Assembly (NCBI GenBank): GCA_034437075.1
Contig: DAOTVD010000266.1
Location: forward strand, 11,097 to 75,096
Reading direction: 5' to 3'
Length of the DNA stretch: 64,000 nt
Source: Anaerolineae bacterium
Lineage (GTDB): Bacteria > Chloroflexota > Anaerolineae > Aggregatilineales > J027
Made by a program: the position numbers and the translations under genes. Below, in pieces: positions 1 through 64,000 of this stretch (within the stretch, counting starts at the first letter, position 1; each line of letters begins with the position of its first letter). Under the pieces are notes generated by a model. That model made no database searches. It was not told the origin of the DNA and worked only from the letters and a program-made list of their open reading frames with translations.

Positions 1-1
1 C

Positions 2-595
2 GCGCGCGCCATCGGCGTCACCGCGCCGGCCATCTACAACTATTTTCCGACGCTGGACGACCTCATCACGGCGCTGATTGTAGATGCCTTCCGCTCGGTT
101 GCTGACACAATGATCGCGACGGCGGACGCGCACGACGACGGCAGCGCGACCTCGCGCATCTTCGCCGCTGGCCTGGCCTATCGGGAGTGGGCGCTCGCGC
201 ATCCGGTGCAGTTCCAACTCATCTACGGGAATCCCATTCCGAACTACAGCGCGCCCGCAGAGGTCACCGCGCCTTTGGCTCGCTTGCCCTTGCACGGCCT
301 GGTGCAAGACTTCCTGCGTGCCCATCAAAACGGCGAATTAACCTTGCCCGATGCGCATGTGCACATCCCCGACGCCGTGCGCGCCGACATCCGGGCCTAT
401 GTAGCATATACCGACGCCGACATCCCCGAAGGTCTGGTGTATACCCTTATGGCCGTTTGGTCCCGCCTGCATGGCATGGTGATGTTGGAACTCTTTCAGC
501 ATCTGACGGCCATCATCCCGCATACTGACGAGTTCTACCGCCATGAACTGGTCAACTTCCTGACATCGCTCAGCATGACGCCGCCAGCGGAGTAA
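2..595 (+). CDS. TetR/AcrR-family transcriptional regulator, 5'-truncated by the window edge
   Basis: The frame of ORF 110..595 stays open to the window start. The upstream in-frame peptide ARAIGVTAPAIYNYFPTLDDLITALIVDAF is a typical TetR HTH/helix-3 signature. Confidence 0.8.
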   Translation, partial: ARAIGVTAPAIYNYFPTLDDLITALIVDAFRSVADTMIATADAHDDGSATSRIFAAGLAYREWALAHPVQFQLIYGNPIPNYSAPAEVTAPLARLPLHGLVQDFLRAHQNGELTLPDAHVHIPDAVRADIRAYVAYTDADIPEGLVYTLMAVWSRLHGMVMLELFQHLTAIIPHTDEFYRHELVNFLTSLSMTPPAE

Positions 596-703
596 CCTCT
601 CCGCATAGCAAGTCCGTTTAATCGAAAACTGCCTATCCAACCTACAAATGGGGTGGAGATGGTCAAGTATTGCCAACCACAGAAACAGAAAGAGGAAACT
701 ATC

Positions 704-1426
704 ATGAATAACCTGAAACGTACCACCGCCATCATCCTGATTATCGAGGGATTGCTCATTTTCGCGCCGACGATCATCTTGGGGGCGGCGATCAACTGGC
801 CCGCCAACCTGGATGCCCCCGCTAGCGAGGTACTCGTCGATATTTACAACGAAGCTGACGCTGTAACCCTCGGCTATTTCTCGTACCTGATTTATTCGAT
901 CTTGTTCTTTCCGGTTATCGCGCTGGCCGTTCGCGTGGCGGCGGGCGATGACGATACGCCCAACCTGTACGTGCGCTTGGCGCTCGGCTTTGCGGCGGTT
1001 TCGGCTCTGGCGCGGAGTATCGGCATTATCCGCTGGTTGGCCGCTATGCCTGCCTTGGCAGAAACCTATAACGCGGCGGATACCAGCCCGGCTACCCGCG
1101 ACGCCATTCTGGTCAGCTATGACATGCTGAACAACTTTGGCGGCGCGATTGGCGAAATCCTGGGCGTGAGCATGTTTGCGTCGCTAGCCATGCTGATGCT
1201 GACGGTTGTTATCTTTCAGCAGCGCGGTTTGCCGCTGTGGACGGGCTATTTCGGGCTCGTATCGGTGGTTATGCTGCTGGTGCCCGCTCTGGAGATTTTC
1301 GGCATCGACCCCGGCGTATTTTTGACCATCAGCGTAGCGGTCGTGCAGTTCTGGTTCCTATTCGTGGGCGGCTATCTTCTGTTTGCGGGTCGCCGCGCCG
1401 AGAAACTGACCCCCGCCACAGCTTAA
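704..1426 (+). CDS. Hypothetical polytopic membrane protein (DUF4386-like)
   Basis: ORF 653..1426. The preferred start is ATG 704, 7 nt after AGAGGA. There are several hydrophobic segments. The TAA stop abuts the end of a MITE copy. Confidence 0.65.
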   Translation: MNNLKRTTAIILIIEGLLIFAPTIILGAAINWPANLDAPASEVLVDIYNEADAVTLGYFSYLIYSILFFPVIALAVRVAAGDDDTPNLYVRLALGFAAVSALARSIGIIRWLAAMPALAETYNAADTSPATRDAILVSYDMLNNFGGAIGEILGVSMFASLAMLMLTVVIFQQRGLPLWTGYFGLVSVVMLLVPALEIFGIDPGVFLTISVAVVQFWFLFVGGYLLFAGRRAEKLTPATA

Positions 1427-1554
1427 GGCTTTCCTAGAAAAATAATTACCCCTCCCCGAACTCGGGGAGGGAGTACTACATGTGCGAGTAAATTCCCTCT
1501 CATATTCGGGGAGAGCTAGAGAGGGGTAAAACAAAAGATGCATCAAATTGGGTC
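1424..1554 (+). repeat. MITE-like element copy A (degenerate, right part missing)
   Basis: It aligns with copies B/C/D from TAAGGCTTTCCTAGAAAAATAATTACCCCTCCCC through GGGGTAAAAC, then diverges. Copy B begins directly after it. Confidence 0.75.
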
Positions 1555-1735
1555 TTAGGCTTTTCCAGAAAAATAATTACCCCTCCCCAGCCCCTCCCCG
1601 AATTCAGGGAGGGGCTATTATGCGCACGAGTAAGTTCTCCCCCCGAATTCGGGGGGAGCTAGAGGGGGGTAAAATCAAGCCGGTATCCTTTTCGACAAAA
1701 GCAAGCGGCCTAGTTAAATACTTGGAAAAGCCTTA
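1555..1735 (+). mobile_element. MITE-like element copy B (about 181 bp, TTA flanks)
   Basis: Termini are TTA|GGCTTTTCCAG ... CTTGGAAAAGCC|TTA. Internal hairpins are GCCCCTCCCCGAATTCAGGGAGGGGC and CCCCCCGAATTCGGGGGG. It is near-identical to 11309..11489 and 43177..43358. Confidence 0.85.
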
Positions 1736-1903
1736 ACAGACTTTTTGGTTCTTTGGGTATATTGCACACAAGGCAGTTTGGGCAGGGGTTGACCTTATCT
1801 TGATCTTTTTTTGAGCCTCGGAGAGCCAAAAATTTTTGATGCATCAGCCTTGCCCCCAAACCGAGATGTTCTATCCGATGTTTGGGCTGAATGTTAGAAT
1901 GAT

Positions 1904-2044
1904 TCACTGACGTTACGCACTCGCTTGGCATCCAAGGGGTTAAAAACCCCTTGTTAACTGATAGCGACCTTTCGTGATCTCTTAACAAGGGGCTTCAGCC
2001 CCTTGAAGAAAGCCGATTTTGATAAGGCTGCGTAAGGTCAGTGA
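1904..2044. repeat. Composite palindromic element upstream of the P-type ATPase
   Basis: Outer inverted repeat: TCACTGACGTTACG (1904-1917) / CGTAAGGTCAGTGA (2031-2044), 13 of 14 matching. Two inner hairpins AAGGGG-loop-CCCCTT. An 11-bp complementarity CCCCTTGTTAA (1947-1957) / TTAACAAGGGG (1982-1992) competes with them. Confidence 0.6.
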
Positions 2045-2137
2045 TGCAGTTCTCCGCGCTTCACTGGTTGAACGAGATACACAGCTTAGCGTGTTGCTTC
2101 CCAAAGCGCTTTATTTTTTCTGCGGAATGTGCGTCTT

Positions 2138-4459
2138 ATGACATCCATGCAAGGCTTATCTTCTATTGAGGTTCAACAGCGTCGCCAAGCGGGGCAAATC
2201 AATGTCATCACCAGTTCGACCAGTCGTGGCTATTTTCGCATCCTTACGGATAATGTTCTAAATTTTCCTAACATCGCCCTTATAACAATTGGCATCGCCT
2301 TGGTTATCCTTGGCCTGCCACAGGATGCTATTTCAACCGCTGGGTTGGTCATTTTCAATATTATTGTCGGCATTGTGCAAGAAGTCCGCACCAAACGCAA
2401 ATTAGATCGTCTTGCGCTTCTCAATCGCCCTACCACGATTGTGCGGCGCGACGGAAACAACCTTGAAATTGATCCTGCTGAGATTGTTCAAGATGATTTA
2501 ATCGTTATCGCTGCCGGCACACAACTGGTCTGCGATGGCACCTTATTGACCCGTACACCGCTTGAAATGGATGAAGCCTTGCTGACAGGCGAATCGGATG
2601 CCATCAGCAAAGAAAAGGGGGATCAACTTTATGCCGGAACGGTTTGTTTGGCCGGTAGTGGTATGTATCAAGCAAGCCATATCGGCGAAAGCACTCGCGC
2701 CGCTAAGCTCACTGCTCGTGCGCGTCAATTTCGTACGGCGCGCACGCCATTACAACAAGACATCCGCAAGATCATCACCGTTGTGGCCATGGCCACAACG
2801 ATTATGGGCGCACTAAACTCGTTAACCTATTACGCCGCAGATTTCACAACCTATATACAATCGCTGGCAGTCATTGTCGGCCTAATACCGCAGGGGCTTA
2901 TTGTTCTGACCACCGTTTCTTATGGGTTAGGCGCGGTGCGGATGGCGAGGCGAAGTGTGCTTGCCCAACAAATGAACGCTATTGAGTCGATGAGCAACAT
3001 TGATGTGTTGTGCACGGACAAAACAGGTACGCTCACCACCAATCAACTGGCTGTGTTTGATATTCAAGCCCAGAACAGCGACCGCGCAGCTTTTGAGGTG
3101 GCCCTTGGCACATTTGCCGCCAGTATCAGCAGCAGCAACCGCACAAATGATGCTTTGCGAAGTGCATTTCCCGCCAATGGAAAGAAGCCACTCGCGGAAG
3201 TACCCTTCACATCTGACCGAAAATGGAGTGGCATTCTGTTAGACGACGGTGCATATATTCTCGCAGCGCCAGAAGTTATCAAGGCCCCCTTGCCAAGCAC
3301 TATCGAACAATGGATGCAAGACGGTCTACGTGTAGTCGTTTTGGGGATTGCATACCATGCCCAAGCGCTACAAACCTTGCCAGACGACATCACGCCGCTT
3401 GGGTTTATCGCGTTGCGAGACGAATTGCGCCCAGATGTTGCCCCAACCTTACAAGACTTTCGCCAGGCAGGCGTTATGCTAAAAATTCTAAGCGGCGATA
3501 ATCCGCAATCGGTATACGCCTTGGCGACCAAGGCAGGCTTTCCAAAAGGGCACAAAGTCATCAGTGGCTATGATCTTGATGCCATCAGTGATGATGCAAT
3601 ATTTCAGCAAGTCGTTGAAGAAACAGCTATTTTTGGGCGAATTACCCCCCATCAAAAAGAACGGATTATCCAAGCGCTGCAAGCAAATGGCCATTACGTA
3701 GCGATGGTTGGGGATGGTGTCAACGATGTTGTTGCGCTCAAACAGGCTGACCTGAGCATTGCCCTGCAAAGTGGTGCGACGGCAGCGCGTAGTATTGCCG
3801 ATATTGTTCTTTTGGGAGATGACTTTCAGACATTGCCCAGCATTTTGGTGGAAGGGCAACGTATTCTAAATGGCATGTTCGACACGATGCGCTTATTGCT
3901 CAGCCGCACATTGTATACAAGCCTGCTGATTCTTGGGGTATGGCTGCTACAATTACCTTTTCCCTTTTTGCCGCGTCATGATGTATTGATTTCTTTTATC
4001 AATGCAGGGTTGCCACCCATCATCTTGGCTTTGTATGCTGTTGGGGGTGTATCTACGCACAATCGCATTTCCACCTTGGCGCGCTTCATACTACCAACCG
4101 CGCTGGCAGTTACATTATTTGCTCTGCCAATCTATGCCCTGTCCTATCACATTGAGAATGATCTCTTATATGCCCGTAGTACATTAGTGACCTTTTTGAC
4201 CATGGTGGGTATCTTGTTGATCGCATTCTTAGATGCGCCGCTGGGTAACCCTAAACAACGCCGCCACAACCTAGGCAGGGCTATGCTGGCGAGTGCAACC
4301 TTGATGATTCTTATCCTGGTGTGGCAGCCTATGCGCGACTTTTTCGCCTTAACCATTCTCCCTGCGCCGACCTATGGGCTTCTCTTTGGGTTGGCTGTGC
4401 TCTGGGGCATCTGCTTGTATAGTGTAAAACCCCTGTTCAAGCCTGGGCATTCTCCTTAA
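2138..4459 (+). CDS. Cation-translocating P-type ATPase (HAD superfamily)
   Basis: ORF 2129..4459 (GTG 2129 or ATG 2138). Motifs: LTGESDAI (TGES), CTDKTGTLTTN (phosphorylation site), MVGDGVNDVVALKQADLSIA (hinge). TM helices at both ends. No N-terminal metal-binding domain. Confidence 0.9.
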   Translation: MTSMQGLSSIEVQQRRQAGQINVITSSTSRGYFRILTDNVLNFPNIALITIGIALVILGLPQDAISTAGLVIFNIIVGIVQEVRTKRKLDRLALLNRPTTIVRRDGNNLEIDPAEIVQDDLIVIAAGTQLVCDGTLLTRTPLEMDEALLTGESDAISKEKGDQLYAGTVCLAGSGMYQASHIGESTRAAKLTARARQFRTARTPLQQDIRKIITVVAMATTIMGALNSLTYYAADFTTYIQSLAVIVGLIPQGLIVLTTVSYGLGAVRMARRSVLAQQMNAIESMSNIDVLCTDKTGTLTTNQLAVFDIQAQNSDRAAFEVALGTFAASISSSNRTNDALRSAFPANGKKPLAEVPFTSDRKWSGILLDDGAYILAAPEVIKAPLPSTIEQWMQDGLRVVVLGIAYHAQALQTLPDDITPLGFIALRDELRPDVAPTLQDFRQAGVMLKILSGDNPQSVYALATKAGFPKGHKVISGYDLDAISDDAIFQQVVEETAIFGRITPHQKERIIQALQANGHYVAMVGDGVNDVVALKQADLSIALQSGATAARSIADIVLLGDDFQTLPSILVEGQRILNGMFDTMRLLLSRTLYTSLLILGVWLLQLPFPFLPRHDVLISFINAGLPPIILALYAVGGVSTHNRISTLARFILPTALAVTLFALPIYALSYHIENDLLYARSTLVTFLTMVGILLIAFLDAPLGNPKQRRHNLGRAMLASATLMILILVWQPMRDFFALTILPAPTYGLLFGLAVLWGICLYSVKPLFKPGHSP

Positions 4460-4465
4460 AATCAG

Positions 4466-5206
4466 GTGCACACCTATGCAGGAGACAATACCTTGACAGC
4501 CACCTCAGTTTCTCGCGCTCGGCAGCTTGCAGCATGGCTCGTACATCTCTATACCATTAGTGGCGGTCTGGTTGCTACCTGGGGGTTTATTGAAGCGCTC
4601 GATGGTGATATCCGCATTGGTTTTCTGCTCATCATCCTTAGCCGTTTGATTGACGCGACAGATGGTTTATTAGCCCGCGCCGTTGATGTTCGCACAGCCT
4701 TGCCCAACTTCAATGGCAGTAATGTCGATAACCTCATCGACATTTATACGTATATGTGGATACCCGTTGTTCTGATGTGGTCAGAAAATGTCTTGCCCAG
4801 TAATTTATGGCTGGCCGCGCCAATTATGGGCACCCTTTATGTCTATGGCCAAGAAAATATGAAAAGCGACGATTACTTCTTTGTGGGTTTTCCGGCCTTG
4901 TGGGGTACGGTGCTCATCTATATGGTCTATCTGGAGCCATCATCGCTTGTCGCTGTTTTATGTGTGCTTATCCCCTCTATTTTGAGCTTCATTCCATTTA
5001 AATATCTGTATTTCACACAAAATCGGTTCTTACGCATACCGGGCTACATTTTATCTGGGCTTTGGGTTTTGCTATGGCTTTATATCTTGCTAAACCCGCC
5101 CGTTGATACCACCTTAGTTTGGCTCAGTCTTTTCTATCCGGTGTTTTATATGGCCGGTAGCTTATTGGCCACGTACAAGTTCCGTGTTGTGTCTTTTTTG
5201 GCTTGA
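4466..5206 (+). CDS. pcs: Phosphatidylcholine synthase-like CDP-alcohol phosphatidyltransferase
   Basis: DATDGLLARAVDVRTALPNFNGSNVDNLIDIYTY fits the D-G-x2-A-R-x12-G-x3-D-x3-D spacing typical of Pcs. MKSDDYFFVGFPALW resembles rhizobial Pcs MKTDEYFFSGFPVVW. Polytopic, about 246 aa, 6 nt after the ATPase stop. Confidence 0.75.
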   Translation: MHTYAGDNTLTATSVSRARQLAAWLVHLYTISGGLVATWGFIEALDGDIRIGFLLIILSRLIDATDGLLARAVDVRTALPNFNGSNVDNLIDIYTYMWIPVVLMWSENVLPSNLWLAAPIMGTLYVYGQENMKSDDYFFVGFPALWGTVLIYMVYLEPSSLVAVLCVLIPSILSFIPFKYLYFTQNRFLRIPGYILSGLWVLLWLYILLNPPVDTTLVWLSLFYPVFYMAGSLLATYKFRVVSFLA

Positions 5207-5394
5207 ATACGCTATGTATAGTGGCCACATTCGGGATGCAATCGCAGTCCCGCGCCACGTCCGACCTATGCAAGGATGAGGATACCCTATTTAGGAAAAA
5301 TTTTTTACAATATAGTCAGCAAGGTGCACTTATGTCCCAAACACGGGACGACCATCCATAACCGTGGGTGTATTTGGGGAGAAGATTATTTGCG

Positions 5395-6639
5395 ATGTGG
5401 CGCGTTTGGGTAATTTTACTCATTGGGGCTGGGGTAAGTTTATTGGTTGCCCTGGTCACTTACCAGCAAGAACGCACAGAACCGATCCAGGTTGGGGTGT
5501 TGCATTCACTCTCAGGCACAATGGCCCTCAGCGAAAGCTCGGTTGTTGATGCCAGCTTGCTGGCTATTGAGGAAATCAATGCCAATGGGGGTGTGTTAGG
5601 CCGCCCACTGGAAGCTGTGGTCGTAGATGGCCAGTCGGATTGGGCTTTGTTCGCCAGCGAGGCCGAGCGTCTGATTACCGAAGAAGATGTGGCCGTTATT
5701 TTTGGTTGTTGGACGTCTGCCTGCCGCAAAACCGTTTTGCCTGTGTTTGAACAAACCAATCATCTGTTGATCTACCCCGTTCAATACGAAGGGCTAGAGC
5801 AATCCCCCAACATTATCTACACAGGCGCGGCCCCCAACCAGCAGATCACCCCGGCGGTTAACTGGGCGTTGGATAACCTGGGGACCCGCTTCTTTTTAGT
5901 GGGGTCAGATTATGTTTTCCCCCACACCGCTAACGCGATCATCCAAGACCAGGTGCGCTCTTTGCAAGGGCAGATTGTGGGTGAAGCTTATATCCTGTTA
6001 GGCAGTGCCGCAGTGGAAGACGTCGTGGCCGAGATTGTGGCGACTCAGCCGGATGTTATTCTGAATACCATCAATGGCGATACCAACGTGGCGTTTTTTC
6101 GGGCCTTGCGCCAAGCGGGCATTACACCTCAGGATATCCCGACGATCTCCTTCAGCATAGCCGAACCAGAGCTACAAACGCTAGAATTGCAAGACATGGC
6201 CGGGGATTATGCCGCCTGGAACTACTTTCAGAGCCTGGACAGCCCGCAAAATCGGCGCTTTGTCGCGGCCTTTCAGGCGCGTTATGGCGCCGAGCGCGTC
6301 ATCAGCGACCCCATGGAGGCGGCTTATTTTGGGGTTCATCTGTGGGCGCAGGCAGTGGAAGCCAGCGGTACAACGCAGGTCGAGCAGGTACGGCGGGCGA
6401 TGTTGGCCCAAAGCTTTGATGCCCCCCAGGGGATTGTCTATGTCGATCCGCAAACCCAACACACCTGGAGGACGGTCCGCATTGGGCAGATTCGCCCCGA
6501 CGGACAGTTCGACATCGTGTGGAGTTCCGAAACACCCGTGCGCCCAGTCCCTTACCCCGCCTACCGCACCCGTCCAGAGTGGGAAACTTTTCTGGATGCG
6601 CTGTTTGTGCAATGGAACCGCAACTGGGCCAATGAATAA
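5395..6639 (+). CDS. Membrane-anchored UrtA/AmiC-family (urea/short-amide type) periplasmic binding protein
   Basis: ORF 5368..6639. ATG 5395 follows GGGGAGAAG. It has an N-terminal TM segment (WRVWVILLIGAGVSLLVALV). IQVGVLHSLSGTMALSE...EEINANGGVLGRPLE...IFGCWTSACRK...YPVQYEG is characteristic of UrtA/AmiC-type binding proteins. Confidence 0.8.
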   Translation: MWRVWVILLIGAGVSLLVALVTYQQERTEPIQVGVLHSLSGTMALSESSVVDASLLAIEEINANGGVLGRPLEAVVVDGQSDWALFASEAERLITEEDVAVIFGCWTSACRKTVLPVFEQTNHLLIYPVQYEGLEQSPNIIYTGAAPNQQITPAVNWALDNLGTRFFLVGSDYVFPHTANAIIQDQVRSLQGQIVGEAYILLGSAAVEDVVAEIVATQPDVILNTINGDTNVAFFRALRQAGITPQDIPTISFSIAEPELQTLELQDMAGDYAAWNYFQSLDSPQNRRFVAAFQARYGAERVISDPMEAAYFGVHLWAQAVEASGTTQVEQVRRAMLAQSFDAPQGIVYVDPQTQHTWRTVRIGQIRPDGQFDIVWSSETPVRPVPYPAYRTRPEWETFLDALFVQWNRNWANE

Positions 6640-6655
6640 AGGGGACGCACCTTAA

Positions 6656-9600
6656 ATGCTCGCTCGGCTGACGTCTCGTATTGCGTATCGTTTGTTGCTC
6701 TGGTTTTTGCTTTTGGCCTTGGTGCCGCTGTTTTTTGTCACCACCTTACTTTTTGGTCTTTCGCAGCGTGCGCAGGAACAGCTGGTAACCGATAACCTGA
6801 CCGCCATTGCCAACAGTAAAGTACAGCAGATTGAAACCTACGTGCTAGAACGCCAGCGGGATGTCAGTAGCTTGGCTTTGCTGCCCGATGTGGCGGAGGC
6901 GACCATTACGCTAAACAGCTTGGCCCGCGAAGCCGATACTACCAGCGCTGCCTACGCGGAAACCACGGCTGTGCTGGATGCTTTGCTGCTGTACTATCAG
7001 CAACAGATTGGTTATGAGAACGTGCTGTTGTTCTCGGATGATGACGTGTTACTGTTCTCGCTGCGGCCCTCGCCCCAATTGGGCCAGCGCTACAGCGATT
7101 TTCCCCAAGCCAACCCCGAACTGCTGCGCGCGCTGGAAAACGCCCGCACCCTGCTGGAAACCGACCTTTCTAACTTCACCGAAACCATCGACGGCGACCC
7201 GGTGGCTTATATCGCCGCTCCGATTCTGACCGAGGGCGTGGTGGTCGGCGTGGTGGTGATTGAGATCAACCAGGATGAACTTTTTCAGGTGGTGACGGAG
7301 CGCACCAGCCTGGGCGAAACAGGCGAAACGCTGGTGGGCTTGCAAGTCGGGGAGCAATTGCTCGTCACCGCGCCGCTCTACCACGAACCCGACGCGGCCT
7401 TCCAAAAAACGCTGGCGCTAGATTCCCCAACCGCCTTTGCCCTGGCGCAGGCCGTCCGGGGGATTCAAGGCCAGGGCGAAACCGAAGATTATCGCCAACA
7501 ACCCGTAGTGGCCGCCTGGCGCTACCTACCCTCGTTGCGCTGGGGCATGGTGGTAAAGCTAGATCAAAACGAAGCCTATGCTGCCTTGGACGACCAACGC
7601 CGCATAACGTTCGGGCTAGGCGCCTTGACCCTGTTGGTGGTGGTGCTGGCGACGGTGACGGTCGCGCGTACGTTCTCCAAACCCATCACCAGCCTCAGCG
7701 AGGCGGTGTTGGCCTTTCGTCAGGGCCACTTGGGGGCGCGGGCCAACCTGCGCCAACGCGATGAGATCGGGCTATTGGGAGAGAGCTTTAACCAGATGGC
7801 CGACCAGATCGCCAACCAGGTGCAAACCCTGGAAGCCGAAGTGGCCGCCCGCACCGAAGCCTTGCAAGTGAGCAATCACCAGCTTAGCACTATCGCGGCA
7901 GTTTCGCAGGAGGTGTCTCGGTTGAGCGACCCGCAAGACCTGTTGCCGCTTATCGCCACGACCGTGCAGCGCCAGTTTGGCTTTCAGCAGGTGGTCATCT
8001 ATCGTGCTGAGGGCGACCAATTGCATTTAGCAGCAATGGCGGGCCCGTCCACACCCGCAGATTCGGACCAAAGTATTGGGCTGGATGCGCCCGGATTTAT
8101 TGCGGATGCGGCCCGCGCGCGGCAGCATCAATTACGGCACAGCGACACTACCGCCGAGCTAGTGCTGCCTCTGGTGAGAGAAGATACGCTGTTAGGGATT
8201 TTGCATATTTTAACGCAGCATTCCGGCGAATTGACCGAAGAAACCGTCCCCAACTTTCGGGTTATGGCGCAACAACTGACGGCGGCTTTGGTAAATGCGC
8301 AGCTTTACCAACAAACACAAGCCTACGCCGAAGACATGGCCCAGGCTCGCCAGGCTGCCGACGAAGCCAACCGCGCCAAGAGCACCTTTTTATCCAACAT
8401 GAGCCACGAATTGCGCACCCCGTTGAATGCCATCATCGGTTTTAGCCAGGTGATGCAACGCGACAACGTCCTAACCCGCACCCAAACCGAACACCTGGAT
8501 ATCATCTTGCGCAGTGGGGAGCACCTGCTGAGCTTGATTAATGATGTGCTGGAAATGTCGAAGATCGAAGCCGGGCGCACGACGCTCAACGAATCGGCCT
8601 TTGATTTGCATTTGTTGTTGCAGAATATTGCTGAGATATTTCGCATCCAGGCCGAAGCCCAAACGCTGCAATGGATCTGCGACTACAACACCGACCATCT
8701 GCCCCAGTATGTGTGGTCCGATGAGGGCAAGCTGCGCCAGATTCTCATTAATCTGGTGGGCAATGCTTTCAAGTTTACCCAAGAGGGCGGCGTTACCCTG
8801 CGTCTGGCCTATCAACCCGAGGGGCACCTATTGATGGCGGAGGTAGAAGACACGGGCTCTGGCATCGGGGCCGAAGAAATCAAATACTTATTTGAGCCCT
8901 TTATGCAGACTACCAGCGGGCGCAAATCGCAAGAGGGTACGGGGCTGGGCCTAGCCATCAGTCGCCAGTTCGTGCAACTGATGGGCGGGGATATTCAGGT
9001 TAACAGCCAGCCCGGCGTCGGCACGCTCTTTAAGTTCTCGGTCGTCGTGCGCGAAGGCCAGGCCCAAGATGTAAAAACCGAACACAAGCGGCGCGTAAAA
9101 GCCCTGAAAACCAACCAGACCTACAAAATGCTGGTGGTGGATGACCGCGCCGATAATCGCCGTCTACTACGCGAGTGGCTCTCCTCCGTTGGTCTGGCTG
9201 TGCAAGAAGCCGAAAACGGCCAAGAGGCGATTGAAATGTGGGAGACCTGGTCGCCCCATATGATCTGGATGGATATGCGCATGCCCGTGATGGATGGTTA
9301 CGAAGCCACGCGCCGGATCAAGCAAACAACCCATGGCATGGCAACGGTGATTATTGCCTTTACCGCCAGCGCTTTTGAGCACGAACAAAATATTGTGCTA
9401 TCGGCGGGGTGTGATGACTTCGTGCGTAAGCCCGCGCGGGAATCAGAAATTTTTGAGATGATCGCCAAACACCTGGGCGTTGAGCTAATTTATGAAGAAG
9501 AACCCGCCCCCACCCCCGCTGACACGCCGCTGAACGACGCCACTATTATGGCTCAACTACAACAGCTATCCCCCGGCCTGCGCGCGGCTTTGCTAGAAGC

Positions 9601-9730
9601 CGCCGAAAGTATCGACACCGCCGAAACTGCGCGGTTAATTCAACAAATCGATGATCCCGCGCTAGCCCACGCCCTGACGGACGCAGCAGAAAACTTTCGT
9701 TTCGACCTGCTGCAAACCTGGTTATCTTGA
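6656..9730 (+). CDS. Hybrid sensor histidine kinase (TM - extracytoplasmic domain - TM - HAMP - GAF - HisKA - HATPase - REC)
   Basis: Two TM segments flank a sensor domain of about 290 aa. HAMP (SKPITSLSEAVLAFRQG...DEIGLLGESFNQMADQI), H-box SHELRTPLN, G-boxes (DTGSGIG, GTGLGLAI), receiver (VVDDRADNRRLL...DMRMPVMDGYEA). It starts 16 nt after the binding-protein stop. Confidence 0.9.
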   Translation: MLARLTSRIAYRLLLWFLLLALVPLFFVTTLLFGLSQRAQEQLVTDNLTAIANSKVQQIETYVLERQRDVSSLALLPDVAEATITLNSLAREADTTSAAYAETTAVLDALLLYYQQQIGYENVLLFSDDDVLLFSLRPSPQLGQRYSDFPQANPELLRALENARTLLETDLSNFTETIDGDPVAYIAAPILTEGVVVGVVVIEINQDELFQVVTERTSLGETGETLVGLQVGEQLLVTAPLYHEPDAAFQKTLALDSPTAFALAQAVRGIQGQGETEDYRQQPVVAAWRYLPSLRWGMVVKLDQNEAYAALDDQRRITFGLGALTLLVVVLATVTVARTFSKPITSLSEAVLAFRQGHLGARANLRQRDEIGLLGESFNQMADQIANQVQTLEAEVAARTEALQVSNHQLSTIAAVSQEVSRLSDPQDLLPLIATTVQRQFGFQQVVIYRAEGDQLHLAAMAGPSTPADSDQSIGLDAPGFIADAARARQHQLRHSDTTAELVLPLVREDTLLGILHILTQHSGELTEETVPNFRVMAQQLTAALVNAQLYQQTQAYAEDMAQARQAADEANRAKSTFLSNMSHELRTPLNAIIGFSQVMQRDNVLTRTQTEHLDIILRSGEHLLSLINDVLEMSKIEAGRTTLNESAFDLHLLLQNIAEIFRIQAEAQTLQWICDYNTDHLPQYVWSDEGKLRQILINLVGNAFKFTQEGGVTLRLAYQPEGHLLMAEVEDTGSGIGAEEIKYLFEPFMQTTSGRKSQEGTGLGLAISRQFVQLMGGDIQVNSQPGVGTLFKFSVVVREGQAQDVKTEHKRRVKALKTNQTYKMLVVDDRADNRRLLREWLSSVGLAVQEAENGQEAIEMWETWSPHMIWMDMRMPVMDGYEATRRIKQTTHGMATVIIAFTASAFEHEQNIVLSAGCDDFVRKPARESEIFEMIAKHLGVELIYEEEPAPTPADTPLNDATIMAQLQQLSPGLRAALLEAAESIDTAETARLIQQIDDPALAHALTDAAENFRFDLLQTWLS

Positions 9731-9741
9731 TAGAGAGAACA

Positions 9742-10872
9742 ATGCTGCCTTTCAATATTCACAACTCCGATATTCTAGTCGTAGATGACACCCCGCAGAA
9801 TCTGAAACTGCTGTCGTCTATGCTCACCGAGCATGGCTATCGTGTACGGCCCGCCATCAATGGCGAGCTAGCGCTGCAAAGTGCCCGCAAAAATCAGCCG
9901 CATTTAATTCTGCTGGATATTCAAATGCCCGGCCTCAACGGCTACGAGGTTTGTACCGAGTTGAAGAACGACCTGCGTACGCGCGACATTCCCGTTATCT
10001 TCCTCAGTGCGCTGGATGGCACCGACGACAAGGTAAAAGCCTTTAAGGTCGGCGGGGTAGATTACATCACCAAACCCTTTCAGCTAGAGGAAGTGTTGGC
10101 GCGGGTGGAGGCGCAATTGACGCTACACTTACAATGGCGCGCCATTGAAAACTTCCTGCGCCGCGAACGGGCCTACTACGAACAACTCAGCGAAATGAAA
10201 GATGATGTGGTGCGCACGGCCTCCCACGACCTGAAAAACCCGATTTTCGCTATCTTGGGGTATACCGAGTTGATCCGACAGGAATTAGATGGCGCACTTC
10301 CCACTACAATCGAGAGATATCTAGACCGCATTCAGGATAGCACCACGCGCATGACGCGCCTCATCACCGATCTGCTGGACCTGGCCCAGGCCGAAAGTGG
10401 CATTGCCATGAACCTGGTGGAAACCGCGCTCAATCCCCTAATGGAGAACGCCGTACAGGCCATCGAAATCCTGGCGCAAAACAAGGGCCAAACCCTGGAA
10501 ATGACCCCCGCGCCAACCGATTTGAGCCTGATGGTTGATGGCCCCAAGATCGAACAGGTCTTTTTGAACCTGCTATCCAACGCCATTAAATACACCCCTG
10601 AAGGCGGCCATATTCAGCTAAAGGCAGAGGAACTCGGCGACAACGAAGTGGCCGTTTCGGTGGCCGACAATGGCATGGGCATTTCTGAAAAAGACTTGCC
10701 CCATTTGTTTGAGCGCTTCTATCGGATCAGTAACCGCGATCACGAAATTGAAGGGACGGGCTTGGGGCTGGCGATTGTGAAAGCTATCGTCACCCAACAC
10801 AATGGCAGGATTAATGTCGATAGCATGGTCGATCAGGGTAGTACGTTTACGGTGATCCTGCCGCGTGCCTAA
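9742..10872 (+). CDS. Receiver-domain histidine kinase (REC-HisKA-HATPase)
   Basis: ORF 9727..10872, with ATG at 9742. ILVVDDTPQNLKLL...LLDIQMPGLNGYE (REC), H-box ASHDLKNPI, DNGMGIS and GTGLGLAIV (ATPase). Confidence 0.9.
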   Translation: MLPFNIHNSDILVVDDTPQNLKLLSSMLTEHGYRVRPAINGELALQSARKNQPHLILLDIQMPGLNGYEVCTELKNDLRTRDIPVIFLSALDGTDDKVKAFKVGGVDYITKPFQLEEVLARVEAQLTLHLQWRAIENFLRRERAYYEQLSEMKDDVVRTASHDLKNPIFAILGYTELIRQELDGALPTTIERYLDRIQDSTTRMTRLITDLLDLAQAESGIAMNLVETALNPLMENAVQAIEILAQNKGQTLEMTPAPTDLSLMVDGPKIEQVFLNLLSNAIKYTPEGGHIQLKAEELGDNEVAVSVADNGMGISEKDLPHLFERFYRISNRDHEIEGTGLGLAIVKAIVTQHNGRINVDSMVDQGSTFTVILPRA

Positions 10873-11026
10873 GGGTAATGCCAGTATCCAGGCGACGGTT
10901 GCGAAAAGCACTTGAAATGCAATCGTGGAACCAACCAACAAAAATTGTCGGTCTTGTTCATAATTCAACAATGGCTGTAACTACTCATGGACAGTTCAAA
11001 ACAAACACAAATGTTTTTTCTGCCAA

Positions 11027-11052
11027 AACCGAGGGCTTAAGCCCTCGGTTTC
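11027..11052. terminator. Perfect 11-bp stem-loop downstream of the kinase operon
   Basis: AAACCGAGGGC-TTAA-GCCCTCGGTTT. It is A-rich before and T-rich after, so it could terminate on either strand. Confidence 0.55.
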
Positions 11053-11081
11053 ATACGGATTTGTTTTGCGTTCTCCATCAG

Positions 11082-11216
11082 CCCTCACCCCAACCCCTCT
11101 CCCAAACGGGCTTTCAGCCCTGGGAGAGGGGCAAAAAGTGTCGGTTTCGGGTCGTTTTCCCCCTCTACCAGCCGCAAAGCGGCGTTTGGGAGAGGGGGAT
11201 TAAGGGGGTGAGGGGG
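11082..11216. repeat. Pair of inverted REP-like G/C-tract hairpin units
   Basis: Unit 1: CCCTCACCCCAA + CCCCTCTCCCA..(GGGC TTTCA GCCC)..TGGGAGAGGGG. Unit 2, in opposite orientation: CCCCCTCT..(GCCGC AAA GCGGC)..AGAGGGGG + ATTAAGGGGGTGAGGGGG. Confidence 0.7.
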
Positions 11217-11290
11217 AAGAATTGGCATAGCCTGAGCAGTTACCAAATCACTTGATAAGCCCAGATCGCGCTCGATACAGATCATGGCTT

Positions 11291-11306
11291 TAAGGCTTTT
11301 CCAAGT
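11291..11306 (-). repeat. Solo MITE terminal repeat
   Basis: TAAGGCTTTTCCAAGT equals the reverse complement of the MITE right end (ACTTGGAAAAGCCTTA). It lies 2 nt before copy C. Confidence 0.7.
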
Positions 11307-11308
11307 TT

Positions 11309-11489
11309 TTAGGCTTTTCCCGAAAAATAATTACCCCTCCCCAGCCCCTCCCCGAATTCAGGGAGGGGCTATTATGCGCACGAGTAAGTTCTACCCCCGA
11401 ATTCGGGGGGAGCTAGAGGGGGGTAAAATCAAGCCGGTATCCTTTTCGACAAAAGCAAGCGGCATAGTTAAATACTTGGAAAAGCCTTA
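11309..11489 (+). mobile_element. MITE-like element copy C
   Basis: TTA|GGCTTTTCCCG ... CTTGGAAAAGCC|TTA. Internal sequence is near-identical to copies B and D. Confidence 0.85.
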
Positions 11490-11524
11490 ACTGAACCGCT
11501 GGCATTGGTAGCGCCACAGAATAA

Positions 11525-12046
11525 CGTGGTCTAGCAAAAAAAGGGGGTCGTCTGATCGCTTGGCCGAATATCAACATTGTGCAGGTCGTCAAACGCCGCA
11601 GTGCGGATGGCTTGTCGATTGCGTGTCGGATCGCACAGGGCAACACCGCGCAGGTGGAAAGGTGCCTGATGGACAGCCAACAAGGGGGTATCATCAACAC
11701 CGCATTTATCGAGCGCATCAATGCCACTGTCCGCCAGTGCTTGGCCTGTCTGTCGCGCCGGACTCGGCATCTGGCTTGCCAGGCCAAAACACCGGAAGCG
11801 GGCATGTTCCTCGTCGGTTGTGTTTACAATCTGTGTACCGACCATCACGCACGCCGCTTACCCTTGTGGCTTTCGGAACGCCGCTGTCGGTGGGTACAGC
11901 GAACGCCCGCCATGGCAGCAGGCTTAACCGATCATCGCTGGACCGTGGATGAGCTACTGACTTTCAAAATCCCGCCACCACCCTTTGTACCGCCAAAACG
12001 GCGCGGCAGACCACCGAAACGAGCCGTGCGGGGGGCTGTCACATGA
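11525..12046 (+). pseudogene. 3' remnant of a DDE transposase gene (IS1-like C-terminal region; family uncertain)
   Basis: The open frame has no plausible N-terminus. IVQVVKRR...INTAFIERINATVRQ...RRTR...YN and the tail RTPAMAAGLTDHRWTVDELL resemble C-termini of IS1-type transposases. The catalytic N-terminal half is absent. It starts about 35 nt after MITE copy C. Confidence 0.6.
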
Positions 12047-12077
12047 CCACGCTATCTTGTGGAGATACCAAGCGACT

Positions 12078-13013
12078 TTAGGTCGCCAAAAATTCGGCGA
12101 TTTGCGAGGCAGTGCCCAGGTTCACGCGCGCCGTTTGGCGGTCGATGCGTTTGACCAGCCCAGTCAGCACATCGCCAGGCCCCAATTCGATAATGGTGGT
12201 GACCCCAGCAGCAAGCATGGTTTGCACGCTGGTTTGCCAGCGGACATTAGCGGTCATTTGGGCGGTCAGTTCGGCGCGCAACTCATCCACGGTGGTCAGC
12301 GCCTGCCCGGTGACATTGCCGACAATGGGCACTTGTGGCGCGGTAAGTGCTGCCGCTGCTACAGCTTCGGCGAAGGCAGCCGCAGCATTGGCCATCAATG
12401 GCGAGTGAACAGCTACGCTCACCGGAAGTTGAATCGCGCGTTTGGCGCCTTTTGCCCGCGCGGCGTCTAACGCGCTTTCGATGCCTGCCACGGTGCCAGA
12501 AATGACCACCTGACCAGGACAGTTATCATTCGCGACGACGACCAAGTCGGGTACATCGGCGCAGATAGCACTCACGTCATCCAGGGAAAGACCCAAAATT
12601 GCAGCCACAGCGCCCGGCGTTTGTTCGCCCACTTCGGCCATCAGATCGGCGCGGCGTTGTACCAGGCGCAAGCCATCTTCGAATGGCAAGGCTCCCCCGG
12701 CGACCAACGCGGTAAATTCACCCAGGCTATGCCCGGCCATATAGGCGGGTTGGGGTACATCCTGCGCGGCTAAGACACGCCACACCGCCACCCCAACCAC
12801 GAACAGCGCAGGTTGCGTATAGCGCGTTTGGTTGAGTTGTTCGGCGGGGCCAGCGAAGCATAAGGCACTCAGCGCATACCCGAGCACATCATCCGCCATG
12901 CGAAAGGTCTCGTCCGCCACGGGATAGGCTATGGCGATGTCTTGCCCCATACCCACTTGTTGCGATCCCTGGCCAGGGAAAACAAAGGCACTCCGTGAGG
13001 GGTCGTAAGCCAT
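12078..13013 (-). CDS. fabD: Malonyl-CoA:ACP transacylase
   Basis: FVFPGQGSQQVGMG and the active-site GHSLGE. About 311 aa. It sits downstream of rpmF, as in fab operons. Confidence 0.92.
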   Translation of the reverse strand: MAYDPSRSAFVFPGQGSQQVGMGQDIAIAYPVADETFRMADDVLGYALSALCFAGPAEQLNQTRYTQPALFVVGVAVWRVLAAQDVPQPAYMAGHSLGEFTALVAGGALPFEDGLRLVQRRADLMAEVGEQTPGAVAAILGLSLDDVSAICADVPDLVVVANDNCPGQVVISGTVAGIESALDAARAKGAKRAIQLPVSVAVHSPLMANAAAAFAEAVAAAALTAPQVPIVGNVTGQALTTVDELRAELTAQMTANVRWQTSVQTMLAAGVTTIIELGPGDVLTGLVKRIDRQTARVNLGTASQIAEFLAT

Positions 13014-13042
13014 GTACGGTTCCGCAGGGTTAATGAAATGCG

Positions 13043-13231
13043 TTATTCTTCGTCGTCAATAATGAAGACGGTATGGCCGTTGTAGGTGCCACATTCTTTG
13101 CACACATGATGAGCAGGTGTCCAAGCGTCGCAATTTTCACAGCGTACCAGATGGCGCTGGCCCAGCGCATCGTGCGAGCGGCGATTCCGCTTGCGGCGCC
13201 GCGAAACTTTTCGTTTAGGTAAGGGACCCAT
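13043..13231 (-). CDS. rpmF: 50S ribosomal protein L32
   Basis: Internal start of ORF 13043..13294. MGPLPKRKVSRRRKRNRRSH plus a zinc ribbon CxxC...CxxC (CENCDAW...CKECG). Confidence 0.85.
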   Translation of the reverse strand: MGPLPKRKVSRRRKRNRRSHDALGQRHLVRCENCDAWTPAHHVCKECGTYNGHTVFIIDDEE

Positions 13232-13344
13232 AAGTAAATGGTTCTCCTGAGAATGTCTTAGGTATACAAACAGCGGGCCATGGCCCGAACCCAAGCATTC
13301 TATAGCACAGGCTGATAACCGTCAATAGGCATGCCTAGGCCAAG

Positions 13345-14442
13345 TCAGACCTCCGGTGGGGTTGTGCTGGTGGCTTGAGATGGCGTGCGCCCGCGCCCGG
13401 CATAAAGGCCAAAGTACATTTTGCCCGCTGTGCTACGAATATAGCGCGTAATCTGTACTTTTATCTTTCGGTCCAAATAACGCTTACCATCTTCCACAAC
13501 CACCATGGTGCCATCCGCGAGGTAGCCCACCCCCTGCCCGGCTTGCTGCCCCTCGGCCACAATGGTCACCAACACATATTCACCGGGCAGTAATTCGGGT
13601 TGTAGGGCCAAGGATAGTTCGTTAACGTTCAACACTTTGACGCCATGCACGCTCGCCACACCATTCAGATTAAAGTCGTTGGTCATCAATGGCACACCGC
13701 GCGCGCGGGAGACTTCAACCAGTTTGGCATCTACAGCGTCGATACTGGCCGGGTCATCGTCGATGACATGCACCACGTTGGTCGGGTCTTGGCGCAGTTT
13801 ATTCAGCACATCGAGCCCATGCCGCCCGCGTTGCCGGCGAATCGGGTCGTTGGAATTGGCGATATTTTGCAACTCGGTGAGCACAAACTGCGGCACATAC
13901 AGAATACTGGGGATAAACCCGGTTTTACTGATTTCTAATAGCCGACCATCAATAATTACGCTCGTATCGATGACAACGCCAGTTTCGTTTCCCTGATCGA
14001 CGCCGGGGAATTCTGGCCCGCCCCGCAAGAAGCCCCGCGCCAGCAGATAAAAGTCTTGGGAGCGTGCCGAAAAAAGCAACACACCAAAATAAGACGCGAC
14101 CAGCGCCACAATGGTGGGCATGTATATGCCGAAAATATCGGGCAAGCGAGAGAGTGGCCAAGCGAGCAAGACCGCAACAACCAACCCAAAGATCAGGCCA
14201 GTCATGGCCGTGGCCAATATTTCAATCGGCGTGCGCATTAAGACGCGCTGAAAGGAACGCGCGGGGCGGGTCGTTACCCAAGGGGTTAGAATAATACCAG
14301 TCAGGGACCCAACTAATGCGAATAGCAGCGCATTGACATCTTCTGGCAGGTTGAAGGCTTCGGCTGTAGAAACCCCAAAACGCGCGCCTAACAATGTGAA
14401 CACGACCATGCCCAAAATACGAAACTGAAATTCGACGGACAT
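13345..14442 (-). CDS. Membrane-anchored PIN/TRAM-domain protein (YacL-like)
   Basis: Start ATG 14442 is preceded by AAGGAGA. There are four N-terminal TM segments. Then VVIDTSVIIDGR (PIN) and a C-terminal TRAM-like beta domain (GEYVLVTIVAEGQQAGQGVGYLADGTMVVVE). Confidence 0.75.
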   Translation of the reverse strand: MSVEFQFRILGMVVFTLLGARFGVSTAEAFNLPEDVNALLFALVGSLTGIILTPWVTTRPARSFQRVLMRTPIEILATAMTGLIFGLVVAVLLAWPLSRLPDIFGIYMPTIVALVASYFGVLLFSARSQDFYLLARGFLRGGPEFPGVDQGNETGVVIDTSVIIDGRLLEISKTGFIPSILYVPQFVLTELQNIANSNDPIRRQRGRHGLDVLNKLRQDPTNVVHVIDDDPASIDAVDAKLVEVSRARGVPLMTNDFNLNGVASVHGVKVLNVNELSLALQPELLPGEYVLVTIVAEGQQAGQGVGYLADGTMVVVEDGKRYLDRKIKVQITRYIRSTAGKMYFGLYAGRGRTPSQATSTTPPEV

Positions 14443-14670
14443 GTATTCTCCTTGTGATGCAGCCATGCGGATTATCGCTGTCGGTAGAATAAAGAGCGCG
14501 ATAATGTGCTACCCGACCGTTCTGTTATCCCGTTATCTGGTCAATCCGTCATCAGGGAGGCGTTAAACGTCCAGCTTTGGCCCGGGTAGCCAACAGGGCC
14601 GACATCTACCACTAGATAAATAATACGAGACTTTAGCATGAAGACGCCCTGGCGTCAATTTGAGATGAGG

Positions 14671-15240
14671 TTATCGTAAGGCAATCGCCCCATAAATGGC
14701 CGCGCCGATGATGCTCAGCGGCACCATGAGCGCTGGACGCCACAACGCCAAGCCAAATACGACGATCACCAGCGCGATCCAATCTGGATGGGCGCGAAAC
14801 CCGGCCAGCCAGCTTCCGCCATGGTCGCGCGCAAAGACTTTGAACGCCTGGTCGTACACGACATAGGCCAACAGGCCCACCACGCCGATGCTAGCGCCTT
14901 TGGCCGCGCCGCGTAAAACAGAGTTATTGCCCATATTTTCCCACAGGACGGTGACCGCCACGGCCATCATCAAAATGCTGGGGATGACAACGCCCGCCGT
15001 CGCCACAAGCGCGCCCGCCCAGCCCGCGACTTGCAACCCCACCCAAAAGGCCATTTTGGTAGCCAGCGGGCCGGGTAAGCCATAACCCGTGGCCAAGGCC
15101 GTGCGAAAGTCCGCATCCGTAACCCAGCCTTTGCCCGAAACGACATCGGCTTCGATAATCGGTATCATAGACGGGCCGCCACCATAGGCAATGGTGCCCA
15201 GTTTCATAAACGTGGTGAAAAGTTCCCACAAGAGTGCCAT
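14671..15240 (-). CDS. Chromate-transporter (CHR) family protein, single-domain form
   Basis: FMKLGTIAYGGGPSMIPIIEADVV..GWVTDADF..ALATGYGLPGPLATKMA is the CHR signature. The internal ATG 15240 of ORF 14671..15285 is preferred. Confidence 0.75.
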   Translation of the reverse strand: MALLWELFTTFMKLGTIAYGGGPSMIPIIEADVVSGKGWVTDADFRTALATGYGLPGPLATKMAFWVGLQVAGWAGALVATAGVVIPSILMMAVAVTVLWENMGNNSVLRGAAKGASIGVVGLLAYVVYDQAFKVFARDHGGSWLAGFRAHPDWIALVIVVFGLALWRPALMVPLSIIGAAIYGAIALR

Positions 15241-15311
15241 AGGTTTGATACTCCGAAATGCTATCTTTAGGCAATCATAACGCACCCCAGCGGAGGTTTC
15301 ATTAAGCCGTT

Positions 15312-16550
15312 TTGCAGCCCATTCACGAACGCATCTCGCGCAATACCCTAATTTTGCTAACGAGCCAGGCCAGCACAGCGGGCTTGGCCTTTCTGCTGAC
15401 CGTCATCCTGGCGCGGGGGTTGGGGGATGTTGGCCTGGGGCGCTACGCGACGATTATGGCTTGGGTCTTGCCGCTGAGTCTGGTGGCGGATTTTGGGCTG
15501 AGCACCTGGCTGACGCGCGAAATCGCCGCCCAGCGCGGCCACACCCACGATTATTTGCGCCGGGCCTGGCCCATACGGGCGAGTATCGCGGGGGGGCTAG
15601 TCGGCGGTGTGTGGCTGGGCGCGCCCTGGCTGTTGCCGGGGGCCGGGGATGAACTGCGCCTAGCCGCCCCGCTCATCCTCATCGATACGCTATTCGGGAC
15701 GTACACCGCTGCATGGCGCGCCTGGGAACGCACTTTCCCGATTTTAGTCCTGAATGCGGGCCTGCTGGCGGCGCAGACGGTCGGGGCGGCGGTGATCATT
15801 CACCAGGGCGGCGGCTTGATGGGCGTAATCGCGGTACTGGTTATCGCTGATGCCGGGCAACTGGCCTGCGCGTGGGTCTGGTGGCGTGTAGAAAAACTCG
15901 CGCAACCCGGCCCGCGTCGCGTCAATCTGCCGTCTGGGGAGCGCTTGCTACGCGCGGCTTGGCCTTTCGCGGTCGCGGGATTGCTAGGGATGGTGCAACT
16001 GCGCGCCCCGGTGTTGCTGATGCAAGCCTTTCAGCCCGCCGAGGCGGTCGGTTGGTATGCGGGGGCAGCCCGCTTTGCCGAGGCCGCACGCTTGCCCATC
16101 ATGGCGCTATTTGGGGCGGTTTTCCCGGCCTTGTCCGCCATCCGCACCGACCGCGCGAGCCAACAACTATGGCGGAGGCGTCTGGTGCGCGGGCTCTTGA
16201 TCTATGGCGTGGCGCTGGGTGGCTTGTTTGTCCTATTGGGCGAGCAATTGCTGGGGCTGGCTTTTGGCGCGGCGTTTCGCGCGGGTGGCCCAGCATTGGC
16301 GATCCTGGGCGGGGGGTTGGCCGTGGCGCTGCTGCGCCAGCACGCGATCATTTTTCTATATATCAACGGCTATGAAGCGCGCGTGAACTGGGCCTTGGCG
16401 TTGGGGTTAGGCGTGCAAGTCGTCGCGGGGCTGGTCTGGGTGCCGCTATGGGGAGCAGCAGGGGCGGCGTTAAGCCTCCTGATGGGTGAGGGGGTAATGC
16501 TCATCTGGCTGCGCGGGTTGCAGCGGCGAGATAGACAGAATGAAGCGTGA
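15312..16550 (+). CDS. Polysaccharide/oligosaccharide flippase (MOP/Wzx-type) family protein
   Basis: 412 aa with about 12 predicted TM segments. The N-terminus LLTSQASTAGLAFLLTVILARGLGDVGLGRYA is typical of Wzx/MOP flippases. TTG start. Confidence 0.7.
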   Translation: MQPIHERISRNTLILLTSQASTAGLAFLLTVILARGLGDVGLGRYATIMAWVLPLSLVADFGLSTWLTREIAAQRGHTHDYLRRAWPIRASIAGGLVGGVWLGAPWLLPGAGDELRLAAPLILIDTLFGTYTAAWRAWERTFPILVLNAGLLAAQTVGAAVIIHQGGGLMGVIAVLVIADAGQLACAWVWWRVEKLAQPGPRRVNLPSGERLLRAAWPFAVAGLLGMVQLRAPVLLMQAFQPAEAVGWYAGAARFAEAARLPIMALFGAVFPALSAIRTDRASQQLWRRRLVRGLLIYGVALGGLFVLLGEQLLGLAFGAAFRAGGPALAILGGGLAVALLRQHAIIFLYINGYEARVNWALALGLGVQVVAGLVWVPLWGAAGAALSLLMGEGVMLIWLRGLQRRDRQNEA

Positions 16551-17042
16551 GCGCGGCGTATAAAACACCCGGTAATGATGGCCGGGCATCAGAGCATCCG
16601 CTTCGCGGGGCCAAGCGCGCAGCCAGGCATCATCTACCACCAGAAACCACAACAGCATATGGCGCGGCGGCATCCACACGGGCACCGGCGGCACACGATA
16701 GACCCACACCGGGCCTTCCGCGCGCACGGGGATTCCTTCGCCCAAGTCCGTCTTCAGATATTGCCAACGATCCCAGGCTTGCAGCGAAACCTGCACCGCC
16801 ACAAACATAATGCCCACCGTCAGAACAATCCAGGTCGCGCTGAGTTGGCCATTCAGCAGAAAATACACCAGTCCGATACTCATCAAAACCGCCAGCCCCC
16901 AACTAAGGCCCACCCCCCAGCGCATACGGGTGCGTAACTCGCGCCACAAGCGCGCCGCCTGATAATCCGTGATGCGGCCATCCAGGTTGGCGTGGTAGTC
17001 ACTTTCGCTAAAGCGGAACACGTACTCCAAGCGCTGGGCCAT
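16470..17042 (-). CDS. Hypothetical membrane protein
   Basis: 190 aa with two central TM segments. It starts 3 nt after the radical-SAM stop. Its 3' end overlaps the convergent flippase gene by 81 nt. Confidence 0.55.
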   Translation of the reverse strand: MAQRLEYVFRFSESDYHANLDGRITDYQAARLWRELRTRMRWGVGLSWGLAVLMSIGLVYFLLNGQLSATWIVLTVGIMFVAVQVSLQAWDRWQYLKTDLGEGIPVRAEGPVWVYRVPPVPVWMPPRHMLLWFLVVDDAWLRAWPREADALMPGHHYRVFYTPRSRFILSISPLQPAQPDEHYPLTHQEA

Positions 17043-17045
17043 GGC

Positions 17046-18530
17046 CTAAAAGCCTGTTGTTTCGGGGCGCCGATAGTGCACCAGGCGTTGCAAAGCCTTG
17101 AGTTCATACGGCCAGGCGTACCAGCCCAGTTGATAGCGCCAGCCAGAAAGCCCTTTCAGCAAGGTGCGCATACTGCCTTGCAGCCGAATATCGGTCACGG
17201 TTGGGTAATAGGCATTCACAACCGCTTCGAAATCGCGGACTTTGCGCCGCGCGGCGTCCTTGAAGTAGGGCAAATCGGGGTCGCGCCGATGGGCGAAAGC
17301 TTCCCATTCATCGCTGGCCCATTCGTCTAGCGTCTGTGGGAACCGAAAGCCGAGTTCTTGCGCAACCTTGAGTAGTTCGCTGCGGTCGTGTGGCACGGGT
17401 GTATAGATATACAGAATTAGTTCGGTGGCCGGGTTCACGCGCTTGACGCGCCGGATAAAGCGAATCGTATCGTCAATATCTTGCATGGGGTCGGGCGGGT
17501 TGCCCATCACGAATGAGAATTCTGGCACGATGCCTACTTCGCGCATTTTGGCCGCCATGGCGACGGTTTTATCCGTGGAGGACTTGCCGCCTTTGTTCAT
17601 GCGTTTGAGCATCTCGTCGGAGCCTGTTTCCGCGCCCATGAAAATCATCTGGCAGCCAGAGCGCTTCAGCTTGGCCCAGGTGGCATCGCTGTAGGTGCTC
17701 AGCTTGTCGATGCGCCCCAGCGCCCACCAGCGGATATTCAGCGGCGTCAGGCGCTCGGCAATTTCGGCGGCGCGGTCTTCCTGGATGAAAAAATCCATGT
17801 CGTGGAATTCCAACGCATCGGCGCCGTAATGCTCCACCAGCAACCGCGCGACCGTTTCGACCCGTTCGGGCGATTCGGGTAACCAGCGCTGGTTCACCAG
17901 CTTCACGACCGCACAAAAATTGCACGCGAACGGGCACCCGAAGCTGGTATGGTGGGAGAGCACGCGCTCACCCAGGTAACTTTGGCCTCGGTAGGGCAAA
18001 ACATCGTCCAGGGCCTCGTAGGGCCACAGCGGCAGGTCATCCAGCGGGACGAGCGGCGCGCGCGGATTGGTGCGGATCGTCTCGCCATCGCGCCACACCA
18101 GGCTGGGGATATCCGCCGGGCTGCCGCCCTTGTGCAGCATCTCCACAAAACGCTGGAACGCGATTTCGCCTTGGCCTTCGATGACGTAATCGACATAGTT
18201 GCTACGCAAACAGACATCGCCATGGTGGGTCGGGAAATATCCCCCCCAGAGGATGGTCAAAGCCGGATGCGTGGCTTTCACGCGCTGGCAGACGTCAATC
18301 GCCTGGCGAAGTTGTGGGCCGGGCATGATCGTCACGGCCAACAGGCGCGCGCCTGTCGCACGGGCACGCTCTATGATGTGCGTGGCGGGGTCGTCAATCA
18401 GATTACCGTCGATAAATTCAAGCGCGTAATCGCTGGCGATGGTCGAGCCAATCGCGAGCAAGGACATGGGCAAACGTTGCTTGCCTGGGGATGTGCTGAG
18501 CGGGTTGTATAAGAGGACAGTATGAGGCAT
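17046..18530 (-). CDS. B12-binding-domain radical SAM protein (class B)
   Basis: N-terminal Rossmann-like B12-binding region, then a CxxxCxxC cluster motif (GCPFACNFCAV). 494 aa. Confidence 0.85.
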   Translation of the reverse strand: MPHTVLLYNPLSTSPGKQRLPMSLLAIGSTIASDYALEFIDGNLIDDPATHIIERARATGARLLAVTIMPGPQLRQAIDVCQRVKATHPALTILWGGYFPTHHGDVCLRSNYVDYVIEGQGEIAFQRFVEMLHKGGSPADIPSLVWRDGETIRTNPRAPLVPLDDLPLWPYEALDDVLPYRGQSYLGERVLSHHTSFGCPFACNFCAVVKLVNQRWLPESPERVETVARLLVEHYGADALEFHDMDFFIQEDRAAEIAERLTPLNIRWWALGRIDKLSTYSDATWAKLKRSGCQMIFMGAETGSDEMLKRMNKGGKSSTDKTVAMAAKMREVGIVPEFSFVMGNPPDPMQDIDDTIRFIRRVKRVNPATELILYIYTPVPHDRSELLKVAQELGFRFPQTLDEWASDEWEAFAHRRDPDLPYFKDAARRKVRDFEAVVNAYYPTVTDIRLQGSMRTLLKGLSGWRYQLGWYAWPYELKALQRLVHYRRPETTGF

Positions 18531-18608
18531 GGTGCCGCTTTCTTGAGGACAATTGTTGCGTTAGTGTCAGTATATCATACGCAGCGGGGTACTTTGGTCG
18601 CCAAGTGC

Positions 18609-18637
18609 TTGACCCCCCCCAGGGGCTATGGTATGCT
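18609..18637 (+). promoter_or_regulatory. Sigma-70-type promoter of the T-box/ileS operon
   Basis: TTGACC (18609-18614), 17-nt spacer, TATGCT (18632-18637). Confidence 0.6.
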
Positions 18638-18660
18638 CCCAGCATCAATTACCATGATAG

Positions 18661-18934
18661 GTTATGATAGAGCCAGTAGGCAGTTGCCCTGAACGCCCAG
18701 CGAGCCGGGGATGGTGCAAGCCCGGACGACCTCAACACTGCCGAATATCACTCTGGAGCCGTGAGCAGAACCGCCTGTCGATACGACGAGCGTAGTAGAC
18801 CTCGCCGGGATGCGCCCGCTACCGCGCAAAACGAAGTGCCCAGCATCCGCTCTGATGATGCTGTGGAATGCAGGGTGGTACCGCGTGAGCCGTCGCTCTC
18901 GTCCCTCGATCTGATGGACGCAGGGCGTTTTTTT
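18661..18934 (+). promoter_or_regulatory. T-box riboswitch leader, Ile (AUC) specifier, with intrinsic terminator
   Basis: Stem I: GA/K-turn-like base (UGAUAGAG / CUCUGGAGCC). Specifier loop 5' CCAGUA / 3' GAAU-AUC-A, with AUC at 18747-18749. AG bulge AGCGA (18699-18703) and distal loop GGUGCAA (18713-18719). Stem III: CAGCATC/GATGCTG. T-box AGGGTGGTACCGCG (18872-18885). Antiterminator: AGGG[UGGUACC]GCGUGAG..CUCUCGU CCCU. It competes with terminator CGCTCTCGTCC (18894-18904) / GGACGCAGGGCG (18916-18927) followed by T7. Confidence 0.88.
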
Positions 18935-18973
18935 ATGCCTATTCGCAAATCATATGACCTGAACGGAGTCATT

Positions 18974-19465
18974 ATGTCTTTTGATGTGCGTGATGCAACC
19001 GAAACCGACCTGCCCGAACTGCTGCGCTTGCGCGCCGAACGGCAAGACGAATACCTGGCCCATGAACCGCGTATGCCCAGCCATGCCAAGAGCGCCGACA
19101 CTTGGGGCGCAGCCCTAGCCGAGTGGTTGGCTCGCGAAGATTGCCGCGTGGTGGTCGCCGCACGTGGCGAGGGCCTCATCGGGTATATGATCGGCTGGGC
19201 GTGGCAACAACCGCCCTTTGTGGGCGATGGTCCGCTGGGCCTCATCAGCGAAATGTCGGTGGATGGCCACTGCAAACAGGGCGGCGTAGGCCGCGCGTTG
19301 TTCAGCGCCCTGGCCGATTGGTTCCGCGCGCAGGGCATCACCGCCATCGAAGCCCGCGCGCCCCACCGCCACCCGATTGAACAAGCCTTCTGGCGCGCCA
19401 GCGGGGCCGAAGGCTTCGTGTCGCATTTTTACGTAGCATTAGCAGACCCACCTCAGGAGCCCTGA
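18974..19465 (+). CDS. GNAT-family N-acetyltransferase
   Basis: ATG 18974 lies after GGAG and downstream of the T-box terminator. GNAT motif A-like QGGVGRALFSALADWFRAQG. The annotated ORF start 18761 lies inside the leader RNA. Confidence 0.8.
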   Translation: MSFDVRDATETDLPELLRLRAERQDEYLAHEPRMPSHAKSADTWGAALAEWLAREDCRVVVAARGEGLIGYMIGWAWQQPPFVGDGPLGLISEMSVDGHCKQGGVGRALFSALADWFRAQGITAIEARAPHRHPIEQAFWRASGAEGFVSHFYVALADPPQEP

Positions 19466-19470
19466 CGCCC

Positions 19471-20466
19471 ATGCTAAAAGCGTTTCGTGAATGGCTGGGG
19501 CCCACCCGCCTGCGCGGGCTCGTCGGGCTGTTGATTGTCACTGGGCTGACCAGCACGCTATTGCAAATTGTGGCCAGGGATGAAGCCTGGACGACCAGCG
19601 CGCAGACCGGGTTGGTGCTCCTGTTTTTGGGCGGGGCGTTCGTCATTTTCGCGGGCGCGATGCAGCCCGCGCCGCGCGCTCGGCTGGCCTTTACGGTACT
19701 TCCTGCCTTGGGCGCGTTGCTCATAGGGGCGTTGCTGCCGGGGCTATTGCCGCTATTTATGGGAATCGCGCTGGGGTGGCTGTTCGCTGCCCAGTTGCTG
19801 ATGCGTAGCCCGGAAAATCGCGAATATAAACAGGCGATCAAGGCCATGCGCAAAAAAGATTATGCCAAAGCCATTGCGCAAATGAGCGCGCTCATCCAGC
19901 GCGAGCCCAAAGACGCCGCGCATTATGGCTTTCGCGCGCAGCTTTACCGCCTGGATGGGCAGCTTAAGCGCGCACGCCGAGACTACGAAAAAGTGATGCA
20001 GCTAGAGCCGGATTCTAGCCTGGGTGCCAATGGACTAGCCGACCTAGCGCTAGAAAAAGGCAATCTATCCGAGGCGCGCGAGTGGGCCGAAAAAGCCTAC
20101 CGCGCCGCGCCCGACGATTGGGTGGCGGGCTATAACCTGGGGATGATCTTGGAACGGCAAGGTGAATATGGCCCAGCGATCAAATATCTGGATGCGGCCC
20201 TGGGCCAGGACATCCCCGAAAGCCGGCATCGGTTGCTGGCCAAACTTTGGCTAGCGCGTGCCCATCACCAAAACGGCGCACACCGGAACGCCCGCGAAGC
20301 CGCCGAGGGTCTGCGTGCGGAAAAACGCGGCCTGCGCGAATGGGAAATCATCCTGGATAGCGAAGAAGGCACGCCCCTACGCGCGCAATTTCAGCAAGAT
20401 ATCCGCCTGGCCAAAGCCATCCTGGCCGGACGAGAGGCCAGCGATGTCTTTGCTGCTGAAGGATAA
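19471..20466 (+). CDS. Membrane-anchored TPR-repeat protein
   Basis: Four N-terminal TM segments, then TPR-like repeats (YKQAIKAMRKKDYAKAIAQMSALIQREPKDA..., GNLSEAREWAEKAYRAAPDD...). Confidence 0.7.
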   Translation: MLKAFREWLGPTRLRGLVGLLIVTGLTSTLLQIVARDEAWTTSAQTGLVLLFLGGAFVIFAGAMQPAPRARLAFTVLPALGALLIGALLPGLLPLFMGIALGWLFAAQLLMRSPENREYKQAIKAMRKKDYAKAIAQMSALIQREPKDAAHYGFRAQLYRLDGQLKRARRDYEKVMQLEPDSSLGANGLADLALEKGNLSEAREWAEKAYRAAPDDWVAGYNLGMILERQGEYGPAIKYLDAALGQDIPESRHRLLAKLWLARAHHQNGAHRNAREAAEGLRAEKRGLREWEIILDSEEGTPLRAQFQQDIRLAKAILAGREASDVFAAEG

Positions 20467-21220
20467 GCGCGTCCGCGCGGCCCTGGCGCTCGCCGTGCTG
20501 GAATGGCTCGTGGTGGGCGGATTGGTCGTGCGCTTCGGGGGCGATCAACTGCTGGCGGCGGGCATCGTGCTAGTGGTGGCCACCTGGTTGCAGATGGGCA
20601 TCTTATTCGGCGGACGGGGCACGCGCGGCCCGTTGCGCCAGGCACAGGCGGCCTTCAGGCAAGGCAATTACGCTCAGGCGGCCCAACTTTTGGAAGGCAC
20701 GGCGGATAATGTGCCGGGCCAAACCCTCTTGGGCAACACCTATCGCCAGCAAAACCGCCTGGCCGAGAGCGAAGCCACCCTACGCGCTGCTGTGCAACGC
20801 GCGCCGCAAGACGCCTTTCCGCTCTATGGATTGGGGCGGACGTTGCTGGCGCAGGGGAACTACGCCGAAGCCGCCGAGTATATCAACCGTGCCTTAGACC
20901 ACGGTGGCCGCCAGGCGATTCGCTGTGAACTAGCCCTGGCCCATTACCTGAACAATACCCCCGACGCCGCATTAGTGGCTGCTCAGAAGACCAGCCGCGC
21001 GCTGGGTTTAGAACCGTATCGGATATTGATGGTGAACTATTTGCTCTATCGCTTGGCGGATGATGCACGCGCCCCCGTCATCATCGCACGTACGCAAACG
21101 GGGCTTGGTTATTGGCGTGCGGAAGCCGAACGCTTCGCCAACACCCCTTATGGTGGGGGGTTAGTCTCGGAAATCGGCATCTTGGAAAAGCTCATTCACG
21201 AGGAGTTACCGGCTTCATGA
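20444..21220 (+). CDS. Membrane-anchored TPR-repeat protein (second)
   Basis: Internal ATG 20444 (MSLLLKDKRVRAALALAVLEWLVVGG), two TM segments, then TPR-like repeats (FRQGNYAQAAQLLEG..., GNYAEAAEYINRALD). It overlaps the preceding gene by 23 nt. Confidence 0.65.
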   Translation: MSLLLKDKRVRAALALAVLEWLVVGGLVVRFGGDQLLAAGIVLVVATWLQMGILFGGRGTRGPLRQAQAAFRQGNYAQAAQLLEGTADNVPGQTLLGNTYRQQNRLAESEATLRAAVQRAPQDAFPLYGLGRTLLAQGNYAEAAEYINRALDHGGRQAIRCELALAHYLNNTPDAALVAAQKTSRALGLEPYRILMVNYLLYRLADDARAPVIIARTQTGLGYWRAEAERFANTPYGGGLVSEIGILEKLIHEELPAS

Positions 21221-21726
21221 AAAACTTGAGCTGGAATTTGCGCATTGCCATTGGCGGTGTCGTTCTGATTATCTTATCAGTTGGCGGGTTTTTCGCTTGG
21301 TATAGTGTATCTCAGGGGGCGTACGATGGCCCAGCGGAGTACACTCCGTACCCCAATGTAGAACCCATTGCCGCCGAAGAAACCGAGGGTCGGACTTTCT
21401 ATCGCTTTATCGCGCCGGACGATCACCAGGCGGTGCAAGCTTTTTTTGCCGAACAAGGTTTCGAATGCCAGGCGTTTAACGGCAATGTGCAAGAAGGCCC
21501 CACTATCCGCCAAAATGTGTTCGTGCGCGCGACCTGTCTTTTGGAGCGCATCCATCCCTTGGGCTTTCAGCAAACCGTCCAGGTGAGCATCCAACCGGAG
21601 CGCACCGCCCTGGAATACGAGAACAATAATCCGCAGGCGGCCATCGTTGGCGGGGGTATCCCCACCGGGCGCACCTTCATCACAGAACAAAGTACCTGGG
21701 ACACCAGCGGCCTTTTTGGAGGATAA
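21217..21726 (+). CDS. Hypothetical single-pass membrane protein
   Basis: ATGA start/stop overlap with the upstream gene. MKNLSWNLRIAIGGVVLIILSVGGFFAWY anchor. About 140-aa extracytoplasmic domain with 2 Cys. Confidence 0.6.
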   Translation: MKNLSWNLRIAIGGVVLIILSVGGFFAWYSVSQGAYDGPAEYTPYPNVEPIAAEETEGRTFYRFIAPDDHQAVQAFFAEQGFECQAFNGNVQEGPTIRQNVFVRATCLLERIHPLGFQQTVQVSIQPERTALEYENNNPQAAIVGGGIPTGRTFITEQSTWDTSGLFGG

Positions 21727-21730
21727 CCCC

Positions 21731-22249
21731 ATGACGCATTCGGAAAATACAACGCCTGTGGATGTCAAGCCGCGCCCCGCGCGCGATGTAGGAGTTCAGA
21801 TTCCGCTATGGTTGGCTCTGGTGGCGATGCTCGTGGCGATCATTATCGCCGCGCTGATCGCCTTGCAGCTTTTCGGGCCGTTGGTCAGCCTGGTGTTGCC
21901 CATTACGGCAGAAGTGCCCGTGCCACCCGGTAGCACAGAGCGCGAGTATATCGACACTTCGCGCACGAGTGACGGTGAATGGCTGTACGGAAGCGACCTG
22001 GATGCGTGCCAGGTGGCGCGGTTTTACATAGACGAAACCGACAGCACATGCAACTTTACGCCATATGCTTGCATCACCAACGATGCAGGCGAATTTGTGG
22101 AATCCAACCCGGCAAACACGGGCACGGTGGCTATCTGCCGAGGGCAAGAAGAAGGGATTGTCGACAGCTTTGCCTGGGAAGTGTATATCAGCAGCCGGGG
22201 CGGGGAATACGAAACCCTCTTTCGGGCCTATCTTTACAGCGAAAGGTAA
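21731..22249 (+). CDS. Hypothetical single-pass membrane protein
   Basis: ATG 21731, 4 nt after the upstream stop. TM segment LWLALVAMLVAIIIAALIALQLF. Extracytoplasmic domain with 4 Cys. Confidence 0.6.
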   Translation: MTHSENTTPVDVKPRPARDVGVQIPLWLALVAMLVAIIIAALIALQLFGPLVSLVLPITAEVPVPPGSTEREYIDTSRTSDGEWLYGSDLDACQVARFYIDETDSTCNFTPYACITNDAGEFVESNPANTGTVAICRGQEEGIVDSFAWEVYISSRGGEYETLFRAYLYSER

Positions 22250-22282
22250 ACCATGAACCATCCGAAGCAGCAAGGAGAGCGT

Positions 22283-25200
22283 ATGTTCAAAGCAGTCAAT
22301 TCACAGGTAGACATCCCAGCTACCGAAAAAGAAATCCTGGATTATTGGCGCGCGCAGAATATTTTTCAGCGCTCGATGGATGAACGCCAGGGCAACCCTA
22401 GTTATGTTTTCTACGAAGGCCCGCCCACGGCCAATGGGCGCCCCGGCAGCCATCATCTGATCTCGCGCGCCTTTAAGGATATGTTCCCGCGTTACCACAC
22501 CATGCGCGGGCGCTATGTGCTGCGCAAAGGCGGCTGGGATACGCACGGCTTGCCCGTGGAGATCGAAGTCCAGAAGCAATTGGGCATCGAGTTTAAGCAC
22601 GAGGTCGAAGAAACGGTCGGCATCGCCAAATTCAACGAGATGTGTAAAGAAAGCGTCTTCAAATACATCCAAGAATGGGAAGATTTCACCGAGCGCATCG
22701 CCTTCTGGGTGAGCCTAGACGACGCCTATGTGACCTATCATAACGAGTACATCCAGAGCGTGTGGTGGATTTTGAAAAAATTGTGGGATAAGGGCCTGAT
22801 ATATCAGGGCTATAAGGTCGTGCCCTATTGCCCGGTGTGCGGCACGCCCCTAAGCAGCCATGAAGTCTCGCTAGGCTACGAAGAAGTTGATGATCCGAGC
22901 GCCTATGTGCGCTTTAAGGTCAAAGGCATCGAGGACACGTATTTTCTAGCCTGGACGACCACGCCCTGGACCCTGCCGGGCAATGTGGCGCTGGCCGTCG
23001 GCCCGCAGATCGAATACGTGCTGGCCGAGGGTCGGCAATCCGCCGACGCGCCTACCGAGCGCGTTTATGTGGCGAAAAGCCTAGTCGAAGCCGTGTTACA
23101 AAAACACAGCGCCGACGATGGCGGCTACGAGATCATCGAAACACTGAAAGGCACCGACCTAATCGGCATGCATTACGAGCCGCTGTATAGCTATTTGCCT
23201 GTCGAGGGCGATTATGCGTATGTCACGGGCGGGGATTTTGTCTCGTTGGAAGACGGCACAGGCATTGTGCATATGGCGCCGGCCTTCGGCGCGGATGATA
23301 TGGAAATCGGCCAGCGCGAAGGCTTGCCCGTGCTGGTGACGGTGAACGAGCAAGGCAAATTCATCCCCGAAGTAGAAATCGTGGCGGGGCTGTGGTTCAA
23401 AGACGCCGATAAGATCATCCGGCGCGACCTGCGCGACCGCAATTTGATGTTCCACGAGCAAAATTATCTGCATAACTACCCGCACTGTTGGCGCAGCAAA
23501 AATCCGCTGATGTACTACGCGCGCGATACCTGGTACATCCGCACCACGGAATATCGCGATAAGCTGGTGGAACTGAACAACACCATCAAATGGGTGCCCG
23601 ATCATGTGCGCACGGGCCGTTTTGGCAGATGGTTGGAAGACGTCAAAGATTGGGCGCTGGGCCGCGAACGCTTCTGGGGGACGCCCTTACCCGTGTGGGT
23701 GTGTGATAATCCCGAGATCGAGCACAGCGTATGCATCGGCAGCGTCGCAGAACTGGAAGAATACACCGGGCGCGACCTGAGCGAATTGGATTTGCACCGC
23801 CCATACGTGGATGACATCACCTGGGGAGTCGAAATCGACGGCAAAAAAGGCACCATGCGCCGCGTGCCCGAAGTCATTGATGTGTGGTTCGACAGCGGCG
23901 CGATGCCTTTCGCCCAATGGGGGTATCCGTTTGATAACCAGCAGCAATTCGAGGCCCAATACCCCGCCGATTACATCTGCGAAGCCGTGGATCAAACGCG
24001 CGGCTGGTTTTATAGCCTGCACGCGATTTCGACATTGCTCGAAGAAAGCGTCGCCTATAAAAATGTCATCTGTTTGGGGCATATCCTGGGCGCGGATGGC
24101 AAGAAGATGTCCAAGAGCCGCCCCGAAACCTTCGTCGCGCCCTGGGATATCCTGGATCAATACGGCGCGGATGCCTTCCGCTGGTATATGTATGTCTCGG
24201 CCCCGCCGGGCGAGGCGCGCGTGCTGGCGCTGGATAAGGTCGGCGATGTGGTGCGCAGTTTTTACCTCACGCTATGGAACGTCTTTAGCTTTTTTACGAC
24301 TTACGCCGAGTTGGATGGCTTCGACCCGCACGCCGCACAAGTTCCGCTGACCGAGCGTGACGCGCTCGACCGCTGGGTGCTGGGTGAACTCAATATCCTG
24401 GTGGAAAAAGTCACGGCGGCGTTTGACGATTACGACGCCACCAACGCCACCCGCCCCATCGAAACCTTCGTGGATGACCTGAGCAATTGGTATCTGCGGC
24501 GCTCGCGGCGGCGTTTCTGGCGCACGGATAACGATCAAGACAAGCGCGCGGCCTATCAGACGCTTTACGAATGCCTGGTGACGGTCGCGAAGCTCATCGC
24601 GCCGACTATGCCCTTCCTGGCGGATAAGCTCTATTTGGGGCTGGTGCGCGATGTAGACCCGAACGCGCCTGATAGCGTCCACCTGACCGACTGGCCGACC
24701 GCCGACCCTGGTCGCGTGGATGATACGCTGGTGGAGGAAATGCGCCTGGCCAAGCGTTTGGTCAGCCTGGGGCATTCGGCGCGTAATGCCAGCGGCGTGC
24801 GCGTGCGCCAGCCCTTGGCCGAAGCCGCGTTTGGCGTGCCCAGCACCCACGACGCGGATGTGGTGCGGCGCATGCAAGACCTCATCGCGGAAGAACTGAA
24901 CGTTAAAGCCGTGAAGGTGCTGGAAGCGACCGAAGGCCTGGTGGAATATAAGCTAAAACCCGTGGATGCACTGGGGCGCCAACTGCGCGGGGATTTTCCC
25001 GCTGTGCGTAACGCCCTCGTCAATGCTGACCCGGCCCAGGTTGCGGCGTGGGGCAAGCGCTTGATGAGCGGCGAGAAGATCAGCGTAGCCGCCAACGGCA
25101 AAAGCTTTGACCTCGGCCTGGATGAGATCGTGGTGCAGCAGACCGGCGCCGAGGGCTATGCCGTGGCCGAAAACGCCGGGTATTTGGCCGCGTTGCAAAC

Positions 25201-25483
25201 TGAGCTTTCCGAGGAACTCGTGCAAGAGGGCCTCGCGCGCGAGGTCGTGCGGCGTATTCAAACCTTGCGCAAAGATTCCGGCCTAGACATCAGCGACCGC
25301 ATTCAGGTGGTTTACGACGCCAGCCCGGCGCTTAAAACGGCTATCGAGCGCTTCGCAGGCTATATCACAGGCGAAACGCTGGCCGATAGCCTGACCGCAG
25401 GTCAACCCACCCTCGGCCAGAACGGCCTACAAGACGATTTCGATAACGAAAAACTGTCCCTGAGTCTCGCCAAAACCGAATAA
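22283..25483 (+). CDS. ileS: Isoleucyl-tRNA synthetase
   Basis: Collinear with Thermus-type IleRS (MFK..., YEGPPTANG..., WDTHGLPVE, KMSKS at KKMSKSRPE). ATG 22283 is preceded by AAGGAGAG. An alternative ATG is at 22253. Confidence 0.93.
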   Translation: MFKAVNSQVDIPATEKEILDYWRAQNIFQRSMDERQGNPSYVFYEGPPTANGRPGSHHLISRAFKDMFPRYHTMRGRYVLRKGGWDTHGLPVEIEVQKQLGIEFKHEVEETVGIAKFNEMCKESVFKYIQEWEDFTERIAFWVSLDDAYVTYHNEYIQSVWWILKKLWDKGLIYQGYKVVPYCPVCGTPLSSHEVSLGYEEVDDPSAYVRFKVKGIEDTYFLAWTTTPWTLPGNVALAVGPQIEYVLAEGRQSADAPTERVYVAKSLVEAVLQKHSADDGGYEIIETLKGTDLIGMHYEPLYSYLPVEGDYAYVTGGDFVSLEDGTGIVHMAPAFGADDMEIGQREGLPVLVTVNEQGKFIPEVEIVAGLWFKDADKIIRRDLRDRNLMFHEQNYLHNYPHCWRSKNPLMYYARDTWYIRTTEYRDKLVELNNTIKWVPDHVRTGRFGRWLEDVKDWALGRERFWGTPLPVWVCDNPEIEHSVCIGSVAELEEYTGRDLSELDLHRPYVDDITWGVEIDGKKGTMRRVPEVIDVWFDSGAMPFAQWGYPFDNQQQFEAQYPADYICEAVDQTRGWFYSLHAISTLLEESVAYKNVICLGHILGADGKKMSKSRPETFVAPWDILDQYGADAFRWYMYVSAPPGEARVLALDKVGDVVRSFYLTLWNVFSFFTTYAELDGFDPHAAQVPLTERDALDRWVLGELNILVEKVTAAFDDYDATNATRPIETFVDDLSNWYLRRSRRRFWRTDNDQDKRAAYQTLYECLVTVAKLIAPTMPFLADKLYLGLVRDVDPNAPDSVHLTDWPTADPGRVDDTLVEEMRLAKRLVSLGHSARNASGVRVRQPLAEAAFGVPSTHDADVVRRMQDLIAEELNVKAVKVLEATEGLVEYKLKPVDALGRQLRGDFPAVRNALVNADPAQVAAWGKRLMSGEKISVAANGKSFDLGLDEIVVQQTGAEGYAVAENAGYLAALQTELSEELVQEGLAREVVRRIQTLRKDSGLDISDRIQVVYDASPALKTAIERFAGYITGETLADSLTAGQPTLGQNGLQDDFDNEKLSLSLAKTE

Positions 25484-25506
25484 CACCCGCTAACCGACTA
25501 TAGATC

Positions 25507-25536
25507 GCCGGGGGCGTTTTGCCCCCGGCTTGTTTG
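25507..25536 (+). terminator. Stem-loop after ileS (possible partial terminator)
   Basis: GCCGGGGGC-GTTTT-GCCCCCGGC followed by TTGTTTG. It lies between ileS and lspA. Confidence 0.5.
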
Positions 25537-25543
25537 AGGCACT

Positions 25544-26122
25544 ATGACCCAAGAAACGACTCCGCAAAGAATATCGACGCGGCCCACCCATTGGCTGTTG
25601 CTGGCGGGCGTCGTCGCCGTGACGCTTATCCTAGATCAGATCACCAAGGCGGCGGTGGTGGCCAACCTGAGCCTCTACGAAGATTGGACGCCCATCCCCG
25701 CCCTGGCCGAATTTTTCCAAATCACCTACACGCGCAACACGGGCGCGGCCTTTGGGCTGTTTCCGACCGCTAGCAATGTGTTTCTGGTGGTGGCCGTCAT
25801 CGCCTCGGGGGTCATCATCTACTACTACCGCCAGATACGCGGAAACGCCTGGCTTTTGCGCATCGGCATGGGGATGATGATGGGCGGCGCGCTGGGCAAT
25901 GCGTTAGATCGCATCACGCGCGGGTATGTGGTGGATTTTTTGCACGTCTTTTACGAGCCGATTGGCTTTAATTATCCCGTGTTCAATTTGGCCGATAGTG
26001 GCATTGTCATTGGCGTATTCCTGCTGATTCTGTTATTGGGGCGTCATATTGAAGTCGATGACAAGGAAGAAAACGCCGCCACCGACAGCGAAGCGCCCCC
26101 GCCGGATTATTCATCCCAATAG
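25544..26122 (+). CDS. lspA: Lipoprotein signal peptidase II
   Basis: NTGAAFG, the FNLADS active-site region, four TM segments, and the conserved ileS-lspA linkage. Confidence 0.9.
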   Translation: MTQETTPQRISTRPTHWLLLAGVVAVTLILDQITKAAVVANLSLYEDWTPIPALAEFFQITYTRNTGAAFGLFPTASNVFLVVAVIASGVIIYYYRQIRGNAWLLRIGMGMMMGGALGNALDRITRGYVVDFLHVFYEPIGFNYPVFNLADSGIVIGVFLLILLLGRHIEVDDKEENAATDSEAPPPDYSSQ

Positions 26123-27759
26123 AAGACCAGCGCGTTGGTGCCGGGGCGCTCGCCCTCCCAACCATGGTCGGAGACGGAATTTCCGGCCAGGTACATCGTC
26201 GCGGAGCCGCCCCCGTCAAATTCCATGGCTTCGCTCGCGCCGAACTCTAGCAAAAAATCGGCCAGTTCGCGCCGGGTGGCACCGCCGCTGTCTTCGACCT
26301 CATAGCCTTCCACCATCGCAGCGTAGAGTAATGTCGCGCTGTCGTCATAGGCCACAGCCACGCGCGGCAGGCTACTAGCGCCCGCCTGCCGGGCGCGGAA
26401 GTCATCCGTAAATTCTTCGCAGATGGGGTTTTCGGCTGTGGGGTCGCAATCCACGAAGAATTCGCCATTCATCAACAGACGCGGCCCGCCGCTGATAGCG
26501 GATTCGAAGTCTTGCCAGGGCGGTTCGGTCGGTAAGTCAATTTGCAGGGTATCACCGATTTCGACGTTCGCGCGTAGCCAATCGGCGGTGCTGCCTTCGC
26601 CACGTAAGGCGAAATGCCCATCGGGGATGTCTAAGCCTTCGTTATCAACAATCTCTAGCACGGTGAAATCTTCATCCAGCAGCACGCGCAGGCCCCGATA
26701 GCTAAGCGGCAAGCGGTTGGCGCGATGGTGCGAATACAGGCACAGCCAATCGACCTGGCAGGGCAGATTCATCAGTTGCAGGGGGATGACCTCGCCATTT
26801 TCAGCGGTGACGCTCGCGGGCCATGTCCAGCTGGTGGTGAAGTAGCCGATAAACGGTTCGCGGTCGTGTGTCAGACCAAAGGCCGAGCGGAACTTGGGTG
26901 CCGTGACGACCGCGCCATCAATGACCGTAATGCCTTGCGGCCAGTAATTCCCGGCGTAGTAGTCGCCCGTGATGGCCGCATACGCGCCAACGGCTTCGGC
27001 CATTCCGGAAACCGGAATGGCGCGCACGCCAGGAATCGCGCCGATAGTCGTGCCCACGCGCACGCGCTCATCTTGCAAGTTCATCAGCAGCAAATGCACC
27101 TGCATCCGTTCGCGTTCATCGCCAGGGATTTGGCGCCGGATGTAGAGCATGGCGTCGTTGAGCGGAAAAGCGCGGTCGTAGCGCGTCAGGCGGATGTCGG
27201 CGGGCACCCAGCCCGGCATAGGGGCCATAGCTGGGGCCGGGGGCACTTGGTCAAGCGAGATTTCGGGCGTTTCGGCGGTGATGGGTAAATCGGCACAGCG
27301 CCCGAAAATATTGACATTCTCCGACCATACCCAGCCGACTTCGTTCAGATAGGGCGCAGGCAATACCACATGGAACCATTCGCGGTCGGCATCCCGGCCA
27401 AAGACGCGCATTTCCGGGTTTTCCTCGCGGTGTAACAATTGCCGGATGATGCCCCAATTGCTGCTTGGCCCGCGCCGCACGTTAATCAGATATGTCCATT
27501 TGGCCTCGGCATGGCAGGTCATGTGCACGCGCCGTTCGGGGGGGATGATGCCAGGGAGCGCCGCGCCACGCGGCATGTTTAGCGCCGGGGTATCGAGGGT
27601 GCTGGTCGGAAAGGGCGCCAACGAAGCCGTCGCGGTCGGAAAATCCGGCGGGGGTGTTTCTTGACCACGCGCGATAGAACCCGCCCCCGCAAACATCCAC
27701 ACAAGGGCCAACAGGCTTCCGCCAGCTAGACTGAGGAAAATCATCCGGTAATGCTGCAT
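26107..27759 (-). CDS. Secreted phosphodiester glycosidase (DUF2233/NAGPA-like) family protein
   Basis: C-terminal GGPRLLMNGEF...AVAYDDSATLLYAAMVEG...GATRRELADFLLEFGASEAMEFDGGGSATMY. Signal-anchor start at ATG 27759 after GAGGGA. The 27918 ORF start is an upstream extension. Confidence 0.7.
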   Translation of the reverse strand: MQHYRMIFLSLAGGSLLALVWMFAGAGSIARGQETPPPDFPTATASLAPFPTSTLDTPALNMPRGAALPGIIPPERRVHMTCHAEAKWTYLINVRRGPSSNWGIIRQLLHREENPEMRVFGRDADREWFHVVLPAPYLNEVGWVWSENVNIFGRCADLPITAETPEISLDQVPPAPAMAPMPGWVPADIRLTRYDRAFPLNDAMLYIRRQIPGDERERMQVHLLLMNLQDERVRVGTTIGAIPGVRAIPVSGMAEAVGAYAAITGDYYAGNYWPQGITVIDGAVVTAPKFRSAFGLTHDREPFIGYFTTSWTWPASVTAENGEVIPLQLMNLPCQVDWLCLYSHHRANRLPLSYRGLRVLLDEDFTVLEIVDNEGLDIPDGHFALRGEGSTADWLRANVEIGDTLQIDLPTEPPWQDFESAISGGPRLLMNGEFFVDCDPTAENPICEEFTDDFRARQAGASSLPRVAVAYDDSATLLYAAMVEGYEVEDSGGATRRELADFLLEFGASEAMEFDGGGSATMYLAGNSVSDHGWEGERPGTNALVFYWDE

Positions 27760-27836
27760 ACAATCCCTCGTTACTGTGTCTAGCGGAATTTTAGCAGAGC
27801 TAGGGCTACCTTTGAAGATGCCAGCACAAGTGGCCC

Positions 27837-27865
27837 TTGCCAAACGCATATGAGAATGATAAAAA
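27837..27865 (+). promoter_or_regulatory. Candidate sigma-70-type promoter for an intergenic plus-strand transcript
   Basis: TTGCCA (27837-27842), 17-nt spacer, TAAAAA/T (27860-27866). Confidence 0.45.
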
Positions 27866-27871
27866 TTGAGG

Positions 27872-28096
27872 CACGCCTGCTGTGTACGTGATGGTCGCAA
27901 GCCGTTTCGGGCCAACACCTAACTAAGAGGGCGAACGCCGTTCAAGTGTGGATGTGGTAGGCACTGCGGGTGCCAAGACTGATCCACTTGGCAGTTCCCC
28001 CACCTGCGTAAAGCAGGTTCGAAAACGCGCGTTCACACGGCATAGCGGGTGGCTCTTATCTTGACCCCACATTTATCTTTTGGGGTCGTTTTTTTT
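27872..28096 (+). ncRNA. Candidate small structured RNA (unknown family)
   Basis: It is flanked by minus-strand genes only. Stems: CAAGTG(TG)GAT/ATCCACTTG enclosing GGCAC-TGCGG-GTGCC, and CCTGC-GTAAA-GCAGG. The 5' segment CTGCTGTGTACGTG is complementary (with wobbles and a bulge) to CGCGTTCACACGGCA near the 3' end. It ends in GACCCCA-loop-TGGGGTC plus T8 (28063-28096). Confidence 0.4.
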
Positions 28097-28934
28097 ATTC
28101 TTCGGGCGTCGCTTCGTCATTTGGGGGCGGTGCCGCTGGTACAGGCGCTCCGCCGATGGGCGTCGGTGTGGGGATGGGGTCGCTCATGAAGAGTGTAATC
28201 TCGCACGCCGCGCGCGACACCCCAGCCGTATCAAAAACAACCATCCGAAACCGATATTCACCTGGGGCGAAGTTTTGCGGCACGATTGTGCCCAGCGGGC
28301 CATCCGTCACAGGCTCGGTGTAGTCGGACGAGGCCCCGCCGATGACGCCGAAATCGCCGCCCGTTTCGAGGTTGCGAATCTCGAAACGATAGTAGCCAAA
28401 GTCCGCGATATTGGCCGTGCCGATAATCGACTCGGTTTCGTAAATCACCTGGCCATTGCCGGGCAAGCGGATGTTGGCTTGGTCGGAGATGCAGCCCAGC
28501 GGTTCATCGGCGGGCAGGAGTGTTCCGGCGGGGGTGGGGGGGGGCACTGGCGTTTGGGGTAGGATGGGGCCGCCGGCGGGCTGGGTGGGCACCACGAAGG
28601 CTTCTTCGCCTTCTAAGGGCACCGCTGTGCGGAAGATCGCGACGGGCTGCTCGGGAGATGTCTCGCCCGTAGCGCGATTCATATCATCCCAGGTTTGGAA
28701 CATCACGGTCGAAATGAGGTAAACCAGCACGATACCCTGCCCCAACACGATGCTGCGCGTCAGGGCCCAACCGCCGCGCTCCTGCGCTTGTTCGCGTTCC
28801 AGGCGAAACTGCGCGACGGCGAGCGTCGCGCGGGCTTGCCACCAAGCCCGAAATGCCAGCATGATCCCGACCCCGGCTAAGACATAAAGCAGGGGGGCAA
28901 TGGAACGCATCAGGAGCAAAAAGTTCGCAACCAT
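28095..28934 (-). CDS. Hypothetical membrane-anchored Pro-rich protein
   Basis: 279 aa with two N-terminal TM segments. 14 nt downstream of the nucleoside phosphorylase gene. Confidence 0.6.
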   Translation of the reverse strand: MVANFLLLMRSIAPLLYVLAGVGIMLAFRAWWQARATLAVAQFRLEREQAQERGGWALTRSIVLGQGIVLVYLISTVMFQTWDDMNRATGETSPEQPVAIFRTAVPLEGEEAFVVPTQPAGGPILPQTPVPPPTPAGTLLPADEPLGCISDQANIRLPGNGQVIYETESIIGTANIADFGYYRFEIRNLETGGDFGVIGGASSDYTEPVTDGPLGTIVPQNFAPGEYRFRMVVFDTAGVSRAACEITLFMSDPIPTPTPIGGAPVPAAPPPNDEATPEE

Positions 28935-28948
28935 GGTCTTAACCTAAG

Positions 28949-29815
28949 TTAGGCAACCTCTCGGATAATACCGGGCAACAAGCGCAGCAAGCGCGGTACG
29001 ATTTGCTTGCCGACTTCCAAGACTTCGTCATGGCTGACGTCCTGTTCGCTGTCGATTTGGTCGATGGCGGTGTTGGAAATGCTCGAAATGCCTAGCACGC
29101 GCATCCCGGCATGGTTAGCCACCAGCACTTCATTCACCGTGGACATGCCGACGGCATCCGCGCCCCAGGCGCGCAACATGCGAATTTCGGCGGGTGTTTC
29201 GAACGACGGCCCACTCAGGCCCACGTATACACCCTGTTGCAAGGGAATGTTTTCTTGCTGGGCCACGGTTTGGGCGATCTTGCGCAAAGCCTGGTCGTAG
29301 GGTGTCGTCAGGATGGGAAAACGCGGCCCGAGTCGCTCATCATTGGGCCCCATCAGCGGGTTAAAGCCACTCATGCCGCCCAGGTTAATGTGGTCAGTAA
29401 TCAACATAATATCGCCAGCATTAAAATTTGGATTAATGCCGCCAGCGGCGTTGGTCACAACCAAAGTTTCAATCCCCATCATTTGCATGACACGTACCGG
29501 AAACACCACCTCTTGGACGTTGTTGGTTTCATACCAATGGGCGCGGCCCTGCATCGCGAGCACGGGTTGGCCTTCCAATTGGCCGATCACCAACTGGCTG
29601 GCATGGCCCTTAACGGCGCTACTGTGCCAGTTGGGAATATCCGCATAGGGCAAGATCACCGCATCCGTAAGGCTCTCGGCCAATGGGCCAAGCCCCGAGC
29701 CCAGGATAATACCGATACGGGGGGTGAATGTGATATGCTCTTGAATATATCGCGCTGTGATGGTGAAATCATCGTACGTAAAAGGCACTTTAACCTCCTT
29801 TTTAATTTTTGTCAT
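28949..29815 (-). CDS. Purine nucleoside phosphorylase (PNP/MTAP family 2)
   Basis: IGIILGSGLG phosphate loop, VGMSTV, and HDEV near the C-terminus. 288 aa. Confidence 0.85.
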   Translation of the reverse strand: MTKIKKEVKVPFTYDDFTITARYIQEHITFTPRIGIILGSGLGPLAESLTDAVILPYADIPNWHSSAVKGHASQLVIGQLEGQPVLAMQGRAHWYETNNVQEVVFPVRVMQMMGIETLVVTNAAGGINPNFNAGDIMLITDHINLGGMSGFNPLMGPNDERLGPRFPILTTPYDQALRKIAQTVAQQENIPLQQGVYVGLSGPSFETPAEIRMLRAWGADAVGMSTVNEVLVANHAGMRVLGISSISNTAIDQIDSEQDVSHDEVLEVGKQIVPRLLRLLPGIIREVA

Positions 29816-30043
29816 GGTACGTCATTTAAGATAGCTTGTCTATGCAAAAGACCATAGGCATTGGTTAGGCTTTAGTGGGACTGGCGCCCGCCGTACAATG
29901 ACCAAATTCCGTACAATAGAAGCGTTATCCGTTGGTTAGTTGCGCTCATAGCATCAGCGCAACCCGAATCGTAGACATCCGTATAGTATGGCAGAACCAT
30001 ACAGCCACTCATCACGCGAGCCAAAACGACAAGGAGTTTGAGT

Positions 30044-30775
30044 ATGACAACACAAGCCAATCATGACGGGTATGTCGTGCAGACCCGCAATTTACGCAAA
30101 GAGCTTCAAATGGGCCAGGTGACCGTCCAGGCCCTACGCGGCGTGGATTTGACCGTCAAACGCGCCGAATTTCTGAGCATTATCGGTCCGTCTGGCAGTG
30201 GTAAATCCACCTTGCTAGGGCTCATCGGTGGCCTGGATAACCCGACCGAGGGCCAAATTTTAATCGATGGGGTGGATATCACCAACCTGGACGAACGCGC
30301 CCTAACGCGCATTCGCAATGAAAAGATCGGCTTTGTTTTTCAATTTTTCAACCTGGTGCCCACGCTCACGGCGCTAGAAAACGTTGCGCTGCCGATTCAG
30401 TTTGCGCGCAACAGCAAAGCGAACCCGCATAAGCGCGCCAAAGAACTGCTCGAATTGTTGGAACTGAACGACCGTTTGCACCACCGCCCCAATCAGCTTT
30501 CGGGCGGTCAGCAGCAGCGCGTCGCGATGGCCCGCGCGTTGGCCAATAATCCGCCGTTGTTGCTATGCGACGAGCCCACCGGGAATCTGGATACGGTGTC
30601 TAGTAAGCTCGTCATGGCCAAATTGCGCGAAGTCCAAGAAGAAATGCAAACCACGGTGGTCATCGTCACCCACGATTTGGGCGTGGCCCAAACTGCCGAC
30701 CGCATCATCAGCCTGGTGGATGGACGCATCGACAAAGACGCGGCGCCATCCGAGCACGCGATTTCAGGAGGTTAA
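30044..30775 (+). CDS. ABC transporter ATP-binding protein (MacB/LolD type)
   Basis: Walker A GPSGSGKST, signature LSGGQQQRVAMARAL, Walker B LLLCDEPTGNLD. Confidence 0.92.
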   Translation: MTTQANHDGYVVQTRNLRKELQMGQVTVQALRGVDLTVKRAEFLSIIGPSGSGKSTLLGLIGGLDNPTEGQILIDGVDITNLDERALTRIRNEKIGFVFQFFNLVPTLTALENVALPIQFARNSKANPHKRAKELLELLELNDRLHHRPNQLSGGQQQRVAMARALANNPPLLLCDEPTGNLDTVSSKLVMAKLREVQEEMQTTVVIVTHDLGVAQTADRIISLVDGRIDKDAAPSEHAISGG

Positions 30776-30778
30776 TGT

Positions 30779-33700
30779 ATGCTGCTCGAACGTTTTTCGT
30801 TTTATATCAAACATTCCATCAACGACCTGCGAGTGAACCGTCAGCGGACGCTCTTTGCGCTGTTGTGCATCATGGCCGGTGTGGCGGCCATCGTCAGCCT
30901 GCAAACGCTGGGCGTGATGATTGACGATACGCTGACAGGCAGCCTACGCGAGACCAACCGCGCGGATATTCGTATTTTACCTAACCCGCCTTTCGGAGAA
31001 GATGTCGATATTGACGCGCGCGCCGAAGCCGGCCTTGTGGATGCGGAAGACGGGCCAGTCGTGTTTACGCCAGACGGCATCGAAGCCGTGCGCACCTGGT
31101 TTGAGGAAAATTACGACAACGATTTCACCCTAACCTACCAGCATGCCATAAGCGGCAACGTAGGCTTTAGCATCCGTGCCCCCGAGCAAGGCACCGATAA
31201 ACTGCCCATTTTTAATTATGTGGTGGATAGCGATGTCTATCCGCTATTTGGCGCAATCGAATCGGTGGAGGGCGACAGCCTGGAAAGCCTGCTTCAAGAA
31301 CCCACCGACATCGTGCTTAGCCAGAACCTGGCCGACGACCTGGGCGTGGATGTGGGCGCGACGATTGAGCTTAACGGCGCGTCGGAGCCCTTCACGCTGA
31401 CGGGCATCGTCCCCACGGATGCGCAAGGCGGCTTTGAGAACCTCGGCGCTAATATTCTGGGCTACTATTTCCTGGATTTTAGCGCCATGGAGCTATTCGA
31501 GGATGTCGAGCCGCGCCAGGCCAACACGATCTTCATCGCGCTGGACGACCCCGCGACTGTTGACGCAATCGAATCCGAATTCATCGCCGAATATCCGTAT
31601 CTGTCGGCCACCACCACCACCGACCTAGAGGAGCAAAATACCACCATTTCCAACTCGGTGAACGACCTGGTGGTGATTATGGGCTTGGTATCGATGCTCA
31701 TCGGCGGCATCGGGATTGTAAACACGATGCTGGTGATTGTCTCGCGCCGGGCCACCGAAGTGGCCGTGCTAAAAACCCTGGGCCTAGAACCCGAAGAGAT
31801 CACGGTGTTGTTTTTGGTCGAAGCGGTCATTATGGGCGTTTTGGGTAGCATCCTCGGCATTTTCATCGGCTGGGGGATGGCTGCGGCCCTGCAAAGCATC
31901 CCGGAATCGTTCGTGGCGCAAGATTTAACTTTCCGCTTTACCCTGGAGCCCGCGCTAAATGGCTTCATCGTGGGTGTGTTGATTACCGCGATTTTCGGTT
32001 TCTTGCCAACGCTAGCGGCGGGCCAGATTCGCCCGGCCAATGTGTTGCGCCCTAGCGAAGATTTAATCCCTACGGCGGGGCGTTTGCGCGCGTTCGTCGC
32101 TTTAATGATCGTGTTGTTGGCGCTTAGCGTCGTTGCTCAGGGCTTGTTGGGCGATCTACTGGGGAGTGCGACCATCGGCAGCGAGACAGACCGCGGCGCC
32201 GAGCAAAACTTGCTGGATGACCCCACCGCCGAAGTATCCACTAGCGATGATCTGCCGGGCTGGGTGGCTGATATTCGGATTGTGGGCCTGATCGCGGGCA
32301 TCAACGGCGCGATCATCGGCCTGATTATGGGCGTGCCGGTCGTTATTGGCGGGTATCTCTCGCGCCGCGAAAACCGACGCGGGCGCAGTTGGGCTGTTTT
32401 CTGGCTGTTGTACGCGCCTGCTTTGGTGCTGCTCTTGCCGTTGGCGGTCTTCCTGTTTGGCTATTTCGTGCCTGCCTTGTTGATCGTAACGGGCACATTC
32501 TTGCTGGTGGGCAGTTTATATCTGCTGCTACTCTTGCTGACCTGGGCCGTGGGTGGCGGCGCGATTCGCGAATTCCCGGTGATTGGCGGCTTACCAAACT
32601 GGGCGCGCTGGGCGGCGTTTATCTTCTTCCCGATCTGGACAGCCCTGGTCGTGGCGGTGGCGCTGTTGCCCTTGCCAGGGTTGGTACAAGGGCTGTTCTT
32701 CGGGCTGCTGTTCTTCGTCCACATCCCGGCTGTGCTGGTAACGCTGACCCTGCCCGCGTGGATAATCGGCCAGGCGTTGCAGCGTTTCGGCTTTTTGGAC
32801 CTCAAGATCGCCTTACGCTCGATGGTGGCCGCGAAGGCGCGCGTGGCTTCGACGCTGCTCGCGCTGGTGATCGGCATCTTTACGCTGGGTATGATCACCA
32901 TGATGGTCGATGCTATCTTAAACCAGTTCAACGAACTGTTGGAAGACGTCACGGGCGGCAATGTCATCATCTTCCCCAGCGGGGGCGAAGACAACGTCGA
33001 TGAAGTGCGTATGGTGATCAACGAAACGGGCGGTGTCGAGAACTACATCATCATTCGTAACTATAGTGTCGAGCTAACGAGCATCCGAGATGCCAGCGCC
33101 GAAACGACCCTACAACCCGCTGACCTAGAAGCGCGTATCCGCGACAACACCGAAGATGATGAATTTCAAGACCCCGAATTTCTGGTGGAGCAATTCCGCT
33201 CGGAGCTCAACAGTGTGGACGCGCGCGAACTCGATAGCAATCTGCCGAACTACGACTTTTTCGCTGGGCGCCAACTTGACCCACAACGGGATACCGCGCC
33301 AGGCGAGGACGGTTACTGGCCTATCGTCATCCCGGCGAATGATGCGACCCTGGCCGCCGACTTGGAAGTCAACGACCTGATTACAGTGCAGTTGGTGGAC
33401 GAGGACGACGACGCGCAAGAATTCACTTTCCAGGTAGTGGGGCTCACCGACCAAACTGGCGGCGCTGTGGCGGCCATCACGTCTGGCGTGTATGTGCCCG
33501 TGGGCGCCTTTGACGAGACCGAAACCCAAGAGTTGTACTTCATCGCCGAAGTTGCCGAGGATAGCATCCCGCAGTTGCGCCGCGCGCTAACGGACATCCC
33601 CGGCGTTTTTGTGCTAGAAACGCGCCTGCTGAATGACCTGATCAATAGCGTGGTGCGCCAGTTTACGTCCTTCCCGACCCTGGTGGCTGCGTTGGCGCTC

Positions 33701-34054
33701 TTTACAGGCGGCGTCGTGATCGCCAATTCGGTAGCGTTGGCGACCCTGGAACGGCGGCGCGAAATCGCCATCATGAAGGCGGTGGGGCTGCAACGCGAGC
33801 GGGTCATCGGCATGTTGTTGCTAGAAAACGCCATCATGGGCCTGATCGGCGGGCTCATCGGCGTCGGGAGTGGGGTCATCATCCTGGCCTTGTTACTGAC
33901 GGGGCTGTTCCAAGGCGAATTGGGCGATACGATCCCGTTTGAATGGGCCTTCGCGCTGATGGGGCTGTGTATCGTCATCGCGTTGGTGGCGGCGGTCTTT
34001 TCGGTATGGGGCGCTTCCGGCGAAAAGCCGCTCAACGTTTTGCGTTACGAATAG
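30779..34054 (+). CDS. Large FtsX/MacB-type ABC permease with two FtsX domains
   Basis: 1091 aa. Two blocks of the FtsX pattern (GIGIVNTMLVIVSRRATEVAVLKTLG and GGVVIANSVALATLERRREIAIMKAVG), each preceded by a large extracytoplasmic domain. Confidence 0.85.
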   Translation: MLLERFSFYIKHSINDLRVNRQRTLFALLCIMAGVAAIVSLQTLGVMIDDTLTGSLRETNRADIRILPNPPFGEDVDIDARAEAGLVDAEDGPVVFTPDGIEAVRTWFEENYDNDFTLTYQHAISGNVGFSIRAPEQGTDKLPIFNYVVDSDVYPLFGAIESVEGDSLESLLQEPTDIVLSQNLADDLGVDVGATIELNGASEPFTLTGIVPTDAQGGFENLGANILGYYFLDFSAMELFEDVEPRQANTIFIALDDPATVDAIESEFIAEYPYLSATTTTDLEEQNTTISNSVNDLVVIMGLVSMLIGGIGIVNTMLVIVSRRATEVAVLKTLGLEPEEITVLFLVEAVIMGVLGSILGIFIGWGMAAALQSIPESFVAQDLTFRFTLEPALNGFIVGVLITAIFGFLPTLAAGQIRPANVLRPSEDLIPTAGRLRAFVALMIVLLALSVVAQGLLGDLLGSATIGSETDRGAEQNLLDDPTAEVSTSDDLPGWVADIRIVGLIAGINGAIIGLIMGVPVVIGGYLSRRENRRGRSWAVFWLLYAPALVLLLPLAVFLFGYFVPALLIVTGTFLLVGSLYLLLLLLTWAVGGGAIREFPVIGGLPNWARWAAFIFFPIWTALVVAVALLPLPGLVQGLFFGLLFFVHIPAVLVTLTLPAWIIGQALQRFGFLDLKIALRSMVAAKARVASTLLALVIGIFTLGMITMMVDAILNQFNELLEDVTGGNVIIFPSGGEDNVDEVRMVINETGGVENYIIIRNYSVELTSIRDASAETTLQPADLEARIRDNTEDDEFQDPEFLVEQFRSELNSVDARELDSNLPNYDFFAGRQLDPQRDTAPGEDGYWPIVIPANDATLAADLEVNDLITVQLVDEDDDAQEFTFQVVGLTDQTGGAVAAITSGVYVPVGAFDETETQELYFIAEVAEDSIPQLRRALTDIPGVFVLETRLLNDLINSVVRQFTSFPTLVAALALFTGGVVIANSVALATLERRREIAIMKAVGLQRERVIGMLLLENAIMGLIGGLIGVGSGVIILALLLTGLFQGELGDTIPFEWAFALMGLCIVIALVAAVFSVWGASGEKPLNVLRYE

Positions 34055-34082
34055 CCGCGAAGTGATACAATCGTATCGTCCA

Positions 34083-34118
34083 AGCAAGAGGGCCGCGTGC
34101 CCTCTTGCTGTCTATTTC
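34083..34118 (+). terminator. Stem-loop after the ABC permease
   Basis: AGCAAGAGGGC-CGCGT-GCCCTCTTGCT followed by GTCTATTTC. Confidence 0.55.
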
Positions 34119-34141
34119 AGCCATCTGGAGGAGTTCACCCT

Positions 34142-35245
34142 ATGTTAGACCCGCGTATCGAAAAATTGGCGCATTTGCTGGTGCACTATAGCGTAAAAAT
34201 CCAACCTGGGGATTGGGTTTATGTGCGCGGCAGTGTGGCGGCGTTGCCCCTGGTGGAACAGGTCGCCCGGCAGGTGTGGCAGGCGGGCGGCAATGCCACT
34301 GTCGCCCTATCGAACGACAATCTGCTAGAAACGTTCTATCGCGTCGCGAGCCAGGATCAGATCGAGTGGCTAGACCCCACCCAAACCATGCTTTTTGAAC
34401 AGGTAGACGCACTCATTAGCATCCGAGCTAGCGAGAATACGCGCGCTTTGACCAACATCGACCCCGCCTTGCAAGCTGCCGCCAGCAAAGCCCGCCAGCC
34501 CATCATGCAAACCTATATGCAGCGCTCTGCTGAGGGCAAATTGCGCTGGGTGGGCACACAATACCCCACGCTCGCCTATGCGCAGGACGCTGACATGAGC
34601 CTGAGTGAATACGAAGATTTTGTCTATGGTGCCTGTGCCGTAGACCAGGCTGACCCGGTCGCGTATTGGCAGGGTATCCACAAGGAACAAGCCCGCCTCA
34701 TCGAATATCTGCAAGGCAAAAAGCAGATGACCGTGCGCGGGCCGAATATTGATATGAGCCTGTCTATCGAGGGGCGCACGTTCATCAATAGCGATGGCTC
34801 GCACAATATGCCCAGCGGCGAGATTTTCACCGGGCCGGTAGAAGACTCGGTGAACGGTTGGGTACGCTTCACCTATCCGGCTATTCGAGACGGGCGCGAG
34901 GTGGATGGTGTCGAATTCAAGTTCGAAAATGGCAAGCTGACCGAGGCCAGCGCCAAGAAAAACGAAGCCTATCTGCTGAGCCAACTAGATAGCGACGCGG
35001 GCGCGCGTTACCTGGGCGAATTCGCCATCGGCACCAATTACAACATTCAACGCTTCACGAAAAGCATTCTCTACGACGAAAAGATCGGCGGCACCTTGCA
35101 TATGGCCGTCGGCGCCGGATACCCCGAAACGGGCAGCCAGAATACATCGAATGTGCATTGGGATTTCATCTGCGATATGCGCGATGATAGCGAAATACAT
35201 GTCGATGGCGAATTGTTTTACAAAAACGGCCAGTTTCAGGTATAG
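34142..35245 (+). CDS. Aminopeptidase, M29 (AmpS/PepS) family
   Basis: ATG 34142 after GGAGGA. MLDPRIEKLAHLLVHYSVKIQPGDWV N-terminus and a C-terminal HMAVG...HWDF pattern typical of M29. Confidence 0.8.
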   Translation: MLDPRIEKLAHLLVHYSVKIQPGDWVYVRGSVAALPLVEQVARQVWQAGGNATVALSNDNLLETFYRVASQDQIEWLDPTQTMLFEQVDALISIRASENTRALTNIDPALQAAASKARQPIMQTYMQRSAEGKLRWVGTQYPTLAYAQDADMSLSEYEDFVYGACAVDQADPVAYWQGIHKEQARLIEYLQGKKQMTVRGPNIDMSLSIEGRTFINSDGSHNMPSGEIFTGPVEDSVNGWVRFTYPAIRDGREVDGVEFKFENGKLTEASAKKNEAYLLSQLDSDAGARYLGEFAIGTNYNIQRFTKSILYDEKIGGTLHMAVGAGYPETGSQNTSNVHWDFICDMRDDSEIHVDGELFYKNGQFQV

Positions 35246-35248
35246 CGC

Positions 35249-36112
35249 ATGTTCACCCACCAGCGCATCTCTACCAATGGCGTTACCCTATCTGTGGTAC
35301 AGGCGGGGCCGCCCGATGGCGAATTGGTCATTCTACTACATGGTTTTCCTGGCTTCTGGTATTGCTGGCGCTCGCAAATCCGCCACCTGGCCGAGCAAGG
35401 TTATCGCGTATGGGCGCCCGACCAACGCGGCTATGTACTCAGTGATAAGCCGCATGAACTGACAGCGTATGGGCTGGATACACTGGCGGATGACATCATC
35501 GGCTTGCTGGATGCCGCCCCATCTGACCGCTGCATCCTGATGGGGCATGATTGGGGTGGGGCCGTGGCCTGGTGGGTCGCGCTGAAATACCCTGACCGGC
35601 TGAACAAGCTGATCATTGTCAATTCACCGCATCCGCGCGCTTTTGCGGCAGCCATAAAACAGAAAGCGCAACGCCGCAAGAGCGCGTATATGTCCCTGTT
35701 TCGCGTGCATCCGCTGGCGGAGTGGGTGCTCGGCGCGGGGAATTTCACCGCGCTGGCCTGGGCATTGCGCCACACCAGCAAACCAGGGACATTCTCCGCG
35801 AGCGACATCCGTGCTTATAAGGCTGCCTGGGCACATCCGGGGGCGTTGCGCGGCATGTTGAACTGGTATCGTGCGATGTTTGCCGTGCGCAATCAGCGAG
35901 TCAAACGCTGGCCCGTCCAGACGCCGACGCTTATCATCTGGGGGCGCGCTGACCCGGTATTCTTGCCCGAGCTCGCCGCTATGAGCCTGGAATATTGCCC
36001 AGCGGGGGAATTGCTGACGCTGGATGACGCGCGTCATTGGCCGATGTTGGCCTATCCAGAGCGGGTGAACCAGGCGCTAGATGACTTCTTGCGGCGCGCA
36101 GAATTGCCGTAA
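35249..36112 (+). CDS. Alpha/beta hydrolase (epoxide-hydrolase-like)
   Basis: HGFPGFWYCWRSQIRHLAEQGYRVWAPDQRGY and the nucleophile elbow GHDWGG. Confidence 0.85.
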   Translation: MFTHQRISTNGVTLSVVQAGPPDGELVILLHGFPGFWYCWRSQIRHLAEQGYRVWAPDQRGYVLSDKPHELTAYGLDTLADDIIGLLDAAPSDRCILMGHDWGGAVAWWVALKYPDRLNKLIIVNSPHPRAFAAAIKQKAQRRKSAYMSLFRVHPLAEWVLGAGNFTALAWALRHTSKPGTFSASDIRAYKAAWAHPGALRGMLNWYRAMFAVRNQRVKRWPVQTPTLIIWGRADPVFLPELAAMSLEYCPAGELLTLDDARHWPMLAYPERVNQALDDFLRRAELP

Positions 36113-36196
36113 CCTGACGCCTACAACACGACTCGGCTACCATGCATGGCTTCAGACGGAGCGCACCGTTATACTGTGCTCGAATCGTCATAGCTT

Positions 36197-38239
36197 GTGG
36201 AGTTGTTCATTTTGCGTGTGTTTCATCAATTGTGGCCCTGGTGGGCAATCGTTATGCTGATGTTCGTCAGTTTGGCCATGCTGCCTGGCCTAACGCCCAG
36301 CGATGCCGCCCCTGCCCCCGAACTGGCGCTCAATCGCGTATTTAGCCGGGTGCCTTCTCTAGCCTGGGATACCATTGGGTATGCCGATTACCAGAGAACC
36401 ATGGAAAAACTCGGCACAGTCTGGCCCCCAGAGCAAGGCGCGAGTCTTTCGCCAACCCAGGCCACAGGCTGGCAAAGTGCCTGGAAACCACCATTGTTAG
36501 CGCAGGATGTCACCCAGCTTGGGTTTTCGCCTTATACCCTGCACTATGCGATTGAGGCGCGCCACCGCACAACCTTTGCCTTATGGCTCGAAGGGCGCTT
36601 TGATGTCGGCAGCATAGCGGCTGCCCTGGACGACCAAGGGTATCGGCGCGTCGATACCCTGGCCGTGGAAACCTACCAAGCCCCCGAGGATAGCATCTGG
36701 CACCAGGCAGCAGGGTATATCGCCCTACCCGATGGACAAACCCTGCTGATAAGCAACCGCGAGGAAACCTTGCGCGCCATGCTGGGATTATACGACGGGG
36801 TGTTTCCGCCTTTTGTCGAAGATAATCGCCTTTTGCAACGCCTAGAAGAAATTACCCCTCACCCGCTAAGTGGCATCATTCGGTTCGACCAAAACACGAC
36901 AGCTTGCGCGTTAGTATCCAGCCGTTTGGCCCTGCATGGGGTGTATTATGATGCCGAACGCGCAACCTGGCAGTATCTACTAAACGTCGGTTACGACAAT
37001 GACGCGCCGCGCGATCAGATTGGCACCTTGGCGGATGGTCTCGAATATTCCGTGCACCCCACACAACCCGCTTTTCAGGGGGTGTTGGGCCAATACACCA
37101 CCGTTTTGGCCGAGAATTTATATGAAAACCCTGGCGGGATCGATATTATGCAGTTTCGGTTGCGCTTGCGCGATACCCCCGGCATCCAACAGTTGCCCAT
37201 ATTCCTGGGGCAGCAGCGCGATACATGCCAACTCTTTCGCGCACCGCCTGCTGCGGCTACTCCCCTGGCCCTGGCCTATCTGCCGGACCTCTCTGCCAAT
37301 CGCTTGGATGTATTGCTGCGTTTTGGAAACGTAGAACAAGCGCTGTACAATGCTGGGCTCTCCGCTCCGTTGCGCGAGGCCGACCAGCGCCTGAACAATT
37401 TGCAACAAACCTCTCTGAATAGTACCTGGCGCACAGTGCTGGCCTATGAAACTGCATTTGGCGAGTGGTTCGGGTTTTCGCCGCAGAATATCGAGCAAAG
37501 CGTTGAACTCACCCTCGATACGGACGATTATGTCCGTATTTTGTGGGGGGCTTTCACCCGCGAACAGATCGAAGATGCGTTGCTCGCGACGGGTTATGTG
37601 CCGATTGAGCAATATCAGGGCGCGCGAATTTTTACCTTGCGCGACATCCCAGAAACCGGCGGCGTGATGCTGCGTAGCCTGACGCAAACCGCCGCCGCCC
37701 CCGCCCCCGGCATCCTGATTTTTACCAACAATACCACCAACATGCGCCTGACGGTTGATCTGATCAATGAGAATTTTCGTTCAGCGCTTGTACGTGACCC
37801 CGAACTTGTGCTGGTGGCGCAAGCGGTGGGGGATGCCACCCATGCAGCGGTGCGGCGTTTTGCCAACCGGGTCATGGGGGGGTTGGTGTGCGGCTTACCA
37901 GGGTATCGGGTGGATGCGCTGGCCAACGTCTTGCGCCCCAATGGCTGGCATTTTCTGTATGCTGTGGGCTTCAACACCGCCTTAGAAGCACCCCAGGCCC
38001 AACTCGACGCCTTAGCCGCCGCCTTAGAAAGCAGCGATTATCCGTTGCAGGGGCCCGGCAGCGAAACCTTCGGGCAACTCTCCGAGGTGGTGGCGACACA
38101 TATCATCACCGAGGGCACCGCCACGGTGTTACTGGTGGATTTGCTAGTATCGGCAAACGCCCAACGCGCCAGTTCTTTTGCCCAGGATTTACCTACCGCA
38201 AACTTGCCGCCCTGCGTCTTGGGCGATATTACCCGATAG
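36197..38239 (+). CDS. Hypothetical secreted/anchored protein, 680 aa
   Basis: Long uninterrupted ORF with an N-terminal hydrophobic segment (WWAIVMLMFVSLAMLPGL). No motif recognised. Confidence 0.6.
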   Translation: MELFILRVFHQLWPWWAIVMLMFVSLAMLPGLTPSDAAPAPELALNRVFSRVPSLAWDTIGYADYQRTMEKLGTVWPPEQGASLSPTQATGWQSAWKPPLLAQDVTQLGFSPYTLHYAIEARHRTTFALWLEGRFDVGSIAAALDDQGYRRVDTLAVETYQAPEDSIWHQAAGYIALPDGQTLLISNREETLRAMLGLYDGVFPPFVEDNRLLQRLEEITPHPLSGIIRFDQNTTACALVSSRLALHGVYYDAERATWQYLLNVGYDNDAPRDQIGTLADGLEYSVHPTQPAFQGVLGQYTTVLAENLYENPGGIDIMQFRLRLRDTPGIQQLPIFLGQQRDTCQLFRAPPAAATPLALAYLPDLSANRLDVLLRFGNVEQALYNAGLSAPLREADQRLNNLQQTSLNSTWRTVLAYETAFGEWFGFSPQNIEQSVELTLDTDDYVRILWGAFTREQIEDALLATGYVPIEQYQGARIFTLRDIPETGGVMLRSLTQTAAAPAPGILIFTNNTTNMRLTVDLINENFRSALVRDPELVLVAQAVGDATHAAVRRFANRVMGGLVCGLPGYRVDALANVLRPNGWHFLYAVGFNTALEAPQAQLDALAAALESSDYPLQGPGSETFGQLSEVVATHIITEGTATVLLVDLLVSANAQRASSFAQDLPTANLPPCVLGDITR

Positions 38240-39014
38240 CGGGGGGTGCCTGCCGCGTTAGAAACGCCGTCAATCCGTCAATCACGCGCGGGTGATCTTC
38301 ATCTGCCATGACGTTATGCGCACCCTGGGTTAAGATGATTTTTTCGACCGTGGCACTATTCACCTCTGCCTGGATGATGTCGGCATGGTGGAGCTTTGCC
38401 GTGCGGTCTTGCTGGGCGTATACCAACAAAAGTGGCGTGTTGATCTGCGGCAAACGGGCCCGCGCAGCTTGGGCCAGCCGATTGACCTCCACAATGCCTG
38501 CCAGCGCGGTGCGGTTGTAGGTCACGCGCCCGCGTGGTGGTTCGCCGCGCGCGCTTTGAGCTACTTTTAGGCGCGCCTCGAAGCCAGTTGGGTCACCGAA
38601 ATTTAGAAAGCGCACCACGGGCCGCAGCAAATGCACCCGCCAGATGGCCGATAGGGTAATCGGGCAGGCCATCACGACCAGCGCCGGGGTCTGAACTTCT
38701 GTGGCCAGCATGATAGCGACCATCCCGCCCATCGAATGGCCGATAATAACGATTTCATCGCAATGCGCCTTTAGCACATGGTAGCCGTCTAGCGCATCTG
38801 CCACCCACTCGGGCCAACGCACATGGCGCAGGTGGGTGAAGTGCATGCCATGCCCGGCCAAACGCGGCGCAAATACGGTATAGCCTTGTTTATTCAACGC
38901 CTGGCCCACCCAACGATGCATATAAGGCGACCCCGTAAACCCGTGTATCAGCAAACAGCCGACCCGTCCACCAGGATAGAAAAAAGGTTCGGCGCCGTCC
39001 TTATACGCGAACAT
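38229..39014 (-). CDS. Alpha/beta hydrolase (carboxylesterase/lysophospholipase-like)
   Basis: LIHGFTGSP and GHSMGG. The internal ATG 39014 is preferred. Its 3' end overlaps the convergent gene by 11 nt. Confidence 0.8.
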   Translation of the reverse strand: MFAYKDGAEPFFYPGGRVGCLLIHGFTGSPYMHRWVGQALNKQGYTVFAPRLAGHGMHFTHLRHVRWPEWVADALDGYHVLKAHCDEIVIIGHSMGGMVAIMLATEVQTPALVVMACPITLSAIWRVHLLRPVVRFLNFGDPTGFEARLKVAQSARGEPPRGRVTYNRTALAGIVEVNRLAQAARARLPQINTPLLLVYAQQDRTAKLHHADIIQAEVNSATVEKIILTQGAHNVMADEDHPRVIDGLTAFLTRQAPPAIG

Positions 39015-39086
39015 GAATAGCCTTTCTGCGTTTTGTGTGCTGCACATAACAAATCAAGCGGCCTTCATGAGCCGCTCGATGGTGTG

Positions 39087-39158
39087 TATCCCCACCAGGA
39101 CTCGAACCTGGGCCTTTGGCTCCGGAGGCCAACGCTCTATCCTCTGAGCTATGGGGAC
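39087..39158 (-). tRNA. tRNA-Arg (CCG)
   Basis: Manual cloverleaf: GTCCCCA TA GCTC AGAGGATA GAGC G TTGGC CT-CCG-GA GCCAA AGGC CCAGG TTCGAGT CCTGG TGGGGAT A. No encoded CCA. Confidence 0.85.
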
Positions 39159-39256
39159 ATCTACGCTATAGTGTATCATGTGCGCGGATGCGGTCAAGGT
39201 CAGGTTAGCCCAGTGGATACCTGATGCTCGCTCTCGCCTACGGATGATGCCTAGGG

Positions 39257-41881
39257 CTAGTCTTCTTCAAACCAGGCACCCCGTCGCCGGCCCCGTCGCC
39301 CGGCCAGGGTGGGGTCAAAGCGGCGCATGAGCGCCAGGTCAATCTGCCGGGTGAGTTCTTCGCGCTGTTCGACCACCGCTTGCGGTTCTTCGGCCAAATG
39401 CTGGAAGGGCTCGCGGTAGCTCAACCATAAATAAATGTCCATGCAAGCGATAGACGCTTCGGCTTGTTTGAGGGTCGCGCCTTCGCGGATGTCATTCGGT
39501 GGCGGGGGCGGTGCAGGCATCATTTCATCGCGCAAGATGGCGGTAGCGCATTCGACCCAATATTCCCAGCTTTCTTTGCGGGTGGGGGCGTTGACCAGCG
39601 TCAGCGCGCGGTCAATACCCAAATACATCAGGTCTTCGTAGCTCAGCAAGCGCGCGAGTTCGATCTTCTCATCCATTTCGGTCGAACTGACGATATCGCG
39701 CAGTTCATCGGGGATGGCGTTGAGTTGTTGCCAGGTAATCAAGCGTTGGGCTAGGTCGCCTTCTAGCAATTCGAGTTCGTCCGTACGCGGCGCCAAGCGC
39801 GCATACTCCACGGACGGGACTTGCTGGTGCATCAGGTGGCGGATATGACGCAGCATTTCGTCATCAACCCCCGTAACCCAGCCCTTGTCCGACAGACCAA
39901 AGCGGCCCGCCCGTCCCGCGATTTGCTGGCATTCATTGGCGTCAATACGGCGCAATTCGCGCCCATCAAATTTGGTTAACGTGGAGAACACGACATTGTC
40001 GGCAGGCAAATTCAGCCCCATACCGACCGCGTCCGTGGCTACGCAGATGTCGGTTTCGCCATAGGCGAAGCGTTGCGCTTGGCGCAGGCGGACTTCCGGC
40101 GGCAACGCACCGTATACAACCGATACACTGCGCCCGCGTTGTTGCAAAACGTATTTCAGGCGCAGGACATCGCGCCGCGAAAAAGCAATCAGAATCGTCC
40201 GATTGGGCAGGTCTTCAATCGGCCAAGCTTCGGGCGCGACCTCTAACGGCACCAAGCGCTCATGGTACAAAATCTGGATTTCGATGCCCCGATTCTGAAA
40301 AATTTTGCTCAGCAGATTAAGCCCATGCGGGGCGGTAATCACGCGCATCTGCGGCGCTTGAGAATTGACCAGCGCGCGCGTCCAGGCCCAACCGCGTTGT
40401 TCATCGGCCACCATATGCGCTTCGTCTAGCACGACGCAGTTACCACTTTCGCCCGCGTTGAACATCTCCACCGTAGCCGCCGTAAACGTGGCACCAGGCA
40501 CATTAATGCGTTCTTCGCCCGTCAGCAGATTACAGTAAACGCCCATTTTATTCAGGCGCTCGAACATCTCGCGCGCGAGCAAGCGCAACGGCGCCAGATA
40601 CCACCCCGAGCCCGCCGCGGCCAATTCTTGCAGCGCATCGTGCGTTTTGCCAGAGTTCGTCGGGCCAACATGAATATAAGCGATTTGTTCGACTTCTTCT
40701 TCAGCGAGCCATTTCGGAAAGTTCTCGATCATCTGCGCGCGCAAGGCTTCGCGTTGGGCTTCGCGCTGCTGGCGCCGCCGTTCGCGTGCTTCGCGTTGTT
40801 GCTGCTTTTGGGCGTCAATTTCGCGATGGATCTCGATGATTTTATCGCTCCACCAGGCTTCTTTGCCCGCGCCGCCCGTCTCTTCGATGATGTCAATGTC
40901 GCTCATGGTGGGGTGGTCGCCTGCGGGCCAAAGCACCTTGCGCACAGCGCCCCAACGATAGTAGGCGCTGTTTTTACCCCGGTGGCTGCTCTTGCGGCGC
41001 GACCGCGACGACGGGCGCACACCGTCATTATGTAGCAAGGTGCGCAAATAGCTGATCTTGAGCCCGGTGAGGTTGCGAATTTGCCAGATGTTGATTTCGA
41101 GCTTGTCTTCCAGGGTTTGGCGCAGGTCTGGGTCATGTTGCAAGTGATGAACATCCGCCGCGCGCATCCGCTTGGCGCCATCCGGGCAGACACGGCGCGC
41201 TAAAATGCCATCCCGTAGGGCGATCCGAAAAACCCGTTCGGATATATCTAGCACGGACTCCGCCTGGCTGCGGCTATATAGCCGAGACAGCGCCACCGAG
41301 CGCGCGGTTTCGCCGGGTTGGGCGCCGACGCGCTGTTCGTCTCCGGCCCATTCGGCAATCTCTAGCCATTCGGCATCATGGCGTTCGGCAGCCACCGTCA
41401 ACGCATGATCATACACCCTGTCGTATTCTTGGCTGCTCAGGTAAAACCATTCGTTATACGGCTCGAACAATTTTAGTTCCAGGGTATGCACGCCGGCTTC
41501 TTCCAGAATGTCGTCGCGCAACAATTGCACGCTGAAATAATCGCCCACTGCCGCTTCTAAATCTTGGCGCACCATGGCCGGGGCGTTTGCATCGGCCAGC
41601 GTTTGCCGGATAATCTGCGTGAAGTCGGGCAATTGGGCGACTCCGCGCCCGTTTTGATGCGCCAGTTGAATCGCATATTCCTTATCCACCCGTTGGGGGT
41701 CGTACACCAATTCATTATAGGTGGCGATATCCTCACGACGCCGCGCCTGGCGAATGGTATCGTTTATATCTTGCCAATGCCGTTGTAAATCACGCCGGTC
41801 GATGATGCCTTCCGGCGAATCCTTTATCAATTGCGCGAGTTCATCAGGTAGTAGGGTGGGCTTTTGTTTTTTCCTCGCCAT
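39257..41881 (-). CDS. Suv3-like superfamily-2 helicase with a long N-terminal extension
   Basis: Walker A GPTNSGKTH, DEAH box VLDEAHM, motif VI QIAGRAGR, and a Suv3-type C-terminal region. It is preceded by about 400 aa with excisionase/MerR-like HTH-looking segments. ATG 41881 (MARKKQK) is preferred. Confidence 0.8.
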   Translation of the reverse strand: MARKKQKPTLLPDELAQLIKDSPEGIIDRRDLQRHWQDINDTIRQARRREDIATYNELVYDPQRVDKEYAIQLAHQNGRGVAQLPDFTQIIRQTLADANAPAMVRQDLEAAVGDYFSVQLLRDDILEEAGVHTLELKLFEPYNEWFYLSSQEYDRVYDHALTVAAERHDAEWLEIAEWAGDEQRVGAQPGETARSVALSRLYSRSQAESVLDISERVFRIALRDGILARRVCPDGAKRMRAADVHHLQHDPDLRQTLEDKLEINIWQIRNLTGLKISYLRTLLHNDGVRPSSRSRRKSSHRGKNSAYYRWGAVRKVLWPAGDHPTMSDIDIIEETGGAGKEAWWSDKIIEIHREIDAQKQQQREARERRRQQREAQREALRAQMIENFPKWLAEEEVEQIAYIHVGPTNSGKTHDALQELAAAGSGWYLAPLRLLAREMFERLNKMGVYCNLLTGEERINVPGATFTAATVEMFNAGESGNCVVLDEAHMVADEQRGWAWTRALVNSQAPQMRVITAPHGLNLLSKIFQNRGIEIQILYHERLVPLEVAPEAWPIEDLPNRTILIAFSRRDVLRLKYVLQQRGRSVSVVYGALPPEVRLRQAQRFAYGETDICVATDAVGMGLNLPADNVVFSTLTKFDGRELRRIDANECQQIAGRAGRFGLSDKGWVTGVDDEMLRHIRHLMHQQVPSVEYARLAPRTDELELLEGDLAQRLITWQQLNAIPDELRDIVSSTEMDEKIELARLLSYEDLMYLGIDRALTLVNAPTRKESWEYWVECATAILRDEMMPAPPPPPNDIREGATLKQAEASIACMDIYLWLSYREPFQHLAEEPQAVVEQREELTRQIDLALMRRFDPTLAGRRGRRRGAWFEED

Positions 41882-42031
41882 GCGTCCTCTTGTTTGTTCG
41901 ATGTCGCATTTGCTGCGCACACAAATTGTATCTATTGTAACTTAACACAAGTTTAAGCGCGTGGGCAGACCGCGTGTTTTGGGCTATGCTCCCCCGTATA
42001 AACCCTATTGTTGAGGCAAAGGACCCCGTAT

Positions 42032-43180
42032 ATGCAAGATTTACTGACGTATTTTCGGGCGCGGCAGGACGATCTCATCGCCGCAACCGAGCGCCTGGTG
42101 ACCTATGAATCCTTCACGGCGGATAAACCCCGTGTCGATGCCCTCATCGCCGTGCTAGAGGCGGATTTACAAGCCTTGGGCGCGCACCTCACGCACCATC
42201 CGCGCGAGGAGGTCGGCGATATTTTGCTAGCCGAATGGCAGCGTGAAGCGCCCGGCGCGCCTATCCTGATGCTAGCCCATGTGGATACGGTCTGGCCACC
42301 AGGCACACTGGCGGACGCGGTGCCGCTGCAACGCGACGACCATAAGCTCCATGGGCCAGGCACAGTGGATATGAAGGCCGGTATCGTCATTGCTATCGAA
42401 GCCGTGCACGCCCTGCAAGTCCGCGACGAAATGCCCGCGCGGCCTATTCGCCTCTTGCTGACCACAGATGAAGAAACAGGCAGTTTGCATAGCCGCGATC
42501 TCATCGTGCAGACCGCGCAAGATTGCTGCCTGAGCTTAGTGTTAGAAGGCAGCGCAGAAGGCGAAAGCCTGAAGACCTCGCGCAAGGGCAATGCCAAATA
42601 TTGGGTGACAGCCCAGGGCAAAGCTGCCCATGCGGGCCTGGAGCCGGAAGCCGGGGTGAATGCTATCATCGAACTCGCGCACCAGGCCATCGCCGTGAAT
42701 GCGTTAAATGACCTGCGCGCGGGCACCTCCGTCACCGTATCTATTTTTGAGGGCGGCGGCGTGGCCAATGTCGTCCCGGCGCGTGCAGAACTCTTTGCAG
42801 ATGTGCGCTATTTTTCTCAGGACGAAGCCGAACGGATTGATGCGGCGGTACGCGCCCTAGAACCTGCGACATTTGGCGCGACACTAGCTGTCCGGGGCGG
42901 CATCGAGCGCCCGCCCATGGAACGCACCGCGCAGACTGTGCGCGCCATGGCGCAAGCTCAACGGCTTGCGGAGGGGCTTGGCTTGCCCTTGGGCGAAGCG
43001 GCGGTGGGCGGCGTCAGCGATGGCAATTACACCGCCCAAGCGGGCATCCCGACCCTGGATGGACTCGGCGCGAGCGGCGCCGGCGCACATGCCCTGCACG
43101 AGCACATCTTAACTCGCAGTCTGCCGCGCCGGGCGGCGCTGGTGGCGTCCATTCTGCGCGACTGGGATGAATCGGCTTAG
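42032..43180 (+). CDS. M20-family metallopeptidase (carboxypeptidase G2-like)
   Basis: LAHVDTVWP, TTDEETGS, and a dimerisation-domain pattern. ATG at 42032. The TAG stop is formed at the MITE junction. Confidence 0.85.
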   Translation: MQDLLTYFRARQDDLIAATERLVTYESFTADKPRVDALIAVLEADLQALGAHLTHHPREEVGDILLAEWQREAPGAPILMLAHVDTVWPPGTLADAVPLQRDDHKLHGPGTVDMKAGIVIAIEAVHALQVRDEMPARPIRLLLTTDEETGSLHSRDLIVQTAQDCCLSLVLEGSAEGESLKTSRKGNAKYWVTAQGKAAHAGLEPEAGVNAIIELAHQAIAVNALNDLRAGTSVTVSIFEGGGVANVVPARAELFADVRYFSQDEAERIDAAVRALEPATFGATLAVRGGIERPPMERTAQTVRAMAQAQRLAEGLGLPLGEAAVGGVSDGNYTAQAGIPTLDGLGASGAGAHALHEHILTRSLPRRAALVASILRDWDESA

Positions 43181-43358
43181 GCTTTTCCAGAAAAATAATT
43201 ACCCCTCCCCATCCCCCTCCCCGAATTCAGGGAGGGGCTATTATGCGCACGAGTAAGTTCTCCCCCTGAATTCGGGGGGAGCTAGAGGGGGGTAAAATCA
43301 AGACGGTATCCTTTTCGACAAAAGCAAGCGGCATAGTTAAATACTTGGAAAAGCCTTA
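43177..43358 (+). mobile_element. MITE-like element copy D, inserted between convergent genes
   Basis: TTA|GGCTTTTCCAG ... CTTGGAAAAGCC|TTA. Both flanking TTA triplets are used in the stop codons of the neighbouring genes. Confidence 0.88.
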
Positions 43359-44888
43359 ATCTGCCGTTTCCGCCTCGGTGCGCAGACGCTCCCGCGCGGC
43401 GAAGACTTCTGCGCGAGTGGTGATGCCGCGCATGAGCGTGATAAAGGCGTGCAAGCTGGGCGCCCGCGCGCGGATTTCGTAAATCGCCGCGCCGAGTGGG
43501 TCGCCGCCACCGCCTTCGGTTACAATCACCGTGCTGCCATCCGGCGCGGTTTCGACGGTGGGGTTGGCCTGGTAGCCCACATTAAACGCAAACCAGGCTT
43601 GGTTCAGTTTGCGCAGCCCGCTATGGCGCGCCCCAATGGCCATTGCCTGTTCAGCCGCCTCTACACGACCCAGGCCCAGCAGATAGTCTGCCATCAAACG
43701 GGTGTGGCCGATCCAGTCTTCGCGCGTGCGCGGCATTGGCGCGCCATCAGGATACGATAGGGGCGCGAGATTCCGCCGGGCCGCGTTCGTCTGCTGGGCG
43801 TCTAACACCGTCTGCGCGGCGGCGGCGTAGCCGGAGTGCAGCAGAAAATCAGCTAGGGCGCGCGTCTGCACACGTTGCGCTTCATAGGCGCGCGTCAGGG
43901 GGGATGTATAGGCCCCGTCCACCGCTGCAACTGTGCGCTGGCGCCCCTCGGCGGCGGCCAACAACGCGCGATAATCCGGGATGGGCTGCAAATAGACCTC
44001 GCCACGGGCGAGTGCCTGGGGGTAAAAGCGCTCGATCACCCGATTGCCGATTTCGTTGCCAAACAGCGTGGCGGTCGTCTCGTTGATGATGCGCGTGTCG
44101 GGATGGGTGAAATAATTGATCCCTAGCGGATAAAACACCAGATAATGATGCAGCCATTCGTGCGCGGTGACCTCAAAAGCGACCACCGCGCGGTCGGTTT
44201 CGCGGATCATGGCGGGCCAGACGCCCACGCCGCCGATGCGCGTGATATACACGGCGCGTTCAGGCACAGCCCGCGCGATGGTTTCTTCCAGCGCGACCCG
44301 TTCTTCAAAGGTCATCGCTTGCAGAGTCAGCGTAAAATTTTGGCGAATTTCATCACGCGGCGAGACGATCAGCACATCCGGCACTTGCAGAAAATGCATA
44401 CTCACGGGCGGTAAGACCTGCCCCAGCAGCGCGAAACCTTCCTCAGCCAACACGGCGCTCACCTGTGTTTCGATAATTTCTTCGGCCAGCAAACGACTCT
44501 CGGCCAGGTCGGCTTCTAGGGCGCGGATGTTAGCATTTAGCTCATCGTCGGGCGCGGCGCCGGATTGCAATATCTGGTCGCGCTGGCCTTGGAGCGTCCA
44601 TAACTGATTTTGGGTCGCGAAATAATCCAGCAGGTAGGCGCGTTGTGCGCCTTCGGGGATGTATGCGCCATAGCCGAATAGGGTCTGTTGAGCCTTGGCC
44701 CACAGCGCTTCGATTTCCCATTCGATGTAGTCAAAGCTCTGGTGGCGCGTTAGGGCATAGATGCGGCCTCGGGGGCTATCTTCGGGCAAGCCTTCGCCAC
44801 TGAATAGCCAAGCGATGAGGAAAAACAGCGCCAGCAAGCGGAGGGCGGTCCATAAGTGGCGCAAAAGTCGTTTGATGCGATGTAGCAT
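43356..44888 (-). CDS. Hypothetical membrane-anchored protein with an HExxH motif (putative metalloprotease)
   Basis: 510 aa with an N-terminal TM segment (LRLLALFFLIAWLF) and TAHEWLHHY (HExxH). Confidence 0.6.
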   Translation of the reverse strand: MLHRIKRLLRHLWTALRLLALFFLIAWLFSGEGLPEDSPRGRIYALTRHQSFDYIEWEIEALWAKAQQTLFGYGAYIPEGAQRAYLLDYFATQNQLWTLQGQRDQILQSGAAPDDELNANIRALEADLAESRLLAEEIIETQVSAVLAEEGFALLGQVLPPVSMHFLQVPDVLIVSPRDEIRQNFTLTLQAMTFEERVALEETIARAVPERAVYITRIGGVGVWPAMIRETDRAVVAFEVTAHEWLHHYLVFYPLGINYFTHPDTRIINETTATLFGNEIGNRVIERFYPQALARGEVYLQPIPDYRALLAAAEGRQRTVAAVDGAYTSPLTRAYEAQRVQTRALADFLLHSGYAAAAQTVLDAQQTNAARRNLAPLSYPDGAPMPRTREDWIGHTRLMADYLLGLGRVEAAEQAMAIGARHSGLRKLNQAWFAFNVGYQANPTVETAPDGSTVIVTEGGGGDPLGAAIYEIRARAPSLHAFITLMRGITTRAEVFAARERLRTEAETAD

Positions 44889-44898
44889 ATGATGAGTT

Positions 44899-44936
44899 TA
44901 GCAAAAGCCGGGCGCATCTTTCGATAGGCCCGGCCC
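44899..44936 (-). terminator. Intrinsic terminator after the ABC-2 permease genes
   Basis: On the minus strand: GCCGGGC-loop-GCCCGGC followed by TTTTGC. Confidence 0.55.
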
Positions 44937-44963
44937 ATTGGCTATACCGTCGCTATACGACGT

Positions 44964-46217
44964 TTATTCGTAGCGGAAATTCAGCACGGCCAGCCCGCCG
45001 AACACCACGCCCATCAGCAACATGACGCCCAACGAAGGCAATATATCCATTAGCGTGCCTTGCTGAAATTGCAGTTCGGTGAACGCATCCATGGCCCAGG
45101 CAATCGGGGCCAGACGGCCTATCGCCTGGATGAAATCTGGATTCAGTTCACTGGGCCACCACGCGCCCCCCAACGGTGCCGCCGTCAGGGCCAACATCAG
45201 CGCGATCCCGGCGGCCTGGTCGGCAGTACGCACCAGGGTACTCAGCAACAGCCCAAGTCCTACGCCTGCTGAACAAAACGCCAACACGATCCCAACCACG
45301 CCTAGCGGGTCATCCCCAAAGTTGACGCCCAAGAAGAAATAGCCTAGCAAAATGAACAAACCAAACTGAAGCACCGCGAAGACATATTCGCCCAATACTT
45401 TGCCCATCAAGATCACACCGCGCCGCACGGGCATCACGATCAGGCGTTGCAAGGTGCCGCGCTCGCGCTCGAAGACCAAAAACGAGGCCGTATTCATGAG
45501 CGTGATGAAAACAAACATGCTCGCGATGCCCGGCACACTCTGATTGGTGCCTGTCGCGACATTCGGCGCGGAAGAATCCACATTCACGATGGCGGGCGGC
45601 GCTTCAAGCGCGGCTTGGGCTTGGCTCAGCAACGCTGCAAACGCGCCAGCTTCATCCTCCGCGCCGAGTTGCTCGGCGGCGACCTCGGTGGCGGCGTTGG
45701 CAATGCGAACGCTGCTATTGATGCGGTCAACCGCCGTGATGACCGTATTCTGTGTCACGGTCGCGGCGTTGAAGTCTTGGTCGGCGCGATACACCAGCGA
45801 CACGGCGTCGCCATTGCGTAGTTGCTCAGTGAAGCCCGCCGGGATTTCGAGCGCGGCAATCGCATCTCGGTCTTCTAGGCGCGCGGTGCCGATGTCCTCG
45901 TAGCGAGCATCCTCAGCCAGGCTGCATGCCTCGGGGTTATCATCCGCGCCATACACGCAAATGATGACCGCTTCGGTATCTCCGGCGACATCGCGCAAGG
46001 CCGCGATGAGTTCGGCAGCCTGCGGTTCGGGTTCTCCGGCGTCGTCCACATCCATATTCGCCACATCCACGCGCAACGCGGGCACTTCCGCCGTGATGGC
46101 CAAGCCGAGGATAATCATCATGACGATGGGCATCAAGAATGACGTCACAAAGATCGCGCCGCTTTGCAATTTCAGCAAGATGGATAGGCGGGTCAGATTC
46201 ATGATTGTGTTTAGCAT
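44964..46217 (-). CDS. ABC-2-type transporter permease
   Basis: 417 aa. N-terminal TM, large extracytoplasmic loop, then five C-terminal TM segments (ABC-2 architecture). Confidence 0.8.
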   Translation of the reverse strand: MLNTIMNLTRLSILLKLQSGAIFVTSFLMPIVMMIILGLAITAEVPALRVDVANMDVDDAGEPEPQAAELIAALRDVAGDTEAVIICVYGADDNPEACSLAEDARYEDIGTARLEDRDAIAALEIPAGFTEQLRNGDAVSLVYRADQDFNAATVTQNTVITAVDRINSSVRIANAATEVAAEQLGAEDEAGAFAALLSQAQAALEAPPAIVNVDSSAPNVATGTNQSVPGIASMFVFITLMNTASFLVFERERGTLQRLIVMPVRRGVILMGKVLGEYVFAVLQFGLFILLGYFFLGVNFGDDPLGVVGIVLAFCSAGVGLGLLLSTLVRTADQAAGIALMLALTAAPLGGAWWPSELNPDFIQAIGRLAPIAWAMDAFTELQFQQGTLMDILPSLGVMLLMGVVFGGLAVLNFRYE

Positions 46218-46230
46218 CGTAGCGTTATCC

Positions 46231-47493
46231 TTAAAAGCTCAGGCGGCGGTTGAAGCGCCATAAGGCAAACGCGAAAAAGAGCGCGCCCATGCCCAACAAA
46301 GCCGCCAGATTGGGCAATATATCGATGACAGAGGCGTCATTATTGGCTAGGTCGAAATAGCCTTCGATGCCCCAGCGGTTGAGCGTCAAATAGCTGAGCT
46401 CGTTCACGATGGGCACAGCATCCACCTGCACAAACGACCCACCCAACAGCGCCAAGATAAATATTGCAGCGGTTGCGATGACTTCGGCCTGTTCGGCATC
46501 GCTGGATATGCTGGCTAGCATCAGGCCGAGCCCCGTGGCGGCGATGACGACGCTGGCGGTGATCAAGATAATGCCCACGATATTATCGCCCCAAACATCG
46601 GGGTCTCCGGTCAGGGCCGCCGACACGGCAATCGACGCCACAATGAGCAAGCTCATCTGCAAGAAGCCCGTAAAGAAATTGCCCGCCAAGCGCCCCGCCA
46701 GATAGGCCCAGCGCGGCGTGGGGGTCGTGATGATGCGTTGCAGCGTCCATTCGCGCTGTTCTTCCAAGATGTGGCGCGTTCCGGCAGCCATGGCAAACAC
46801 CATGAACAGAATCGCCATCGCGGGCGCGAAATAGCTCAGCAAATTGATCGCGTCGCTTTCGCCCTGCACTGTCACCTGCTCTAGGGTGACGAACTGATCC
46901 CCTTCTGGCGTACCCAGGCGGTTGGCCACCACCCCAAAGGCTTGCCCGGCGGCGGCAGGATCATCTGTTAGTTGGTTGTAATAAGCATCCGGCCCACCAA
47001 TGAGCAACCGCTGGGCCACAAAAACGCTATTCAGGCCCGTGGTGATGCCTTCGACCACCGAAAGCGTGATCGTCGCGCCGATTTCGCTGCCAGGGTTATA
47101 GAATAAATCGACCTCGGCTTGTTGATCCGCGCTTTGAATCTGCTGGGAAAAATCGGGCGGGATGATGAGCGCTGCGCGGGCCTCTTCCGCGCGGACGGCC
47201 TCCCGCGCGGCGTCTGCATCTTCAGACACTTCACCGGTGATGAGGTCTTCTAAATCAGGCGGCGTATTGTTGACCATAAAATCGACATATTGCGCGCCGA
47301 GTTCGCCCTCGTCCTGATTCACGATCAGCACTTCAGAGTCCGGCAGGCTGATGTCATCCGCGCCACCGCCGAACACCGCGCCCAAAATACCGCTGATGAG
47401 CAAGGGCGCGGCAAACATAAAGATAATCGCGGTGCGGTCAGTAAACGCTACATACACGCCGTTATAGGCGATGGTGAGCACTTTGCGTAACAT
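46231..47493 (-). CDS. ABC-2-type transporter permease
   Basis: 420 aa. Same architecture as its paralogous neighbour. Confidence 0.8.
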   Translation of the reverse strand: MLRKVLTIAYNGVYVAFTDRTAIIFMFAAPLLISGILGAVFGGGADDISLPDSEVLIVNQDEGELGAQYVDFMVNNTPPDLEDLITGEVSEDADAAREAVRAEEARAALIIPPDFSQQIQSADQQAEVDLFYNPGSEIGATITLSVVEGITTGLNSVFVAQRLLIGGPDAYYNQLTDDPAAAGQAFGVVANRLGTPEGDQFVTLEQVTVQGESDAINLLSYFAPAMAILFMVFAMAAGTRHILEEQREWTLQRIITTPTPRWAYLAGRLAGNFFTGFLQMSLLIVASIAVSAALTGDPDVWGDNIVGIILITASVVIAATGLGLMLASISSDAEQAEVIATAAIFILALLGGSFVQVDAVPIVNELSYLTLNRWGIEGYFDLANNDASVIDILPNLAALLGMGALFFAFALWRFNRRLSF

Positions 47494-47509
47494 ATTCGCT
47501 CCTTGGGGC

Positions 47510-48472
47510 TTAGTCGCGCAGCGCGCGCCCAGTCATGTGCAAAAAGACGGCTTCTAGGTTGGGCTCGCGCACTTCGACCGAATTCATCAAGTAGCCTGCG
47601 TTTTCAATGACGTTGATCACTTTGGGCATTAAACGTCGGCCATTTTCGGCGATGATATGGACTTCTTCTTCGCCTTGCAGGGTGGCGCTTTCTATGCCCT
47701 GTATGCTGGTCAGGCGCTGAATGAGTTCATCGGTGGCTTCGGGCACCTGGAAGATAAGCGTATCTTTTTGGCCGACCTGTTGGGTGAGTTCTTGCTGGGT
47801 GCCGATGGCGATAATCTGCCCGTGGTCAATAATACCGATGCGGTCGGAAAGCTCCTGCGCTTCTTCCATGTAATGGGTCGTGTACAGGACGGTCATATTC
47901 TGTTCTTCGTTAAGCATCTTGACCGTATCCAAAATACGGCGGCGGCTTTGCGGGTCGATCCCAACGGTGGGCTCATCCAGAAAGACCATTTTAGGGCGGT
48001 GCATCAGGCCAACGCCGATATTCACGCGGCGCTTCATGCCGCCGGAATATTCCTCGACCTTATCGCCCGCGCGGTCAGTCAGGCCGATAAAGTCCAGCAC
48101 TTCATCCGTGCGCTTTTTTAATTCGCTGCCGCGCAGGCCGTATAACCGCCCAAAAAATTCCAGATTCTGGCGTGCGCTGAGCGTCGGATACAGCGCGATT
48201 TCCTGGGGCACCACGCCAATCATCTTTTTGGCCTCTAGGGGTTGGGCGCGCACACTGTGCCCGCCAATGATAATATCGCCCTCGGTGGGGGTGAGTAGGG
48301 TGCTCATCATGCTGATGGTGGTGGTTTTGCCCGCGCCATTGGGGCCAAGCAAGCTAAAAATCTCGCCTTCGCGAATGTCAAACGTCACGCCGCCATCTTT
48401 GCCGACAGCATATGTGCCATCGGGCGGGTCGTATTGTTTTTTCAGGTCTTTGATTTGAACAAAACTGTTCAT
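47510..48472 (-). CDS. ABC transporter ATP-binding protein (DrrA/ABC-2 type)
   Basis: Walker A GPNGAGKTT, signature YSGGMKRRV, Walker B VFLDEPTVGID. Confidence 0.92.
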   Translation of the reverse strand: MNSFVQIKDLKKQYDPPDGTYAVGKDGGVTFDIREGEIFSLLGPNGAGKTTTISMMSTLLTPTEGDIIIGGHSVRAQPLEAKKMIGVVPQEIALYPTLSARQNLEFFGRLYGLRGSELKKRTDEVLDFIGLTDRAGDKVEEYSGGMKRRVNIGVGLMHRPKMVFLDEPTVGIDPQSRRRILDTVKMLNEEQNMTVLYTTHYMEEAQELSDRIGIIDHGQIIAIGTQQELTQQVGQKDTLIFQVPEATDELIQRLTSIQGIESATLQGEEEVHIIAENGRRLMPKVINVIENAGYLMNSVEVREPNLEAVFLHMTGRALRD

Positions 48473-49038
48473 TATGTCTCCTCATCAGGTGAATGATTGT
48501 TGAGTTGGTCTAATGTCTGTAGCGTGGCATTGCACCAATCAATTTGCGCCTGCAAGACCCGAATGCCCTGGTCAACGGTAATAAGCCAATAGGGCGCATC
48601 CTGAGGGTATTTCGCCATGTCTTGCTCGAGGATGTATTGCTGAGCGCCTCGGATGGCCGCCAAGCGTTGCTCGTATTCTGTGCGTAATGCGACAACTTGC
48701 TCGCGTAGGCGGTCTGGGGGGGCTAAGCGCCCGAAAAACAAACGCGCGAGGTCGGAGCGCCGAAACTGTTTGAGCTTGATGTCTGATGTTAGCCAGTCTT
48801 GCAAAGCAACGTCGCCAGTTGGGGTAATATGATAGACTTTGCGTTGCCGGTTGTTGTCGGGGTCGGGGGTGGAAAGAACCCATTCGGCTGCTTCTAAGTC
48901 AGAGAGCGCGCGATAGATTTGCGAGAGGTCAGCATACCAGAACATATTGATGCCGTCTTCGATAAGCTGCTTGATATCGTAGCCGGATAGCTCTCCTTCG
49001 GATTTCAAAAGCCCTAAGATGATATGGCGTAAACTCAT
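48472..49038 (-). CDS. PadR-family transcriptional regulator
   Basis: MSLRHIILGLLKSEGELSGYDIKQLIE...YRALSDLEAAEWV winged-helix pattern. The internal ATG 49038 is preferred. 1-nt overlap with the ATPase gene. Confidence 0.85.
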   Translation of the reverse strand: MSLRHIILGLLKSEGELSGYDIKQLIEDGINMFWYADLSQIYRALSDLEAAEWVLSTPDPDNNRQRKVYHITPTGDVALQDWLTSDIKLKQFRRSDLARLFFGRLAPPDRLREQVVALRTEYEQRLAAIRGAQQYILEQDMAKYPQDAPYWLITVDQGIRVLQAQIDWCNATLQTLDQLNNHSPDEET

Positions 49039-49053
49039 GGTGCACTCTATATA

Positions 49054-49087
49054 ATATATGCGTTTGCATATATGCATTCGCATATAT
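49054..49087. promoter_or_regulatory. Near-perfect 34-bp AT-rich palindrome, probable PadR operator
   Basis: ATATATGCG-TT-TGCATATATGCA-TT-CGCATATAT, located 16 nt upstream of the padR-like start. Confidence 0.55.
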
Positions 49088-49111
49088 TGTATAGCAAACA
49101 ATAAAGATGTC

Positions 49112-49134
49112 AAGTACAGGGGTTCCCTGTACTT
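49112..49134 (-). terminator. Stem-loop after the HNH gene
   Basis: AAGTACAGGG-GTT-CCCTGTACTT. On the minus strand it is followed by a T-rich tail (GACATCTTTATTGTTTG). Confidence 0.5.
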
Positions 49135-49193
49135 CGATAATGTAAGGCCGGTGAGGAACCGCGCCCCGCGCTAGCGATGGCCCCGGCTAAGGG

Positions 49194-49733
49194 TTACGAG
49201 CCAACGTCAATGTAGCGCTTCCAAGAGGCGTTGTCGTTGCCGAATTCGATCACCAGGTAATTTGTCCTGGGGCGACGGGCCTCCCAGCGCATTTTTAGAC
49301 CTGCTTCATGCGGCAGTTTATTCCCTTTGCGATGGTTACAGCGCGGGCACGCACAGGCCGTATTCGTCCAGGTGTCTTTGCCACCGCGCGACTTGGGCAG
49401 AATATGATCCACCGTCATACTGCCGCGCGAGAGCACTTTGCCTTGCTGCACACTACCGGGTTGGATGCCACAGTAAATGCATATATAGCCATCCCGCACC
49501 AACACACCGCGCCGGCTCCAGGGGGCTTGACGACGCGGCACATTGATATAATGGCGTAACGCGATCACGGATGGGACTGAGAATTGGTCGCGTACCGTGC
49601 GAATGAACCGCCCGGACTCTTCTACCACGATGGCCTTTTCGGCCAGCAGCAGATTCATGGCGCGCGGGATACCAATCACCGCCAGGGGTTCCCAGGTGCT
49701 GCCATTCAATAATAAAACTTGTCCTTGAATCAC
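49194..49733 (-). CDS. HNH endonuclease
   Basis: CIYCG...VDHILPKSRGGKDTWTNTACACPRCNHRKGNK (HNH/zinc-finger core). Confidence 0.85.
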   Translation of the reverse strand: MIQGQVLLLNGSTWEPLAVIGIPRAMNLLLAEKAIVVEESGRFIRTVRDQFSVPSVIALRHYINVPRRQAPWSRRGVLVRDGYICIYCGIQPGSVQQGKVLSRGSMTVDHILPKSRGGKDTWTNTACACPRCNHRKGNKLPHEAGLKMRWEARRPRTNYLVIEFGNDNASWKRYIDVGS

Positions 49734-49848
49734 AGACCAGGCTCCTTTCTGATCTGACGCGAAATCCTTCTCTATTATACGGAAAAGCGAAAAAGCGTTC
49801 TACACCAGGAGCTAACCAAGCCGTAAATTTTTCTTTACCTGTAGATCA

Positions 49849-50817
49849 TCACTGTAAGCGAGCGTTGGTGAAGATCGCTTTTAGGGTATCTAGGGCAGCT
49901 AAAAGGGGCTCGGCGGTGAGGGCTACAGCGCGCAACTCTAGCACACCCTCAAGGCCCGCTTGGCGAAAGATCAGCAATTCGCTTTGCTGGCGCGTTTCGT
50001 CGCGGCGTATCTGAATAGTGATGCTGCGCCCGTCCGCCAGGAAGGTTTCTTCATCTTGCAATAAGCTGGCCAGGCCCGCCAGATAATCCTCGCGAGAGTC
50101 GATCCCGGTCAGAAAACGGAGCGCCAAGCCATAGGGTTGGGGCGCGGCTTCATCCCGCGCGATGGCGCGCAAGGCGTCCGGGTTAGGCGCAGCGTACACC
50201 GCTTCTAAACCATCCGAACTGGGCCACTCGGCGGGCAGATGCAAGCGCAGCGTGTCTTGCTGGGCGCTGAGGGCCTGCGGCAGCACAGCCACGGATTCGA
50301 ACATGGCCGTCAGAGTCGGCGCGACGGCTAATAGTTGGTCACTCGGGAAATCCGCCCGCACCAGCGCGACCCGGCCCGGCGCTAGGAATAGCCCCACCGC
50401 CGCGCTATAGACCCCCTCGGCGCGCAAATCCGCGCCTTGGGCCAGCCAACCGGGATAGCCCCTATACGTTTGCGATTCGGCGGGGGTCTGGGGGGGCAAG
50501 CCCAGGCGGGCAAGCAACCAGGGGCGGACTTCTTCAGCCGTAGCGGGGGCTGGTTCAATGATCTGCGCGCGCACAAAAATCTGTGTATCCGGCCCCCCAG
50601 CGGCGCGGGGTTCTTCGCTGACGATGATAATGCGCGCTTGCGGTTCGTACAGTGTCCAATCTGCCGGATAAAACAGCGCGAGTAAGCCGGTTTCATCGGC
50701 TGCGACATTCACCAAGGGGGGCGGTTCATCAGGCTGCGCGACCGCCCCCCCCACACCCCATAGGCTGACCAGCAAAATGGCCAGCCCTGCTAAGCGTCTA
50801 ATCCAGGCTGCGGTCAT
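49849..50817 (-). CDS. Hypothetical secreted protein
   Basis: The internal ATG 50817 gives a signal peptide MTAAWIRRLAGLAILLVSLWGVGGAVA. It overlaps the upstream gene by 20 nt. Confidence 0.6.
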   Translation of the reverse strand: MTAAWIRRLAGLAILLVSLWGVGGAVAQPDEPPPLVNVAADETGLLALFYPADWTLYEPQARIIIVSEEPRAAGGPDTQIFVRAQIIEPAPATAEEVRPWLLARLGLPPQTPAESQTYRGYPGWLAQGADLRAEGVYSAAVGLFLAPGRVALVRADFPSDQLLAVAPTLTAMFESVAVLPQALSAQQDTLRLHLPAEWPSSDGLEAVYAAPNPDALRAIARDEAAPQPYGLALRFLTGIDSREDYLAGLASLLQDEETFLADGRSITIQIRRDETRQQSELLIFRQAGLEGVLELRAVALTAEPLLAALDTLKAIFTNARLQ

Positions 50818-52504
50818 AGGTGATGAAACCACCCTGGGCCAGTTCGCCCTCGATTGTTTCCAGGATTTCGCCATCCTGGTAGATGGTCAACGTATAGGGG
50901 ACGGGGTCTTCGGCGCCACAGGGGAAAACATGCGCGATTTCGATGCGATACTCCCCAGCGGGATAGTCATCATTCCACAAGGCGGCTTCGATAGGTGCTT
51001 CGGATGTCAGCACACAGCCGCCGTTCGCATCCCCGCTGAAGACGCCGCCGCTGGGTACCGAGCCTGTCACGAAATCCAAGCGATTGCCGTTCGGATCAAC
51101 CACCGCCAGGTCGAAATCGGGTGCGCCATCCCAGGCGAGTTCGAAGGCCAAAGCAGCGCTATCTGTGGCAGGCGGCGGTGGGGCTTCAGTGTCTGGCGCG
51201 GATTCATCATCCGGCGTTTCTGTTTCATCGGATGTTTCGGCTTCGGCGGGCACTTCGGGCTCTGCGGCAACAGGCGGCGCATTCACCCCCGTTGTTGCCT
51301 CGGAGAACAGATGCAGGACGAACTCACCGCTAGAGCCTGCGTCCGTCAACACGGTAATTTGATACGTGCCATCCGCAGGCAGCGTTTCTTCGACAATGCG
51401 CGCATCGGCGGGGCTGTTGAATTGTTCGTTAAAGGTGCCGAAATCGACCGTGCTATCCTGCGCCATGAGCGCTACTGCCGGGTTCAGCAAGCTATCAGCG
51501 GCTTGTTTAACCGAAATGGTCACCACATCGCCCTGCTGGCCGTCAAAGAAATAGCTGATGGAGCCATTCTCCGGGAGCGTGCCGCGCACAAAATCGCCAT
51601 ATACCACCGCGTCCCCATCTGCCGCATCATCCATATCGGGGGGGGCCGGTTGTCCGATATTCGGCGCAGAAGCGGACGTGGCATCCGTGACGATCTCTAG
51701 CGTATAACCGCCCGATGTCGCGCCGGTGGCCTCGCCAAAGCGCGTCGCTTCGATGACATATTGCCCCGTATAAGGCAAGGTGAAATCAGTAATCGCGGCG
51801 TCTAGCGTGCCCAATTCGGCATCATCATTTTGCACAAGTTCGCGGCCTTGGGCATCGCGCAAGCGTAGCAGTGGGTCTAAATTGCTGCCGTCATCCTGGC
51901 GTTGCATATTGATCGAGATGACATCCCCTTCAAAGCCTTCGAATAACCAGCTTTCCACTGGATTATCATCATTCAGGGTGCCCGTGACGGGCTCGTTGTA
52001 CAGAATGATGTCAGGCGGTGGCGTACTGGCGTCGCGTTGGTCGTCGCCGAGTGACTCAGCGCCGGGGCCGGGACGTTGGCCGCCGTCTAGGCGTAGCGAG
52101 AGGCGATATTCTCCGCTGGTGTCGCCTTCATCAAAGCGAAAGCGCGTGGCGATGATACCATGCAAACCATCTTGGTTCAGGGTCACCTGTTCGATAGCCG
52201 CGTTGGTATTCCCCGGCTCGCGATCATCATTCTCCGTGATGACCTCGCCGTTCGGGTCGAGCAAGACCACATACGGGTCGAGTCCATCCGGTGGTGGTTC
52301 GACGGCGGTCAGTTCGATGATGACCACATCCCCGGCTGAGCCTGCGAAAAACCATTCTTCGAACCAGGTTTCATCATTCAGGCTACCCGTTACTTCTTCG
52401 CCATATTCAATGAAGGGTGTGTCCTGAGGTTGGGCCAGCGCCGGGAGCGCCATCCCGCAGGCCACGACAATACATACACCAAGTAATCCTCGCCACAAGC
52501 GCAT
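50798..52504 (-). CDS. Secreted protein with three pre-peptidase C-terminal (PPC)-like repeats
   Basis: Signal peptide present. A module of about 110 aa is repeated three times, e.g. VTGSLNDE..W..F.G..GDVV.I......DGLDPYVVLLDPNGEVITENDD. Confidence 0.7.
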   Translation of the reverse strand: MRLWRGLLGVCIVVACGMALPALAQPQDTPFIEYGEEVTGSLNDETWFEEWFFAGSAGDVVIIELTAVEPPPDGLDPYVVLLDPNGEVITENDDREPGNTNAAIEQVTLNQDGLHGIIATRFRFDEGDTSGEYRLSLRLDGGQRPGPGAESLGDDQRDASTPPPDIILYNEPVTGTLNDDNPVESWLFEGFEGDVISINMQRQDDGSNLDPLLRLRDAQGRELVQNDDAELGTLDAAITDFTLPYTGQYVIEATRFGEATGATSGGYTLEIVTDATSASAPNIGQPAPPDMDDAADGDAVVYGDFVRGTLPENGSISYFFDGQQGDVVTISVKQAADSLLNPAVALMAQDSTVDFGTFNEQFNSPADARIVEETLPADGTYQITVLTDAGSSGEFVLHLFSEATTGVNAPPVAAEPEVPAEAETSDETETPDDESAPDTEAPPPPATDSAALAFELAWDGAPDFDLAVVDPNGNRLDFVTGSVPSGGVFSGDANGGCVLTSEAPIEAALWNDDYPAGEYRIEIAHVFPCGAEDPVPYTLTIYQDGEILETIEGELAQGGFITYDRSLD

Positions 52505-52557
52505 TTTTACCTCTCACAAAATCCGTTAGTATCTTGCAGAGTGTAACATACAAGGCT

Positions 52558-53820
52558 TCATTTGCGCTTCTTTTTCTTGGCCTTGCCGCGCTGGCTGCGG
52601 CGGGTACGTTGGTCGGGGGCCATTTTCACCAGGCGCGGTTGAAACTTGGCCACGCTGACGACCAAATCTTGCTGGGCCGCCATCACCTCGGTCAGGTCTT
52701 TGTAGACATGCGGCGCTTCATCCAGGCCCGCCGACATGAGTTCGACGCGCGCCTGTTTCAGCTTATGCTCCACTTGCTCCCAGCGTAGCGAGCGTTTCGC
52801 CTCGCCGCGCGACATCCGCCGCCCGGCGCCGTGGGCCGCGCTGTTGAGCGCTTCGGCGTTGCCCAGGCCGCGCACCACATGCCCCGCGTCGGTCATGCTG
52901 CCGGGGATGACACCATACACACCCGGCCCAGCAGGTGTGGAGCCCTTGCGGTGTACGATGTATTCTTCATCGTCGAACACCTCGCGCCAGGCATAATTAT
53001 GATGATTCTCGACGCCGCCGAGCACATCCAGCCGCAGACGGTCAATGATGTTCTGGTGAATGATAGCGTGATTAGCGCTGGCGTAGCGCCCTGCCAGCGT
53101 CATAGCAGCCCAGTATTCCGCGCCAATACCGTTCATATCCAGCCAGGCCAAATGCTTATACGATTTAGGCAAATCGGGGTGCATGTCCATGGCGATTTTG
53201 GTGTAATGATCGGCAATTGTGGCGCCCAGGCCCCGGCTGCCACTATGGCTGATGAACGCCAGATAACGCCCGGGTGGCACATGCCCAAACGCACGCGAGC
53301 CCTCGCCCGTGGGGTCAGCGCTGCCCGTAATGGCTTCATTGACCAGCAATTCGCCAAATTCGACAAAATGGTTCCCGCCGCCACTGGAACCCAATTGGCG
53401 CCAAGCGGTGCCTTTATGGCCACGCGCGACGGGCAATTCATCAAACGCCGGATCGTCCATCACGGGGTGGTCGGGCGGGTTATCTAGCTCAGTGGCCGCA
53501 CCAATGCCAAAGCGCGTGCTCTCTTCGATGATCTTGCGGAATTTCTCGCGTTTTTGTTCCAGGATATGCGGCGGGGTGTCGAAAACCGTCAGGCGCATGC
53601 GGCATGCGATGTCTACCCCAACGGCATACGGAATGACGGCCTCGCGCGTGGCCAGCACCCCGCCAATCGGCAAGCCGTAGCCCTGGTGCGCGTCTGGCAT
53701 CAGCGCGCCGCGCACGGCAATGGGTAACTGGGCGGCCTGGTGCATTTGTTGGCGCGCGCCGTCTTCGATGTCATCGCCCCATACTCGGTATGGCACAGGG
53801 TCTTCGCGAATGTTCGGCAT
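52558..53820 (-). CDS. rtcB: RtcB-family RNA 3'-phosphate ligase
   Basis: GGNHFVE, HSGSRGLG and a HHNY-type motif, with a C-terminal Lys-rich tail. ATG 53820 (MPNIRED) is preferred. Confidence 0.9.
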   Translation of the reverse strand: MPNIREDPVPYRVWGDDIEDGARQQMHQAAQLPIAVRGALMPDAHQGYGLPIGGVLATREAVIPYAVGVDIACRMRLTVFDTPPHILEQKREKFRKIIEESTRFGIGAATELDNPPDHPVMDDPAFDELPVARGHKGTAWRQLGSSGGGNHFVEFGELLVNEAITGSADPTGEGSRAFGHVPPGRYLAFISHSGSRGLGATIADHYTKIAMDMHPDLPKSYKHLAWLDMNGIGAEYWAAMTLAGRYASANHAIIHQNIIDRLRLDVLGGVENHHNYAWREVFDDEEYIVHRKGSTPAGPGVYGVIPGSMTDAGHVVRGLGNAEALNSAAHGAGRRMSRGEAKRSLRWEQVEHKLKQARVELMSAGLDEAPHVYKDLTEVMAAQQDLVVSVAKFQPRLVKMAPDQRTRRSQRGKAKKKKRK

Positions 53821-53898
53821 AAGATGCCCCTTTATGCTGAAAAATACGTTGGTGGGTGAATCAAAAAAGCAGCCACATATCGACTGCCTAGCTAGCCA

Positions 53899-53971
53899 CA
53901 GGGGCACGAGGACTTGAACCCCGAACCTTTGGTTTTGGAGACCAACGCTCTGCCAGTTGAGCTATGCCCCT
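53899..53971 (-). tRNA. tRNA-Trp (CCA)
   Basis: Manual cloverleaf: AGGGGCA TA GCTC AACTGGCA GAGC G TTGGT CT-CCA-AA ACCAA AGGTT CGGGG TTCAAGT CCTCG TGCCCCT G. Confidence 0.88.
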
Positions 53972-54027
53972 TTATCCTGCGGCGTAGTATGCCAAACTCG
54001 CCCAGGAAAAGCAAGGTACAGTCCGGC

Positions 54028-55983
54028 CTAGGGCAACCAGGCGGCCTGGGCACCCGGCACGAGTTCTAGCGGAGACGTACCTGCACGGCGCCAGATGTAT
54101 AACACGGGCCGTTCTTCGAACAGGCTACTGTATAAAATCTGTTCGCCTGACGCATCATAGAAAGCCCCATTAGCACTGGCGGGTACAGTCGCGATTTGGC
54201 GGGCGGTGCCACCATCTAGGCCCATTTCATAGATAGCGGTTGCCTCGGCATCCGCGCGCATAAAGAGAATCCGGTCGGCACCTGGCACCCAACTCGGCGC
54301 CCAGTCCGCTTGGTCATTGTTCGTTAAGCGCGCGATTGTATCGGTGGCCAAATCCAGCAGATACAAATCCCAGCTAGCGCGGTCATCGGGCTGGCCCGCG
54401 CCAAAGACTACCCGCCGCCCATCCGGGCCGACTTGGGGCCCAAACAAGCGCTGACCAGGCACCGTATGCACGATCTGCGGCTCGCCATCGGGCACGGTTT
54501 GCACCACCAGGCGATAGCCCAGGATGCCGCTCATCTCCTGCGGATAGATGATGCGTTGCGCGTCGGGGAACCAGGCCGGCGCGCCTTCTTCCAATAGATT
54601 GCTGGTTAGCTGGCGCGGATTCTCACCGGTTAGACCTTGCACGTATAGCTCAAGTTGGCTGTTATCATCATCCTCGGCAATTTCACCATCTGGGTCATAG
54701 GCATAGACTAGGCGCGCGCCATCGGGCGCCGCCGCCAGATAGCCCTCCGCGCCTGCGGTGGTCGTTAGGCGGGTGATATGCCGGGTGGGAATATTGAGCC
54801 GGTAGAGTTCACTCGCGCTATTGTCATCCGGCGCGGCAATGAAAACGATTTGCCCGGCCCCGCTCTCGACGTTTGGTGTCGTTTCAGCCGTCGCGGTCAG
54901 GCGCGCTACGCCTGTCGCCGCAAAATCGGGCGGGGCGGCGGCATTATCATCTTGCGAAAGCGCGACATACCCCCCCAAGAGGGCCGCCCCCAGCACAAAC
55001 GCCAGCAGAAAAGCGCCGCTCAAAAATAATACCGGATGCGGGCCACGTTGCGCGGCCACGGACGACACCGAAACGGGGGTTTGCGGTTGTTGTGGGGTCG
55101 GCATCTGATGGGGGGGCATGGGCGGTGGGGTATGTTGGATCGTCTGAGCGGCGATGAATAAATCCGCGTCATCAAGCGCCCCCGCTAAGATCACCGCGCT
55201 TTCAAAGCGTTCAGCCGGGTTTTTGGCCAATGCCCGTAGAACCACCGCTTCGACGCCTACCGGCAGGGCCGGGTTATAGTCGCGCGGCGAGGGCGGCGGC
55301 TTGGTGACTTGCAGCACAGCCGTCCCGTAGGGCGTATCCGCTTCGAAAGGACGCCGCCCAGTGAGCATCTCGAATAACGAAATGCCTAGCGCGTAGATGT
55401 CGCTGCGCTGGTCGAGCATATGGCCTTGCGCTTGCTCGGGCGACATATACGCAGGGGTGCCGACGACGCCCGTGGCCGTCAGTTTTTCATCGTAGGTCAG
55501 CAAGCGCGCGATGCCAAAATCTGTTAAATACGCATCGCCCGCGCCATCGAGCATGATATTGCTGGGCTTTAGATCGCGATGCAAGACCCCTTGTTGATGG
55601 GCGTAATCCAACCCGGCGGCCACCTGCCGGACAATAGCCTGCACACGCGGCAACGGCACAGGCCCTCGGCGCAGCATATCATCCACCGAGCCGCCTTCCA
55701 TCAGGCGCATGACAATATAGGGCAACCCGTTCCATTCCCCAAAATCGTACACTGGCACGATGGCGCGGTGTTCAAGCTGAGAGGAAATCTGGGCTTCTTG
55801 TTTGAAGCGCTGGTGCGAGGTTTCGTCATCCAGAAATTCGCGCGGTAAAACCTTCACCGCGACATCGCGCTGGGTGGAGAGTTGGCGCGCGCGGTAGACC
55901 GTCGCCATGCCGCCCCGCGCCAAAACAGCCTTCAGTTCGTAGGCCCCGTTGATGATGACACCGAGTAAGCTATCTTGAATCAT
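54028..55983 (-). CDS. Ser/Thr protein kinase with a TM segment and a C-terminal TolB/PD40-like beta-propeller
   Basis: GGMATVYRA, VAVK, HRDLKPSN, DFGIA, GTPAYMSPE. Then a Pro-rich linker, a TM segment and a repeat-rich C-terminus. Confidence 0.88.
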   Translation of the reverse strand: MIQDSLLGVIINGAYELKAVLARGGMATVYRARQLSTQRDVAVKVLPREFLDDETSHQRFKQEAQISSQLEHRAIVPVYDFGEWNGLPYIVMRLMEGGSVDDMLRRGPVPLPRVQAIVRQVAAGLDYAHQQGVLHRDLKPSNIMLDGAGDAYLTDFGIARLLTYDEKLTATGVVGTPAYMSPEQAQGHMLDQRSDIYALGISLFEMLTGRRPFEADTPYGTAVLQVTKPPPSPRDYNPALPVGVEAVVLRALAKNPAERFESAVILAGALDDADLFIAAQTIQHTPPPMPPHQMPTPQQPQTPVSVSSVAAQRGPHPVLFLSGAFLLAFVLGAALLGGYVALSQDDNAAAPPDFAATGVARLTATAETTPNVESGAGQIVFIAAPDDNSASELYRLNIPTRHITRLTTTAGAEGYLAAAPDGARLVYAYDPDGEIAEDDDNSQLELYVQGLTGENPRQLTSNLLEEGAPAWFPDAQRIIYPQEMSGILGYRLVVQTVPDGEPQIVHTVPGQRLFGPQVGPDGRRVVFGAGQPDDRASWDLYLLDLATDTIARLTNNDQADWAPSWVPGADRILFMRADAEATAIYEMGLDGGTARQIATVPASANGAFYDASGEQILYSSLFEERPVLYIWRRAGTSPLELVPGAQAAWLP

Positions 55984-56029
55984 ACTGCTATTCTATCCCA
56001 AACCTGGCCGACTGCATCCGGTCAGCCTC

Positions 56030-56059
56030 TTGACACATAACCAACGCTAGGGCTATGAT
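56030..56059 (+). promoter_or_regulatory. Candidate sigma-70-type promoter
   Basis: TTGACA (56030-56035), 18-nt spacer, TATGAT (56054-56059). Confidence 0.5.
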
Positions 56060-56092
56060 TTTGGCCTATATTCAGGCAAAGTGAGCATAAAC

Positions 56093-57481
56093 ATGAAACT
56101 TATCATCGTCGGAACGGGTTTCGTCGGGTTGCCACACGCGGCAGTCTGTTCGGAATATGGGCATGAGGTCTATGCCTACGATATTGACGAAGCGCGTATC
56201 GCAGCTTTCAACAGCGGCCAACAAGCCGAAATCGAGCGTTATATCAACGAACCTGGTCTTGTGCCGATTATCCAAGAACATTTGGGAACCTCCCTGTTCT
56301 TTACCTCAGACGTCACAGATATTATTGAGGGTGTCGAAGCGATCTTCTTGTGCTTGCCCACCCCACCCCGCCATGATGGGTCCACGAACTTGGATTACTA
56401 CATGAGCGCCCTCGAAACGCTGGCCCCGTTGCTGGCCCAACGCCAAGATCAGCGCCGCGTGGTGGTCATTAATAAAAGCACCGTGCCGATTGGCACCTTA
56501 CGCCAATTGCAGGGCGTTTTGGCCTCGCACAATGTCCCGAATGTGGGCATGGCCTCAAATCCGGAATTTCTGCCCGAAGGCAAAGCCGTGGAACTCTCGC
56601 GCCGGCCCGACCGTATCGTCGTGGGGGCGGATTCCGAGGAGGATTTCAAAATCTTGCGGCGCGTGTATTCCCAATTCGTGAACCATGTGCGCATCAAGTA
56701 TATTGAAACCACGCCCGAAACCGCCGAATCGATCAAATATGTGGCGAATACCCTTTTGCTCTCCTACATTTCTTTCTGGAATGGGGTCGGCGCCCGCTTG
56801 GCCGAAAACGTGCCCAACATCCGCATGGAAGATTTGAAGCTGGGTGTCACGGCGGATACGCGCATCAGCACCTGGGGCTCGTATGTCTCTAATGGGGCGG
56901 GCGGATCGTGTTTTGGCAAAGACATCCAGTCGCTGATTCATCAATTGAAGGGCATGGGGCAATCCGCCGCGTTGCTCGAATCGGTATACGAGATCAACGA
57001 ATTTCAAAAAACATACTTGATCGACCGCGCCATCCTAGAAGCTGAAGCCAATTTCAATAATAAAGTGGTGGCCTTGCTGGGCCTGGCTTTCAAGAAGCAA
57101 ACCAACGACATGCGTGATTCCTCCTCGCTAAAAGTGGTAGACGCGCTGCTGGCGCGTGGTGTGAAGCAAATCCGCGCTTATGATCCATTGGCCAACGAAG
57201 AAGCCAGCAAAGTGTTTGACCCTACGACCAACCATCTTTTCGAGAAAATCTCGTATCATGATTCCGCCGCCGACGCCTTAACCGGCAGCGATATGATGAT
57301 CATCTCGACGGACTGGGAAGAATTTCGGGGCCTGTCTAGCGTCATCCAAAAGACGGTGAAGCCGCCCTATCTTATCATCGACGGGCGCCGCATGATCCCG
57401 GATTACGATATGTTGACCCAAGCCGGTTATGCCTATCTGGCCGTGGGGTCGTGCTATCAATCACCTGTAGAACCCTCCTAA
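56093..57481 (+). CDS. UDP-glucose/GDP-mannose 6-dehydrogenase family protein
   Basis: MKLIIVGTGFVGL NAD fold. Catalytic Cys in GAGGSCFGKD. Confidence 0.88.
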   Translation: MKLIIVGTGFVGLPHAAVCSEYGHEVYAYDIDEARIAAFNSGQQAEIERYINEPGLVPIIQEHLGTSLFFTSDVTDIIEGVEAIFLCLPTPPRHDGSTNLDYYMSALETLAPLLAQRQDQRRVVVINKSTVPIGTLRQLQGVLASHNVPNVGMASNPEFLPEGKAVELSRRPDRIVVGADSEEDFKILRRVYSQFVNHVRIKYIETTPETAESIKYVANTLLLSYISFWNGVGARLAENVPNIRMEDLKLGVTADTRISTWGSYVSNGAGGSCFGKDIQSLIHQLKGMGQSAALLESVYEINEFQKTYLIDRAILEAEANFNNKVVALLGLAFKKQTNDMRDSSSLKVVDALLARGVKQIRAYDPLANEEASKVFDPTTNHLFEKISYHDSAADALTGSDMMIISTDWEEFRGLSSVIQKTVKPPYLIIDGRRMIPDYDMLTQAGYAYLAVGSCYQSPVEPS

Positions 57482-57500
57482 GGGCATATCCTACCCCCCG

Positions 57501-58766
57501 GTGGATACCTCAATCCGCTGGGGGTGGTTGCTCGCGCCTCAAAAGCCCGCTATTATCGACGCTATGCCGCCCCATAAGAGGAATGCATGCGCCATGCCCG
57601 ATAATCGCATCAATAGTTTTGTTGCCACGCTGGATGAACTCCTGCGTTTTCTGAAAGCCTACGAAGACGATCTATTCTATTTTGACATCAACGCCGAACA
57701 ACCCCCGCCGGGCGCGCGGGTTTTTGACATCACGACCTTTTCGCCAGAGGATGCCCGGCGCGTTTTAGCCAACATCCATCCTGGGGATGACCTGCCGCGC
57801 CTGACACCCGCCGCCCAGGCTCTGATCGGCGCGCAACCGAAAGGCCAAGTCGCCTGCGGGTTAAACATCCAACCGCGCGATAACCAGGGCTGGCCGAGCA
57901 TTCCGGCAGATTTTCGCCAAGTGGGCTGGGTGCGCTTCCCGTTCATGAGTTCTATCGCGCGCTTTCCCTCTCTGCAAGATGCCTTCGCGTTTTACGACCC
58001 CGTCATCGAAGCCTACAGCCAACTGGGCTCAAAGATTTTGTTGGTGCTAACCCACGAAGCCTATGGCGAGGGCGTGTTCAACTGGGGCGAGATGAATAGC
58101 CAGCGCTGGCGTGAATACACCGCCGCGTATGCCGATGTCGCGACGCAGATTTTCAAACGCTACGCGGGCAAAATCGCGGCCTATGAAATCTGGAATGAAG
58201 GCGATGTTGACCCAGGCAACCCGGCAGCCGTGGCCTTTCCGCCCGCCGATTATGCCAATTTTCTGGCGACACACGCGCGGCTCGTGCGCACCCACGCCCC
58301 CGGCGCCCAAGTCGTGATGCAAGGGCTTGTCCACAGCACATCCCGCAGCCTGGATTACATGCGCCAGACACTGGCCGCGCTGGATGGGCGCTTGCCCGTA
58401 GATGCCATCGCGCTGCATCCGTATGGCAAAGGCGCGCCGGATGATAACACGCCGTTTTCACGCTTTGGCGACATCGGCGCCGACCTGGACGCCTTTCGGC
58501 GTTTAGTGCCGGGTCAACCTATCTGGCTGACGGAAGTGGGCGCGACAGGCGCGAGTGCACCCCAGCATAAACCCCTGGCCGCGCGCTATCTGAGCAACTT
58601 ATACACCTACCTGGCCCGCGCGTATGCCGACATCGCGCCCGTGGTGATCTGGTATGCGTGGTCGGATGCCATGCATGTAGAGGCCCAAACCAATGGCTTA
58701 GTCGGCTTGGATGGCCAACCCAACCCGGCGATTTACGAGGCCTTCTTTGAGGTCGCTTGCAGTTGA
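57501..58766 (+). CDS. Clan GH-A (TIM-barrel) glycoside hydrolase-like protein
   Basis: YEIWNEGD (acid/base NE motif) and IWLTEVG (nucleophile Glu). The start codon is uncertain: GTG 57501 or later ATGs. Confidence 0.6.
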   Translation: MDTSIRWGWLLAPQKPAIIDAMPPHKRNACAMPDNRINSFVATLDELLRFLKAYEDDLFYFDINAEQPPPGARVFDITTFSPEDARRVLANIHPGDDLPRLTPAAQALIGAQPKGQVACGLNIQPRDNQGWPSIPADFRQVGWVRFPFMSSIARFPSLQDAFAFYDPVIEAYSQLGSKILLVLTHEAYGEGVFNWGEMNSQRWREYTAAYADVATQIFKRYAGKIAAYEIWNEGDVDPGNPAAVAFPPADYANFLATHARLVRTHAPGAQVVMQGLVHSTSRSLDYMRQTLAALDGRLPVDAIALHPYGKGAPDDNTPFSRFGDIGADLDAFRRLVPGQPIWLTEVGATGASAPQHKPLAARYLSNLYTYLARAYADIAPVVIWYAWSDAMHVEAQTNGLVGLDGQPNPAIYEAFFEVACS

Positions 58767-58839
58767 GTTGACTTGGCTATGCGGCAGGGGTATAATGCGT
58801 TCACACTGTTTCAACGCCTTGAGAAGGACTTGATCGGGA

Positions 58840-59733
58840 ATGCCACTCAAAGGGAACCTCAGCGTTTTCAGCACAACACAGCTCTTAAACTTGATCAACC
58901 TAGCAAAAAAAAGCGGCACGTTACGCATTTATGAAGGTGTCGAGACCGGGAAGCAACTTACTCTGGGCGATGGTGAAACAACAATCCCAGAGATGGAACC
59001 CGGCGAACAACGCGCTGAGGTGGTCTTCAAAGAGGGTAAGTTGCTGTATGCCACGATGCAAAACAAAAACAGCGACCTCACCAGTATTTTGCATAAAGCC
59101 GGGCGCTTGAACGATGAACAAGCGCGCATCATCCGCGAGCGCGGCAAAAATCATAGCGACAAAGCCCTGGCCCTGATGCTCATTAATGCCAATTATGTCT
59201 CCAAACAGCATATTATCCAGAGCATCAAAGCCCATACCGTGGATATTGTCTTCGATCTGATCAGTTGGAACCAGGAGCCTTTCATCTTTGATGAACAAGC
59301 ACCCGTCCCCAAAGATCGGATTATCGTTCCCATCAATCTGGAAAACGTGATTATCGAAGGCTCGCGCCGCATCCACGACCAAAAACGCTTAGAAGAAGAA
59401 CTCCCGAATCTGGATTTTGCCCTGAAATTCCGCGAAGGGGGCGATGTCTTCAAAGAAATTCAACTCTCGACGGCGGAATGGCGCGTGGTTGGCTTTGTGA
59501 ACCCGAAAAACTCGATCCGGCAGATTGCCAAAGCATGCAACATGACGGATACGGAAATCCGGCGGGTAGTGCACGCCTTGCGCGAAGCGGGCTTGGTGGA
59601 TTTGGTGAAACCGCCGAACACAGCCGTCGCGAGCCGGCAAACCGCCGGGATTGCCGCGCGGCGCAAAGAAGTATCTGGCGCCCCCAGCAAGGCTGTGGTT
59701 AACAAGCTCATTGATCGTATCAAACAAATTTAA
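58840..59733 (+). CDS. DUF4388-domain protein with a C-terminal CvnC/DUF742-like winged helix
   Basis: The N-terminus MPLKGNLSVFSTTQLLNLINLAKKSGTLRI fits DUF4388. The C-terminus LSTAEWRVVGFVNPKNSIRQIAKACNMTDTEIRRVVHALREAGLVDLV looks like a wHTH. Confidence 0.65.
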   Translation: MPLKGNLSVFSTTQLLNLINLAKKSGTLRIYEGVETGKQLTLGDGETTIPEMEPGEQRAEVVFKEGKLLYATMQNKNSDLTSILHKAGRLNDEQARIIRERGKNHSDKALALMLINANYVSKQHIIQSIKAHTVDIVFDLISWNQEPFIFDEQAPVPKDRIIVPINLENVIIEGSRRIHDQKRLEEELPNLDFALKFREGGDVFKEIQLSTAEWRVVGFVNPKNSIRQIAKACNMTDTEIRRVVHALREAGLVDLVKPPNTAVASRQTAGIAARRKEVSGAPSKAVVNKLIDRIKQI

Positions 59734-59782
59734 GCAGTTATCTTAGCCATTATCTCAGATATAGTAGCGAGGCAGCGTGCCC

Positions 59783-60325
59783 ATGCAGACTCAGACTGTA
59801 AAGATGGTCATAACCGGCCCGTTCAGTGCAGGCAAGACCCAATTCATTCAATCCGTCAGCGAGATCGATGTCGTGACGACAGACCGCAAAGTGTCTGAAG
59901 AATCGCCCGAATCGCAAGAAAAGCCCGAAACCACCGTCGCGATGGACTTTGGGCGTATTACAGTGGATGATGACTTGGTGCTCTACCTGTTCGGGACGCC
60001 CGGCCAGCGCCGGTTCGATTTCATGTGGGAAATCTTGGCCGAAGGGATGCTCGGGTTTGTGGTGATGGTGGACAGTGCCAAGCCCGAAACCTTCCGCGAG
60101 GCCAAAAGTATTCTGGAAACCTTCCGCGCGTATGCCCCCACGCCCTATGTGGTGGCCGCGAACAAACAAGACCACCCGGATGCCTGGGCCCCTGACGACT
60201 TGCGCATCGCGCTACGCATTGAAGAGCACGTCAAGCTACTGCCGTGCGTGGCCAAAGACAAAGAAAGCGTGAAGCAAGTCTTGCTCGAACTGCTGTACTC
60301 CATCCTGGAAGAGATGGAAACCTAA
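59783..60325 (+). CDS. Small Ras-like GTPase, CvnD (conservon) type
   Basis: G1 GPFSAGKT, TTVAMDFGRI, G3 LFGTPGQRRFDFMW, G4 NKQD. Confidence 0.8.
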   Translation: MQTQTVKMVITGPFSAGKTQFIQSVSEIDVVTTDRKVSEESPESQEKPETTVAMDFGRITVDDDLVLYLFGTPGQRRFDFMWEILAEGMLGFVVMVDSAKPETFREAKSILETFRAYAPTPYVVAANKQDHPDAWAPDDLRIALRIEEHVKLLPCVAKDKESVKQVLLELLYSILEEMET

Positions 60326-60407
60326 GCAGACCAGTATGGGCCTGCGCATGGTATATATCACACGGTGGTTGCAAGTGAGCGCTTGCAACTTTTTGGGTGC
60401 CTAAAGC

Positions 60408-61226
60408 ATGCCACTTCTAACCACTGACCCGCCTAGCCGGGGGATTATTCATTATGAAGTGTACGGCAAAGGCCGCCCTGTGCTTTTTCTGCATGGCTGG
60501 CTTGGCTCGTGGCAACTCTGGCGCGAGACCATCGCGCGCGTAGGCGAGCGCTACCGCACCTATTCGCTCGATTTCTGGGGCTTTGGCGAAAGCAAAGGCT
60601 TTGGCCCGCAGAATGAAGCCGTGCAAGAATTCACCGTCAGCGCCTTTGTGGATATGGTCGGGCAATTTATGAATAAGCTCGGCATCCCCAAAGCCGCCGT
60701 CATCGGTCACAGCATGGGCGGCACTGTCGCGATGAGTTCGGCCATTCGCTACCCCGAACGGGTTGTAAAAACCTGCGCCATCGGCTCGCCGATCAACGGC
60801 GAGACGCTCTATTGGGCGCTCAAAATCGGCGGTAATCCCTTTATGGCCTCCCTCGGTTTTCTCGTGCCGCCTGCCTTGCGCTTCATCATTGGCTCGTATG
60901 TGTATATGGCGGCCAATGATGGGCAGGTCGTGCGCACCATGGTTTTGGATGATCTCTCACGAACGACCATGCAATCCTTTTTTGAGAGCATCAACACGTT
61001 GCGCCGTACCGATCTGACAAGCGAACTCGCCCAAGTCCAACAACCATTGCTAGGCATTTACGGCAAAAAAGACATCATTGTGAGCCCTAAAAATCATAAA
61101 ATAATGCAAAACCTGGTGCCCCATGCCGAGGTAAAATGGTATCCAAACTCTGGCCATTTCCCGATGATTGATGACCAGGAAAAGTTTATCGAAGATATTT
61201 TGGAATTTTTGGATAGCCGCGCTTGA
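60408..61226 (+). CDS. Alpha/beta hydrolase
   Basis: LFLHGWLGS and the GHSMGG nucleophile elbow. C-terminal NSGHFPMID. Confidence 0.85.
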   Translation: MPLLTTDPPSRGIIHYEVYGKGRPVLFLHGWLGSWQLWRETIARVGERYRTYSLDFWGFGESKGFGPQNEAVQEFTVSAFVDMVGQFMNKLGIPKAAVIGHSMGGTVAMSSAIRYPERVVKTCAIGSPINGETLYWALKIGGNPFMASLGFLVPPALRFIIGSYVYMAANDGQVVRTMVLDDLSRTTMQSFFESINTLRRTDLTSELAQVQQPLLGIYGKKDIIVSPKNHKIMQNLVPHAEVKWYPNSGHFPMIDDQEKFIEDILEFLDSRA

Positions 61227-61259
61227 AACACCCCCTAGGCGGCGCCAGGAGAAACCACC

Positions 61260-62663
61260 ATGCGCAAATTCGTGATTAACGACCGCCTATTGATCCTCCC
61301 CTTTAATGAACCGGCCAGTGAACTTACGATCATCCAGAACAGCGAGCGCCCCGCCCAACTGGGCATCCATTTGGATGAAGTCGTTAATAGTGTGATCGGC
61401 CAAACATCGCTTGAAATGCCTCTGTCCAATATCCGCGACCTAGAAGCCGAGCTAGCCCGCCCGCGCTACGGGTTGGATGCCAATGACGAGATCGTTGTGT
61501 ATCGCGATAATCTGTATTTTGACCGCGAGTTTTTCGATTATTTCATGCAAAAAGCGCGCGGCCTGGGCCAGCCTTGCCAGGCGGTGCTCCCGGCGGAGGA
61601 TCGGGCCTGGCTGCGCTATAGCATCCCGCTCTCTAGCTTGGTGAAAGAAAGCGATAATGAGGGCGAATATTACGCCATCGAACTGTACTACTTCCCTAAA
61701 GGCTGGGCCGACCCCACGGGTCTGCATCGCGTGCGGGTGCCGTCGGATGCTGCCGAAGTGGGGTACTATAACGTACCCGACAGCATGACCAATTATAAGC
61801 TGGAAGAATACGAAGGCCGCACCGAACTGCGCCGCGAACAAGACCTAACGCATTACCTGACCCTGCGCACCTGCGTTCCGATTCAAAGCTGGGTGCATAT
61901 CTACAACGCCAGCATTCCGCTGGGGGTCTTTTCGCGGGGGCATCGCTTCGAGCAAATGCTGGCCAACCATACCTTGCCGCTGCTGCGGGTGTTGTTCCGC
62001 GCGATGTTAGAGCAAGCCCAGATCGTGCAGTGTTCCGAACTGGTGAAAGTCGGCAGGAACTGCGACATCGACCCGTCAGCGGTCATCCAAGGGCCGACGA
62101 CCATCGGCGATAATTGCAAAATCGGCGCGGGGGTCGTCATCGACAACTGTGTGATTGGCGACAATGTCACGATTGCCAACAACTGTCATCTGATGCTGAG
62201 CGTCGTGGGGCATAATTGCTTTTTGCCTTTCCGCGCGGCGCTGTTCATGACCATCATCATGGAGAATACCATCATTGCGCAGAATACCTGCTTGCAGATG
62301 TGTGTGGTAGGGCGCAATAGCTTCTTGGGCGCGGGGACGACCTTCACGGACTTTAACCTGTTGCCCGCGCCCTTGAAGGCCATCGACGCTTATGGTGAGC
62401 TCTCCGAAGTGGGGCAACCGGTGCTGGGCGGCTGTGTGGGGCATAATGTGCGCGTTGGGGCGGGGATGGTGGTGATGCCCGCGCGCATGATCGAATCGGA
62501 TGTTATCCTGGTGGCCGACCCCGAACGGCGTATCATCGGCAAATCGGTTTCCTATGAAATGAGCGATCATCTAACATTGCCCGAACGCATCGCCCAACTG
62601 CACCGGCGTTTATATCCGCGTCGTGTGACGATGGACGAAGAACAAGTCCTGGAAGAATGGTAA
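61260..62663 (+). CDS. Hexapeptide-repeat (left-handed beta-helix) protein with an uncharacterised N-terminal domain
   Basis: The C-terminal half has imperfect hexapeptide repeats (IGDNCKIGAGVVIDNCVIGDNVTIANNCHL...VGRNSFLGAGT...VGHNVRVGAGMVV). The roughly 270-aa N-terminal region has no motif I recognise. Confidence 0.65.
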   Translation: MRKFVINDRLLILPFNEPASELTIIQNSERPAQLGIHLDEVVNSVIGQTSLEMPLSNIRDLEAELARPRYGLDANDEIVVYRDNLYFDREFFDYFMQKARGLGQPCQAVLPAEDRAWLRYSIPLSSLVKESDNEGEYYAIELYYFPKGWADPTGLHRVRVPSDAAEVGYYNVPDSMTNYKLEEYEGRTELRREQDLTHYLTLRTCVPIQSWVHIYNASIPLGVFSRGHRFEQMLANHTLPLLRVLFRAMLEQAQIVQCSELVKVGRNCDIDPSAVIQGPTTIGDNCKIGAGVVIDNCVIGDNVTIANNCHLMLSVVGHNCFLPFRAALFMTIIMENTIIAQNTCLQMCVVGRNSFLGAGTTFTDFNLLPAPLKAIDAYGELSEVGQPVLGGCVGHNVRVGAGMVVMPARMIESDVILVADPERRIIGKSVSYEMSDHLTLPERIAQLHRRLYPRRVTMDEEQVLEEW

Positions 62664-62670
62664 CACACCT

Positions 62671-63783
62671 ATGGCCGCTCCGCCGTTTGCCTTCATCATT
62701 CATCCCATAGACATCAAGCGCCATGTGGCGTTGAAATACCCCTTGCTGGGGCGCATTCTGAGCGAGCGACAAATCAACTTTTTCTCGCGTTTCTGGCCGC
62801 CCGTGTACGTCAGCGCCATTCACGGCATCACCTCTGCCGCAACCGCTACCCAACTCAAGGGTTGGTTTATCGCCGCGCCGTATACCCCGCCGACGATGCT
62901 GCGCTTGCCGCCCAATGAAGTCTATAACAAGCTGGTGGCCTGTGGTCATATGGCTGAACGGCTGGGCGCGCAGATAATGGGGTTGGGCGCTTTTACATCG
63001 GTGGTGGGGGATGCGGGCGCCACGGTAGCCCAACGGCTGGACATCCCCGTGACCACGGGCGATAGCTACACCGTATATGTCGCGGTCGAGGCTGTGCGCC
63101 AAGCTGCGCAAGAAATGGGCTTCGCCCTGGCAGGCGCGCGCGTGGCAGTGGTGGGTGCTACTGGGGCCATTGGCGCGGCGGCTTCCCAGATTTTGGCACG
63201 CGAAGCGCAAGAATTGATTCTCATCGGGCGTCGCTCTGAAGCTGTAGCCGCAACCCGCGAGGCGTGCGAGGGGCTCGGCGCACGGGTGCGGGGCAGCACG
63301 GCCATTACGGATATTTACCCGGCAGATGTCATCATCTCCGCAAGTAGCGCGGTAGGGCCGCTCATCGAGCCGGAGCATCTGAAGCCGGGCGCGGTGGTGC
63401 TGGATGTCGCGCTACCGGCGGATGTCAGCCGCCGGGTATGGCAAGAGCGCGACGATGTGCTGGTCGTGGAAGGCGGCATGGTGGAAGTACCCGGCGCGGT
63501 CGATTTCGGGATCAATTTTGGGCTGCCCCCCGGCAAAGCCTATGCTTGCATGGCCGAGACCATGGCCCTGGCGCTGGAACATCGCCTGGAAGATTACACG
63601 ATTGGGCGCGACCTGAACCCCGAGCGGATTCTGGAAATAGGTGAGATTGCGACGCGGCATGGCTTTTTCCTGAGCGGCTTACGCAATAATAACGCCACCC
63701 TAACCGATGAACAAATCGCGCGCGTCCGCGACCGTGCGTACCATAACCGCGCCCAGTGGCGCCCCGCCACCGACACATCCTAA
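62671..63783 (+). CDS. Acyl-ACP reductase (cyanobacterial AAR)-like NAD(P)-dependent reductase
   Basis: Collinear motif matches to my recollection of Synechococcus AAR: FAFIIHP / FGLIGH, GLGAFTSVV / ALGGFTSI, TTGDSYTVYV / TTGNTHTAYV, ARVAVVGATGAIGAA / ATVAVVGATGDIGSA, YACMAETMALALE / FACFAEAMLLEFE (catalytic Cys position), ATRHGF / SVRHGF. Confidence 0.7.
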   Translation: MAAPPFAFIIHPIDIKRHVALKYPLLGRILSERQINFFSRFWPPVYVSAIHGITSAATATQLKGWFIAAPYTPPTMLRLPPNEVYNKLVACGHMAERLGAQIMGLGAFTSVVGDAGATVAQRLDIPVTTGDSYTVYVAVEAVRQAAQEMGFALAGARVAVVGATGAIGAAASQILAREAQELILIGRRSEAVAATREACEGLGARVRGSTAITDIYPADVIISASSAVGPLIEPEHLKPGAVVLDVALPADVSRRVWQERDDVLVVEGGMVEVPGAVDFGINFGLPPGKAYACMAETMALALEHRLEDYTIGRDLNPERILEIGEIATRHGFFLSGLRNNNATLTDEQIARVRDRAYHNRAQWRPATDTS

Positions 63784-64000
63784 ACCCTGCGCTAGCCGCT
63801 TTGTAAAAGAAAACGGTTTGAATTTCGTTGAAGACTCGCTTGGTCTTGCGGCGGGACTCAGGTATCATTGATATGATAGGGCTATGGAGTAGATAGTATC
63901 CCATCGTAACCATCGGGTATGCGCCGTTCCTAAAGCGTCAGCGGGTGCGCACGTCGCACATCACCCGCCCTCGCGAGATAAAACGGCCACCAAGCAAAGC

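Follow-up and report, generated by a model that had tools for sequence, protein, structure and literature searches.

A short repeat family with TTA/TAA flanks in an Anaerolineales genome: a probable MITE with a 3-bp target duplication

The triplets duplicated by Harbinger and Tourist elements are typically TTA or TAA, the IS1031 group duplicates TNA, and the ends of IS5-family and Tourist elements commonly begin with GG or GGC. Among prokaryotic MITEs, Correia and RUP are flanked by a TA duplication. In PIF/Harbinger and IS5 elements, which favour AT-rich targets, 3 bp are duplicated (PMC4122938, PMC12730594). For Chunjie, another prokaryotic MITE, the duplication is 9 bp long (PMC3184786), while the Anaerolineales family reported here features a 3-bp TTA/TAA one.

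The window, i.e. the whole stretch of 64,000 nucleotides that was analysed, contains members of this family both as full copies and as remnants. They are best explained, with a probability of roughly 85%, as a non-autonomous MITE that depends for its movement on a DDE transposase acting in trans and making 3-bp duplications. The element is small and non-coding, its ends are inverted repeats, its target is duplicated, and an empty site is found in a relative. Near-identical copies are numerous: three full ones and two remnants are present in 64 kb, and 23 element-derived ORFs on about 22 contigs add to them. The mark of the IS5/PHIS group, a 3-bp duplication at an AT-rich target, is likewise found, the target being TTA/TAA. 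A MITE-like nature had been proposed by an earlier, sequence-only reading of this DNA, and its supports (terminal repeats, copy number, target duplication, non-coding interior) all held. No earlier description of the family was found in Rfam, by full-text search for the terminal sequence, or in the sequence collections searched. A well-delimited MITE family is added to Chloroflexota (Anaerolineales), where none is described in the literature searched.

Copy 1 spans positions 1555-1735 (+ strand), with a TTA at 1555-1557, the element at 1558-1732 (175 bp) and a second TTA at 1733-1735. Copy 2, at 11309-11489 (+), is nested in an older, inverted copy, and consists of a TTA, the element at 11312-11486 (175 bp) and a TTA; copy 3, at 43177-43358 (+), is built in the same way around an element of 176 bp (43180-43355). 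The element proper runs from GGC to GCC; when TTA is counted on both sides, the length becomes 181-182 bp. The three copies of about 181 bp, with TTA on both sides and terminal inverted repeats, are found exactly where the sequence-only reading had placed them. Pairwise, they are identical at 170-172 of 175-176 positions (97-98%). All 10 bp of the terminal inverted repeat, GGCTTTTCCA / TGGAAAAGCC, match in copies 1 and 3, and 9/10 do in copy 2; in copy 1 the two arms are located at 1558-1567 and 1723-1732. Beyond these 10 bp, the ends continue as an imperfect, AT-rich inverted match. The conserved block of the family starts with GGCTTTTCC and ends with GGAAAAGCC: the former occurs 7 times in the window versus 0.74 expected, a count reached by 0 of 100 shuffles, and for the 19-mer of either end 4 occurrences are counted, versus 0.00-0.02 expected.

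The two hairpins built around GAATTC, already attributed to each full copy from inspection of the sequence, are present in all three and dominate the minimum-energy fold. They are GC-rich, and in copy 1 are located at 1590-1615 and 1637-1658. The predicted fold has an energy of -79.7 kcal/mol on the + strand (z = -5.8), and a z of -7.5 on the - strand. The internal ORFs, 62-68 codons long, vary only with the DNA, and no Pfam family was found for them: the view that they are conserved merely as part of a DNA repeat is borne out.

Relatives outside the window were sought by one exact 22-mer scan each of the GTDB species genomes and of metagenome contigs, by a 17-mer scan of viral contigs and by BLAST against plasmids. 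Two true relatives, located on two contigs, emerge from the metagenome scan: L005, of 107 bp, and L009, of 124 bp. What they have in common with the family in the window are the ends, about 29 nt on the left and about 20 nt on the right, and their interiors are different hairpins; such a pattern, constant at the ends and free inside, is expected under a constraint from transposase binding. The G+C content of their contigs is 49% and 54%, versus 57% in the window. L005, with a TTA at either side, is found 30 nt beyond the 3' end of an isoamylase-like gene. In L009 the left junction is CTAA/GGC, where TAA is the stop codon of an ORF spanning 19-408, and the right junction is GCC/TTAA. The remaining matches were discarded. 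The single match among GTDB species genomes, in an Oscillospiraceae MAG, is a chance hit; 7 of the 9 metagenome hits are unrelated, four of them being copies of one conserved coding sequence; 19 viral-contig hits show neither an inverted partner nor any further similarity. Plasmid hits, in Rhizobium and Allocoleopsis PCC 7113, reflect only the low-complexity similarity of the CCCCTCCCC/GGGGAGGGG hairpin, and the one in PCC 7113 was rejected upon inspection.

In an alignment of copies 1-3 alone, target and element cannot be told apart, as TTA is conserved on both sides. Three observations separate them: a paralogous empty site created by nesting, an uninterrupted junction in a sister species, and flanks which vary across copies. 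Because of these, the flanking TTA is duplicated target DNA, and not part of the element. The logic of the paralogous empty site is the same applied to eukaryotic transposons (PMC4122938).

The nested site is the one occupied by copy 2. On its left, at 11291-11311 (- strand), lies the outer piece of an older, inverted right arm, where a TAA flank (11291-11293) is followed by GGCTTTTCCAAGTTTTTA; the inner piece of the same arm resumes after copy 2, at 11490-11526 (-). When the two pieces are joined, their reverse complement aligns to the last ~55 nt of the element: with copy 2 and one TTA deleted, the alignment scores 57, while shuffled sequences average 16.7 and reach 30 at most. Intact copies contain a single TTA at the matching point, within GTTAAATACTTGG, while in the split copy one TTA is found on each side of the insert. 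Since removal of copy 2 and of one TTA rebuilds the older right arm, copy 2 is nested, having entered an older copy of opposite orientation at the TTA of GTTAAATACTTGG. The end at 11291-11306, previously taken as a solo one, is therefore real, but not solo, being the outer piece of a ~55-nt arm, which copy 2 divides into 11294-11311 and 11490-11526.

A second old member, on the + strand at 1424-1535, matches positions 1-124 of the consensus, with 11 bp deleted; on the right, the element is lost or can no longer be recognised. Its left flank, TAA at 1424-1426, is the stop codon of a DUF4386 gene (653-1426), and copy 1 comes directly after it. The sequence-only reading had extended this degenerate copy over 1424-1554: the copy is real, but, truncated and carrying the deletion, it can be followed only over 1427 to about 1535. 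The idea that copy 1 had split it, at the same internal TTAA, was rejected: the downstream score is 14, versus a shuffle mean of 15.9, and no significant right-arm similarity was found after the degenerate copy on either side of copy 1. Two age classes are evident, the young copies, 97-98% identical, and the far more diverged degenerate copy and split arm. The family has therefore gone through at least two waves of activity, and has been active recently.

Flanks could be read as DNA on both sides for five copies: pairs of TTA match in four of them (copies 1-3 and L005), while the pair of L009 is mismatched, its left flank being TAA and its right flank TTA. Further flanks come from a protein search, carried out with the frame which is open through the whole element. 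The search returned 18 clusters; with further members of these, 23 distinct element-derived ORFs were collected from about 22 other NCBI contigs. For 21 of them the flank was deduced from the protein, mostly on one side: the codon after ...YLEKP reports bases 2 and 3 of the flank and the base that follows. The other two, truncated or mutated at the right end, are outside the count. Where the right end is intact, in 21 ORFs, this codon encodes K in 6 cases, N in 6 and Y in 6, and is a stop in 3; H, Q, D or E are never found. The right flank is accordingly N-[T/A]-A in 21 out of 21, of the TTA type in 9 and of the TAA type in 12. P0133, which has a damaged end, represents a tenth copy of the TTA type. 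A TTA followed by a purine yields a stop, hence a 38-codon ORF only, and such copies are probably under-sampled by a protein search. The tail of P0123 (...PKAFPEK and a stop) corresponds to the left end of a second element, preceded by an xAA flank; this left flank and the xAA right flank of P0129, both on contigs of 29,885 nt, form an inferred pair. The roughly 50:50 split between TTA and TAA fits a single asymmetric TTA target, struck in either orientation. The flanks had been described as TTA on both sides, consistent with a 3-bp duplication: a target triplet is indeed duplicated, as shown by the empty sites, but it is not always TTA, about half of the copies having TAA relative to the element.

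Copy 3 interrupts a TTAA in which the stop codons of two convergent genes overlap. The left one, an M20 peptidase gene (Pfam) at 42008-43180 (+), ends at a TAG formed by the left TTA and the first G of the element; for the right one, at 43356-44888 (-), encoding a protein of 510 aa, the right TTA is the TAA stop. Both flanking proteins are left unchanged: by a 3-bp TTA duplication the element occupies two overlapping stop codons, and neither gene is harmed. Identical proteins aside, the 510-aa protein has its best homologue in P0002 (70% amino-acid identity), from the sister species L013 (GCA_963992705.1). There, the same convergent genes overlap by 4 nt (CTAG), in ...GACGACGCCTAGCCGGAC..., and the insert is absent. 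When the element and one TTA are removed from the window, the junction becomes ...TCGGCTTAATCTGCC..., an equivalent overlap with TTAA where L013 has CTAG. The empty site that the sequence-only reading had suggested looking for in a relative is thus seen in L013, where the flanking genes overlap directly without an insert.

The 510-aa protein is 100% identical to P0001, from an 'Anaerolineales bacterium' MAG (GCA_046541395.1). The contigs of this sister MAG (L012) are 99.98% identical to the window and carry copy 3 too; no within-species insertion polymorphism was seen at copy 3 in comparison with this MAG. A contig of the sister MAG and one Logan contig end at window position 12817, and another Logan contig ends at 11006; a companion repeat adjoining copy 2 coincides with a contig end.

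A stop codon serves as flank in four cases, which are the two sides of copy 3, the degenerate copy at 1424, and L009. They might be taken as a sign of an adaptation by which the family seeks out TAA stops where genes end. The target triplet would then be the stop codon itself, and the first G of the element would turn the left junction into TAG; the upstream and the convergent gene would both keep their stops, and the element would fit where no intergenic DNA is available. Such an adaptation is considered unlikely, and the apparent preference could equally be the residue of purifying selection in a gene-dense genome.

Alternatives to the 3-bp reading are less probable. In a MITE of the IS630 / Tc1-mariner type (Stowaway-like), only TA would be duplicated, and the extra T or A would belong to the element. 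TA does adjoin the element at every junction read as DNA, L009 may be written as TA + AGGC...GCCT + TA, and models of 2 and 3 bp rebuild identical pre-insertion sequences; for the TTA-flanked copies alone, a TA duplication plus an extra T looks the same as a duplication of TTA. The TA model, however, requires TTA-type copies to end, on the right, in an additional T and TAA-type ones to start, on the left, with an additional A, in elements which are otherwise 97-98% identical, while the 3-bp model keeps one fixed, symmetrical end (GGCTTTTCCA / TGGAAAAGCC), and lets orientation explain the roughly equal numbers of TTA and TAA. A TA duplication combined with fixed ends is not what is found, and an IS630/mariner origin appears improbable. 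Even less credit is given to a palindrome-associated element of the IS200/IS605 type, mobilized by a single-strand HUH transposase through subterminal hairpins, at a fixed target and with no duplication. Hairpins are strong here, both subterminal and internal, and the flank is a short, fixed AT-rich motif; yet IS200/IS605 elements have no terminal inverted repeats, while a perfect 10-bp one is present here, and the motif is found on both sides, switching between TTA and TAA with orientation. A true duplication is moreover revealed by the paralogous empty site, and in L005 and L009 the ends are kept, while the hairpins are not. The IS200/IS605 combination of no terminal repeats, no duplication and a one-sided target is therefore absent.

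Comparably remote is the prospect of a functional structured RNA or regulatory module (a terminator, say, or a small RNA gene) whose copies arose by recombination and not by transposition. The very stable fold, with both z values given above, and the location of copies at the 3' ends of genes would suit it, as would a terminator-like match on the - strand of the degenerate copy, the only one in that copy. The full copies, in contrast, are devoid of terminator-like matches, and a role as intrinsic terminator is unsupported. Identification as a conserved structured RNA gene was one of the outcomes that, according to the sequence-only reading, would overturn it: no Rfam family reaches threshold, the best being mir-188 with 31.6 bits versus a threshold of 72, and all that a permissive Rfam scan yields are hairpin models of eukaryotic miRNA precursors, scoring below half of their thresholds. 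An RNA module is also at odds with the lack of the element at the orthologous junction of L013, with copies lying inside other repeats and IS remnants, and with the unrelated interiors of related elements.

For a MITE with a 3-bp duplication, transposition may be pictured as follows. A DDE transposase, acting in trans, would bind both ends, recognizing the 10-bp GGCTTTTCCA and ~15 bp of AT-rich subterminal sequence. Insertion would occur at TTA (TAA on the other strand), in either orientation; the target would be cut with a 3-nt stagger, and repair would duplicate the triplet. The interior would consist of GC-rich palindromic hairpins only, free to differ between subfamilies with the same ends. 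In a genome of 57% G+C, gene ends, other repeats and IS remnants would be the main places where insertions are tolerated. A TAA stop could receive the element silently: TTA plus G would read TAG at the left, and the right junction would restore TTA/TAA.

An autonomous IS with the same termini was not found in the window, genome, metagenome and viral contigs, searched by exact k-mers, nor in plasmids, searched by BLAST. Two transposase remnants adjoining copies were examined and rejected as partners. The window ORF at 11579-12046 covers 155 aa at the C terminus of an IS1-like protein (P0145, ~370 aa, 73% identity): this remnant is of the wrong family and has no GGAAAAGCC end. The IS982-family fragment in P0139 lies outside the left end of the element. 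Judged by the insertion signature, i.e. a 3-bp duplication at an AT-rich site and GG-type ends, the putative transposase may belong to the IS5 / PIF-Harbinger group; a link to the IS5 group had also been put forward by the sequence-only reading, as an inference. The partner may be an uncatalogued, IS5/Harbinger-like Chloroflexota lineage, common to several taxa, for which the conserved ends, 25-30 bp long, provide a probe.

Recognition of the family has consequences for annotation and assembly. It accounts for spurious "hypothetical proteins" of 50-190 aa and for ORF fusions in these MAGs, in one of which DUF433 is joined to an IS982 fragment and the MITE. Short-read assemblies of this genome are also broken at small multi-copy repeats.

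With respect to described systems, some resemblance to piggyBac, which inserts at TTAA, is seen in the junction GCC/TTAA, found at four places in the window (the three full copies and the older arm) and in L009; across the window, A comes next at only 19% of TTA sites. Unlike in piggyBac, left flanks are CTTA and TTTA, so that 3 bp are duplicated and a duplication of TTAA is excluded, and in at least 6 other copies TTA is followed by C or T. A preference of the family for stop codons or for TTAA is possible. A further likeness is to the IS5 family (IS1031, IS427 and ISL2 groups) and to PIF/Harbinger/Tourist MITEs, with which the 3-bp duplication and the AT-rich site are shared (PMC4122938, PMC12730594); since no such transposase was found at these termini, this likeness, limited to the insertion signature, is a working analogy and not an assignment of membership.

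Among prokaryotic MITEs, the terms of comparison are Nezha from Anabaena/Nostoc, Chunjie from Geobacter, Correia from Neisseria and RUP from S. pneumoniae. The sequence of the present family is unrelated to theirs, as far as tested, and its host is an uncultured Anaerolineales bacterium; Nezha shares its ends with ISNpu3, while the Anaerolineales family is without a known partner IS. Like them, the family is made of non-coding, multi-copy elements of ~100-250 bp, with terminal inverted repeats, flanking direct repeats and a very stable fold, located in intergenic or gene-end sites, with empty and filled sites between relatives and with ORF fusions (PMC3184786). The known principles of MITE function are unchanged by this family.

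Besides the ~175-bp family, a second small repeat, MITE-like and about 92–98 bp long, is found at 10984-11081; it features imperfect terminal inverted repeats (CTCATGGACAGTTCAAAACAAA / TTTGTTTTGCGTTCTCCATCAG) and a perfect central palindrome (AAACCGAGGGCTT|AAGCCCTCGGTTT). Its translated traces are present beside main-element copies on other contigs, within the element-derived ORFs P0126, P0132, P0135 and P0143. The Logan contig L035 stops at position 11006, just within this repeat, as expected for a multi-copy sequence. The stretch at 11079-11215 is rich in hairpins (CCCTCACCCC...GGGGTGAGGG; CCCCTCTCCCAAACG...CGTTTGGGAGAGGGG). Its translation, QPSPQPLSQTG, recurs beside a truncated main element on another contig (ORF P0140), and the stretch probably represents another family of small repeats, the third here.

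An IS1-like transposase remnant follows on the forward strand (11579-12046). It is limited to 155 aa from the C-terminus of a protein roughly 370 aa long, and is 73% identical to the IS1-like protein P0145 over residues 215–367. The fragment alone has no Pfam or NCBIfam match; its full-length relatives match NCBIfam transpos_IS1 at 1e-9 to 1e-11, under the cut-off. The entire region from 10873 to 12077, which separates a hybrid kinase gene from fabD, is littered with the remains of mobile elements.

Copy 3 of the main element (43177-43358, TTA flanks included) lies between an M20 peptidase gene and a convergent gene of 510 aa, whose stop codons overlap in a 4-nt palindrome. In the sister species the palindrome is CTAG (contig L013, 7654-7657); for the window species, we infer that it was TTAA before the insertion. 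The 510-aa gene, of unknown function, has no Pfam family and is conserved across Anaerolineae.

Two observations involve the sister MAG, which is 99.98% identical to the window. About 34 nt are absent from its contig L012 (5240-5244), when compared with window 45232-45260, within an ABC-2 permease gene (ORF 44964-46217), and no gene is called there in the sister MAG: the absence reflects either an assembly error or a deletion that shifts the reading frame. Sister-MAG contig L014 and Logan contig L015 (run SRR19844289) share the same end point, at about 12817, within fabD (12078-13013). The shared end suggests that strains diverge, or that a repeat begins, at this point; no unusual feature was seen in the window sequence around 12817.

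Three RNA genes of the window, a 6S RNA (27871-28055, forward strand, 68 bits), a tRNA-Arg(CCG) (39086-39158, reverse strand) and a tRNA-Trp(CCA) (53899-53971, reverse strand), are ordinary genes, unrelated to the main-element repeat.

The small mobile repeats also give rise to false gene models, as exemplified by P0139, a called 190-aa "protein" on another contig (44,197 nt), which probably belongs to the source genome. P0139 is a three-part chimera, where a DUF433 N-terminus is followed by a fragment of an IS982-family transposase (Pfam DDE_Tnp_1_3, 7.7e-18) and by a complete copy of the main element, read through in frame.

Follow-up and report, generated by a model that had tools for sequence, protein, structure and literature searches.

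Positions 27837-28096 (+) of the 64-kb stretch of DNA that we analyzed (the window, from an Anaerolineales genome of the Chloroflexota) are almost certainly a self-contained 6S RNA (ssrS) gene, which comprises a promoter, a core of 185 nt (27871-28055), and an intrinsic terminator of its own. The family membership, the structure, and the strand of this RNA are established by the analysis below, as is the conservation of the promoter and the terminator. It is a correct but ordinary copy of a kind of gene that is already known, and we call it ordinary because 6S RNAs have already been reported in Chloroflexi (in a passage of PMC7726162 that cites Wehner et al. 2014). A first-pass annotation, made from the DNA letters, had proposed a plus-strand small RNA of about 220 nt that was loosely 6S-like and had left the family unassigned; a full-length match to the 6S model now supplies the family. 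It had also suggested an Rfam scan and a comparative alignment. The scan gave a match well over the curated threshold, and the alignment revealed compensatory changes and conserved positions of the promoter and the terminator.

Identification of the 6S RNA

A scan of the whole window with Rfam 15 at its curated thresholds gave three matches: two tRNAs and the 6S/SsrS RNA. The 6S/SsrS model (RF00013) scores 68.0 bits on the core (plus strand), where the gathering score is 46.4. It is matched over its full length (positions 1-187 of 187), with E = 2.6e-11 when the whole window is scanned. A repeat scan of a 501-nt region again found RF00013 (E = 2.1e-13) and no rival family. In a permissive scan of 27700-28200, nothing besides 6S scored above 18 bits. 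Sub-threshold matches to miR-430 and anti-hemB (15-18 bits) lie on the terminator hairpin, and we dismiss them as chance. The length of the core is inside the range of the 6S family, which is given as 153-237 nt with a mean of 183 in a passage of PMC7726162, and the cores of the relatives described below are 173-185 nt long. The two tRNA genes are tRNA-Arg(CCG) at 39086-39158 (-) and tRNA-Trp(CCA) at 53899-53971 (-).

The locus

Read directly from the sequence, the gap between the two flanking minus-strand genes is 27760-28094. This is the 335-bp gap that the first-pass annotation described, and it is bounded by the ATG at 27759 and by the stop codon at 28095. The 6S gene within it is an independent unit that is divergent from the NAGPA-family gene and convergent with the 279-aa gene. 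We consider it to be a separate transcription unit because the positions of the promoter and the terminator are kept on the 6S strand of the relatives. Its features are listed in Table 1.

The 279-aa protein has no match in Pfam. By eye, it has N-terminal hydrophobic segments and a proline-rich middle part. In seven distinct relatives, the interval from PNP to the 6S gene codes for a protein of 262-276 aa that likewise has no match in Pfam. On the other side, we noticed a minus-strand promoter-like site (TTCAAA-17-TAAAAT, with an upstream TG) at 27788-27816, back to back with the 6S promoter. This site is placed to drive the NAGPA-family gene.

Table 1. Features of the 6S RNA gene and its neighbors (positions in the window; nt, nucleotide of the RNA core)
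Feature	Position	Strand	Basis or remarks
NAGPA-family gene (left neighbor)	start ATG 27759	-	phosphodiester-glycosidase, Pfam PF09992
-35 hexamer TTGCCA	27837-27842	+	direct reading; consensus scan; -35-like hexamer in relatives
Extended -10 TG-A-TAAAAA	27857-27865 (TG 27857-27858, hexamer 27860-27865)	+	direct reading; relatives
6S RNA (ssrS) core, 185 nt	27871-28055	+	Rfam RF00013; covariation on 43 sequences
Closing stem, 5' strand, nt 2-20	27872-27890	+	pairs with 28036-28053; Rfam structure
Helix P2 (downstream duplex), 5' strand, nt 34-43, GUUUCGGGCC	27904-27913	+	pairs with 28016-28026; Rfam structure
Central bubble, 5' strand, nt 44-58, AACACCUAACUAAGA	27914-27928	+	unpaired in Rfam consensus; presumed product-RNA template
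Apical (internal) stem-loop, nt 59-131, with CAAGUG/CACUUG and GGCAC/GUGCC	27929-28001	+	helices 3-7
Central bubble, 3' strand, nt 132-145	28002-28015	+	holds most of the hairpin CCUGC/GCAGG (28003-28017)
Helix P2, 3' strand, nt 146-156, GGUUCGAAAAC	28016-28026	+	Rfam structure; covariation
Closing stem, 3' strand, nt 166-183	28036-28053	+	Rfam structure; covariation
Intrinsic terminator: hairpin GACCCCA/TGGGGTC, G, T8	28063-28096 (GACCCCA 28063-28069, TGGGGTC 28081-28087, T8 28089-28096)	+	folding; relatives
279-aa gene (right neighbor)	28095-28934 (stop codon 28095-28097)	-	

Relatives of the locus

We gathered 43 Anaerolineae-type sequences in two ways, by synteny and by a motif scan, and all of those that we tested score above the Rfam threshold.

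The protein of the NAGPA-family gene is 100% identical to a protein from the metagenome-assembled "Anaerolineales bacterium" (NCBI), and a search turned up 25 further homologues at 42-62% identity. (A protein-pattern scan of reference genomes with this neighbor yielded zero relatives.) We examined the contigs of twelve of the homologues. Most of them keep the gene order, in which PNP is followed by a hypothetical protein (about 270 aa), a gap (about 300 bp), NAGPA, LspA, and IleRS. At nine loci, eight of them distinct, Rfam finds a 6S RNA above the threshold (48-65 bits) in the gap that adjoins NAGPA and on the strand opposite to it, even though the NAGPA proteins of these eight distinct relatives are only 52-60% identical. 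At one of these loci (L013), the 6S RNA is present in the gap though the upstream genes differ, so upstream synteny is lost. We did not find a 6S RNA next to two more distant NAGPA homologues (L010 and L011) or at L014 and L015, where the gap is absent or the contig ends; we regard these four loci as uninformative and not as evidence against the 6S gene.

A motif scan of one genome per species, with a pattern taken from invariant stretches, found 35 further loci, nearly all of them labeled Anaerolineae, Anaerolineaceae, Aggregatilineales, or Chloroflexota. We re-scanned 18 of these loci, and all 18 were Rfam 6S RNAs (49.8-84.8 bits) with boundaries exactly as we had derived them. The pattern fixes CGTG, GCCAACACC, and CACACGGCA..G.GGGT, so the invariance of these stretches in 35 of the 43 sequences is by construction. 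The nine synteny-derived sequences are free of this selection, and GCCAACACC in the 5' bubble is invariant among them as well.

Two of the loci deserve comment for other reasons. An Anaerolineae-type 6S RNA (L028:5344-5516 (-)) lies on a 1.02-Mb scaffold (JAHHHY010000001.1) from a bin that is named Pleurocapsa minor, a cyanobacterium. It has the same kind of promoter (CTTTACA-17-TGGTATAAC). The G+C content of the surrounding 8 kb is 61%, which seems high for P. minor, so the scaffold may be Chloroflexota sequence in the wrong bin. Also, in an Anaerolineaceae genome, a T-box leader (L030:662-929 (-)), which scores 110 bits where the gathering score is 93, is situated some 6 kb away from the 6S gene.

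A conserved promoter and terminator

The promoter that the first-pass annotation described, TTGCCA-17-TAAAAA, is present as stated, with both hexamers and the 17-nt spacer in place; a TG that had been overlooked makes it an extended -10. A consensus scan calls the same promoter as TTGCCA-18-AAAAAT (9/12 matches). By consensus alone, this promoter is not significant: there were 3 such sites in 2 kb, as compared to 0.9 +/- 1.0 in shuffled sequences. We consider the promoter to be meaningful despite this chance-level score because it is conserved in the relatives. A strict pattern (a -35-like hexamer, a spacer of 16-18 nt, and TGnTA.A..) is found upstream in 39 of the 43 loci, and in those 39 the distance between it and the closing stem is constant. 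The -35-like hexamer is TTGnnA, or TTTACA in most relatives, and the consensus of the extended -10 is TGnTATAA(A/C). Of the four loci outside the pattern, one is cut by the end of the contig and three have slight variants. The gene has a putative housekeeping-sigma promoter of the extended -10 class. The spacing predicts a transcription start at 27871-27873, which coincides with the start of the Rfam match.

The terminator had likewise been read correctly as a GACCCCA/TGGGGTC hairpin and a T8 run. The hairpin has a loop of 11 nt and a folding energy of -11.7 kcal/mol (z = -3.8). A consensus scan for terminators, which was restricted to loops of 3-8 nt, found none; it missed this hairpin because of the size of the loop. 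Downstream of the 6S RNA and on its strand, 29 of the 43 loci have a hairpin of at least -6 kcal/mol with a T-run, and most of the remaining 14 have a visible GC-rich hairpin with a poorer T-run. From one lineage to another, these hairpins have unrelated sequences; what is conserved is therefore their position and their function. Given the distance from the promoter to the T-run, we predict a primary transcript of about 225 nt.

The terminator ends in a T-run that shares positions with the stop codon of the 279-aa gene, which is convergent. Read on the minus strand, the same hairpin is followed by AAGATAAG, as the first-pass annotation had noted, and not by a T-run. Read-through from the 279-aa gene would therefore give an RNA that is antisense to the 6S RNA, unless transcription is stopped in some other way. 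Another observation is that in many relatives (L019, L022, L027-L031, L035, L038, L039, L043, and L048) a run of four or five T comes right after the closing stem (GGGTnTTTT, GGGTnnTTT, or GGGTTTTTT), and the terminator hairpin is a separate element further downstream. The window has no such T-run and reads GGGTGGCTC.

Structure and covariation

We mapped the consensus pairs of the Rfam model, via the row for the window, onto an alignment of the 43 sequences that was made by MAFFT and is blind to structure. Standard pairs occupy 83.4% of the cells as mapped, versus 38-50% if the partners are slid by 1-3 columns. Changes on both sides of a pair are seen for 29 of 50 pairs as mapped (versus 13-22 when slid), and the covariation score is 0.301 (versus at most 0.11 when slid). 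None of 500 shuffles attained any of the observed measures of pairing or covariation. For the nine synteny-derived sequences, RNAalifold reports compensatory changes in 14 of 44 predicted pairs. Thus, the rod-shaped fold with its closing and apical stems is supported by evolution.

The closing stem is 97.8% paired over the 43 sequences, with exchanges between G-C, A-U, and G-U. Helix 2 (P2) has changes on both sides in 6 of its 10 pairs. In the apical region, helices 5-7 are 83-100% paired and have many compensatory changes, while helix 4 is only 58% paired on the MAFFT alignment; this shortfall may reflect misalignment of a variable region. The small hairpin in the 3' bubble, CCUGC/GCAGG, is 97% paired, and its last two G are also part of helix P2. 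Covariation gives this hairpin little support because it is almost invariant; the one double change is CCUAC/GUAGG in L028.

Several of these helices had been proposed in the first pass. CAAGTG (27943-27948) and GAT (27951-27953) do pair with ATCCACTTG (27982-27990), GGCAC (27960-27964) with GTGCC (27970-27974), and CCTGC (28003-28007) with GCAGG (28013-28017). The proposed complementarity between the ends, UGCUGUGU with ACACGGCA, is real, but its register is 5 nt away from the conserved one. We rejected that register of the closing helix: one of its pairs breaks in 16 of the 43 sequences and another in 9 of the 43, while the Rfam register has the near-complete pairing given above.

In the Rfam alignment, nt 44-58 and nt 132-145 have no pairing partners, and both stretches are conserved in sequence. 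The minimum-energy fold of the single sequence pairs part of the 5' strand of the bubble; it is therefore the consensus model, and not thermodynamics, that speaks for an open bubble. We set this minimum-energy fold aside; its apical region is also partly different.

Alternative explanations

Both neighboring genes are on the minus strand, so we asked if the structured element might serve them instead, as the 5' leader of the NAGPA-family gene or as the terminator or 3' UTR of the 279-aa gene, with the plus-strand signals being coincidental. The promoter-like site that runs from 27816 to 27788 and the hairpin at 28063-28087, just 8 nt beyond the stop codon of the 279-aa gene, would fit with this. 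But that site is outside of the RNA, and its transcript would head away from the RNA. Also, the T-runs in 29 of the 43 relatives follow the hairpin on the 6S strand, the minus side in the window has the sequence given above, and the Rfam match is specific to the plus strand. The strand is fixed by the G·U pairs, which are mismatches on the minus strand, and by the fold z-scores. G·U pairs make up 315 of 2072 conserved pair cells (15%). They would turn into C·A on the minus strand, so only 68% of the cells would pair there. Relative to shuffles, the fold of 27871-28055 has z = -3.14 on the plus strand (z = -3.96 for 27871-28096, which includes the terminator), while the fold of the minus strand, with z = -0.88, is no better than the shuffles. 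We consider a minus-strand element to be highly improbable. It is harder still to believe that the region encodes a small protein. The first-pass annotation stated that there is no plus-strand ORF; in fact, there is a mechanical 38-aa ORF at 27948-28064 (+), which starts with GTG and has no coding support, and there is a 49-aa ORF at 27923-28072 (-). Many relatives have stop-free stretches that span the core, with a median of 57 codons, which by a rough estimate is about what chance gives for six frames of 180 nt at such G+C. The length of stop-free stretches is uninformative for GC-rich sequence of this size, so we used frame-breaking gaps instead. Among the relatives, there are gaps of 1, 2, 4, and 5 columns inside the ORFs that would shift the frame, and these are therefore incompatible with both the 38-aa and the 49-aa ORF. 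Furthermore, the plus-strand ORF lacks an ATG start, the substitutions track the covariation of base pairs, and the Rfam RNA model accounts for the whole region.

There is also a slim chance that this RNA has the shape of a 6S RNA and acts in another way, by binding the core polymerase as Ms1 does, by binding the holoenzyme of an alternative sigma factor, or by base-pairing with mRNAs. Ms1 is a precedent, as it is structurally related to 6S RNA and yet binds the RNAP core (as stated in a passage of PMC9130861). The 5' bubble of the window RNA, GCCAACACC..., is also unlike the Rfam consensus, and it is the family that points to a 6S function here. Against this, the match to the 6S model is full-length, and the motifs of the 3' bubble and P2 (CCCACCUG...CAGGUUC.AA) fit the consensus. 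No other Rfam family came near its threshold, and 6S RNAs are reported from Chloroflexi. So we prefer the reading of the gene as a 6S RNA.

Proposed mechanism

The 6S RNAs are rods of about 200 nt with a central bubble that mimics an open promoter, and they bind the primary-sigma holoenzyme (PMC8876501). Short product RNAs that are copied from the 6S RNA unzip helix P2, which leads to release, and in gamma-proteobacteria this unzipping lets a hairpin form in the 3' bubble (PMC8876501). The likely function of the window RNA is to sequester the housekeeping RNAP holoenzyme, with release via a short product RNA. From its family, we infer that it is expressed and binds polymerase, that a product RNA is made from a start site within it, and that it then refolds.

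The RNA would fold into a rod made up of a closing stem, P2, a large central bubble whose 5' and 3' strands are 15 and 14 nt long, and an apical stem. If it acts like the 6S RNAs that have been studied, this mimic of an open promoter would sit in the active-site cleft of the primary-sigma holoenzyme, and it would damp housekeeping transcription when nutrients are scarce. Once NTPs are available again, the 5' strand of the bubble and the 5' strand of P2 would be copied by the polymerase into a short product RNA. The candidate product RNA would be complementary to 27904-27919 (for example 5'-GGUGUUGGCC...); it would be 5'-GGUGUUGGCCCGAAAC if synthesis starts at C49, but this start site is a guess. 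Copying would unzip P2, and the freed 3' strand would extend the pre-formed hairpin of the 3' bubble to ACCUGC/GCAGGU, upon which the RNA would be released. In a folding calculation with nt 34-49 blocked, as a mimic of the product RNA, the canonical apical stem was kept and this 6-bp hairpin formed.

The 6S RNAs of Anaerolineae might combine the release steps of the E. coli type and the Bacillus type. Could they be a distinct mechanistic subtype? This reading is suggested by the invariant C/A-rich GCCAACACC, by a pre-formed hairpin that shares two G with P2, and by the strictly conserved TGnTATAA, but we think it unlikely. In E. coli, promoters with an extended -10 were reported as the class that is most sensitive to inhibition by 6S RNA. 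Given its extended -10, the 6S RNA of Anaerolineae might repress its own promoter.

Significance

6S RNA is among the best-known small RNAs of bacteria, and the curated Rfam model finds the copy in the window unaided. So this result matters mainly as annotation: it explains a 335-bp gap that seemed to be empty and assigns the promoter and the terminator on its plus strand. It also implies that the genome has the global stationary-phase regulator that is expected of most bacteria. What is new is only mildly so and only at the level of the clade, namely the invariant motif in the 5' bubble, the extended -10 promoter, and the synteny with NAGPA. The predicted sequence of the product RNA is testable. 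The finding as a whole opens no new question about the biology of 6S RNA. The alignment of 43 sequences, with their conserved promoter and terminator, could improve the annotation of 6S RNAs in metagenome-assembled Anaerolineae.

Comparison with known systems

The 6S RNAs of Chloroflexi from Wehner et al. 2014, as cited in a passage of PMC7726162, are from the same phylum and belong to the same family as the window RNA. Ms1 RNA from Actinobacteria is a polymerase-binding small RNA with a rod-like, 6S-related shape, according to a passage of PMC9130861. But Ms1 binds the core polymerase and occurs in Actinobacteria, whereas the window RNA matches the 6S model itself. We rejected an identity with Ms1, as the host is a metagenome-assembled member of the Anaerolineales (Chloroflexota) and the sole significant Rfam match at this locus is to 6S RNA.

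In 6S-1 of Bacillus subtilis (bsrA), a small hairpin of the 3' bubble is already present in the free RNA (PMC8876501), as it would be here. Also as in 6S-1, the initiating nucleotide of the product RNA is likely to be G, templated by C. Bacillus has two paralogues, while we see one copy within the 64-kb window.

The 6S RNA of E. coli (SsrS, the type member of RF00013) has the layout that the consensus model predicts for the window RNA (closing stem, P2, central bubble, and apical stem), and it shares the conserved 3'-side motif CCCACCUG...CAGGUUCaA with the window RNA. The 5' bubble is C/A-rich in the window (GCCAACACC) and A/U-rich in the Rfam consensus. In E. coli, ssrS is processed from a transcript that it shares with ygfA; in contrast, the gene in the window has its own promoter and terminator and lies between two genes on the opposite strand. 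The extended hairpin is predicted to have 6 bp here, of which some can already form in the free RNA, as compared to 9 bp in E. coli. The logic of the gamma-proteobacterial 6S RNAs (PMC8876501) would apply: two G of the hairpin are shared with P2, so unzipping of P2 can extend the hairpin.
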